Notes under the pieces: generated by a model
What the model was told of the DNA's origin: nothing
Seen by the model: the letters and a program-made list of their open reading frames with translations, nothing else
Databases searched by the model: none
DNA from: Sphyrna mokarran
Taxonomy: Eukaryota
Reading direction: 5' to 3'
NCBI GenBank assembly: GCA_024679065.1
Contig: JAGIQG010000003.1
Location: 120,342,001 to 120,406,000 of the forward strand
DNA: 64,000 nt
Shown here: positions 1 to 64,000 of the stretch, piece by piece
How positions within the stretch are numbered: the first letter of the stretch is position 1
Layout of the letters: the number at the start of each line of letters is the position of its first letter
Made by a program: the position numbers and the translations under genes

Positions 1-330
1 CTCAGATTTGGTCACATCAAAATATTTCCAATATGTTAAACAATGACAGTGGTGGGGAGTGGGGTGGCGGAACCATGTGGAAGCAACTGCCTAGGCAGTC
101 AAGGCGCTTAACAATCTAGGCAGTGTCCTTGAATGTAGCGTATAAGAAAAAAGACCGACAATGCACAGGCAGGACAAAATAAAAATGAGTAAAAATCTTG
201 TTTGTGTGGCAGAACAGAAAAACAAACAACAAGAAAATGCACTGTAATTTGACAAAAGACTTTGGGACAAGACTTCATGACATTATCATATGGCGGTCTT
301 ATGCTCCAGGGCCTTCTCCACTTCTGCTTC

Positions 331-401
331 TCAGTCACCCAGAAAGGAGGCGAGGCGAGGCTCAGGAGCGTCCTTGGCAATGAACACCCCAATGGCTTTG
401 T
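331..401 (-). other. Candidate additional site-C exon (HKAIGVFIAKDAPEPRLASFLGD* if joined to the 178-nt exon)
   Basis: Polypyrimidine tract plus AG (tttttccttccttgcaaaatcttag|AC) followed by a GC-richer coding-like block in AT-rich sequence. Confidence 0.35.
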
Positions 402-670
402 CTAAGATTTTGCAAGGAAGGAAAAATAGTTTCAGTAAATCAAAACTCATCATCATGCTGTTGGTTTGCCTGGTCTGAGTCGCCACATAAAGGGAGGGGG
501 AGGAAAAGCAAGAGGATGTGTATAGTTCAGATGAAACACTGTAAAATTAAAAGTTTTTTTTTGGCATTCGGTGGGCTTATACTCGAAAGTTTACACACAC
601 GTTTAAACCTAATATCTAGACTCATATGCCCAAGCAGTTCACATTCATTGCAGGCTCAGGTCAGACTCAC

Positions 671-724
671 AACCTTCATTTCACTCCCTCCTGCTGGACC
701 CTTTGCCTAGGGTTGTCTAGTCCT
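671..724 (-). CDS. ATP2B2: Second site-C mini-exon (54 nt) supplying Q-D-stop (stop at 719-717; remainder untranslated); counterpart of the 55-nt PMCA2a exon
   Basis: ttttctctag|AGGACTAG...GAAGGTT|gtgagt; phase-1 join C+AG gives Gln, then GAC, TAG; 166-nt intron from the previous exon. Confidence 0.85.
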
Positions 725-890
725 CTAGAGAAAACAAACACATTCACTTCAGACACAAAACAGGTCGCCAAGGAGTAAATAATACTGAACTCTACAAAAG
801 GACTGACAAGATGATTAGTATCAAAATAGTTAAAAAAGCAAAGTGGGGAGAGGTGAAAGATCATCTTGTGCATTAAGAGTACACACTCAC

Positions 891-1068
891 GCCCAGCAGT
901 AGCAGCAGAAATGCTGGTAGGAGAGGAAAGAGCATTGGGAGTAGATAACGATACGTGAGTAGGGCTAGAAATATTGGTTACATCTTGATTTTGGCTGGTA
1001 ACGGATGACTGCCGCCTTAGAGCCCCCTGAAAGGAAGTGCCACTCTTGAATGTATTCACTACTTCGAT
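891..1068 (-). CDS. ATP2B2: Alternative splice-site-C exon (178 nt): IEVVNTFKSGTSFQGALRRQSSVTSQNQDVTNISSPTHVSLSTPNALSSPTSISAATAG
   Basis: Closely resembles the mammalian PMCA2a 172-nt exon (IEVVNTFKSGASFQGALRRQSSVTSQSQD...) with a 2-codon insertion; cattgcag|ATC and GGGC|gtgagt. Confidence 0.93.
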
Positions 1069-2965
1069 CTGCAATGAAGGAGAGAATGAGAAAGTTTGTT
1101 CAAGATGGAGATACAAGATTAATGTGCCCGGGTGCCTCTTAACACACAAACGTGATTCAATTAGCAAAAAAAAGTACATGTCCCAGCACTGTTAAAAAGT
1201 TTTGCAGTAAAGTAATGCCCAACTTTAATAAATGCACTCTGACTAATCCTTAAAAATCCAACGTTCGCCCAATGTGAGAACGTCTTGTATCTTCCAGTTT
1301 TCAATAAGAGCACAGATGAAATAACTGGATTACTTTAATTAGACCTAACTTATGTTCTCATGCACAATATTAAAACAATATATACTTTCACTTATCATAT
1401 GAACAGATGGGAATAATCCACAATTCCAATACAATAATTCATATCTCACAGTTTAAGATTATTTAAAGTGATTAAAAGGCATTCAACCTTATGACAAATA
1501 AATATAACAAAAATACAATTTTCTACCAATATGTTTTGGTAAAATACATTACAATATTTTGCAAAGTCATTTTTATTCAGGGTTCTTAAAACAAACCGAA
1601 GTCACTTTCCAATAACACTGAGCTACCACATTCATTTCATTTTTATTGAGAAAATGAAGCTCACCTTTGAATGTAAAAATAAATTAACTCTTGCATCACA
1701 ATTAGTTCCCAACCTGTACTCACTTATTTATCAATGGAAAAACTCTGGAAATGAACAAGTATTGGCCTGAATTTGGGAGTCCACAATTGGAGTGGTATGC
1801 CTGCTTTTTAATTTCACGTTTTAGTATCAAAAAATAAAATCAAGGTCAATAAACAATTGGTCCTTTCAATATTATAGCTGGATCAGTCTGCAACCCAATC
1901 ACCAGAACCCAAATAGCGCCTTAGCAAGTTTCTTACACGTTAACGCGAACATAATGTATAAGCACAATTAACTGATCTCAATTGGAGTGAATGTGGCTTT
2001 TGTATTTCCAAACAGGGGTTTAAATTTGCGAATAATATCACTTTTGATCACTATGCGTTATGTCCTGCTCATAGTGAGGAGTGAGAGCCTCTGTGGTTTA
2101 GTTACCATCTGGCTTCATGTGGACAGACCGCTTGGATAACTGCCCAGAGAACCACACCCAGCACGAGTCGGGAAATTCAGAAGGGGAGGGCAGGGGATGG
2201 AGTGAAAATTGGAAGGAAAAATAGGAAACGTCAAAAAAAAGTGTTAGCTATTGTTGAATTAGAGTCAAGTTAAACTACTACACACAAAGTAGAAATGTTC
2301 CTTTTTCTTTGATGGATGAAGAAAGGACAGCTTAATTATATTTTTGTGCAGACACACAAATACTATTACAATCTTCAATGTTTCTCGAATACAGACGTTT
2401 GCAACATCCATGGGGGTGGGGAGGTGGAGTGTTCTCCAGCTGGATGTTGGCGAACATTATAGAAGGAGATCAGGAGCAACCTGTCAAAACATTCCCCCAA
2501 GTAGTTATATAACTTCAGAATAATATACAATGCTGTAACTTGAACTATTTTGATCTTTCTTAACAGCCAACGTTTCACAAAAAAAATAATGTTCCTGCGT
2601 TAAGGATTGGAATACGAAAGCTCAAGTAGAGCTGCAGCAAGTATATCACTTCTCGCAACTGGAGAACATGCAATCACAGTCTCCAGTTTAGTGCTATTCT
2701 GGTAAATCACCTGACCAAGGGTTGCAAAGGGACTGAGGGATTATAATTAACCTCAAAGTGACAATCTGATGTTCAGATACATTGGAAAGCAGCATAATAG
2801 GAATCTACTTGACAAAGTTTGGGAACTAAAACAATTACAATTTATGAAAAGTGACAATTATTTGGGAATAATTGTCTCCAAATTAATCCCAAATGCCTAG
2901 TAATATAGAGATACTATTTTGCCAATTATTATCCTGAAATTTGTTATATGAGTAACAGCAGGAAA

Positions 2966-3312
2966 ATGACAACATGGTGACAAGGTGGTTAGCACTGCTG
3001 CCTCATGGCGCCATGGATCCAGGTTTGATTCCAGCCTCGGGTGTCTGTCTGTGTGGACTTCACACATTCTCCCTGTGTCTGCATGGATTTCCTCCGGGTG
3101 CTCCAGTTTTCTCCCCCAATCCAAAGTGTGCAGGTTAGGTGGACTGGCGATGCTGAATTGACCCTTAATGTCAAGGGGATTATCAAGGCAAATATGTGGA
3201 TTATTAGGGTTAGTACATGGGCCTATGGAGATTGGACCTGGGTGGGATTGTTGTCGGTGCAGGATCAATGGGTCGAATGGCCTCCTCCTGCAGTGTAGGG
3301 ATTGTATGTATG
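2966..3312 (+). mobile_element. tRNA-derived V-SINE (HE1-like), CR1-type tail
   Basis: A box tggttagc, B box ggtttgattcc, core ggatttcctccgggtgctccagtttt, tail aatggcctcct..tgca.tgtagggatt. Confidence 0.85.
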
Positions 3313-3584
3313 ATTGCATATATGTAAGGATTCACCGCTTAACTGATGGCTAATCTGCCTTCAAGTTGAGCTGAACTTGCATGAAATGTAGAAATTGGTC
3401 ACGTTTATTTTGGCAAACTACAGCTTATTTTTCAACTACTGATTCTACCTATAGCTGATCTAACCCACTGAGGATTTCTGGCTCTGAACCAGTCTGGTCC
3501 ACAGGGTGTTCAATACTTTGAATGAAATTCTAGGAAAAGTCATGGAAATAAAATGTTAAGTTTTTTAAAAAAATACTTACTTAT

Positions 3585-4140
3585 AGGATGTGGGCTTTGC
3601 TGGCAAGGCCAGCATTTATTGCCTATCCCCAATTGCCCTTGAGAAGATGACAGTGAGCAATCTCCTTGAATCACTGCAGCCCATGCAGTGTGGATACACC
3701 TGCTGTGCTGTCAGGCAGCGAGTTCCAGATTTTAACCATCCCCAGTGAAACAACAATATATTTCCATGTCAGGATGATGAGTGTCTAGGAGGGGAATTTG
3801 TAGATGGTGGTGTTCCCATTTGTCTGCTGCCCTAGATGGTAGCAATCATGCTATCTAAGGAGTCTTGGTGAGTCTTGCAGTGCATTTTGTACACATAGTT
3901 GCCATTGTTCAGTCAATGGTGGAGAGAGTGAATAATTGTGGATGGGATGCCTATCAAGTGGGCTGCTTTTTCCTGGATGATGTTGTTGGAACTGCAAGTA
4001 TTCTCTGAAACTTGCGCCTTGCAGTTGGTGAGCAGGCTTTCGGAATCAGAAGGGAAATTACTTGTTGCAGTTTTTGTAGCCTCTGACCTTCTCTTATGGT
4101 CACTGTATTTACATGGCTGGTCTAGTTCAGTTTCAGGTCA
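3585..4140 (-). mobile_element. Older 3' fragment of the same LINE family
   Basis: ggatgtgggctttgctggcaaggccagcatttattgcc tail plus body similarity. Confidence 0.75.
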
Positions 4141-5236
4141 AGAGCCTTCTTTTTTTAAGCTGATGAAGATGGGTTAAATGGATTTATTTCACATCTTGTG
4201 ATCATTGAATATTTGAAATGGTGGTCATCGTTAGATTATGAGTAAAAGAGTAGATAAGTTTTCTTTTTCTATGAGAAATTGAAGGGATTCAAACATATAA
4301 CCTTCACACCCTCATTCTGAGAAATTTCAACCAGGCAATAATGGACACTAAGCAAAATATTGCACAGTGTTTAGCACTGCCTTCCTGCAGCAGGGACCCA
4401 GGTTCAATTCTGGCCAATTCCGGTTCCACCAGTTCATGGGGAGCAAGTGTTTTCCTCACCTGACAGAACCTCCCCAAAACCATAAAGGCAAGTGAGTCCG
4501 GACGATTGAGCACTGGGTTCACTAAACAAATGTAAATTAACATTTAAATACTTCTGAATAAATTCTCAGCCACTCGCCCGTTTCCGGCTCCCGTAAAATC
4601 GCAAGAGCCAAGAAATCGAGCGTGATCCTGATTTCACGCAATTTCCCCAGCTCATTCTGCCCAGCGATGAACGGGACGAGCCGGTAAAATATCAGCTTAC
4701 GATTCCATGAAACAAACCTAAGAATTGTGTTAAGCAACAGTAATTACAAACAAGGCTGCAGGTAGAATATTAATTTTCCCACATGCCAGAAAGAAGTCCC
4801 ACTGTTAGCTCAGCCAGTGCATGCCAGATATAAATCAGAAGGTGCTTCACTGGAAACATTCATCTTGTACTGTGCAGTGAGTATTTGGCTACTTTTACAT
4901 TCAATGAAGAATACTGAGTTATTGCAAGAAATTGGAGACTTTGCATGATAGTTGGGCGCAGCAGGAGAAGATAGAGCTGTGAGGGAACTGGCGACACATA
5001 GTTCAATTTAGTTAGAGATCCAAAGCCCAGACTGAAATTATCTGAAAGCAGCAGCAGGAGGAGACGGGCAACTTTCCAATCAGAAAACAGAAGAAGCAGA
5101 ACCGAATTGCAATATCACAGGAAAGCACGTAAGTGAGTCGCTGGTGAGTATTCCTCCTCTTTTTTCTCTCTCTAAAGTAGGATGTTGGTTTAAAGTAAGG
5201 CCGAGGAAGTTAAAAATGTTGATCGGAGCAAGTAGA

Positions 5237-5510
5237 AGTAGTGGGGTGGCACAGTGGTTAGCACTGTTGCCTCACACAGCCAGGGACCGGGGTTCGGTTC
5301 TTGGATTGGGTCACTGCCTGTGTGGAGTCTGCGTGTTCTCCCCACGTCTGCATGGGTTTCTTTCAGATGCTCCAGTTTCCTCCCACAGTCTGAAAGACTT
5401 GCTGGTTAAGTACATTGACCCAAACAGGTGCCGGAATGTAGCGACTAGGAGAATTTCACAGTAACATCATTGCAGTGTTAATGTAAGCCTACGTGTGACT
5501 AATAAATAAA
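5237..5510 (+). mobile_element. V-SINE, alternative-tail subfamily
   Basis: Same head and core; tail cattgcagtgttaatgtaagcctac.tgtgactaataaataaa. Confidence 0.85.
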
Positions 5511-5729
5511 CTTTAGAAGTGAACTATTAATAAAAGAATTAATGTGGAGTAGCTTCACCTCACTGCAGATTTTACCCGAGTGCAAGGGAGTTGGCAAGTA
5601 TTGGAACTCATTGCAGGGCGAGGAGAGAAGTGTGTTTGATATTTTAATCTGTGGTTTGAATGTTGGTTGCCTTTGCTGTTCTTCTTGATTTACCTTGCAA
5701 TCAAATATTGAAGAATATAAGATCATACG

Positions 5730-7380
5730 ACGTATGTTGGAGTAAGCCATATGGCCCTTTGAACCTTCATTCGCTAAGATTATGGCTGATCTGTTCTTGG
5801 TCTCAATTCCACTTTCCTGCCTGCCCCCCATAATCCTTGACTCCTTGGTGTTCAAAATTCAATGATCCAGTCTTCATAGCTCTTTAGGATACAGAATTCC
5901 AGAGATTTGTGACTTTCTGAAAGAAGAAATTCCTTCTCATCTCTGTTTTAAATAGGCGACTATGTCCCATGAAACTGTGTCCCCTGGTTCTAAATTCGTT
6001 CTCAGCATCAACACTGTCAAACTTCCCCTCAGAATGTTGTATGTTTCAGTAAGGTTCTTTATCATTCTTCTGAAGTTGGTGCAATCTGCTCAACCTTAGA
6101 CAATCCTTTCATCCCAGGAATCAATCCCTATGAACGTTCTTTGAACTACCTCCAATGCAAACCTGTACTCAGTCCTCAAATTGTGGTCTCACCCGTCTCA
6201 ATACAATTATAGCAACACTTCCCAACTTTGATATTCCACTTCTCTTGCCAACTTTCTAATTGCCTTCCTAATTCCTTGCTGTACTTTTGTGATTCATGTC
6301 CAAAACACCCAGATTCCTGCAGAGCTTCTCTATGGAAGCTGCAGACCTGTGCAAACTACAGAATTCAGAAAACCTCACTCTCCTCGCATCTTTTGAAATT
6401 TTATCCCACTCCAGACATTTCATCTAAACCTGGATCAAGATTTTAGGAAGACATGAGAGGTGGCAAGGCCAACTGGACCACAGTCAACCATAAATGTTGA
6501 TGAGTCACGTAAAATCACTTTTAATTGACTCGATGGTGGGCTAATTGCTTCATTAATTGTCAGCAGGCAGATTCTTGACTGTTGTGAATGCACACTAACT
6601 GAAATATCATGGATGTGCAATGATGTGGGTGCACAATTTTGGGCTGTCCAGGCAACCCAAGATGCTGCCCATATTGAGTCTGCCTGATTATATGACATTT
6701 TCTAAATGTCCTACTACTCCTTCCTTAATGGATTTCAGCGCTTTCCCATGTCAGATGTTAGGCTAAATAGGTGGTTGTTTCCTGTTTTCTATCACCTTCC
6801 TTTCTTGACAGTGAGTATAAACTTCCAATTTTACAATCTACTGGGCACTTTGTAGAGTTAATGGAATTTTTTGAAGATTGCAACCAATATATGTCCCATT
6901 GTTGTAGCCACTTCTCTTAAGACAGTAAAATGAAGACCTCAAGCTCTAGGGGACTTATCAACCTTCCATCCCATTAGTTTTCAAAGCATTTTTCTTTAGT
7001 GACAACGATTGTTTTAAGATCCTCTCTCCATCAACTTCTCCTGATTTCTTCCTATTATTAGGATGCTTTAAGAGTCTTCAACTATGAAGGCAGATACCAA
7101 GTGTAGAATTTTCCCACCCTGTCTGACACAGGAATTGTAGCCAGTGGGGAGTGGGGGGGAGGGGTGGACCATGCAAAGGTCCATTGACCTCCGGGCAGGA
7201 CTTTCTGGTCTTGGAGTAAGCGCAGCTGGAAAATCCCACCCACAATATTTGCTCAAAGTCTCTGTCATTTCCTTCTTTTCCATGATTTATTCTCCAGTTC
7301 CATCCTCTAAGGGACCAAACGTTGACTTTAGCTACTCTCTTCCTTTTTGTATACTTTTAGAAAATTTTAATATTTCATGC
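5730..7380 (-). mobile_element. Old CR1 fragments (3' tail and RT region) interrupted by MITE-like inserts
   Basis: CR1 tail (ggagtaagccatatggccctttgaacc) and RT-like remnants. Confidence 0.65.
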
Positions 7381-8327
7381 AATCATAGCATGGCTACAGC
7401 TTGGAAGGAGTACATTTGGTCAGTCATATTTGTGCATTCTATCTGCAGGGTGAAAGATGGCCATGCAGCCAAAGACTTTAGCATGGTCAAATAACCAGAG
7501 CCAGATCACCTGTTGGATGGCCGAAGTTCTGCTTTAATGATGCTTGCAAATGTGACAATGAAGATCTTAACCATTGTTTATCGTAGTCAGGATTCATTTG
7601 CTGATGACGGAGGAAAACGAGTGAGCATAATTCATCGCAATAACCAGTGGCTCGGCAACATATGCCAACACTGAAAATAAAACTCACAATGACACCTGGA
7701 AGCTCCATGTGTGGCACTGCCATATGTGGCACAAGGATTGGCATCTTAAGCCATCGGGGAAGGTGGGCCATATGAAATAGTCTGATCTGGATTAAATCAT
7801 TTGCTGCAGGTCCATCTTGTTTGTAGATGGAAGGATGCCAAAGACAACTAGAAAATGTTTTACAATACAACATGGAGCAATTTGCATAAAACAAACATTC
7901 ATAATGCTTTGAAGCCAAGCAAATTAATGTGTCAACATGAGCAAAAATTAGATAGCACATTCGAGATCAAGATAGAGACATTGCATCTGAGTAGTAAAGA
8001 TATATCAAAGCACAGCAAATCGAAGATAGCATCAGTATGATGTACAGATCAATTGGATCATTGCAATGCTTACATACAACATCAGTTATTCTTAATTTGT
8101 ATCTTACTCCTGGAATTTTAATGCCAAAAGCTTGGACTAGTTGAACATAAGGACATAACAAACAAGAACGTGGGTAGTCCACTCAACTTATTAGAATCTT
8201 CCTGATCTAATCAGGAGCTGTTCAAAGCATTGCCCTCTCTTCCTGTTTTAATTCATCCACTGGATCAGGATTTCATCCCATTTTGAATGCTTCCATCAAA
8301 TCCACATTCATTTAGTCAGCTGGTGAT

Positions 8328-8655
8328 CTATGTTAACAAGCCACTGATTTAGGCAATGATTTGTTCTATATATTAGCAAGGCACTGAACCAGATGGTGGT
8401 TTATTTCTATATGTTAACATTCACTGAACTCAACGGTGTTTTTGTTCTATATGCTAACAATGCATTCAGCTGGATTGTGATCTCTTCTCTCTGTTAAAAA
8501 TTCACTGAACTAGTCGGTGTCTATTCCAAATGTCAATGAATCACGAAAACAGATGGCAGCCTGTTTCCATACTGTGACAATTCATTGAACGAGATGGTGG
8601 CTTATTCTCTGCTTATGATTCACTCAATGGTCAGCTATTCTGAGCATTAATAAAT
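8328..8655. repeat. Degenerate minisatellite, about 40-bp unit, about 8 copies
   Basis: Approximate consensus ctatatgttaacaattcactgaaccagatggtggtttatt, aligned by eye. Confidence 0.75.
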
Positions 8656-8667
8656 GTGAGTCATTGA

Positions 8668-8993
8668 GGGACATCATGTGGTATAGTGGTTAGCACTGCT
8701 GTCACACAGCACCAGGAACCCAGGTTCAATTCTGGCTTTGAGTGACGTGTGGATTCTTGCATGTTCTCTCTATGTCTATGTGGATTTCCCTTGGGTGCTC
8801 AAGTTTCTTTCCACAATCCAAAGATGTGCGGGTTAGGTTGATTGGTCATGCTAAATTGTCAGGGGGACTAGCAGGGTAAATATGTGGGGTTATGGGGATA
8901 GGGTCTGGGTGGGATTGTTGCCAGTGCAGATTACATGAGTTGAATGCCTTCCTTCTGCACTGTTGGGAATCTGTGATTCTATTCTATGATTCT
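8668..8993 (+). mobile_element. V-SINE, CR1-type tail
   Basis: Head, core and (gattctat)n tail. Confidence 0.85.
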
Positions 8994-9493
8994 ACTGTAC
9001 TTTTAGGTATATTAATCTGGAAGTTTGTTTCCAATATAACTTATTTATTTCTTTTGATCAACTCACAAACCTCTCCAAATCCATGTAATTTATTCCTATG
9101 TCATTGAAAAATTATTACTTCTTTCATATAATCCGAGATGATCCATTAAAGGAAAGTGCTGAGGACAGGTAACTGCTTCCCAGATGAAGCTCACAAGGTG
9201 AAGCAACCAACCTATTCTTCGTACCAGCTGGAACAACACTACAGAGACATTTAACACAAAATCAGAGAGGGGAACATTAAACTGTCTTGTATAAATCTGT
9301 TCCTATTCATTGAAAACAGCATGCAAAAGCAACTATGTAACATAGAGCAATGCAGTACAGAAGAAATCCATTTGGCCAATTGTATCCTCCAAAGAAAGGA
9401 TCTGATATGGTATCTATTTATAATGAGGATGAATATGATTGCTGAATATGTTTTTTTAACCATGGTTTGTAGTCCTAATGGCATTGAGCGTAC

Positions 9494-9676
9494 CTGAGTT
9501 TGGATCCTGTTCAGACCTCTGAACCAAAGAATCTGTCCTCGCCTAAGTTCTCTCTCTGCATGATCAATTTCTTCAGCATCTTCATTGAGTTCCTCTTCTG
9601 GGATGTCATCCTTCTGAGTTCCATGGCCTGCTTCCTTCAGAAACTTCAATCGATTAGTTGGGATGGAGGATATAAC
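9494..9676 (-). CDS. ATP2B2: PMCA exon (183 nt): [61 protein letters not shown]; N-terminal half of the calmodulin-binding domain
   Basis: [18 protein letters not shown] CaM-binding motif; tttcacag|GTT and CAG|gtacgc; 61 codons. Confidence 0.96.
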
Positions 9677-10044
9677 CTGTGAAACAGATGAAAGGACATG
9701 AGTTATTAAACTCTTCTTCTGCATCAGGCAGGGAAGAAAACACAATGATTTATTCAATCATTAGTGAGGAAATCACAAACAATTTAAAACATTAATTTCC
9801 CGTTTTTTTGGGACACTCAGTCCCTAAGAATGAAATACAGGAAGAAAGGAAGGACAGAGGCTTGCTAGGCTGAGACTCTTTTTAATGCCCAGTGAATTGT
9901 ACACAACATTCCAGAATTATACAGCTTGCCAGCAATTGAACATTCATCTCCAGGACACTGCTTTCAGCAGTGCAACTGAAAAATCATACAGACATCAAAT
10001 AAATTGTATTTTTTCTTCAATTTCTTTGAACAATTCTTTAATTC

Positions 10045-10525
10045 ATTCATGGAATGTGGGTATTGTTGGCTGGGCCACCATTTATTGCCCATCCCTGAGA
10101 GAGATTAAGAGTCATCCACATTGCTGTCACATCTGTTGTGAAGTTTTCTGATCCCATCCTGCCACAGGAATGGCAGCAGGCAAGGGGTTGGACCCTTGGG
10201 GTTGGGAAGTAAAGACCCCAAGGTCTGTTGACCTTGGATGGGATTTTCTGGTTTTGGTGCAAGTGCAACAGGAAGTTCCCTCTCTGGAGCCACACGTAAG
10301 CTCGATCAGATAAGGATGACAGATTTCATTCCCTAAAGGATATTAATGAACCTGTTGGGTTTTTACAATGGTTTCACGGTCATCATTAGACTTTTAATTT
10401 CAGGTTTTTATTGAATTCAAATTTCACTATGTGCCATGGTGGAATTTGAATCTGGGTCCCCACAGCATTACCCTGGGTCTCTGGATTACTAGTCCAGCAA
10501 CAAAACCATTACGCCATTGCATCAC
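10045..10525 (-). mobile_element. SINE family 2 (tRNA-like head), interrupted by a MITE-like insert at about 10135-10285; further copies near 27800-28145, 40500-40650 and 50295-50680
   Basis: Shared blocks gatttccttccct.aaggacattagtgaac and ttgaattcaaatt; tail shared with the LINE at 59890. Confidence 0.75.
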
Positions 10526-11005
10526 CTGGAGATTACTAATTATTAACATGTTATTGATGAGGGAAGACTAGCTGCTTAACTGGACAGAGCAGTCGGTGTT
10601 CCAATGAGAAATCTATAGGAATAATCCCAACAAAAGCTGACAATCATAACTGTAAAGGTTTTTATTTGTAAAACAGTTCCTCATGGAATTATGAATTCAG
10701 AGATATGTGGCAGCTGTTTTATTACTTCTTAAGAATATGCTACTGATGCAATACACTTTGGTGTCTGGCAAAGAATTCATGTGTCTTTCAAAATTTGGCC
10801 AACACCATTACTTGAGGAAGTCACTGCAAGGCTGATCATTCTAATGGACAGTGAACACAATAGCCGGAATTCTCCCATCCCACCCACCACTGGAATTCTA
10901 GCAGATGGTGGGGAGGACTTTATAAAGACCCCTTGAAGTCAGGCAGGAATTTCCAGATTTCAGGCGAGCATGGCCAGAGAATTCCACCCAATGCCTTTCC
11001 TAAAA

Positions 11006-11189
11006 TATGATGTGGAGATGCCAGCATTGGACTGGGCACAGTAAGAAGTCCCATAGCACCAATCTGAAACCCAACAGGCTTATTCGATATCACAAACTTT
11101 CAGAATGCTGCTCCTTCATCAGGTGACTCATTTCATAATGCCAAATAAATCTGTTCGACTTTAACCCGGTGTTGTGAGACTTCTTACTG
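11006..11189. mobile_element. Penelope-like inverted pLTR insertion; 10-bp TSD; degenerate hammerhead on the minus strand (11090-11126)
   Basis: TSD tttcctaaaa at 10996-11005 and 11190-11199; same termini as the 56.4-57.0 kb element; UCAC-CUGAUGA-AGGAGCAGCAUUCU-GAAA-GUUU-GUGA. Confidence 0.8.
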
Positions 11190-12008
11190 TTTCCTAAAAC
11201 AAGCAGAAAGATCTGAATCTAGTTCTATCAGGCTACAGTAACTTCTTATGCCATCATGCACAATAATCAGAGAGAAGCTATGGGTTTAACATTGTTATAC
11301 TGTTTGGTTGGGTTCAACGCTTCACAAGATAACGAGTAATCCTCTGTAACTGTTCATTGATAGCATCATAATTTTGCAACAAACATGCAAGTTTCAGTGT
11401 TACTGTCCCTGGTTTCTATTCTTGGATAAACTAATTACTCTGAGCTCCATTATGCAAGAGTGGTTTGAGAACTATCCACATGTAATCTTTCAGTTTAATA
11501 ATTTTAGTAGTAGTAGATATGGGTAGAATTTTGTCTTTTAAAAAGTATAGAGGGATAATTGAGATTAGCTTAAGGGTTTAAAAAGAAAAGGATGCCATGA
11601 ATAAATTGGGCCGAAGGGCCTGTTTCCATGCAGGTTTCCATGCTGCAAACCTCTATGATCCTATGACTCTATAACTGTGCAGACTTTATGCACTGCGCCT
11701 TGGTAGCACATTACGAAATTTGGGAAGTAAAGACCCCAACACCTCTCTGACATCCTTTAAAAGAGTTTTTCTTTAACTTGGGGAAAAATGGAAATAATGG
11801 GCTGGGATCCCAGTTGTTCAATTGTTTTAAATAGATCTTGTGATACTATATTGCACAACTGCTCTTTAGAAATTTTACATGACCTTCATATACTAAATGT
11901 TATCTGCTCCAAAGTTGGTTGATTTGGAGTTGTGCACCAAAACATTCAGATTTTCAGATTTGTGCAGTTCCCATCTTACACTGCCATAGACAACACCATG
12001 AGCTTGTT

Positions 12009-12347
12009 ATAGAATCATAGAAGCCTTACAGTGCAGGAGGAGGCCTTCAGCCCATCGAGTCTGCACAAACCACAATCCCACCCAGACCCTATCCCCATAT
12101 CCCTTCATATTTACACACTCATCTCTCCAACCAATTTCAGGACTCTAAGGGGCAATTTTTAGCACGGCCAATCAACCTAACCTGCACATCTTTGAAGTGT
12201 GGGAAGAAACCGGAGTATCCAGAGGAAACCCATGCAGACATGGGGAGAATGTGTAAACTCCATGCAGACAGTGACTCCAGCTGGGAATTGAATCGAGGTC
12301 CCTGGAGCTGTGAAGCAGCAGTGCTAACCGTTGTGCCACCGTGCCGC
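12009..12347 (-). mobile_element. V-SINE, CR1-type tail; head about 60 nt from the donor of the 108-nt exon
   Basis: Full head, core and tail on the reverse strand. Confidence 0.85.
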
Positions 12348-12407
12348 TTGTGTAGGAGATGAATATATTTCACAATGTTTCTTTATCAATTCAGAATAAA
12401 TCTTTAC

Positions 12408-12515
12408 CTGTCCCCATAGCAGCTCTCCCACTCCCAGCACGATGCACCATAACCACTGGTCTACTTGCAGAGGAATACAACTGAAAGGCTTTCCACCAAA
12501 CTGAATAATTAAAAT
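12408..12515 (-). CDS. ATP2B2: PMCA exon (108 nt; 'site B' exon): [36 protein letters not shown] (TM9-TM10); absent from the ORF track
   Basis: Read manually from the reverse complement; QFGGKPFSC motif; ctgcag|ATT and CAG|gtaaag; 36 codons, phase 0/0. Confidence 0.95.
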
Positions 12516-13699
12516 CTGCAGCAGTGGAGGGAGAAAATGAAGAGAAATCAGAATCTGTCTTTAAAAAGAACGCAATCGCATATGTCGGTGTTTATTTCTA
12601 AATTACTCTGGTACACAAGTTGAATCCTGTATTTTGAATCATAAAATGGCTGCAGCACAGAATGACCCTATTCGGCCCATCAACTCCTCATCAATGAAGA
12701 AAAGCAATAATAATAGTACCTACCGTGGGGAATCCCAGACTATATTTACTTCCAGTCTGATAAACAATCATTCACTGCTACACTCTGGCCAGAATTCTCT
12801 AGCCATTCACGCTGGCGGGATTCTCTGGTCCCACTGCAGCTAATAGAGATTTGGCTGAGCTCCAAATTCTTGGTCCTTGCTAACTATGGCAGCAGAGCAT
12901 AAATGGCCAGAGAATGCTGGTCTGTTTCCGGTCACTTTGCCAACTTTGTATCTGTGTTGCCCATGTCGTTCTTTAATTCCACGGGCTTCAAATTTGCTGA
13001 TAAGTCCATTTTGTATCAATAAAATCTGAAGCAATATAGTGTGCTACAGAGCAATATTGACCTAAGATATTCTTGATTCAACTGTTGGACTGTTTCAGTA
13101 AGTTTATTTCGATCTGGACCAGTTGACTCAGGGGGATAGATGCAGTTCTTTGTGGCTCAGAGTGAGCAACTAGAATGCCATGTTGCCTGCCAGCTCTAAG
13201 TTGGAGAGGAATTTATAGGAAGTTGGTGGGGAGAGATAGAATCTAGTTTTTGTGGTCAATATGGATACCAACAGCAGACATAGGAGCTGGGGAGGGGTTC
13301 TACTTAGGCATTAAGAGCAGCCAGGGGTTAAATTAAAGAGAAAAATCGCAAATAATCTTTGGATTATTATCTGAAGACAATTGGGGTAGAGTAAGTGCAA
13401 TTAGAGAAATGAATGCATGGCTCAGAGACTACTGTAATGGATTTCAATTCCTGGGGCAAAGACACCAATAATGAGCTATGTAGGAGCTGTATTATTGAGA
13501 CAGAGTTAACTTGAAGCTTGCTGGGACTAGTGTTCTGACAAGTCAACATAACAAGGGTGGTAGAAAAAAAGGCTTTCAATTAAATAGTGGAGGGAAGGGA
13601 TCATGTGAAGGAAGATGCAGTAATTGAAACGGAAACAATGAGGTGACAGATGAGAGTAATGATTTGGGTAATGGTAACCAAAGTGTGGTAGGGAGGATA

Positions 13700-14600
13700 G
13701 GAAGGGATTGATCATATAAACAGATGAAGGCAAATAAGGACAAAGAATGCAAAAAATGGTTAAGAAGCGCATTGAAGCCTTATATCTGAATGTACGCAGC
13801 ATTCGTTATAAAATCAATGAGTTGTTAACACAGATAGAAATATGTATGCATAACCTTATGGCCATTTCAAGATTACAGGGTGACCAAGGCAGTATCTGAA
13901 TATTGAAGGATACTTGACATTTCAGAAGGAGAGGATACTAGAAAAACATGGTGGGGTAGCTTTGGTAATTAAAGATGACATTAGTACAGTAGTGAGAGAT
14001 GAACTTAGCTTCAAAGAGCAAGATGTAGAATCAGTTTGTATAAACGGTAAGAAATGAGCAAGCTAAGGGATCACTTGTGGAAGTAGCTTATAGTCCTCTT
14101 AACAGTAGTTACACTGCAGGACAGAGAATACAGGAGGCTTATAAAGGAATAAATAGGATTTATAAGAAAGTTTCCACAATTGATGACTTTAATCAACATA
14201 TAATTTGTGTGAGTCAGATTGGCAAAGGTAGTCTGGAAAATTTATCACGTATACGCAGGACAATTTCTGAGAGTAGCATATTCTAGATCCAACCAGGGAA
14301 CAGGCTATTCAAAACCTGCTAATATGCACTGAGACAGGCTTAATCAATAAACATCTAGTAAAGGAGCCTCTAGGGAATAGTGATCTTAATATGATAGAAT
14401 TTCACATTCAGTTTGAAGTTGAGAAGTGTGTGACTGAGACTAGTGTTTTAAATGTAAATAAAAGTAATTATAACAATATGAAGGTAGAGATGATTGAAGT
14501 GAACTTGGAAATTAGGTTAAAAGTTAACAGTAGCGATGCCACCGGAGATGCAATGGCAGACTTTTAAGGCAATACTCTCAGCAAAAGAAATCCCACCGAG
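13700..14600 (+). mobile_element. Old CR1 endonuclease-region relic
   Basis: ALYLNVRSI (ctgaatgtacgcagcatt), GGVAL and GNSD-like motifs with stops and frameshifts. Confidence 0.7.
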
Positions 14601-14846
14601 AAAGAAAGCAATGCAATATTCTGATGAAGGAAACATTTAAGCTACAATTGTAGCTACAAGCTACAATTCTTCAAATTGACACATCAATATTCAAGGATTA
14701 AATCACTTCTCAGTGAAACAATGATTATGACTATAAACCACTGTTTCTGACTAATCTTTATTTGTACCGTATAAAAGCATCACTGTGCTATTCACAGAAA
14801 AGAATGCTTGTGCAGTAATTTATCAGAAATTTCTATTTTCCAATAC

Positions 14847-15058
14847 CTGAATTGCAAAAGTGCCAAACACAATACTGCAGAAGATGGGATTTCTGAAAAT
14901 GCCATCAAACACATTTTTCTCCCCATGTATCTTGCGTGCGTTGATTTCGTTGAAGAGTTGCATCAAGACAAAAGTGTTAAAGATGATGGTATAGTGCTCA
15001 GATGGTGGGGCATGCAACGGTGCATTTCTACCACTGTCAATATTGAAAATGGTCTCCC
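14847..15058 (-). CDS. ATP2B2: PMCA exon (212 nt): (G)[70 protein letters not shown] (TM8-TM9)
   Basis: [12 protein letters not shown] motif; [13 protein letters not shown] is PMCA2-like; ttttcag|GG and CAG|gtattg; phase 1/0. Confidence 0.96.
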
Positions 15059-15124
15059 CTGAAAACAAGCAAACAACAGCACAGCTTCGAGTAAATATAC
15101 ATGAAAAATACATAGCTTTTAAGC

Positions 15125-15433
15125 ACAGAATCCCTACAGTGTAGAATGAGGCCATTCAGCCTGTCAAGCCTGCACTGACAACAATCCCATCCAGACCTTA
15201 TCCCTGTAACCCCACATATTTACCCTGCTGGTCTCTCTCACCCTAAAGGGGCAATTTAGCATGGCCAATCAACCTAACCCGCACATCTTTAGTGTGGGGG
15301 AGGAAACTGGAGTACCAGGAGGAAACCCATGCAGATAGGGGGAGAACTCTGCACAATCACTTGAGGCTGGAATTGAACCTTGGTTCTTCACATTATGAGA
15401 CAGTAGTGCTGACCATTCTGCCACCTGTGCCCT
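15125..15433 (-). mobile_element. V-SINE, CR1-type tail; tail about 65 nt from the acceptor of the 212-nt exon
   Basis: Full head, core and tail on the reverse strand. Confidence 0.85.
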
Positions 15434-16711
15434 CCCAATATTCCCCCAATATTGCTTCCTTGGCTCAACATTCAATTTTGACTGAATGTGACTGTGAAAT
15501 GTGCCCCAAGGTCACTGAACAATGTGTGAAGTGCTACATAAAAACAGGGTATTATTATTGCAATATAGCAATTAGAATTTAACATCAGATATTTTTAATG
15601 CACCTCAAGGCATCTCAAGGATGAGCAAAGTCTCTGCCATCCTGAAGGCAAGTAACACTTGCATGGAGAAGTCTGATATCAAAATTGGGAGCGGTGGGGG
15701 TGTGGTGGAATTGTCCCATCCCGCCGTGCTAATTTTCTAGAGAGTGTGGTGGGAGAATCTCGCATCCAGGCATGAGCGGGATTCATGCGTGTGTTCCTGC
15801 TGCACACATCTCCCAGCTCCAGATTTCTGCATGTGCATAGGCACACTGATTCCAGCCTCTCCATCGTGAATAGGCCCCACACCCTGGAATGTAATAATAT
15901 TTACACTGGTGGCCTCTGCAGTGCAGAGTGTAGGAGATTCTCGTCTGAAATCCCACTGAAAAAAAAACCAGTGTGATTTACTCCAGTTCCCTCCCCTGCC
16001 CCAAATTCGACACTTAGAACATTTTTAGGAGAATTCCACCCAAGTTTTCTGGATGCACGATAAATGAGTCTGTTTCCTTACACTGCTGATGCTACATTTT
16101 TGCAGAGAATTCTATAATGGAAATATTTGGAATAAATTTGACATGACAATGCTCATTGCTAAATGAAAAACCCTGAAAAGGAAGAGAAAAAAGGAGCAAT
16201 ACCATTTTTAATTTTTTTTTGAAATGGAATGAATCCTAACTCACCAGTTATCCTCCCTGCAGCTTTCTATAACTAATAAGCTGCTTGATGTTTATTAGAT
16301 TTTCAATGATAATCAGTATTATAATGGACCTAATATCATTCTGTACAAATCATGAAAAACAAACATTACGTTTTCAGAGTAACAGACGTAAATGTTTTCA
16401 CATATTTATTACTGACCTGTAGTGCCATTTTATTTCCCAAGATAAAATGAATTATCTTATATATATCTTGCTTGAATTATATCTTGTTTGCATAGGCCAA
16501 AAATATTGTGTATATTCTGAAGCAGATTTATCTATTAAAAATCTGACTCTTAAGCCTAAGCCAAGATTTTATGGCCTTGCTCGTCCCAAAACCATAAAAT
16601 CCTGCCTGAGGTCAACGGACATTTCTATTATCCTCCTCTTGCCCGTTCTGATTCCGTAATGGGCGGGCGGTAAAATTCTAGCCTTCATCTCAACAATTTT
16701 CATTTATATGA

Positions 16712-17840
16712 TGGAAGACTTCTGCAGAAAATGCAGATATATGGGATAGAGGGTGATTTAGCTAATTGGGTTAGGATTTGGCTAGCAGGTAGAAGACAGA
16801 GGGTGGTGGTTGATGGGAGATATTCATCTTGGAGTTCAGTGACAAGTGGTGTACCTCAGGGGTCTGTTTTGGGGCCCCTACTGTTTGTAATTTTTATAAA
16901 TGATCTGGATGAGGGTATTGAAGGATGGATTAGTAAATTTGCAGATGACACTAAAGTCGGTGGAGTGGTAGATAGTGAAGAGGGGTGTTATAGTTTGCAG
17001 AGGGACTTGGACAAGTTGCAGAGCTGGGCCGAGAGGTGGCAAATGGAGTTTAATGTGGAAAAGTGTGAGGTAATGCACTATGGCAGAAATAATAAATGTG
17101 TAGAGTATAGGGCAAATGGTAGGATTCTTAGTAGTCTAGATGAACAGAGGGATCTTGGTGTGTATGTGCATAGATCCCTGAAAGTAGGCAGTCAGGTCGA
17201 GAAGGTTGTTAGGAAGGCATATGGAGTCTTGGCTTTTATTGGTAGAGGGATTGAATTTCGGAGCCGCAACGTCATGTTGCAACTGTACAAAACTCTAGTG
17301 CGGCCGCACTTGGAGTATTGTGTGCAGTTCTGGTCCCCACATTATAAGAAAGATGTGGAGGCATTGGAGAGGGTACAGAGGAGGTTTACCAGGATGTTGC
17401 CTGGTATGGAGGGCATGTCTTATGAGGAGAGGCTGAGGGATTTGAGGTTGTTTTCGTTAGAAAGGAGGAGGCTAAGAGGGGACCTGATCGAAACATATAA
17501 GATGACTAGAGGTTTAGATAGGGTGGACAGTGATAGCCTTTTTCCTAGGATGGAAAAAGCTAGCACGAGGGGACACAGCTTTAAATTAAGGGGTGATAGT
17601 TATAGGACGGATATCAGAGGCAGGTTCTTTACCCAAAGGGTGGTTAGGGAGTGGAATGCCCTGCCTGCAGCAGTTGTAGATGCGCCAAGGTTGGTGGCGT
17701 TTAAGAGGTTAGTTGATAAGTATATGGAAGAGAAGGGAATGATTTAGTTTGGAGGGGCATTGCTTTTTATATTGGTCGGCGCAACATCGAAGGCCGAAGG
17801 GCCTGTTCTGTGCTGTAATGTTCTATGTTCTATGTTCTAT
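16712..17840 (+). mobile_element. Young 5'-truncated CR1 (HER1-like) LINE with an uninterrupted RT/C-terminal ORF of 338 aa
   Basis: GVPQGSVLGPLLF, KFADD, LVRPHLEYCVQFW and LERRRLRGDL motifs with no stops; 3' UTR ending in (ttctatg)n. Confidence 0.95.
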
Positions 17841-17876
17841 ATTGTGTCTTAATCCTTTCCTGGAGTGTTATGAAGC

Positions 17877-18134
17877 CAATAAGAATTTAGCAACACCAAT
17901 TTATAATCCAACCGATTTATTTGATAGTAAAAAAGCGAGCTTTCGACTCTATGTCTTCCTCAGGCAAATGCAGTGATCTGGTCTTGAGACCAGAACACTG
18001 CATTTGCCTGAGGAAGACACAGAGTCAAAAGCTCGCTTTTTTACTATCAAATAAATCGGTTGGATTATAAATTGGTGTTGCTAAATTCTTACTGAGTTCT
18101 TACCACCCCAATCCAACGCCGGCATCTGTACATC
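17877..18134. mobile_element. Penelope-like inverted pseudo-LTR insertion with hammerhead motifs; 12-bp TSD
   Basis: TSD gtgttatgaagc at 17865-17876 and 18135-18146; inverted arms 17877-17984 and 17987-18094; terminus ...ccaacgccggcatctgtacatc resembles that of the 56.4-57.0 kb element. Confidence 0.8.
17935..17965 (-). ncRNA. Minimal type-I hammerhead ribozyme motif with intact core
   Basis: GC-CUGAGGA-A-GAC(AUAGA)GUC-GAAA-GC-UC^GC; palindromic AGCU stem III; stem I only 2 bp. Confidence 0.55.
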
Positions 18135-19978
18135 GTGTTATGAAGCAACAGTTATCACTGCAAGCAAGGCAATATCAAGCAGATGTTATAAAGTTTAATC
18201 AAAGAACAGTAGGATGTGGAGAGATCTCATTGAAACTTACAGAATAATGAAAAGCTTGGATAGAGTGAACGGGGGGAAGATGTTTCCACTAGTAGGAGAG
18301 GCGAGCCTCAGAGTAAAGGGATGATAAAGGGATGAGGAGGAATTTCTTCAGCCAGAGAGTGGCGAGTCTATAGCATTCATTACTGCAGAAGGCTGTGGAG
18401 GCAGTGTCATTGAGTGTATTTAAGATGGAAACAGATAGGTTCTCGATTGGCAAAGGGAAAATGTGGGAGACTGGGGCTGAGAAACTTATTAACCAGGATT
18501 GAATGGTGGAGCAGATTGATGGGCTGAATGGCCTATATCTTATGATTTTATGATCTTATAGTTTTATAGCCTTATGCTTTTATGGACTTATAGCTTTAAG
18601 GAACATCTTAAATGAGGAAAGAGAGATGGAGAAGTGGAGAGGTTTAAGAACATAATTTCAGGGTTAAAGGAATGGCCACCAACGGTGGAATGATTAAAAT
18701 CACTGATGCCCAGAATTAGCAGAGCACAGACATCACTGAGGGCTGTGGTATTGGAGGAGATTACAGACATCAGGAGGGGAGAGATCATGCAGGGATTTAC
18801 AAATGAGGATAAGAATTTTACAACTGGGGTTTTGCTTAATTGAGAGTCACCGACTACACAGTATGAATAAAGAAGACTTGGTGCAATTAAGAATAATGGT
18901 AGCAATGTTTTGGATAATCTCAAGCTGGTTTTTAATATTTGCAGACATTTCTCTCAACCCTCAGAAAATTGTGGAGTCATAGGGGGTGATCTTAACAGAA
19001 TTTGGTAAAGTGTCACAGTCTGACTGAAAACCGGCATGGCCAGTTTTCTCTCCAGCTCTCCTGACACACTGTCAAAAAACAGGTGGGCATGTTTCACACT
19101 GTCATATAGAGAGGCAAGGCCTAAGCACTGGCAAAGCCCAGCTGCACTAGGATCAGGCCACCATTTTTAATGGACACCCCAATCAGAGGAAATATAATTT
19201 CTTACTCTTCTCCCACTCCACCATGAGGTCTTAGGGACTCACTCCCCACCCTGATTAGAGCCAGCACCTCTTCCTCACCCATCCCTGCATCCCCCAAATC
19301 CCCTTCCCCCATCACAATCAGAACCACCATTCTCCTCCTATCCCCCCAACATTCAAAACAATCAATGCCGGCACCAGCCCCCCCTCAAACAATCATCATA
19401 GCACCCCCAGTTCCTAAGCCACTCCCCAATACCCAGCAATACATCAAAATGAATTCTTCCCCGAAAAAACTCCCACTAGGGAGTGCCTCCTGGCACAGGT
19501 TGGCACCACCAGATTGGCACTGCCCTGGCACAGATTGGCACTGTTGGCACCTGGCAGTGCAAAATTGTACTAGGAGGCAGTGCCCAGTTATGTCTTTCTC
19601 CCTCGGGGCTATACTCATCTTCATGCCCATGAGAGGATCCCACGATAGGTTCACATCTGATGAACCTGTTGTAAATCTCACTGACGTGATGTCACATTGT
19701 CAAGGTACGAAAATACGGTGAAGGGCTAATATGTGGTGGGGATATTTAATTAAATGCAAATAAATTAAAATGTATTTGGTCAGAAATGGGCTTGAAACTG
19801 ATTACATCACCAGAAAGAGTTAGCAAAAATTGTAAATTGCAATCTTGCCTGTTTCACTGGATCTTGAGAAATTTCTTCACACAGAGGGTCATAAATCACA
19901 GTTGAGGCCAAAACATTGTCCGATTTCAAGAAGAAATTAGATATAATTCTAGGAATAAATGGGATCAAGGGATATGGG

Positions 19979-20240
19979 TGGAGTTTGCATGTTCTCCTCG
20001 TGCCTGCGTGAGTTTCCTCCGCGTACTCCAGTTTCCTCACACAGCCCAAATATGTGTAGGTTAGATTGATTGGCCATGTTAAGAAATTGCCCCTTAGTGT
20101 CCAGGGATGCATGGGTTAGAGGGATTAGTGGTAATAATATGTAGGGATATGGGGGTAGGGCCTGGGTGGGATTGTGTTCAGTGCAGACTTGATGGGCCAA
20201 AGGGCCTCCTTCTGCACTGTGGGGTTCTATGAATCTGTGA
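19979..20240 (+). mobile_element. 5'-truncated V-SINE inserted into a CR1 3' end; 8-bp TSD
   Basis: gatatggg at 19971-19978 and 20241-20248; no tRNA head. Confidence 0.85.
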
Positions 20241-21702
20241 GATATGGGAGAAGGGAGGAAATCAGGATATTGAATTTGATGATCAGCCATGATCAAAATG
20301 AATGGCGGAGCAGGCTTGAAGAGATAAATGGCCTACTTCTGCTTCTCGATTCTTGTCCTGGTTCACCATTTGCCGTAGTAACCAATCTTGTATAGGTAAG
20401 TTCTTGATTGATAAGGGGATCAGAGGTTCTGGGAAAAAGGCAGGAGAATGGGGATGTGAAAAATATCAGCCATAATTCAATGATGGAGCAGACTTAATGG
20501 GCCACGTAGCCTAATTCTGCTGCTGTATCTAATGGTCTTGTTGTTATCTAATAAAGCATCTAATGTTGGGTGCCTTTAGCTAGACTTGCCTTTGCATGTT
20601 TAAGTTTCTACACTTCATTCACTGATTGAAAGTATGAGCTGACAATGTCACAGTAAGGACGACAGGTCATCAAGGACCTGGATTAATAGACAATGAACGA
20701 TGTATTACCTTAACAAATTAGATTGAAAGATTGTGAAATTAACAGCACAGAGACTGAGGAGAAAGTCTACACACACTGGGTAAATTCAGTGTCAAATCAA
20801 GTGCAGAAAGTGAAATGGAGAGAGAGAGAAAAGATTGGATTGAGAGAAACGAAAATGGATTTTATTTATCGTGTTATAGTAAATCTTTAACAACAGTTAA
20901 GTGAGATTTCACACTTGAAATAGTTAATTTGTGATGTCAGATTGCTTAGGAGGAGATAGCACAGATCACGTTATTTAAAAGGTGCTTAATCTGAAATTGA
21001 AAACGCTTAACTTCCTGTAGTGTGCTCTGTTCTGACTGACCTTGGAAATACAGCAACTCCATATCATTCAATGCAGCAAGGTGCCACTGTTTTGGATATT
21101 TGATTGCACATTTGCCCCTGTGCTGAAGTTGCTGCACAATCCACTCCCAAATAGCGGTGATCACCATTAGCCATACCATTATTTTGGCAGGAAATCATGG
21201 TCCAGTTTACACTAATTTAAATGGGCTTGCATATGACTTGTAGACAAAGTCTTTCCTCATTGTGACAAACAGGATGAATAGTCCTTACTTTTCACAGTTA
21301 AAAGCAATCTGCCAAGTGTTTTTCCCAAGAAGTTGATGTCTCTCTTTCCCGTGTTTTAAAACCTAATGTTGTAAATTAAGCTTTATCTCAGTCACCTGAA
21401 ATGCATTTTATGCTGATGTGATCAGGTAGTAAGTACAAGCACAAAATACAATCCGAACAAACCTACTCAAAACATGGTTCAGAATGACTATTCTAAAATA
21501 CTGAATCTCTCAAGAATAGCAGTGATGAAAACCCACATTGAAAATCGTGGATGCTTGAGAAACGCAACGGGTCAGGAAATGTCAGCAGGGACCCGTAATG
21601 GGAGTGTAACACAGACTGCCACAAATCCATCCCATGAAGTATACCAAAAAGCAGAAGGGAAAATCTCCCACTTTCACATTGGGGAACTTTTTTTAACGTT
21701 TA

Positions 21703-22005
21703 TATTTATTAAATGTCACAAGTAGGCTTCCATTAACACTGCAATTAAATTATTGTGAAAATTCCCGAGTTTCCACACTCCGGCACCTATTCAGATACAC
21801 TGAGGGAGAATTTAGTATGACCAACGTACCTAACCAGCTCATCTTTTGGACTGTGGGAGGAAACAGGATCAGCCAAAGGAAACCCATGCAAACACAGGGA
21901 GAATGTGCAGACTCCACACAGATAGTGACCCAAGCCGGGAATCAAACACAGGTCCCCAGCGCTGTGAGGTGGTAGTGCTAACCACTGTGTCATTGTGCTG
22001 CCCTG
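21703..22005 (-). mobile_element. V-SINE, alternative-tail subfamily
   Basis: gtcacaagtaggcttccattaacactgca tail plus core and head. Confidence 0.85.
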
Positions 22006-22243
22006 TGCCATTTCTTTCTGGGAAAATCATCCCTGTATTTGTGGGTTTTTTTAAATTAATTAAAAGGCTTACACAAAACTGACTATAAAAACAAAATAAT
22101 ATACATGTACAAATGAAAGAGCATTTCACAAGTGCTCTGACAATTTGCATGCATGAAGACGTCCATTTGAGCAGAACAGGTTTGTTTTTCCTAATAAAAT
22201 AGAAGTATTATCTTGTTAGCAGCACAGATACTGTGTAACATAC

Positions 22244-22457
22244 CAGCAAAGAGTAGCGTGAAGATGACAGTGAGTTGGTAAATTCCATGACCCAGAATAT
22301 TTTTCATCATGGTTCGTGAAATGAGGGGCTTGTTCCTGCCATATGGTTTCCTCATCAGCAGTGATTCAGTGGGTGGCTCTGTAGCTAGAGCCAAGGAGGC
22401 AAAGGTATCCATAATGAGGTTCACCCACAACATCTGCACAGCCTTCAGAGGGGAATC
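22244..22457 (-). CDS. ATP2B2: PMCA exon (214 nt): [71 protein letters not shown](G) (TM6-TM7)
   Basis: [10 protein letters not shown] Ca2+-site motif; ctgtag|GAT and GCTG|gtatgt; phase 0/1. Confidence 0.96.
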
Positions 22458-23306
22458 CTACAGAAATAAAAGATTAAATTGCATTATCAGATCATGTTAT
22501 TGTTTCCAAGACTGGCTGAAATAGAATGGATCTAAGTAGAATAAATGTGGTCAGTGTGAAATGCCCCATGACAAATAACACTCTGTAGAAGGACACTGGA
22601 CAAAGCACTTCAGCACAGTGCAGTATGTACAATATTAAAAATTTGTATGGAAATTGACACGCAGTCAATTTAACACGCAATTGACACACAGTCAAATAGA
22701 TTTGATTTTCTGTGAGGTTTGAAATATCTTTCCTTGAAAGTTGGGCAATTGAAAATCAAGCACCGTTTATTATCTCAGAATATCCTAAAGTGTTACAGAA
22801 ACAGTGAAGTACTTTGGAAGTGCAGCTATTGGTCTGGATTTTCATCAAATCAAGCAATTTTAAAATGATAAGTGGATACAGATTCCTCACTTCCGAACAC
22901 CAGGTTTTTCCATTATCAGGAGTGTCTTTTAAGGGTGCAGCCTGGTTCAGATCAAAAACTCCCGACTTAACCATTTCCAATGCGTGGTCCTCTTTTTCCA
23001 CAATTTTGGTGGACTCAGGTCAGAATTTCCAAGAGTTGTAATGTACCTCAGAGATGTCGTGAACCACAGTGTGGCTGAGAGAATCTTTGGAAAGGTAAAT
23101 TAAAACGGTCCCCTTCTTGCTCCCCCGTATCAAGGTATGACACTGCTATACCCATTCATCCACTGTTACTGCATAGAACTAATGAACCCTATAGTGGCAG
23201 CAGTATTTGTTAAAAAAAAGCTTTAGAAAAATAGCCTGTGATTTATTCACAAAGCCCAATAAAAATGTTAATCATTCAGAATCTTTAAAGTTTCAATAAC
23301 AGAAAC

Positions 23307-23368
23307 TGGAACTTCTTTATCTTGTGCAAATGAACTTCTTTGGAACTTCTTTATCTTGTGCAAATGAA
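23307..23368. repeat. Exact 28-bp direct duplication with a 6-bp spacer
   Basis: tggaacttctttatcttgtgcaaatgaa at 23307-23334 and 23341-23368. Confidence 0.9.
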
Positions 23369-24204
23369 TATTGTGAAATTGACACCGGAGTCTAGAGACC
23401 TCCAGCTGTCAATCAAGCAATATTTTCCCTGGGGCTCAGGCAAGTGGCTGCCTGGGCTCTCAGCCAAGCCTCATTATGTATTCTGGAGCCTGTGTGTCTA
23501 TTACCGTACCAAAACATGTCAACCCCAGAGAAAACATTGTTTGATTGACAGTTCAGACTCTGGTCTCTCCTGCCAATTTCACAACTTTTGTAGTCATGGG
23601 GAATATTTAGGGCATGACAGAGTGCAAGGCGGAGGGCCTGTTTTTAATTCTACTGGCCCGCAGCACTGGGGTAGGCCTCATGAACAGCGTGCCTCCACAC
23701 TGAGTGGCCCCTGTGGTTGCCTCAGAATTCTTTCCCAGACTGGTCTGCCCTGATGCAGCCCGCAACAATTACCCTGTCTTCTCTCACCACTATCACCCTC
23801 AAGTACTCTGTATGGACACTCTTCTGAGGTGGGCCAGCTGAACTGAGAACTTTCCTGACTCCCACTATTTGCCTTAGGATGGTTGTATAGCGTGGAAATG
23901 TGGCAGCTAATTTCTACACAGCATGGTTCTGTGACTGGATGATCTTTGTAAATTCTATTCATGAGTGATGCAAGTTTGCCAGGTCATTAGGAGTACTACC
24001 CTTCAAACAGTAGGACTTCATTTTAATATTCCCACTAAACTTGTAGCACTAAGAGACTAAATAACAAATGTAAGTTTATGGAGCGTGGCTTGAGCACACA
24101 ACCCTGTGACTCAAGAGGTGAGAGTCATATCACTCAATCAGACTGATAATAAATACTCCAAATAGTAATGATTACTTCATTTGTTTATAATGATAACCCC
24201 TTTC

Positions 24205-24803
24205 TTTCATGGGACGTGAATGTCGCTGGCTAGGCTAGCTTTTATTGCCCATCCCTAATTATCCTTGAGCAGACAGTGGTGCACTGCTGCCTTGAACTGC
24301 TTCAGTTTGTGTGGTGTAGGTACACCCACAGTGTTCCTCGGAAGGGAGCTAGGTTCAGCGACAGTGAAGCCATGGCAATATAGTTCCAAGGCAGCATGGT
24401 GTGTGGCTCGGAGGGGAACTTACAAGCGGTGGTGTTGCCATGCAACCACTGCCCCGATCTTTTGAGTTAATAGAGGGCATGGGTTTGGAAGATGCTGAAG
24501 GAGCCTTGATGAGTTGCTGCAGTGCATCTTGTGGGTGGTACACACTGCTGCCACTGTGTGTCAGTGTTTGAGGGAGTGAACGTTTCAGGTGGTGGATGGG
24601 GTGCCAGTTAAGCTGATTGCTTTGTCTTGGATGGTGTTGAGCTTCTTGAGTGTTGTTGGAGCTGCACTCATCCAGGCAAGTGGAGAGTATTCCATCACAC
24701 TCCTGATTGGGGAGTCAGGAGATGAGTTACTTGCCGCAGTATTCCCAGGTTCTGACCTGCTTTTGTAGCCACAGTATTTCTATGGCTGGTCCAGTTCAGT
24801 TTC
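24205..24803 (-). mobile_element. 3' fragment of the same LINE family as 59890-61095
   Basis: Shared blocks (gagtattccatcacactcctga, gcttcttgagtgttgttggagctg) and tail. Confidence 0.8.
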
Positions 24804-24974
24804 ATTTTACCCTTGAAACGAAAGCTCCTGTATCAAGACAATGAAGAGTCTTTTTAAGCAATTTAATTCAAATATAAACCACAATGGTTATCGTTACATT
24901 GCAATGAATAACTAAAAACCTCCCATTTTGCAAAATTCAGCAATTTTTGAAAGCTAATTTCAGAGTACATTTTA

Positions 24975-27000
24975 AAAACATAAGAACTAGGAGCAGGAGT
25001 TGGTCATCTGGCCCCTTGAGCTCACTCCACCATTCAATAGGATCATGGCTAACCTTTTCGTGGACTTAGCTCCACTGATCCACTCGCTCATCCTTAATAC
25101 CTTTACTTTTCAAAAATATATTTATCTTTGCCTTAAAAACATTCAATAAGGTAGTTTCAACTGCTTCAATGGACAGGGAATTCCACAGATTGACAACCCT
25201 TTGGATGAAGAAGTTCTTCCTCAACTCAGTCCTAAATCTGTTCCCCCTTATTTTGAGGCCATGCTTCTTAGTTCTGGTTTCACCTGCCAATGGAAACAAC
25301 CTTCCTGCTTCTACCTTATCTATTCCTTTCATAATTTTATATGTTTCTACAAGATCTCCCCTCAATCTTCCGAATTCCAATGTATCACCCCAATCTATTC
25401 AGTCTCTTCTCATAAGCCAACCTTCTCAACTCCAGAATCAACCTAATGAATCTCCTCTGTATTCCCTCCAATGCCAGTATATCCTTTCTCAAGTAAGGAC
25501 ACCAAAACTGTACACAGTACTCCAGGTGCGGTCTTACTAACACTTTATACAGCTGCAACATAACATCCCCTGTTTTTAAATACCGTCCCTCTAGTGATGA
25601 AGGACAAAATTCCATGTGCCAACTTAATTACCCCCGTTGCAGTTTCTAAGTCCTCATCTGCCATAGCTTTCTGGTCATCAATTTTTGGGGTGTCATTTGT
25701 GTCTTCCAATGTGAAGACCAACACAAAATCTGTTCAATGCTTCAGACATTTTCTCATTTCCCAATGTTTATCTTTTTCATTTTATGTATTTGTAGAAACT
25801 TTTGCTGTTTTCATATTCTGAATTAGTTTACTCCTATAACTGATCTCACTTTTCATTATAACTTGTTTCATGGCTTTCTGGTGACCTTTAAAAATTTCCC
25901 AATTTTTCAATTTCCCAATAATCTTGGCCACTTTGTATACATTTTTTTTCAATTTGACACCCTCCTTTATTTCCTTAGATATCCATGTCTGATTATCTAT
26001 TTTTCTACAGTCCTTCCTTATCACTGGTATATACTTTTGCCGAGAACCGTGAAAAATCGCTTTTAAAGTCTTCCACTGATCCTCAATTGTCCTATCATAA
26101 AGTTTTTGATCACCATCTACCTCAGCCAACTCCTCCCTCATCCCACTATAGTCCCCTTTATTTAAGCACAAGATACTGGGATTGGATTTTACTTTCTCAC
26201 ACTCCATTTGTACTTTAAATTCAACCATACTGTGATCACTTCTTCCAAGAGGATCCTTAACTGTGAAATCATTAATTATTCCTTTCTCATTACACAGGAC
26301 CAGATCTAGAATAGGTTGCTCCCTTATAGGTTCCATTACTTACTGTTCAAAGAAACTATTGCAGATACATTCTATGACCTTCTCCTCATGGTTGCCTTGA
26401 CTGACTTGGTTTTATCAACCAAGATGTAGATTAAAATCCTCCATGATAATGGTCACACCATTTTTACATGCATTAGTTATATCTTTGTTTATTTCTTGCC
26501 CCACCATCATGTTATTATTTGGTGGCCTAAAAACTACGCCTATCAGTGACATTTTTTCCTCATTATTTCTAGTTTCCACCCAAATAGATTCAATGCTTTT
26601 CTCCATAGAACCTATATCATCTGTCAGTATTGTCTTGATGTCATCCTTAAATATCAGAGCTACACCACCTCCCTTGCCTTCCTGTCTGTCCCTCCAAATA
26701 GTCTGATACCCCTGGATACTTAACTCCCGGTCGTGCCCACCCTGCAATCATGTCTCTGTAATGGTCACTCTGCCAGCTCCCACACCATACAGCTACAGCA
26801 CATCACCTATCTAGTCATCTTCTCTCAGTTGATTAATTTATTAATTAATTTTACACTGTTCTTCTTCAAATTTAGCACAGGTTTCCTACCAGCTGATCAG
26901 ATCACAGCTTTCCTGTGAAATCGCTTCTCAGGTTTTTTTTCTATAAGTTAGTTTTATACTCACTTATTTGCAGCTGACTTGTGCATGACCAATCCATCTT
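24975..27000 (-). mobile_element. Degenerate, internally deleted CR1 LINE (APE endonuclease, RT C-terminus, 3' tail)
   Basis: ORF fragments WRDRQEGKGGGVAL, LDLVLCNE..GRSDH, LVRPHLEYCVQFW, RLRGDLVETYKI. Confidence 0.9.
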
Positions 27001-27379
27001 TCTGCATTGCTTCTTAATGGAGATACTTTTCAAAACTGAATTGCATCAGATTTTAATAACTAATTATGTTATTTTACATTGGATACATACAGGATTAATG
27101 AGGAAGAATGGGCAGCAACTGGTACGAGAGTGGAAAGACCTGATGGGATATATCAGCAATGAAATTGTGAGTGTTTTTTCTCTGTAAGAGCTCTTTGTTT
27201 TACTCAAGACACTTCAAGAAGTTCTCTTTCAAATACTTATTCACTTTACTTGATAAGACTGTTATAGACTTATTTTCATCATTGTTTCTTTGTCTACTTA
27301 ATGACCTAGAAATCCCCTTCATAAAAAAAATTAACCTAAATGCCCTCTATTCTTACCAAAATGCAAGACTTTAAAAAAT

Positions 27380-27770
27380 GTGACCTTCAGTTATTGATTC
27401 ATCAGCAACTGGAAGCAGTTTACTTTTTTCAATTCCTTCATGGTTTGAATCCCTTGATCAGATCTCAATCTCCTCTGCTCCAATGAGAATCCCAAATTCT
27501 GTCGTCTTTCCTCAGAACTACAACTTCTCACCTCTGGTAGCATCTTCATGAATATCTTCTGTACTCTCTCCAAGACCTTGACCTCCTTCCTAAAATGGGT
27601 TCTCCCAGTCTAAACAAAATATTTTAACTGCAGTCTAATCAATGATATGTATATCTTTAGCTTTTAGTTTTGTACTAAGTGCACCATTTATAAAAAAAAT
27701 ACATATTTTTACCCCTCTGTAATCAACTTGTCCACCCATTTTTAAGATTCTTATATCTAAACACTCAAGC
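27380..27770 (-). mobile_element. Old CR1 RT C-terminal fragment
   Basis: ERVQKIFMKMLP..FSLEQRRLRSD. Confidence 0.7.
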
Positions 27771-28259
27771 TTTCTGGTTTCTTTCCATTTTTTTAAAAAT
27801 TAATTTGTGGGATGTAGGTGACGCTGGCTGGCTAACATTTATTGCCCATCCCTAGCTGCCCAAGGGCAATTGAAAGTCAACCACCTTGCTGTGGCTCTAG
27901 GGTCACATGTAGGCCAAACTGGGTAAGGACAGCAGATTTCCTTCCCTAAAGGAGAGTACTGAGCCAGATGGGTTTTTCCAACAATTGATAATGGTTTCAC
28001 GGTCATCAGTAGATTCTTAATTCCAAATTTTTTTTTTATTGAATTCAAATTCCAACATCTGCCATGGCAGGATTGAAACCCCAGAACATTAGCTGAATTT
28101 TTGGATTAATAATCTAGGGATAATACCACCGGACCATCATCTCCTTATAAAAAAAGCTTTTAAAGATTTACCATTTACCATCTTCTATCCTTATTTTTCC
28201 TCCTAAAATGTGTCACCTCATATTTTTCTGCATTAATTATAATCTGATATCTAAGGATC

Positions 28260-29110
28260 AGTAACTTTGCAGATGACACCAAAGTAAGTGGTATTGTAGA
28301 CAGTGAGGAAGGTTATCAAAAATTATAGCAGGATTTTGATTAGCTGAGGAAGCGAGCCGAGAAATGGCAAATGGAGTTTAATACATGTAAGTGTGAGGTG
28401 TTGCATTTTGGAAAGTCAAGTCAAGGTCAGACTTTCACGGTGAATGGTAGAATATTGGGGAATATCATGCAACAGAGGGACCTTGGAGTTCAAGTGTATC
28501 ATTCTCTAAAGGTGGAGTCACAGGTAGATAAGGCAGTGAAGAAGACTTTTGACAGGCTGGGCTTCATCAGTCAGGGCATTGAGTATAGAAGTTATGTTGG
28601 TGAGTTTTGGTTGCCTTTTTGGAGAGAATGCAGGAAAGAGTGACAAGGATGTTGCCAGGACTCAAGGAACTGAGTTAAAGGGAGAGTTTGGGCAGGCTGG
28701 GACCTTTATCTTTGAAGCGTAGAAGACTGAAGGGTTATCTTATAGAGATATATAAGATCATGAGAGGCATCAATAGGGTGAATGCACTCAGTCTTTTTCT
28801 CGGGGTTGGGGAATCGAGAACTAGAGGGCATAGGTTTAAGAGGGGAAAGAATTAATGGGAATCTGAGGAGAAACTTTTTTATGCAGAAGGTGGTACATAT
28901 GAGCTGCCGCAGGAAATGGTTCAGGGACGGACGTTGACAACATTTAAAAGGCATTTGGCATTTCGACAGATACATGTATAGGAAAGGTTTAGAGGGATAT
29001 AGGCCAAATGCAGGAAAATGGGGTTTGTTTAGAAGGGCATTTTGGTCAGCATGGACCAGTTTGGGCTGAAGAGCCTGTCTCTGTGCTGCAGATTTTATGA
29101 GATTCTATGA
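28260..29110 (+). mobile_element. Degenerate CR1 RT 3' fragment
   Basis: FADDTK, WQMEFNTCKCEVLHFG, tail ending gattctatga. Confidence 0.88.
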
Positions 29111-30213
29111 GAATAAGGAAGCATTTGGTTTTAACTGAGTCTTTGAGATCTTTGTATTGAATGAGGAATCAAGTCAAGGTTCCTCTCTTTTAAACAATTG
29201 CGGTACAATTCATACTTTGTACTCTGCTTTGGTCTTGAAGCTTTGTGCAAGACTGTTACACTTCAAAGTAATATCTGGCTTCATAAAATATGTAATCGTA
29301 TTGGGAGTTCTGTTAAGCAGTAGCAGGGATGTGTTGTCAACAGAGCTCTCAGCAATAGTCTATAAATGGTCAGTGTCTTTCCAGAAAAGTCACAGGAAAT
29401 ATTTTGATTTCTGATTGGCAGTCTATAATGTTAGTCATTGTAAATCATGTTATATTGATTAAAATTGTTTGAAAATCTCCATTAATAATAATGCATTATA
29501 GTCTTTGCCTATAACTATCACTGGAACGTTATTGCTTTGCATTGGATATACGACACGCAGAGAAACCATTCAGACTAACCAGACTATAAAATCATAGAGG
29601 CATACAGAGTAGAAAAGGCCTTTCAGCCCATTGAGTCTGCATTAAAGGTGCACCAATCTCATTTTCCTACACTTGTCCCATATGCTTGAATGTTATGATA
29701 TTTCAAGTGCTCTTTCAACATGCTAGACTTTTTGCTCCACTTAAGACTCCTTCTATCTCTTCCCATCCAAATCTACCATTGTAATTTTCTCCCTTGACCG
29801 GGCACTTTTCCCTTAAATGCCTCTTTACTATTCAGTTCAACCACTCTCTGGTTCAGGTTTGAAAACTGCTGAAATAGAAATTCAGCAGCTGAAATAGAAA
29901 TTTGATTGAAACCAGGCAGCCTTCTGAGAGAGAACAACTAACTTCAGAGAAAAATAGTCCATTGATGAAGTCTCCTGAAGCTTCATTATCCTTTTAAAAT
30001 CTGATAACTCTAACAGGATATCAGTTGCCCTTTCCACCAGCATTCAAAGATTGTTTAAAGGACACGTCAACAGTCAAGGTTACTAACTGCATTCTGAATG
30101 AGCTGATCATTGAATCCTTTGACTACCAAAGCAAAAGCAATTTTCTTAAGGTTTCAGACAGTTCATTATAATATGTAACATCTAAAGAGAAAGAGCCAAA
30201 GGGATTTTTCATT

Positions 30214-30590
30214 TTATTATTAGTGACACAAGTAGGCTTGCATTAACACTGCAATGAAGTTACTGTGAAAATCCCCTAGTAGCCATACTCAGACACCTGT
30301 TCGGGTACACTGAGGGAGAATTTAGCATGGCCAATGCACTCAACTAGCACGTCTTTCAGACTGTGTGGGAGGAAACTGGAGCACCCAGAAGAAACCCATG
30401 CAGACACAGGGAGACCATGCAAACTACACACATCTTTCAGATTGTAGGAGAAAACCGGAGCATCTGGAAGAAGCCCATGCAGACAATGGAAAGAACATGC
30501 AGAATCTGCACAGACAGTTACCCAAGCTGGGAATCGAACCCAGGTCCCTGGCACTGTGAAGTAGCAGCGTTAACCACTGTGCTGCCCGCA
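30214..30590 (-). mobile_element. V-SINE, alternative tail, with a duplicated central core
   Basis: Core block present twice (about 30350-30430 and 30431-30515). Confidence 0.85.
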
Positions 30591-31552
30591 GCTTAGATTA
30601 GGTTAGACCTTAAGAAAGCAGCTTAGTAACCTGGCACTAAGCATCTCGCACAGAAAAAAAAATCAATTTTAGGTATCCTGCTCTTTCAAATGTTATGTTT
30701 CCCACACCTTGATTATATCAAAGAAAGAAATTCATTAGAAACTTTAAATAAAGATTCCACATAAAAAACTTGTGATGTAGTTCAGTGGCCATGGAGTCAG
30801 ACTGCAGTAAGGCTTGAAACATGGCTACAAAATAAAGCAAAGCATAAAGGGTGAAAGTTAAGGAAAGTTTCTCATAATTGTTGGAAACAGGAAGCGTTGT
30901 CCCCGCAGATCTGTATTAGGATCACCAGTGTCCACCATAAACATAAATCATTTGGGCTGAGGAATTGGAGGCATATGTGAAACTTTGTGAATGATACCAA
31001 TTTGGGAAATGTAGCATTTGAGGAATGTACATGTTTTGCAGAGTGGGCAGATAAATAACAAATAAATTTAATGGAGGACGTAGGGTTTTGGTCAGACAAA
31101 AATGGATCCTTCTTCTTAGAAAACAAGTAACTAACTGGAGCAAAGAGATCTCAGAACGCAGAGACAGAAACTGCAAACAGTAGGAGCAAATGTTCACACA
31201 GTCAACTCAGAAAAAGAGAAAACTAAGGACAGGCTATAAAATGACATGAAGATACAACAGCAATTTACTTACATTTCTTTCATTTTAATATACTCTAGTT
31301 GCTGTTCTTAATGCTGCCACATCTGCACTGGGGAAGCCAAACAGAGTTTGGGTGATCACTCCACGCTCCTGTTCAGTCTGTCGGCATGCCCACGAGCTTG
31401 TGGTCATTTTAATTCTCCATTCCCTCACACAATGACCTGGACTCCTACGATCTACCGATGAATCGCTACAGAAGCTCAAGAGGCAGCATAATTGTTTGAT
31501 TATTGGGAATGACTCTTCTGCAGATCCATATTTTGTCTCTTTACTAGTCCAC

Positions 31553-31818
31553 CAGGGACCTGGGTTCAAGTGCGTTCTCAGGTGACTGTGTGGAGTTGGT
31601 GCATTTTCCCCTATGTCTGTGTGGGTTTCCTCCAGTGTTCCGGTTCCTCCCACAGTTCAAGGATATGTTGGTTAGGTTGATTGGCCATGTTAAATTGCCC
31701 CTTAGTGTCAAGAGACTAGCAGGTTAAATACATGGGGTTACAGGAATAGGGTGGGATTGTTGTCAGTGCAGGTTTGATGGGCTGAATGGCCTCCTTCTGC
31801 ACTGTGGGGATTCTATGA
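31553..31818 (+). mobile_element. V-SINE, CR1-type tail
   Basis: B box, core and tail. Confidence 0.8.
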
Positions 31819-33314
31819 TGCTATTATCATTTAATGTTTCATTGCACCATCATCCCTTTAGCCATTTAATGTCCCTTACTTTCCATCTTATGACAGATAT
31901 ATTATTCTTTCCTCCTCTCCCTCTGTACTTGCTGCCTCTGCATTTCTCACTTTTTCAGGTTATGATGGAAGTTCACCAATCTCACACTTTGGGTAGGATT
32001 TCACAACCTCATTTGTCCTGAAACTGTAAAATCCTGCCCGAGGTCAACGGCCCTTCTCATGGTCCGTACCTCACCTGTGGTGGCCAGGACAGTAAAATTC
32101 CAGCCATAAACTTTGCTTCGCACTCCACAGCTCTGACATACTGTCTATACACAGTAAGAAGTCTGACAACACCAGGTGCTGCGTATTTACAGCACTTTCT
32201 GTTTTTATTCAGCCGCTGCAGAAACTTGCTTGTGTAAATTACAAAGGGTAGACATTGAGAAACTGCTTTCACTTTTGGCGACTTTTGATAGGGGCAGTAG
32301 CCATAAGACATTCACCAATAGAAGGAATGAAAAACTTGGGTTCTTATTTATAATGTGGGCTAAGAATGTGGAACTTGCTGCCACATGGATTGAAGCAAGA
32401 GAGAATCATTTAAAGAAGGCTTGATCTATGCACAAGGGGGATGGAAATAAAGAAAGTTGGTGAAGGATAGGAATAGGTAATTAGACTGGGAAATGGTTCA
32501 TGTGGAGAATATACACCAGTACAGACTAGTTGAGCAGCATTGCCAGTTTGTACACTGTAGGATTCTGTGTAGACTGATAGAATCAGTGAATACCTACAGT
32601 GCAGAAAGAGGCCATTCAGCCCATTGAGCCTACAGTGACAACAATCCTATCCAGGCACTATCCCCATAGCCCCACATATATACCCTACTAATCCTCCTGA
32701 CATTCCCCTAACACTAAGGAGAAATTTAGCATGGCCAAGCAACCTAACCCACACATTTTAGAGTGTAATTCTCTTTGATGAATGATTTCTTCAAAGAAAT
32801 TCAGTTGGGATGAAATGACTGCCTGGACTTTCCAACAGTAATGATGATGAAACTGTCAGTGTTTGTGATGATTACTACCAGTGAAAGTGACAGCAATTTC
32901 AGGAGTCCATTCATGTGCAGAATAACACAATATCCAGAAGTTGCTGTCATTGTGCTGAAGCTTCTCTGGATGATAAATGGCTGAAGAACTCTTAAACTGC
33001 AACCATGGAAATAAATGAACTGCCAAGAATATCCATTCTTTTAACTCCTCATAAAAACTGTTTAAAACATGTAGTTAGGTTTACAACACCATTCTCACTT
33101 TTTCATTACTGCTGAACACCCTCATTGGCACTAAAAATCCTATTTCACAATTGTGGAAAGTCAAATTTTCCACAACAGTTAAAGATTTTAAAAATATTTT
33201 TCACAAGGGTTGCCTTTATTTTATATCTTCATTTAACATACATCTTAATCCCTATAATAGTCATTTATTTTACTTGCTAAAAATTGAAGGATATCAATTG
33301 CTTTTAGTCACCTT

Positions 33315-33530
33315 TGATTTTGATTAGATTTGATTTATCACATGTATTGGTAAACAGTGAAAAGTATTGTTTCTGGCAACTATACAGACCGTTCATAGAG
33401 TGCATAGGGGCGAAGGAAGGGAGAGGGTGCAGAATGTAGTGTTACAGTCATAGCTAGTGTGTAGAGGAAGGTCAACTTAATATAACGGAGGTCCATCCTG
33501 CAGCTGGGAAGGAGCTGTTCTTGAGTCGGC
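33315..33530 (-). mobile_element. Rex1/Babar-like LINE 3' end
   Basis: RLKNSSFPAA peptide on the minus strand; tail tacatgtgataaatcaaatctaatcaaaatcaaa. Confidence 0.6.
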
Positions 33531-34299
33531 ATTTCTGGTATCTCTTGGCACCAGATATAAATGGTAATCTGGAAAAACAACACCACAGAGATCACTCAGG
33601 GCAGAATTATTCCCATAATTGGTCAGAGTGCCAGCTTGACAGAAACTTGGCGATTTTGCATCAGGGTTTGTTCCTGGCAGTTTCCCCCTCGTTTGAATCT
33701 CATTATTCTGAAGCTGTTATAAACCTCGCCAATGTGACACCATGTCAGCGAGATCTGAATCATATTCAGTGAGGGGATCATGTAATGGGAAGGCCTGTTA
33801 AATAATATTAAAATTTATTAAAATGCATGTAAATGAGGTTCCTGCCCTCTTAGGTCTTTGTTGGTTGTTTTGTTTGAGGTCAGTGCCATCACTTCATCAT
33901 TGGCTGCAAAACCTAGGCCAAACTTTTCGTATTCCTTATAAAAAGTAGAGCAATAGCTGCCAGTTCTTTTTGATGATAGGTATAATGAAATTGATAGCAA
34001 AATAAGGAGATTAGCCAAGGTCATTATCATTGTTTCAACAAGAAATGACAAATTGTTAACAACGTAAAAAGAATGGTTAAAAAAAGCTTCAAGTTGAAGG
34101 AAAAGGCTTGCACAAATGTAATAAAAGTGGAAATCTGGCAGATTGGGATAATTATTGGGATAAAGTTTACAAAGCAAGTAAAAAGGATGCAACAAAAAAA
34201 CATGAATATAACTTGGAAAACTGTCAAAGTTGACAGTGTAAGTTTTTATAAATAACTTAAGAAAAAGTGCCGTAAATATTCATGGAAAGCAGATCTTGA

Positions 34300-35028
34300 A
34301 TCTGTATAGTACAGAAATAGGCCATTCAGCCCACTGAGCCTGTACCAATAACAATCTCACCCAGGTTCATAAAACATAGAACATTACAGCGCAAACAGGC
34401 CCTTCGGCCTTCGATGTTGCGCCGATCAATTTAGAAAAAGCAATGATCTTCTAACCTAAACCATTCCCTTTTCATCCATAAACTTATCTACTAACCTCTT
34501 AAATGCCACCAAACTTGGCGCATCTACAACTGCAGCAGGCAGGGCATTCCATATCCTTACCACCCTCTGGGTAAAGAACCTACCTCTGACATCCGTCCTA
34601 TAACTACCACCCCTTAATTTAAAGCTATGTCCCCTCGTGCTAGCTTTCTCCATCCTAGGAAAAAGGCTATCACTGTCCACCCTATCTAAACCTCTAATCA
34701 TCTTATATGTTTCAATAAGGTCTCCTCTTAGCCGCCTTCTTTCTAACGAAAACAACCTCAAATCCCTCAACCTCTATAGGGTTCTATCCCTATAATATCA
34801 TACAGTCATCCTGCTAATCTCTCTGTCACTCAAAACCAATTTAGCATGGCTACTCCAGCCAACTCCCACATCTTTGGACTGTGGGAAGAAACTGGAGTAT
34901 GCAGAAGAAGCCCACGCAGACACAGGGGGAACATGCAGACTCCACACAAACAGTGGAGCCAAGACCGGAATTGAACCCGGGTCCCTGGCACTATGAGGCA
35001 GCAGTGCTAACCACTGTGCCACCGTGTC
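34300..35028 (-). mobile_element. V-SINE split by the young CR1 insertion
   Basis: Tail at 34300-34368; body and head at 34780-35028. Confidence 0.85.
34369..34774 (-). mobile_element. 3' end of the same young CR1 family, inserted into a V-SINE
   Basis: Peptide almost identical to the C-terminus of ORF 16731-17747; ggttc duplicated at 34364-34368 and 34780-34784. Confidence 0.92.
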
Positions 35029-35592
35029 ACCCAGACATAGGTGAGACTATAACAGATAATAAGGTACATGCAAATTAATAGTTTGCATCCAAGTTCGCAG
35101 TGCAAAACACAAAATACCAGCAGTAGAAAAGGTGATGAACTGAGAAAATATAACACATGCAAAGAATGTTATTGGAGAACACGAGTCTTAAGGTAAACAA
35201 ATCTGTGGGAGCTGTTGGCTTCCACCCACAAGTGTTAAAAGAAACAAGATGAAAAATTGCAGGTTCTTTTGCCATAACTTTCCAACGGTCTTTAAATTCA
35301 GTAATTGTGTGATACGATTGCAAAGTCTTAACTATCACATCAATATTTAAGATGGTTGGTGAGGGAGACTTGAGGGGAGGAAAAGAGAAATGGATTAATG
35401 AGAGATCTCTCAGGTATGGAAACAATACCAGAATATATTATCAAGAATAGGGGTCCCACTTTTATCTTGGAATGCTCATTTTGTGGTGAGAAAGCTTGGA
35501 AGGATAGGTTTCCTTCAGATTGTGCTGAATTTAATGGCAGGCCCTGATTATCATTTTTACCACCAAATCCTGGCTGCAGCAGGAGAGAATAA

Positions 35593-36321
35593 TCATAGAA
35601 TCTCAGAACTCCTACCATGCAAAAGGAGACCATTCAGCCCATTGAGTTTTTACTGACCTTCCGACAGAACATCCTATCCAGGATCACATCCCTGTAACTC
35701 CACACATTTATCTCACTAATCGCCTAGCTTACACATCTTGAGACATCAAACAGCAATTTAGTATGGCCGATCTATCTAACCTCCAAATCTTTGGAGCGTG
35801 GGAGGAAACCGGAAAACCCAGAGGAAATCCATACAGACATGGGGAGAATGTGCAAACTCCACACAGACAGCCACCCAAGGCTGAAATCAAACCTGGGTCC
35901 CTGGCATTGTGAGATAGCAGTGTTAACCGCTATGCCACAGTACCTCATTGAGCAGAGGGAAGGGAGGGATCGGGAAGGGGAGAAGGGGTATGGGGAAGAA
36001 TAGGGGTGAATATTAAGATGATTCATAGAATCCTACAATGCAGAAAGAGGCCATTTAGCCTATTGAATCTCCATCGACCACAATCTCACCCAGCCACATC
36101 CCCACATTTACCTCAGCCAGTCCCCCTGACACTGAGGTGCAATTTAACATGGCCAATACACTGAACCCACACATATTTGAAGCATGGAAGGAAACCGGAG
36201 AACCCAGAGGAAACTCACACAAACATAGGCAGAATGTGCAAATTCCACATAGTGGCCCATGCTGGGAATCAAACTCGGGTCCCTGGCACTGTGAGGCATC
36301 AGTGCTAAGCACTGTGCCACC
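35593..36321 (-). mobile_element. Two adjacent V-SINE copies (about 35593-35942 and 36023-36321)
   Basis: Two complete head-core-tail units. Confidence 0.82.
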
Positions 36322-36849
36322 CTAGATCCAAATCCATATGTTTGTGAGAGGTTAGAGAAAGGTTCGATGTTGGGAAAAGATCAAGACTCTGAGTATAGGA
36401 GTGGGAAGATTGGTGAGGTCAGAGGATAAGGGGTGGGTCCAAATACGGTTGTTTGGAGAAGCAGTGAAGCTGGATCCAGTAGGTAAGTGAAATAGCATTT
36501 ACAACGCATGGATGTAGCAGTCCTCACACCTCACTTTAGCTGGAGGGTTTCCTGAGCCGTAGGCCCAGGTTAAATTTAAACAGTGGATAAGTCTGAAGCT
36601 GGCAGCATCATTGTAATACAATAACTGACCAATCTGCTTCCTATAAGTGGACTGTTTGCCAATAGCCTCACACACCTCCATTCAAACTGAAACTAAGCAG
36701 GTTGGAATTGGCTTTCAGATTTTAAACCTTTGTACATCCTACTCAATCCAAATCCATGTGTTTGTGAGGGGTTCAAACTATCTCCCAGAGTGATTAAGCA
36801 TTTGAATAAGTTGGAGGTGATTAGAGTCCTGGCCTAGTGAAGAGTAGCT

Positions 36850-38060
36850 CATATCTGACTAACCTTTGGAGGAGGTCATTAACAAAGTGCAGGGGAGAGT
36901 TTCCACAGTTGTTGTCCATATAGATTGTCAAGACGCAATTGATAACATTCTCTGTAAGAAGTTATTAGCAAAAAGGAGAGCAGATGAAACTAGGATAAGC
37001 TTGTGACATGGACTGGTAATTGGTTGCAAGTTAAGAAGGTAGAAGTTAAGGTTAAAGGAAACATACTCACATTGGTAAAATGTCACAAGTGGTATCCTTC
37101 AGTGTTCTGGGACCTCAGCCTTTCGCCAGTTATATCACAGTTTGGATGAAAGAATGGAGAGCTAAGCACCCAAGTTGGCAGATGGCATGTGGGAGTAACA
37201 GTGAGTTTGTTGAGAGGACCAAAAAGTTACAAAGAGACAGAGGCCAAAGAAATGGATGGTTAAGACTGTGTGAGATGGAATTCCATATATGGGAATATGA
37301 GGTAATCCAGTCTAGAGGGAAGGACTTGAAACTTGTTGGTTATCAAAGTAATTTAGGTATCCAGGCACCAACAAATCATCAGAAAGGCCAATGCAATATG
37401 ATCTGACGAGACTTGGGAGTACAAAGGAGGGGGAAGTCACATACAGTTTTGATCAATCCCATCTGGAAATTCCGGGGTCAGTCCTTGGAAGTGCACCTGA
37501 GGAAAGGTATTTTGACTATGGAAGGAATATAGTGCCAATTTATCAGAATTCTATCAAGGGATCCGGGTTGGAAGGCGAGATCAGGTCCTATCAAAATGAA
37601 TGGTGGAGCAGGCTTGAAGGGTTGAAATGACTCCTGCCTGCTTCTACTCTTTATGTTTCTATAGTGGGGGCTTAAAAGATTAAATTATCAGGAGGGTTGC
37701 ATAAGATTGGGCTGTACTCATAGAACATAGAACACTACAGCACAGAACAGGCCCTTCGGCCTTCGATGTTGCGCCGACCAATATAAAAAGCAATGCCCCT
37801 CCAAACTAAACCATTCCCTTCTCTTCCATATACTTATCAACTAACCCTTAAACGCCACCAAACTTGGTGCATCTACAACTGCTGCAGGCAGGGCATTCCA
37901 CTCCCGAACCACCCTTTGGGTAAAGAACCTACCTCTGACATCCGTCCTATAACTATCACCCCTTAATTTAAAGCTGTGTCCCCTCGTGCTAGCTTTCTCT
38001 ATCCTAGGAAAAAGGCTATCACTGTCCACCCTGTACTCCCTTGAGCTTAGAAGGTTCTGA
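36850..38060 (+). mobile_element. Old CR1 RT relic hosting the young CR1 insertion
   Basis: Degenerate SGI..SVLGP, MEF...EVI and GLYSLE.RR motifs. Confidence 0.65.
37720..38030 (-). mobile_element. 3' end of the same young CR1 family, nested antisense in an older CR1; 8-bp TSD
   Basis: TSD ctgtactc at 37712-37719 and 38031-38038; DSDSLFPR.EKASTRGHSFKLRGDSYRTD peptide. Confidence 0.92.
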
Positions 38061-41000
38061 GACTTTCAGACACAGAGGAACATTAACCTCAAAAGCTAAT
38101 AGCCACAAATCCACATGAACAAGTTGAGGTTCAACAATACTTGAGGAACAGGTACATTTAATAAAGAATGTTCACACTGGATCAGCAGGATGTCCAGAAC
38201 TACAAAAAGAAAGGAATTAAAGGTTAATAGTGTTGGTTTGAACCTTTGGATTATAGAATCAACCATGATGTTTCGCTTTCTATCTACCTTTCCTACTTTG
38301 AGAAAGATAAAGGGAGAGAACATATTGTAGAATGGCCGAGATTCTCTTTTTTGGTAAAGAAACTCAAAGCCATTTCAGATGAGCCATATTAACTCATGGC
38401 ACCAGCATATCTTAATTCTTTTTGACCTTTTCCTTTTATTCTTGTGAATCCAGGTTGTGGATGTAAAGAAGGCAGAAGTTGTGGTTGATAGCAGAAAGGA
38501 TTCCCTACAGATATTCATCTGGAGTCACATAATGTCCTCTTGCAGCAGATTTTAAAGTAAGTACATGTTATAATTCAGATAGTGTACAAGCCCACAGGAT
38601 GAAAACTTACATGGTAATGTTCAGAGAAACGTCACATCTTCAGGGACAACTTGTATGTGGTTTGTGCCAATAATGAGAAGAATGTATTATTTACAACACA
38701 GAATGGAAGGTCACAAGGCACCAGCTACAAAAATAGGCAGGAAACAGCACTGTTTTCCCACTGCTGCACTGACCTCATTAATGGCATGTGGAGAAAAATG
38801 AATGAAGGAGAATGAATGTTACAAAGTCATAACTTTCAATGTCACAGTACTCATGGTTTATACATAGTCATTTGAACAGAAGAGGACAGATCAGCAATGA
38901 TGAATATATTGAGCTCCATATATATTCATACAATATATATTGTATATATTATATATGGAAAAAATCTGTGATAATGATTGAAAGTTCCTAAAGTAATTTC
39001 AAAATAATAAAAACTTAATGATGGTTTAAATTAAAAAACCCAAATCCTATGACTGAAATAGAGCTTTACAAGTTACCTCACAGCCCAAGTTGAAGCAACA
39101 AATTGAGCAAAAGGATCTGATTCCCGAGAGCTACACTCGACACGAATATATAGGCCACCAGAGTCTTCTCACAAAGTAGACTCATTACCATTCCAATCTA
39201 CTTTTACATGCACCAACAAGAAGGACCCAGAAACCAATCTGTGTACTATCCTGCTTTGTGGCTACCACTCAGCCAAATAAGGTTCAATGTGAGGGGCAAT
39301 AAGTATGCTTATCATCTGCCATATTAGATAAGGGCAATAAACATTTTCTTTATCCACACTTGGATCAGGCAGTGGACCATTTATAGCCCCAAAAGCCAGT
39401 CCATCAGCTGCTCTCAACCAAGAGGACAGACAGCTTATTTCAATGTGGAGTCAGGAACAGTACTCTCCCATTAAAGGGATTTATCGCCTTTGCTCCAATG
39501 CCACCCACCAACCTAACGTCACCCTCATCTGCCAATTGCCCAGATCCTTGTCATGACTCCCAATGGCCACCAGTCCTGGGCCTAAACCCCCAATCCCCCC
39601 TGAAACATGGTGACCAGCTTCACATCAATTCCTTCTCTATCATACACTTTCTATTCACTTTGTTAACAATCATTTTAAACGGATAATTCTTTACTACTGA
39701 CTCCTTAATCAGACAAAATAGTCTTGGTTGATTCATTCTGTCAAATTTCTTCCATAATTTGAAAGTCCTTTACTAATTCTCCTTGAGGACTTTCTTTTGC
39801 AAGTGAGACAGTTTCTTTTAGATATCCTACCCAAATACAAAATGATGTTAATTTCTTTCACAGTTATGCTAAAAATCCCAATTTTACAATTGATATTGAG
39901 GAACATAAGAGCAGGATTATAGATAGGAGCATTGAGCCCCTTACCCCCTCACCCCTGCTCCATTATTTAATGAGATCATTACTGATCTGCCTTTGGCCTG
40001 AAGCTCACCTTCTTCTCTGCCCTCCCTAACTCTGGACTCCCTTGTTGATCAAAATTCTAACACAGCCTTGGACATATTCAATGGCGTAGCTTCCACTGCT
40101 GTCTGGGAAAGTGAATTTCAAAGGTTAATGACCTTCAGTGAGAGAAAAAAAAAATCCTCCTCAGCACTGTCTTAAATCTTCAACCTTGTTGATAATCGTT
40201 CTGAATTGGCCTTAATACCAGTCTGGTAATTAAAATTATTTTACTCAGCAAGGAGTAAATGCTGCAAATTTTGACATTAGAGAAATCCTTCAGATATTTG
40301 GTTCCCCCTTCATAATGTTGGGTATGATGAGCATGCATTTATGAATGTATAAAGAATCTGAACTTTGGCAATGATTCAAAATGTTTAAATGTAGTCTCAA
40401 CTATCAGTAACAGCAAACACAGTGTAGTCATATTATATATTATACATCATATCATAGTATTCGGGGTCCAGGGCTGTGAGGGTTAATCTGGTACGTTTTT
40501 CTATTCATTCGTGGGATGTAGGTATCACTGGCTAGCCAGTATTTGGTGCACATACCTAGTTGCCCACGGAAGACAGTTGAGAATCAATCACATGTAAGCC
40601 AGACAATGTAAGGACAGCAGATTTCCTTCCCTCAAGGACATTAGTGAACTGGGGAAACAGTACTGGCCATCTTATGATCTATAGATTTGGATAGGAGTAG
40701 TAGTATAGTGGTGAGTCTGGCAAAGTTAGCATGAAGGTAGCACCTAGTCAAGATTATATCCTGTATGAAAATATGTGCTACTAATAAACACTTACTGTTG
40801 AACCATACAATATCTAGGCATCTTCATGAGATAACTCATAGCAATACAACAAAGTGGCAGCAGGTAAAAGACCCCAAAATCTTTAATAGTAAACAAATTG
40901 CTCTCTAACCAGAGAGAAGTGTGTCTAACTTGAAGATTCCCAAGCTGGAAATTTCCAAAGAAATTCCATTGCAGGGGTGCAGGCTGAAAGGCAGAAGAAA

Positions 41001-42030
41001 GATCCACTTAGGTGTGTAAAACAACTCCAGCAAAGCATGTGGACTGCAGGACCTGACTGAAAGCAGAGACAAGGAACCTAGCCAGGTCATAAACAGGATA
41101 ACAAACTCCCAAAAAAAGGCTGAAATAAGCTTTTACATTTGGCACAATGATCAGTTAGTGCTGGCAGAGAGATTGTTTACTGAGCGCTGTTTGGAGTTTC
41201 CAAATCAACTCCATAATATACGGCCACAACAGGTGAATGCAGAAACAAAATTTGCAAGGTAAGTTAGAGCAAAACATTGATTCTCCAGGAATAGAATTGG
41301 CGGTCGAAACAAATTGTTCAAAAGATTTTCAATAGAATCATTGAAGTTTAAAATGATTCTGTAATCATAATAGGAGCCAGTCAAATCCTGACAAGCATGA
41401 GAAGAAAACAAACGTTAAAGTCATATTTCTCATGCTGAAAACAGTCTGAATGGTAAATCATTACTGCCAGACCAATTAAAGCAGATGGGAAGGCGAAACC
41501 AGATTGGAAATTGAGTGTTATAGAGAGAATACGATTCTTAAGATATATGATAGCATCAGTCTTGAATGAGAAGACAGAGATTGGACAAGTGAATACATGG
41601 TTATATTCGGTAGGTCCAATAGACAATGACATAAGTGCCAGACGAGGAATGATAGGGAGTGGGATAGCTTAATCTTGGATTTGGACATAGCTCGGCACAA
41701 CATCGAGGGCCGAAGGGCCTGTGCTGTGCTGCACTATTCTTTGTTCAATGTTAAGGAATAAATGCATTTTCTAATAACTTTGAAGAAATTATAAAGTTTT
41801 TAACACCTACTTTAAGCTAAGAAATAAAGACATTCATAAGCGAGCAAAATTTAACAAGAGTGTTCAAAAGCCACGGGTAACCGTAGGCACTTTCAAAAGT
41901 GAGTTATACAGATCAGCTGAAGGCTGTAACTATGGTGACCTTAATGGGAATGGCTGATGATATTCTTTTGGAAATACTCCAATTTAAAGAAGATCTGACT
42001 TTGGAAAAATCTATCTAAATAGTCAATCAG

Positions 42031-42305
42031 ATGCACGGGTGGCAGAATGGTTAGCACAGCTGCTCAGAGCGCCAGAGGTCTGGGTTCAATTCTGGCTTTG
42101 AGTCATTATCTGTGTGGAGTTTGCACATTCTCCCCATGTCTGTTTGGGTTTTCTCTGGGTGCTCTGGTTTGTTCCCACAGTCCAAGATGTGCAGGTTAGG
42201 TGGATGGATCAGTTGCCCTTTAGTGGCAGGGGGACTAGCAGGGTAAACGCGTGGGAATACAGAGATTGTTGTTGATGCAGGCTCAACAGGGCAAATGGCC
42301 TCTTT
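42031..42305 (+). mobile_element. V-SINE
   Basis: Head, core and partial tail. Confidence 0.8.
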
Positions 42306-42309
42306 GACC

Positions 42310-45222
<2,913 letters not shown>

Positions 45223-48200
45223 CTATAAAACAGGAATAAACAGTTAACCAGCTTCACTGATGAGAACAAATCTCTTGATTTAACAGATTCAAGAAAAAGA
45301 AAACAAAAACAAAGCAACGCGATTCTAAAACTAATATTTTTTTAAAACCATTGTGAACAATGATACTGATCGTTATGATAACTAGAGTTATCATAATTAA
45401 TAGTTTTTAGATATTAATTAAATTATACAACCAGACTCTGAGTAATTGGATGATGTTCATTTATAAGACATTGTCAATATGTGGGAATGAAGCACTTTGC
45501 TCAGCCACTGTTAGTCAGGGCAGGGAGGGCCGACATTATCGTGTTTTTTATGGAAATCTTGTCTGCAAGAGAATGTTCCTTAATTCAAAACTCAGAAAAA
45601 CATCTTCAAATGTACCAAAGGGATGTTGAACTGATAGCAGCCATTTCTTGCAACAGCTCTGGATTGCAACTAAATCTGGAATGAATTTGTGCTGAACGAT
45701 GTCTATTTTTATGCTGTGAATTCACCAGCGATTTGGCTGACAAATTTGACTTAGTGATCAGAAATTTGCATTCACAAAACTTTGGAAACCCAAGTCATGT
45801 GCAATAAAGTTTTTTTGAAAGTTTTCTTTACAGAGGAACACTGAGTCGAGGGATTTTCATGTGAACATGTTTTCCTGTTTTCTCCATGGTAACGGCTTTG
45901 ATATAAAATAAAGACTAGGCATTCATAAGATCCATATCCTTAAAATACATTAGGTTGAATTCTCCAAATAGCAGCAATGCCAGGTGGATGAAGTGGGTAG
46001 TTGGGTGAAGTTGTGGAGTCAGTCAGGTGAGACTGGGGGGTTGGGTATGTGTACGTACCCAGGGGTTAGAGCAGGTTTTAATCTGTCTGACGTTTCCTAG
46101 ATAAATATCCAAGCAAGTTGCACAGGACAGTCCAAGATTTCCAACTCAGAGTCCAAGATTTTGTGAAGGATCTCAGGATATAAGAAAATTGGTCATCGGA
46201 AGTTTAAACATTCCAGTAGTTTCCCAACGTACCTCCGCACGTCAGGATCCTGACTTGCATCTTCCATTGTACATCCAGTCTCCTGACAATATAGAGACTG
46301 GAAGATTTGAGCAATTATAATGTCACAGGGCAGAACTTTCCCATTCTGCCCATCATGGGAACCAGAGCGGATAGGACACGGATCATAAAAAGGTCCGTTG
46401 ACATTGGGCAGGATTTTCTGGTCTTGGGACGAGCATCCAGCGTCAGAGAGTTTTACAGCATGGACAGAGGCACTTCGGCCTATTACGTATGTGCTGGCTG
46501 CCAAGTACCTATATTTTCTGATATCACTTCCCAGCACTTGGCCCATAGCCTCCTATGTTATGGCAATTCAAATGATAGATCTTTTGAATTGGGTAGTAAC
46601 TTACAGTATAAATGTTACATCATGCCTAGTTTTGAAATATCATCAACATAAACTGATGGTGTACAATGAAACTGCTTTACATTAGAGAAACAAGAAATAA
46701 TCCCAATTTATAGTCTTGAAACAACATATTTTACGATTAATCCTTTGAAGATTCTGATGGTATTTTGGGTACAGAAACAAAATAAAGTAATACTTTAGCC
46801 TTATATGGGAAATCCAGGAATGTAAAATGTTGCATATAACCTGTTCTGCGTGGGATTAGATTTACGATTTATGGGAGTAAATTTTCCCGCCCAGTTTGCC
46901 ATGGGAATTGTAGCTGGCAGGATAGAAAATTCGGTGGTCCGTTGATCTCAGTTGAGAATTCCCAATCCCAGGATAGACACGGCCAGAAAATCCCATCCAT
47001 AATGTCCAAACTGTGCTTCTTTTAAATGTGTTATGTGGTTTCACATTTATCCTTCTGATATCATAATATGGGTTGAGACCAGCATCCACCTTAACTTCCC
47101 TCTCATTAAACTATTTCTGAGAATCTTCTCTCTCATTCAGGTCTGACCTCCTGTCTAATCATCCAGCAAAGAAATGTCCAGTCTCCTCAACATCAATCAT
47201 CATTTTCTGTTCAAGGTAAACTTTTTCCCAGAAATAAATCTACAGGGAAAGAACCTGCTCCATTTGGAAGGACATTTCGCTCATCCTTATTCATTTATAA
47301 AGAACAAAGAACATTAGAAATAGCAGCAGTTTCCCATCCTGAAAATGATTCATTTATCTCACGAACTCTGACCTGTGATAAGCCCGTGTGTTCTGGTTGC
47401 CATGAGAACAGGGGACCCAAGTCAAGCCTTATTGAAGGTCAGGTGTCAGTTTTAACATCTGAACGCAAAGGAAAATATACCTGACCTTACTACTGCTAAA
47501 CTTGCAAACTCAGTGACCCTGAAGGGAGAGCGAGAGAGAGATCCTGCTTTGTGTGCAAAGCAGAGTAGCTACAGGTATAAAAGCAGGATACTTATAACAA
47601 CAGGGTTTTTATTCAGAAAGAAAATGGTGGAACAGGTGGAACTTTTGGAGGTCAAAGTGGATTTTGCAGCCGGGTAGTGGAGTATTCAGTTATGCTCAAA
47701 AGGCTGAGTAAGAAGAACTTTGTTTGAAAGGTTACAGGATGATCTGGTAAGAATAAGGGCCTGCTGAAATGCCAGGAGCAATTTGAACAACTCTGCTGAA
47801 AGCATGGTATAATGCACAGCATAAGTTGTGTTAACAAGTGACTAAGGGGGCATCTTTTCTACAGCTTAGTGCATTGGTCACCGATGAAGTAATGTTTAGT
47901 CAATACTGCTTTTAGTTTGTTTGTTACAGTCTTAGTCTTGAAACATGAAATCTTATTTTCTGTCCCTTTGGAAATTCAAATCTCATGGGTGGAATTTTTC
48001 TGTCCCACCTGCCATGGGAATTGTAGCCAGCAGAGGGGCGTAGGGCATCCTGCTGACCTTGGGTAGGATATTCTGGCCTTGGGTGACGTGACCAGAAAAA
48101 CCCGCCTCTTGTTAAAAGTTATCACTCCATTCCATTTACTCCATACACTACTTGAATGAGTAGAAAATGGAAAATGCTCAGCATTGGTACCTCTCGATGG

Positions 48201-49007
48201 GCTGAATACAAAACATAAGGATCGAGCACAGCATTATAGTGAAGAACTCCATACAGTTAAACACCAATCACTAGAGGGTGCTCACATCTTATTAAATGGT
48301 GATGTGTGGCAGAAGACGGCTTTAATGTTGCTTATTTCCACTGACACAGTAATATTCCACACAAATTTGCAAAGATCAGCCACCCCAGTGGGGAGGATGT
48401 GAATGTGAATAATGAGACTAAAAGTTCTGAATAGACAAAATGGTTGCTAATAGCAACAGGTAGTACCTAACATGGCCTGCTGGAACATTTTCATCAGTAA
48501 CATGTTTTTAAACAGTAGTAGGGGGAGTTTTCCTGTCCTGTCCCCTGTCCCGCCACTAGAATCAAAGTGTTGGGGGTGGAATTATACAAAGGTCCATTGA
48601 CCTTGAGTGGGATTTTCCAGGGTGAGCGCAGCTAGAAAATCCCGGGCAATGGCTTTTCCTCAAGAACCTTTAAAATGATGACAGGATTTCTGAAATTCTC
48701 TTAGACACTGTATTATTGAAAAAATGATAACGGAGAGTCAGTTTTGAATCTTGCTGACCACTCAGTTTGCTGTGGACAATATTTTTTGCCTTACTTTGAC
48801 TGATCAAATCAACATTGCCATTGATAATGAGAATTTTGGAGATATTAAGTAATTATTAAAGTGACATCAGAAAATTCATATCTTAAGTATGGAAGAAAGA
48901 AGTTATTTGGTAAAACAATATTTTTCTCTCAATCATTTTTGAAATATTACATGCTCTAAGATTCTGTCCATGCCATGGCACCACCGCTGTAGCATCAGTA
49001 TCTGCAA

Positions 49008-49326
49008 ATCATGGTGGTACAGTTAGCACTGCTGCCTCACTGTGCCAGCGACCTGGGTTCAATCCTGGCCTCGGGTCATTGTTGCTGCGGAGTTTGCATA
49101 TTCTCCCTGTGTCAGCATGGGTTTCCTCCAGGTGTTCCGGTTTCCTCCCACAGTCCAAAAATGTGAGGGTTAGGTGAAATGGCCATACTACATTGCCCCT
49201 TAGTATCAGGACTCTAGCTAAGGTAAATGCCTGGGGTTGTGGGGATAGGGCCTGGGTGGGATTGTGCTTGATGCAGACTTGATGGACCAAATAACCTCCT
49301 TCTGCATTGTAGGATTCTATGATTCT
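49008..49326 (+). mobile_element. V-SINE, CR1-type tail
   Basis: Head, core and gattctatgattct tail. Confidence 0.85.
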
Positions 49327-51489
49327 ACGACTGTTCTCAAATAAAAGATGGCAACAAATGCTGGAGTGTGGTTTTGTTGGAGCAAGTAGACCCCTATATC
49401 TCACCCAATAACCATTCTACATACATGAGTTTAGACAATGGGAGGCTAACTCCTCAAAATTCCCTTATGTGATGGACCTGTACTCACTGACGGAATAGGA
49501 AGAGTACGGTTGGTGTTGCATTCTTACAGGGCGTTAAAAACAGTAAGTGCGACAAAAAGTGAACAGATCTGGTAGCATCTGTGAAAAGAGAAACGGAGTT
49601 AGCCTCTTTGGTCCACCTTGTTGTCTAACGAGGGGCATACACGCGATGGGTCGTGAGGGGACTGCTCTTGGATTTTTTTTGAGAGTGTCCTAGTGCTTCA
49701 CGTCGTTAGTGTACGCTTGACCTGGACCATTTGATGGGCAACACGACAGCTCAGTGACTATCGCTGTGCTGTGCAGATACATGGATTTGGGCCTGTGTCT
49801 GTGGGAGTTTGCGCATTCTCCCCGTGCTTGTGTGGGTTTTCTCCGGGAGCTCCGGTTTCCTCCCACATCCCAAAGATGTGCTCTTAGGCTAATTGGCAAA
49901 ACAAATTCTCCCTAAATTGTCTCAAATTTGGTTTTTAATCCATAGATCTATAAACATGGACAGGGATTGTGGGTAGAGGTGGGAACATCGGGGTGGCGGC
50001 GTGGGTTCGTTGGGCCGAAGGGCCTGTTTCCCATGTGTTTTTGTTCTTTGTTCTTTGTCATGTTCTGATGCATCCATCGCTCAATTTCACACTCAGTCAC
50101 CAGCTCAGATACTGAGTGTATGTATCTGAGAGGATGGAGTAGAAGCATATGGTGAGATATAGGGAATGGATATGCTGCAGCAAGCAAGGATAGCATAGGT
50201 GCCAACTTGTCCAAGAAAAAGTGACATGTGGAGGATTCTGAGGAACACTTTAAGGCAGCAGCCTAGTGAGGATCTCTGATGGGTTTTATTTATGTATTCA
50301 TCGACACCGTTTACTGGCCAGCTTTTATTGTCCATCTATAGTTGCCCTTATTCAGAGGGCAGCTGAAAGTCAACCATATTGCTATGGCTCTGGAATCACA
50401 TGTACAATCATATAATCCCTGCAGTGCAGAAGGAGGCCATTCAGCCCATCAAGTCCGCACCACCTACAATCCCATGCAGGCCAGACTGGAAAGGACAGAA
50501 GATTTCCTTCCCTCAAGGATATTAGTGAACAAATGGTTTTTTCAACAATTGACAATGGTCATCAGTAGATTACTAATTCTAGTAATTTTAAAATTGAATT
50601 CAAATTCCACCATCTGCCATGGTGGGATTTGATCCACAGAACATTAGTTGAGTTTCTGAATGAATAGTCTAGTGGTAATGCGAGGGGTGTGGACAGTGAA
50701 ATGCTTGGCGTATTGTGAAGCCTGTGGTCAATGTCAAAAAGCGCAGAGCTTTCTTGCAGTAATTTGGAACAGAGTTTTATACTAAGTCGGGGCCTATCCT
50801 TTCCAGTGTGTAAGTGCTGACTAGCTCCGTCCGACCACAGTGCAGCGTTTGATGCGTGACATCATAACTTTCACTGTAGCACAAACAGACGACGCACAAT
50901 CCCTGTGTGCTGCACTGAGGTCATGCGAGGTCAGCCTGCTGTTATGGAAGCTCAGGCTACTGTCATCCTGGCTGTGGATTACAGTGTTCAAGGGAGCTTG
51001 CAGGATCTCACAGCAGTGCTGCAATCTGTCTGTCGATGGATGAGTAAGATTACTGAGAGTCCACACGGGTTAATGGCAGCGACTCTGGAACAGAATGCTG
51101 CTAATCTGGCTCAGAATGACAGCATTTGGCCTCCCGCTGTATCACTGTGCCAGTGCCCTTGCTGTTGACTGTCAGCCAGGCTCATGCTACTACTGCCAGT
51201 GCCAAGATGGTGTAGGCTGCAACCACCTCCTCTTGGCCCAGAGCTGGTTGAGTTCATTCCTCAAGGCCGTCCGCCATTGTCCTCCTGAGAGAGACAGCCA
51301 CCTTCCACCTACCACAGCGACTCCTTGGGCAAAGACTTATGGGAAACTGGCAGTGAGGGAATGCAATTAGGTTAGCTTTGTTTTCAATACAATGTGATTT
51401 TCATTTCTAAGTTTTATTTGGATCATTTTGTGGTGGCTTTGATTTTTTTTGCATTGTGACCAAGCAGGTGCTGTGATGATCAGTGACAG

Positions 51490-51800
51490 AGTGAGGGGGA
51501 GGGGTGGGGAGTGAAGGGGAGGAGTGAAGAGTGAAGGGAGGGTGTGGAGAGTGAGGGGAGCATGTGGGAAATGATGGGGAGGGGGCGGGGGTGATCAGGG
51601 GGGTGGGAAATGATGGGAGGGGCGGGGAGTGAGGAGTAGGGATGGGGAGAGAGTGGGGAGTGTGAGGTAGAGGGGTGGGGAGTGAGAGAGAGATGAGAAA
51701 AGAGGAGGGGGTGAGGGGAGGGTGGGTATGGTGGGTAAGGGGTGGCATGTGGAATGGAGAAAAATGGGTGGGTGTGCAAAGGGAAGGGGCAGCTTTTGGG
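51490..51800 (+). repeat. G/purine-rich low-complexity tract with G-quadruplex potential
   Basis: Many GGG(G) runs; gggaaatgatggg repeated. Confidence 0.75.
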
Positions 51801-52139
51801 GTTAAAGTTACTGGGATTGAATCTGTTAGTTCTTCCAGGACAGCCTGTTCAGAAAGTGCCTGTCCAGTCTATCTGATCCTTCCATCTTCTCCCTTACGCC
51901 CTTTACAATGTCCCTGAGCTGCTCATCCTGTCGCTGATGGCAATGGCTGTCCTTCCAGGGGATTAGCAGCAATGGAAATACCATAAGAAATCCAGATCCC
52001 AATCCCATCTAAAGCTGCAGGACTTCTCCAGAACTGTTCAGGCAGCAGAAACATTGTTTCAGCGACCTGCCCTGTTAGATTGTGTGTGGCAGGATGGTTT
52101 TTGCATGCTGCCTATGACTGCATGGATCATACACCAGAG

Positions 52140-52400
52140 TCTTCAAAGAATGGTCCCCGCCATCCAATCACCTTTGGTTACCATGGTGACTATAATGTTT
52201 CTGGTTTGAAGTTTGAAGGCTGCTGCCAGGATACAGTGTGTCGACCCACATGATTCATTGCCTATGGATGACATTGAGGGGGCATAAACCCTCCAGTTGT
52301 GGATCAGGGCAGAGGCACAGAGATGCAGTCAATGGCACTGTGCATCATCAGAAAACCCACAATCCTTCCAAAGCCTCATGCTCACTCCCAACCTGCAACA
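52140..52400 (-). pseudogene. PIF/Harbinger (HARBI1-like) DDE transposase relic, probably within a larger decayed element spanning about 50.7-53.7 kb
   Basis: Collinear degenerate motifs GFLMMHSAIDCI, GLCPLNVI, IMWVDTLYPGSS, WMRG versus GFPxVxGAIDCTH, KGFHSLNVQ, YPGSxHD, WLLGD. Confidence 0.7.
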
Positions 52401-52429
52401 ATGATGGAAAACTGCAAAGTGTTGACTTT

Positions 52430-52730
52430 GGCTGGTAGCATAGTGATTAGCACTGCTGCCTCACAGTGTCAGGGACCTGGGCTCAATTCCAGTGACTGTC
52501 TGTGTGGAGTTTATACATTCTCCCCATATCTGCATAGGTTTCCTCTGGGTGCTCTCGCTTCCTCCCACAGTCTAAAGATGTATATGTTAGGTTGATTGGC
52601 CATGCTAAATTGCTCCTTACTGTCAGAGGGATTAGGAAGGTAAATATGTGGGACTGTGGGGATACAGCCTGGTTGGGATCGTGCAGGCTCGATGGGCCAA
52701 ATGGCTTCCTTCTGCACTGTTGACTCTATG
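52430..52730 (+). mobile_element. V-SINE inserted in the Harbinger relic region
   Basis: Head, core and tail. Confidence 0.8.
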
Positions 52731-54401
52731 GCCAGAATCTTACCAACCCAAAATCGGGGAGAGGCTTGCAGAACAACATTCTCCATTGGCCTCGGGCAGG
52801 ATCTTGCAAGTTGCTGGCAGGTGAAGTAAAGTTCTGGCATATGCCTCCATTTCCAACCTGGAACCATTCATATGCAGAAAAGGTCATTGCCCCATCACTT
52901 TCATAGCTGATGCCAATGCAATCCTTGCCCTTCTTCAACTGTGCCAGCAGGTGGCAGATTTCTGACAGGGTGTCTTTATTGAAGTACCAACATCTTGTAC
53001 ATTATTCCTTGCTGAGGTTTAGCTGGAGTCATTTCTCTCTGAACATCCTGGATAGAGATGGCCTCGTGCTGAAAACTCTTTTCCCACTCCTGCTCCTCCC
53101 TCTTTCACCAGCTTATCCTGCTCTGCATGCCCTCTGCTCATTCACCCAGTAATGCAACATCCTGAGGGGTATACCTACCTCTGCATTCCTGCTTGGGAGA
53201 GAGGGTTGGCGCAGAAACTTTGAAGTCAAGAAAAAGTCCTTCCGCACCTGTCATTCCATTCCCTGTAGACCTTTGCAATTTCAAATAACTATGGAAAACA
53301 TCTAACACTTGTAGAAATAAAGCACCAGACAGAAGAAATCAACCAGCAAAGTAATCTTAGGTGGTGGATAATCCCTTTAAATAGCACCCAGTGGAGATTG
53401 GCAGTGGGGTGGGGGGATTGGTCCACCGTGCTTCCTTAATGCACACTCAGGTGTGAGAGGTTAAGCAGGTCATTGGCTGGATCACTGAGACCTGTGTTGC
53501 AAACTGATCTCTAGGCAGTACCATGGCAAAGAATGTTGCATCATTCCTCCACCAGACATTCACTGCGTGAGCAGTACTGGCCAAACCAAGATGGCGACCA
53601 GTGCAATTCTCAGCAGAAGTGCATATGCATAGCAGATGCAAATTTGGTTCAAATGGGATGAGGGTGGAGGGGGCTAGAGGGAGGGTCATTTTAACTGAGC
53701 CCCATCCCATCAATATTTAACACCAAACAGATGTATTTCTAGCAGAACTTACTGGTTTGTACCCCCTCTCTAGCAAACCTCACTCTGTACAGCACTTTTG
53801 GCATTTTGGCTGAGATTAGCTAATTGACTACAGATAAGAGTTCAATTCTCAAACCTTGCTGGTGTGCCCAAGAAACAATGTTTTGATCTTAAATAACTTC
53901 ACATACGCAAGCTATTTATAAATTTGTGCAGGCAACTATAGATATCAAACAGAATACAAGTGTATCAAATCAGGGACTGCTGCTTCCTTTTCACATCTTT
54001 TCCACCCACTTCCTTCAGACTGAAAGGGCCTCAAATAACTTCACTTTCCCTGTTGAATGTGGGTTTCTCTGAACCCCAGCAATTTGGCCTTCTATATACC
54101 ATGGACCAAGGGAAATTGAAGCTGAGTGAAAGGATTGTGTGCACATACAGTTTGGAGCTTTCTAATTAGCAAGCAGATTTATGGACTTGATCTTGTTATC
54201 TTTCATGACGTTATTTAAATATTCAACTTCAATGCATTTTGATCTGAAGCAGTATAATAGAGTGTTTAAGATGCTGGACCATCAACACTGCAGAGATAGT
54301 ACCACCAGATTTTTTGAGCCTATAAGATAGTTTATGAATGCATAATAGCATAGTCAGTGAACGCAACAAATTTACCACAATGATTTATCTTTGTGGATCT
54401 C

Positions 54402-54683
54402 TGGGCAGTACCATGGCACAGTGATTAGCCCTGCTGCCCCTACAATGTCAGGGACTGGGGTTTAATTCTAGTCTTGGGTAACTGTAGACTTTGCACATTC
54501 TCCCTTTGTCTGAGTGAGTTTCCTCTAGGTGCTCTGGTTTCCTCCAAAGATGCTACAATAAATGGCCCCTTAATGTTAGGGGGGACTTAATCAGGTAAAT
54601 ACGTGGGGATAGGGCCTGGGTAGGATTGTTCCTGGTGCACTCGATGGGTCAAATGACCACTTCTTGCACTGTAGGGATTCTGT
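54402..54683 (+). mobile_element. V-SINE
   Basis: Head, core and tail. Confidence 0.8.
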
Positions 54684-55303
54684 GGTTGGAATACTTTTGT
54701 ACCTGAGATTTCATTTTCTTTGAAATCCGATTTTCTCCTTTTCTTGAAGGGGGGGGGGGCACATCCATGGGTACCAAGTAATCTCGCAGGAGTCACTAAA
54801 AGTTATTCATTCCTCCATCCTCCCGCATGATTTTTACCTTCTAAACCAAAGTGCACAGGGGCCATTTGTCACAATCAGCCACTGGCACCCCAGTTCATGT
54901 CAGCCTGAGACAGCACAAACTGGGGACTGAACCTGCGACTCCTTCAGTATGGAATAGCTGAGTAAACTGCCTGTACTGGGAGAAGTAACTGAAATTTTTT
55001 AGCACTAGGATCCTGGAACCTGCAATTCCTTGAACTTCTGCAATGGGATAAACTGTTACCTGTCAAGGGGAAAGGAAGGATCAACACAACATCTATGGGC
55101 AAAAAATAACTCTCTTAACATATCCGTTTTGACTTTATAACACCAGCTTCAAAGAACAATAACACTTTAGGTTCTCTTTTTAAATGCCAGGTCAGATGAG
55201 TGAAATATTTTTAAACTGTAAGCTATTTTTGAATGCTTCTAATCTAGTTGTTCTCATCTCCTTCTGAATGAGATGGGATAAATGCGGAGGATATTTGAGT
55301 AAT

Positions 55304-55413
55304 AGGGCGGGATTTTATGGCCTCGCTCGTCCCAAAAATATAAAATCTCGCCCGAGGTCAACAGACCTTCCCATTGTCTGCCCCTTGCCCACAGTGGCAA
55401 TAAAATTCCGGCC
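55304..55413. mobile_element. Short MITE (probably Harbinger-type), representative of about 12 copies (near 7105-7240, 10860-10990, 16555-16683, 31990-32107, 43250-43375, 46326-46460, 46873-46998, 47985-48107, 48520-48647, 52729-52840)
   Basis: Terminal inverted repeats gggcgggatttta / taaaattccggcc and a shared core aaaatcccgcccgaggtcaa.ggacc. Confidence 0.7.
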
Positions 55414-55414
55414 A

Positions 55415-55865
55415 CAGAGTCATAGAGATAAACAGCACGGAAATAGGCCTTTTGGCCCAACTCATCCATGCTGACCAGGTTTCCTAAACTGAATTAGTCC
55501 TAATTGCCTATTTGTCTGCATTTGACCCACATCCCTGTAATGCTTCAACATCCATCTACTGCCAAATGTCTTTTAAATGTTGTAATTGTGCCCCAGGCAT
55601 CACCCTCTGCGTGAAAAGGTTTCCCCTCAGATCTCTTAAATTTTTCCCCTCTCACCTTAAACCTTTGCCTTCAAGTCTTGGACTCCTCTACTCTGGGGAA
55701 AAGACCTTGGTTATTCATCTGATTTATGCCTGTCATGATTTTATAAACCTCTACAAGGTTTATCTCATCCTCATCCTCCTACCTTCCAGGGAAAAGAGTC
55801 CCAGCCTTATCCAGCCTCTCCTTATAATTCAAACCTCCCAATCCTTGTGAAACATTTTGCACCTT
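55415..55865 (-). mobile_element. CR1 3' fragment
   Basis: CR1 tail (acagcacggaaataggccttttggccca) and RRMR..LVEVYKIM-like remnant. Confidence 0.75.
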
Positions 55866-56163
55866 TCAGTATATTTGTATCTGTAATCTCGTGTAACAAA
55901 ATTAGGAAAAGAAAGCTGAAGTATGTTCATCCAGCCCAGATGTGAAATGTCACCTCTGGCGGAGTAACAGATGTGTGGAATTGCTGGAAACTATCACTTT
56001 AGCAAAACCAACAGTCGACTAATATACATACGTGTTGAGCAAATCATGATGTTGGAAGTTCCACTTTCACCAGATGATGCAGGGTTACTGCTGCACTAGC
56101 ACAGTTTGTTGACTCAAATCTTAAAACAAAATCAAACATATTTTTGAATGCTTTGGTACCTAC

Positions 56164-56270
56164 CATGGCAAAACCGACATCTGCTTTCTTCAGCGCCGGC
56201 CCATCATTGGTTCCATCACCAGTTACTGCGACAACTTGTCTCCGGTCTCCATGCATGCTGTCAATTATAC
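56164..56270 (-). CDS. ATP2B2: PMCA exon (107 nt), P-domain hinge: (G)[35 protein letters not shown]
   Basis: P-type ATPase [11 protein letters not shown] motif; acceptor tttgatacag|GT (phase 1), donor ATG|gtaggt (phase 0). Confidence 0.95.
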
Positions 56271-56368
56271 CTGTATCAAACAAAGCACATTAGAAAGAAC
56301 AAAACGAGCCTCCTACCCTCGTCATTAACAGAGCAAATCCCTCTGCCCTTCCAAGCACCAACTACATA

Positions 56369-57045
56369 CAGTAAGAGGTCTCAAAACACCAGGTTAAAAT
56401 CCAACAGATTTATTTAAAATCATGAGCTTTAGCAGTGCTGCTCCTTATTCAGGCGAGTGGCAGGGGGTGGGGGTAGGTTCACAAATAAAGCATATATAGG
56501 CAAAGACAATAGCCAGGTAAGAGTGTTCCCTTTCCGCTGGGGAACAGTTCAGCAGTCAAGAGCATCCAGTGTCCTATCTTCAGGTAAAACATTCTCCAAG
56601 ACACATGACAACGCAGAATCAGTGAGCACAAACTGATAGTCAAGTTCGGCATACGAGGATGGCCTCAACCAAGACCTTGGGTTCATGTCACACCACATGA
56701 AACCCCCACTATTCCGCCTGGTCTTGCAAAATCCTTCTAACTGCCCTGTCTTGAGACAATTCATACCTCTTTAAACTGTAGTTATCCCTCTCTCCACTTG
56801 TACTGTCTGTACCTGTAAAAACTCACATTCCCACCATTCTCCACATTCCCATCTGTAATTATCTTGCAACGGTGTCTTTGCCTATATATGCCATGTTTGT
56901 GGACGTACCGTTCCACTCACCTGATGAAGGAGCAGCACTCCAAAAGCTCGTGACTCCAAATAAACCTGTTGGACTTTAACCTGGTGTTGTGAGGCTCCTT
57001 ACTGTGCCCACCCCACTCCAATGTCGGCATCTCCACATCAATGCT
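56369..57045 (+). mobile_element. 5'-truncated Penelope-like element: inverted pLTR, GIY-YIG C-terminal relic, pLTR; 9-bp TSD
   Basis: TSD aactacata at 56360-56368 and 57046-57054; degenerate ...QRRISEHKLIVKFG..EDGLNQDLGFMSH at about 56530-56700; UCAC-CUGAUGA-AGGAGCAGCACUCC-AAAA-GCUC-GUGA at 56917-56953 (GAAA mutated). Confidence 0.85.
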
Positions 57046-58084
57046 AACTACATATGGCAGCAACTTGTGCTGGAAATAAGAATTCAGTTTTTATTGATCA
57101 TCCGTGACCTCCAGCACCTTAGAGCAACTCCAGCGATCTTTTTAAACAAAACACAAACAAGAGTAATGATCAAAACAAAAGTATAAGTTCGGAGGGGAAA
57201 ATCTAATTAAAAATTAAATTAGGTCTCCAAACCCATTGGCAAAATAACCTCCAGACTAATCACTGTCTACAATGGCATGCAACAGCAAAGAAAAGGTAAA
57301 TAATTTGACCCTCAGCAGAATAATTGCACGGTTACTGAGAAAGAACTTGAATAATAAGCATTACGTTGTAAACATTATTATACATCCCTTGCAGATTACT
57401 TCAAAAATCATTGTAATCTTCAGAGCACTTTTCAAACCAATAAATGTTAAATATACAAAAGCCTCATGGGGAAAATCAGATGGATTACATTCAATCTGAT
57501 AACGCTTAATGGCCTCCATTCAATTCTAAATTTCCACTGGAAACTTGCATTGTATTTTTTTCAAATTTCAAACCTTTCATGGCTTAGTACGAGCCAAATT
57601 ATCAACATTTAGACCTTAAGAATGATTTTCCAAGCACTTGTCCCATCATTTGGTAAACAGCACATTACTCTGACTGAGAAGCTTTGCCTAATCCCAAATG
57701 GCAGTTTGCTTTTGTATTTATTTTCTGGTCATTGTGAAGGACAAATACAAGAATTCTCAAGTGGCACAAGGAGTTTAAGAGGTTGGGAAAGATAAATGAG
57801 AAGGTTAGCAACTGACTTTTCAACTGCTTCATCATTTACATCACACAGTTGAAATAAATATAAACGGCAAAGAAATAATACAATGCATGTTCCTATCTCT
57901 CACTGTTTTTGTATCTATTTATATATATAAAATAGCAAGTGGATCATTGTGTTTTATCTCGAGGTTATCTGGCCACCCAGTTGAAAAATCCATATTCACC
58001 TCATCTGCATTCAGGTGATAGATGATTGGCATTTGCAATGCAAATCACTGACACAGAAACGTTAAGGAAGGTGGCTTAGCGCAG

Positions 58085-58376
58085 GACGTGACATGGTGAC
58101 ACAATAGTTAGCACTGCTGCCTCGGGAACCTGGGTGGAATTCCGAGCTTGGATCATTGTGTGGAGTCTGCACTTTCTCCTCCGTGTCCGTGTGAGTTTCC
58201 TCTGGGTGTTCCGGTTTCCTCCCACAGTCTGAAAGATGTGCTGGTTAGGTGTATTGGCCATGCTAAATTCTCCCTCAGTGTACCAGAACAGGCGCCAGAG
58301 TATGGCGACTGGGGGATTTTCACAGTAACTTCATTGCAGGGTTAATTTAAGCCTACTTGTGACGTTAATAAATAAA
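58085..58376 (+). mobile_element. V-SINE, alternative-tail subfamily
   Basis: Tail cacagtaacttcattgcagggttaatttaagcctacttgtgacgttaataaataaa. Confidence 0.85.
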
Positions 58377-59055
58377 CAGGATCTCTGCAGAATGAAATGT
58401 GACTATCAGCTGGAATTTAGACTTTGATATATTGACTCTGATTTTTAATAATCTGCTTGTAGCTATAAGAATATTTTTAGCTCACAGTTCACTGCAGTGT
58501 ACAGAATTCTAATTTACATGCAGAATCTTAACTATTCCTTCTTTGCTGTCTTTTCAATTCTATCCTTAAGATGCCAGTAAATTGTCCCTCATGACCAGAA
58601 AACGATTTCCTGCCACAAATTCCAGCAGCACAAATGCCGAGAATCTTCTGGGAGTGTTTTAATCCACCAGACAGTGACGTGGTGTTTGATAGTTGCCCTT
58701 GGGCAATCAAGAAAAGGATGAAGCGTTGTCATCCTTCTCTTCAGTCCCAAGTTATTATCCCAGACCAATGTCCCTCCCTTCAAAAGTTCATATCTGGGTG
58801 TGGTGCCTATCTATCAATTACCCAGCCCACCATCCTCACTGTCTCCTCCCAGTTAAGCAACAAACTAAGCCTGTGGAATGCAAACTGCAACCCTTCCTCA
58901 CACACACATAGCTTGAGCCTTGGGGAAGCGAAACCACTACATAACTCTCCAATCCTCCAAACCAAGCATACAATTTAATCCAGGGGAAAAATACACTCAA
59001 AATTTACTGACTCCTGCCTTCCTGTCTCACACTTAGCCATCTGCATTGTTCCTTT

Positions 59056-59325
59056 GTTTATTAGTGTCACAAGTATACATGGCAAAGATGTTAATATGTA
59101 AATGCCCTACTGACCACACTCCAGTGCCTGTTTGGGTACACTGAGGGAGAATTTAGCAGGTCAATGCACCTAACCAGCATGTCTTTCAGACTGTGGGAAG
59201 GAACGGGAGCACCCAGAGGAAATTCACACAGGGAGAATGTGCAAACTCTGCATAATGACCCAAGTTGGAAATAGAACCCGGGTCCCTGGCCTATGAGGCA
59301 ACAGTGCAACCACTGTGCCACCCTG
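59056..59325 (-). mobile_element. V-SINE, alternative-tail subfamily, inverted relative to 58085-58376
   Basis: gggtacactgagggagaatttagc block; ttattagtgtcacaagta tail. Confidence 0.8.
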
Positions 59326-59889
59326 CTCATCCTTTCTCAACTGATCTTATCCCTACTTCAATTTTGTCTTTCCTGTTCCCTTCCATTGTTACCCTCTTCC
59401 CAACCAATGTAATCATTCCCCAAGGCTCATCCACTTCCCATCTCACTTCTGACTCCCTTCTCTTGCCCCTTACCTAAAATGGACATAGTAACATTGGCGG
59501 CAGTTCAAAGAGGATTCACCAGGCCAATTTCTGGGATGAGAAGGTTTCCTATCAAGACAGACTAAATAGTCTGGATCTGTATTCCCTGGAGTTCAGAAGA
59601 GTGAGGGGTGACATTATTCAAATATATAAAATGCTGAGGGGACTTGATTGGGTAGATGATGAGATGTTTTCACTAGTGGGCAAGCCTTGAACAAGGGGAC
59701 TGTGTACAGAGAAAGAACAGCTGCAACAATAATTTAACAACAATAATGGCAATAGTTGCTATAAAATGGCTATTCTGGCTGAGAGTTAAGCATGCTGCGA
59801 TTTGTGGCCAATTTATAGATTAACACCAGAAGCAGGTCATACAGAGGCTCTGGTCTGGGAGCTGTGATCTGAAGCTTCCCGTGCTTTTT

Positions 59890-61095
59890 TTATTCATTCG
59901 TGGGACTTGGGCATCACTAACTGGCTAACATGTATTGCCCATCTCTTGTTACCCTTGAGGTGGTAGTAGAGATAGTGGTGAGCCGCCTTCTTGAATCGCT
60001 GCTGCCCACGTGCTATGGGGTGACCCACAACGCCGTAAGGAATGGAATTCCAAGATTTTGACCCGATGTCTGCGAAGGAATGGCGACATATTTCCAAGTC
60101 AGGATAGTAAGTGGCTTGGAGGAGAACTTGCGGTGGTGGTTTTTCCATGTATCTGCTACCCTTGTCCTTCTAGATAGAAGTGGTCATGGGTGTGGAAGGT
60201 GCAGTCTAAGGATCTTTGGTGAATTGCTGCAGTGCATCTTATGAATAGTACACATGGCTGCTACTGAGCGTTGGTGGCAGAGGGATCGAATGTTTATAAA
60301 TGTGATGCCAATCAAGCGGGCTGCTTTGTCCGGGATGGTGTCAAGCTTCTTGAGTGTTGTTGGAGCTGTACCCAACCAGGCAAGTGGGGAGTATTCCATC
60401 ACACTCCTGACTTGTGCCTTATAGGTGGTGGATAGACTTTGGGAAGTCAGGAGGTGAGTTATTTGCTGCAGTATTCCTAGCCTCTGACCTGCTCTTGTAG
60501 CCGTTGTGTTTATGTGATGAGTCCAGTTGAATTTCTGGTCAATGGTAACTCCAAGAATGTTGACAGTGGGGGACTCAGTGATGGTTACACCACTGAATGT
60601 CAAGGGGCAATGGTTAGAATGTCTGTTATTGGTGGTGCTTATTGCCTGGCATTTGTGTGGCGCAAATGTTATTTGCCACTTGTCAGCTCAAGCCTGGATA
60701 TCATCCAGATCTTGTTGCATTTGAACACGGACTGCTTCAGCATCTGAGGAGTCACAAATGGTGCTGAACATTGTGCAATCATCAGCGAACATCTCCCTTC
60801 TGACTTATGACGGAGGGAAGGTCATTGTTGAAATAGCTGAAGATTGTTGGGCCTAGAACACACTACCCTGGGGGGCTCGCAGAGATGTCCTGGAGCTGAG
60901 ATGACTGACCCTCCACATCTGCCTATATACAGGTATGATTCCAACTAGTGGGGAGTTTGCCCCCGATACCATTTATTCCAATTTCACTAGGGGTCCTTAA
61001 TGCCACACTTAACTGAATGTAGCCTTGATGTCAAAGGCCGTCATTTTCATCTCACCTCTGGAATTCAGTTCTTTTTTTCCCATGTTTGAACCAAT
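59890..61095 (-). mobile_element. Non-LTR retrotransposon 3' part (CR1/L2 group), probable partner of SINE family 2
   Basis: MFADD, ILGVTIDQK, YKAQVRSVMEYSPLAW; tail gggcaata.atg....gcca...gatgccca.gtccca. Confidence 0.85.
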
Positions 61096-62589
61096 GTTGG
61101 CCATATAAAGGAAGTTGTTTACATTGACCCAGACATTGCACCTCTGATATTTATGGCTGTTATGTGTATGCAGTTTGAACTAAGTGCAATGGCATTGTTC
61201 AAAAATAATCTCATTGGATGTTTGAGCAATGTGATTGATTTCTGGTGACACAGTTGCTGGATGACAGAAAATCTTCCAGAAGTGAGTGAAAAATTGTGGA
61301 TACAGAGACATGCAGCCTTTTGTTTGGCAGGAATAACTTTAAGAAACCAATCACCACAACAAGACCTATGCCCTGAAGGATGCTTCAGAGAAGGAGAAGA
61401 TAGATTCTACATTGAAGATATTTCTTGACCAAGGTTTTCTAAACTTGATAATATCTATTTTCAGTTAAACAGTTAAAATTGATGTACAGTTAACATTAAT
61501 ATGTTAACACAGTTTAAGAGTTACAGTTCAGTTCAAAGTTGATGTTAAGTTCGAGTTAAAGTTCAGTGAAGAGTTGATGAGTTGCAATTGCTTATGTTTG
61601 AGTTGGTATCAGAAATGTTAAATAAAGAAACAATTGAATTACTGTCCTTGTTTGTCTCATTAAATTGGAATGCTTGGAAGCTGTTTAAATTAAAAGCTAT
61701 ATAACAGGACATAGCTATAAGATAAAGAGCCAGTCATTTAAAATTGAGGCGCGTACAAGATTCTTCCTGCAGAGGGTAGTTAATCTCTGAAATTCTCTGC
61801 CCCAAAGGGTGGTGAAGGCTGGATCATTAGAAGTATTTAAAGTGCAGGCGGATAAATATTTGGTAGTTTGAAGAACAGAAGGTTATGGGAAAATGGCACA
61901 GAAAAGGAACTAAGGCTGGCAAAGACCAGCCATGATCGTATTGAATGGCTTGAAGGGCCTGGTGGCCTACTCCTGCTTCTATGTCTTCTTGTGTTCTTCT
62001 TCCAAAAAGCATGGGATTAGAAGCAGGCTAATAAGCCTCACAGACTGTTCCATCATTTAACCAGATCATGGCTGATCTGTTTATTGCATGAAGAACTATG
62101 ACTTGGGTGATGTTCAATAGGCGCTTAGTATCTTTGTAACAATACAACAGTAAAGAGTTAACATCTTGGGAAAGGAAGAAAAGAGCCAAAGTCATTGGCA
62201 AATCAGTAGTGTGGTGCTGGAAAGATTTTGGCAGCCAATGGGTACTGGCAGTTCCAATTTTTCTTTCGAATGCAGAAGCTCAATTTGCACATTAATAGGC
62301 AAACATTCACTACTACCAGGCTTAAGGCTTGGCTGAGGAATTAAGTGAGCATTTTATCTGTTTTTGTCAAGGAAGAAGATGTTGCCAAAGTCATAGTGAA
62401 TGTGGGGATTGATCAGACACTGGATGCACTGAAAACAGGTAGAAGTTTTAGAAAGCATAGCTATACTTAAAGCTTTTAAGTCACTAAGAATAAATCAGAT
62501 GCATCTCAGAATACGAAGAGAAATAAGGGTGAAAATTGTGGGAGTACTGGCCATAATCATCAAATACTTCAGACATGATGGGATGGTGA

Positions 62590-62886
62590 CTTGGTGGAAC
62601 AATGATTAGCACTGCTGCCTCACAGCACCAGAGACTCAGGTTGAATTCTGGCCTCAGGTGACCACCTGTGTAGAGTTTGCACATTCTCCCCATATCTGTG
62701 TGGGTTTCCTGCAGGTGCTTTGGTGTCGCACTCCAAAGATGTGCGGTTAGGTGCATTGGCATTGCTAAATTGCCCCTCAGTGTCAGGAGGATTACCAGTA
62801 AATATGTGGGATTACAACCTGTGTTGGATTGTTGCAAACTTGATGGGCCAAATGGCCTCTTTTTGCATTGTATTGATTCTATTCTA
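62590..62886 (+). mobile_element. V-SINE
   Basis: Head, core and tail. Confidence 0.8.
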
Positions 62887-64000
62887 TTAACGGCTACCTG
62901 TCTCCAGTAAGTGGGGTGCCCTCGCTGATACTCCTCCCACTTGTGGGAATATCCTTTGGCAAAGAAGATATCAGGCTTCCCTCCCCATAATTTCCAAAGT
63001 CATTTTACAAGCTTCTCCCAGCCCCTATCTGAAAAAGCAAGGTTAAAGAAATGCCCTACAATTCTATTACATATTCAAGTGAGGTGGCAGCAAACCTGCC
63101 ATATAATTCCGCTGATAGGGATGAAAATGACATTGTTCAGTTATCCTTTAGAGCAGCAGAGGTTACAGCATAAAATAATCTGGGTAAAACAAGCTACTAA
63201 GATGCCCTTGCAAGTGACCCATGGACCAATTTAATTGCATAGATTCAAAATGCAATTGCCCCTGCCTTCAGTGTTGGTATTTGCTGCCATCCTTGTTTAT
63301 GCAGTGCAGGTGCAACAGGTCAATATGTTTTCCCACAGCAACTTGGACTCAACCTCTTAAATAAGTACTTCCCCCCCCCCCAAAAAAAAAACCCCAAATA
63401 TTCCCCGCAGAACTTAATCTTGAAGATAACACAGGAATCTTTGCACCATATTCACTTATTAATCATGTTGCTTTAGTAGAAAACCATTATAAAACAAGAA
63501 TTGGCCTAGAAATGCTTTGAGATTATTGCCACTTCTCTGGGGAATATTAGTTTGCTGAAAGGCTTTGGCAGTCAATTTCCTGTGGGTAATACTGGCACCC
63601 TATCAGCTTTGATCTTTGTTGGAGGCTTACATAATATTGTACACCACACTGACCCTCATTCCCTTCTGAAATGTCGAGTGCTGCACATATTTCATCGTCA
63701 ATCAGCCAACAGAACAATAAATATTCCGTTGCTTTATTTCAATCAAAGCGCCCATTTCTGTTCAATCTATCAGAGGCTTTGAAGGAAAGGCTGATCTTTC
63801 CAATATGTTTTGTTTTCGATATATTCTTTCAGGTTTAATGGGTGGAATCTTTTCCTCATCCATAATGCATAAGTGTAGGCTCCTTTCAAATGACATCATT
63901 ATTTACCTGTGAAAATCTGGACAAGAACAGCACGTCTTTTGTTCACACAATAAGGTTCCGAGGTGCAATACCATGAAGATTTTCTGCATTGCAATTCAGA

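Follow-up and report, generated by a model that had tools for sequence, protein, structure and literature searches.

A 258-bp insertion, measured between its target-site duplications (TSDs), lies within an intron of a gene for a plasma-membrane Ca2+-ATPase (PMCA), encoded on the minus strand of the window, the 64,000-nt stretch of DNA analysed here. The intron, delimited by exon frames and splice sites, is approximately 7.2 kb in length and separates exons that join in frame, and the downstream PMCA exons match Pfam families PF00689 and PF12424 on the minus strand. The insertion is located approximately 2.8 kb from the 3′ splice site and 4.1 kb from the 5′ splice site of this intron, and consists of two arms of 108 nt, a loop and a tail. 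The features of the insertion, its host intron and two related copies are as follows:

15059-22243, minus strand: host intron of the PMCA gene, assigned from exon frames, splice sites and Pfam matches
17865-17876, plus strand: left copy of the 12-bp TSD, repeated exactly at 18135-18146
17877-17984, minus strand: tail-less inverted arm of 108 nt (5′-truncated copy of the pseudo-LTR, pLTR), sense in the host pre-mRNA
17935-17965, minus strand: minimal type-I hammerhead motif with a complete core (motif as defined in the accessible text of PMC4209133)
17985-17986, no strand: 2-nt spacer TG at the head-to-head junction; other copies differ here by 3, 7 or 8 nt
17987-18094, plus strand: tail-bearing arm of 108 nt, from the comparison of arms
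18006-18036, plus strand: second hammerhead motif with the same short stems and an A in place of G12 at 18027
18059-18117, plus strand: predicted 3′ stem (18059-18066 with 18110-18117), from fold prediction
18095-18134, plus strand: 40-nt tail on one side only, with homologous tails in the 11-kb and 56-kb copies
18135-18146, plus strand: right copy of the TSD, an exact repeat of 17865-17876
10996-11201, tail arm on the minus strand and short inverted arm on the plus strand: older sister-family copy at 11 kb, with CTTACTG ends and a 12-bp TSD with one mismatch
56355-57054, tail on the plus-strand arm: older sister-family copy at 56 kb, with 141-bp inverted arms and a decayed interior

The arms are reverse complements with exactly four mismatches in 108 pairs (17879/18092, 17944/18027, 17951/18020 and 17976/17995), three of which are transitions, corresponding to an arm divergence of 3.7% (95% interval 1.0-9.2%). 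The near-perfect 218-nt hairpin of the initial annotation, with about four mismatches, a 2-nt loop and a 40-nt tail, is thus exact. This palindrome (17877-18094) is the single hairpin in the window with a spacer of 0-12 nt and a score of at least 14, and its folding z-score is −28, with none of 200 shuffles folding as well. The 12-bp TSD is duplicated exactly, as first described; the first base past either end differs, and a search of both strands found the 12-mer nowhere else in the window. The tail contains 26 A or C letters out of 40 (65% A+C). The predicted 3′ stem encloses a smaller stem-loop, the loop of which ends at the tail boundary. Across the three tail-bearing arms in the window 23 of 24 cells of this stem are paired, with no compensatory change among the three, and shuffled sequences were not beaten (337/500).

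The target DNA at 17861-17876 resembles the start of the tail (18095-18110), with 11 of 16 places alike and in register, a likeness equalled at 40 of 127,920 window positions. The two terminal bases mismatch and the likeness is absent from both sister copies; it may be due to chance, a self-like target or pairing of primer and template.

BLAST and nhmmer searches identified the two older related insertions in the window (11.0-11.2 kb and 56.4-57.0 kb). In each, a tail-bearing arm is accompanied by an inverted arm that lacks the tail, and the two arms are unequal in the 11-kb copy. The TSD of the 56-kb copy consists of 9 exact (about 14 diverged) bp, and its arms are 78.7% identical to each other. 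Pfam and two homologue searches of its interior returned no match, and decayed frames in this region (56369-57040) bear a possible resemblance to the C-terminus of the endonuclease of a Penelope-like element (PLE). The tail-less arm of all three window copies ends at the same base of a CTTA(C/T)TG boundary against the TSD, as seen for the arm at 17877-17984, while upstream extents vary. An alignment of the intron insertion arm with the 56-kb arm contains 94 identities in 132 columns, stems I and II of the hammerhead differ, and the intron insertion has its own contigs in public sequencing data, in agreement with its earlier assignment to a different family than the copies at 11 kb and 56 kb. 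The divergence of 3.7% between its arms, against 78.7% identity between those at 56 kb, suggests that it is younger than the 56-kb copy, in line with the recent insertion that had been proposed, or that its arms were homogenised.

The insertion is very probably derived from a PLE and is likely a non-coding stub of such a retrotransposon. The features expected of EN+ PLEs that were found here include an inverted 5′-truncated pLTR copy joined head to head, a one-sided tail, a short TSD, a hammerhead in the pLTR, and an interspersed, multi-copy family. The accessible portions of PMC3846280 and PMC8557442 describe PLE insertions with an inverted 5′-truncated pLTR, an optional 30-40-bp tail at one end and a TSD of 8-10 bp, and the complex insertions of EN+ PLEs share with this one the head-to-head inverted copy and the palindrome at the junction. 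The tail of 40 nt compares with 31 bp in a rotifer example and 30-40 bp for PLEs in general, and the TSD of 12 bp with 8-10 bp. Unlike those complex insertions, two pLTR ends alone remain here, with no ORF and no adjoining sequence for a reverse transcriptase (RT) or endonuclease. The annotated PLE-type layout of inverted pLTR, tail and TSD fits one that is already published, and the insertion is mostly ordinary.

A further group of elements was considered. Animal non-LTR retrozymes are described in the available text of bioRxiv 10.64898/2026.07.22.740005 as non-autonomous, hammerhead-bearing and related to PLE pLTRs, and are reported there in one chondrichthyan sampled. These elements form head-to-tail tandem arrays, whereas the insertion here is one head-to-head pair, and the assignment was rejected as no head-to-tail tandem units are present.

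Both arms carry a hammerhead motif with the palindrome AGCU as stem III. The minus arm, in gene sense, reads CUGAGGA-A-stem II-GAAA-GCUC and holds the full core set (C3 U4 G5 A6 N7 G8 A9, G12 A13 A14 A15.1, U16.1 and H17), with C3 at 17963, the extra A at 17956, G12 at 17944 and the palindrome at 17941-17938; the predicted site of cleavage would follow 17937. According to the parts of PMC4209133 available, minimal PLE hammerheads have an unpaired base before stem II and a palindromic, loop-less stem III, and the motif here shares these features along with CUGANGA and GAAA. That source also noted, in 2014, pairs of minimal hammerheads on opposite strands 100-700 bp apart. The GAAA is kept on the minus arm alone, as annotated. 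The A at 18027 on the plus arm is likely the result of decay, since G12 is common in the family contigs and 18027 lies opposite a CpG in the other arm.

The description of the hammerhead as intact holds for the core letters of the gene-sense arm and fails for the stems. In both arms stem I comprises 2 bp, beyond which lie three U-U mismatches, and stem II comprises 3 bp, compared with a helix I of 4-5 bp and a long helix II expected of a minimal type-I hammerhead. The S. mansoni consensus has 4-5 bp in helix I and 7-8 bp in helix II, and D. virilis PLE hammerheads have 2 bp and 6 bp (PMC4209133, accessible text). The short stem I is by itself no proof of inactivity, as a 2-bp helix I is known in D. 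virilis, there with a 6-bp helix II. Compared with the family contigs, most of stem I is missing from both arms, which leaves the reading of an intact ribozyme unsupported. Three Rfam matches were obtained at E values up to 1, all scoring far below the gathering thresholds and none of them to a hammerhead.

The family was compared as contigs in four of five candidate public sequencing runs, which come from three studies under three organism labels (A, B and C), of which run X1 is possibly the window's own sample; contig depth in these runs does not equal copy number. The family is present in all four. G at 18027 (G12) accounts for 35, 88, 33 and 64% of summed depth in the four runs, and 1-2-letter insertions at 17951-17952 give other copies a longer stem II. 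The same types of change recur across the four runs, including X2, which is possibly RNA, and so reflect family variation rather than editing. Contigs that match as far as 18025 continue with A-rich sequence (69 contigs in X1 and 5 in X3), and this A-rich strand can form 6 bp with the 5′ strand of stem I, at a place occupied by T in both intron arms. At 18038 the other letters listed make up 69, 72, 100 and 100% of depth, with sister families mixed in, leaving about 30% of the depth in two organism-A runs that these letters do not cover. Runs of organisms B and C lack the T at 18038 that goes with the short stem I. This shortened stem may be the mark of an organism-A subfamily, perhaps one that spread in a single lineage with a weak ribozyme, rather than a decayed copy. 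Exact and degenerate patterns found no match in metagenome contigs, viral contigs or prokaryotic genomes, as expected for an animal repeat.

Considered as a whole, the account of a PLE stub produced by two-ended target-primed reverse transcription, with a ribozyme that is inactive here, is probable. On the narrower matter of how the mirror arms arose, we lean slightly towards two-ended priming rather than fold-back. In the proposed mechanism a GIY-YIG endonuclease would nick the two target strands 12 nt apart. One of the resulting 3′ ends would prime cDNA synthesis at an outer start site on the RNA, at 18134, so that the tail is included, and the other at an inner start site at 18094, so that the tail is excluded. 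Both cDNAs would end near 17987 and be joined head to head, fill-in would create the TSD, and four later substitutions would have separated the arms. Two-ended priming explains the TSD, the presence of a tail on one side, the constant endpoint of the short arm, the difference in arm length within the 11-kb copy and the loop-less joints in other copies. The titles and abstract openings surveyed, from a literature exclusive of repeat libraries and most subscription papers, contained no account of two-ended priming in PLEs, nor of this family in sharks.

A precedent is provided by the Poseidon element of Anolis carolinensis. In the accessible text of PMC11167929, its protein cuts and extends both target strands in vitro, two RT start sites on the RNA bracket a tail in an AC-rich stem-loop, and ribozyme cleavage is dispensable for insertion in vitro. 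The present insertion is comparable in having a tail of 65% A+C with its boundary at a predicted loop; that text states no model for inverted arms.

The most viable alternative, possible though doubtful, accepts the same PLE origin and ascribes the mirror arm to self-priming, in which one nucleic-acid strand folds back at its end and is copied on itself until it reaches the tail boundary. This is the simpler fit to the exact symmetry of the copy, as both arms begin at the same base around the 2-nt spacer, and palindromes at inverted PLE junctions are read in this manner, on an antisense template, in the portion of PMC3846280 available. The shortened stems I and II shared by both arms also follow directly from self-priming; under two-ended priming they must have been present in the template beforehand, unless homogenisation of the arms took place afterwards. 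Self-priming alone leaves unexplained the fixed end of the tail-less arm in three of three window copies, the unequal arms at 11 kb, and the joints of other copies. Among the joints listed, a loop-less palindromic joint links 17931 to 18040 (11 contigs in X1 and 3 in X3), which suits the annealing of two cDNA ends better than the fold-back of a single strand, and an unequal joint links 17931 to 17990. The formation of inverted PLE structures is called undefined in the accessible text of PMC8557442.

It is unlikely that the insertion belongs instead to a non-autonomous family that was already palindromic and was re-inserted whole after transcription, its centre eroded by small deletions. Nearly the same centre is crossed, among the rows listed, by 15 contigs in two runs (12 in X1 and 3 in X3, with 3, 7 or 8 letters left out), as such a master copy would predict, and the organism-A runs may hold a short-stem-I subfamily. 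Against it, these centres differ by 3-8 nt, other joints listed lie about 50 nt from the centre of this copy, and RT would need to traverse a duplex of 108 bp. All of these junction counts rest on the rows listed, namely 15 of 204 joints, 12 of 28 gap rows and 12 of 88 filler rows.

The positions of the junctions in other copies raise a more speculative reading of the two-ended model. Six of the 15 joints listed (of 204) and nine of the 12 short-filler joints listed (of 88, with fillers of 1-13 nt) link 17923-17933 to 18040-18049, a cluster that coincides with a short AT palindrome and, as seen in the listed rows, is possibly an alignment effect; this copy differs from its relatives just upstream, so that the alignments of relatives must start near 18040. 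These head-to-head joints fall within about 13 nt of the predicted cut (18034/18035), and one filler starts where a cut product of the sister type would start. Head-to-head junctions of this high-copy family could mark where the RNA templates had their 5′ ends, with one class at about 17987-17990 left by uncut RNA, to which the present insertion with a collapsed stem I would belong, and another near 18034/18035 by cleaved RNA, a suggestion that is tentative and rather improbable. If true, the endpoints of many insertions in vivo are determined by ribozyme cleavage, and thousands of palindromes would become a genomic read-out of both two-ended priming and the purpose of PLE hammerheads. More generally, this class of insertion offers a convenient minimal record of PLE integration, and genome-wide junction counts could test how inverted arms form and what role the ribozyme plays.

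In the host transcript the antisense arm would be made first, as had been annotated, given that the PMCA gene lies on the minus strand; the sense arm would then zip into a 108-bp duplex with it and block the hammerhead fold. Fold prediction is consistent with the earlier claim that the motif is locked in this duplex. At predicted equilibrium each base from 17931 to 17963 is unpaired less than 0.4% of the time in the full element (core more than 99.6% paired), and a hammerhead-competent fold would cost 65.9 kcal/mol, while the antisense arm alone is predicted to fold weakly (−29.6 kcal/mol over 160 nt). The motif is therefore predicted to be both weakened and locked in the hairpin, and on these models the ribozyme is with high confidence silent at the PMCA intron locus. 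On the gene-sense strand three of the four mismatches (17879, 17944, 17951 and 17976) are G-U pairs, an outcome with a chance of 1 in 8, and the duplex of this strand is predicted to be 16 kcal/mol more stable than that of the other strand.

According to the accessible parts of PMC5625713 and PMC10636886, Penelope elements undergo massive editing in a lizard and are the most targeted in X. tropicalis, while the most edited repeat in the frog is a palindromic one of 200 bp. The insertion is likewise a self-folding repeat of about 200 nt within a transcript. As Penelope and palindromic repeats are reported to be heavily edited, ADAR editing would be expected, and it is plausible that the hairpin serves as an ordinary ADAR substrate. 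The locus itself carries little weight, being one among many repeat-derived duplexes in a long pre-mRNA. An AATAAA motif is present in each arm (17921 on the minus strand and 18050 on the plus strand), with the gene-sense one predicted to lie hidden within the duplex.

An active gene-sense hammerhead, or a hairpin co-opted as a regulator of PMCA splicing or stability, is very unlikely, although the complete core letters of the gene-sense arm and the bias of its mismatches towards G-U would both suit a retained function. The stems have 2 and 3 bp and the motif would need a dimer partner; in the available text of PMC4209133 a minimal motif on its own does not cleave in vitro and dimers cleave at a low level. 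The predicted barrier of 66 kcal/mol and the distances of 2.8-4.1 kb to the splice sites also speak against it.

More improbable still is a fold-back artefact of assembly or library preparation. No contig among those listed spans the junctions of this copy or an empty site, and inverted PLE structures are said to trouble short-read assemblies in the accessible portion of PMC8557442. Such an artefact is hard to reconcile with four differences between the arms, three of them transitions, with the one-sided tail and exact TSD, and with like junctions in two runs. The 15 of 204 joints listed include no empty-site joint from X1, in which cover at 18158-18180 is slight, and two X1 contigs (18226-18354 and 18340-18450) are identical to the right flank.

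The least probable origin is a MITE (a derivative of a DNA transposon) or a microRNA precursor, to which the short, palindromic, TSD-flanked form and a weak mir-553 match at the hairpin tip could point, and with which the asymmetric ends, the hammerhead inside and the unequal arms among sister copies disagree. The inverted repeats of a MITE lie at both termini, against the TSD, and this candidate was rejected as the 40-nt tail separates the right arm from the TSD here. The mir-553 precursor (RF00979) was likewise rejected, with matches of 31.8 and 29.2 bits against a gathering score of 82.

Several other repeats surround the insertion, and the general character of the SINEs and LINEs in the window points to a cartilaginous fish as the probable host. 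A 5′-truncated LINE at 16674-17834, with an open frame of 357 aa (RVT_1) and short tandem 3′ repeats, ends 30 bases before it; a TSD was looked for around this LINE and none was found. The 3′ end of the LINE has inverted partners at 34.4 kb and 37.7-38.0 kb, 17-20 kb away and 91-98% complementary. The right flank (18204-18450) is an older, decayed LINE fragment to which many family contigs align at 80-90%. A SINE family with a tRNA-like head, represented by approximately 15-20 copies on both strands of the PMCA introns (e.g., 2976-3121, 12158-12345 and 49010-49310), is a further source of duplexes in the pre-mRNA.
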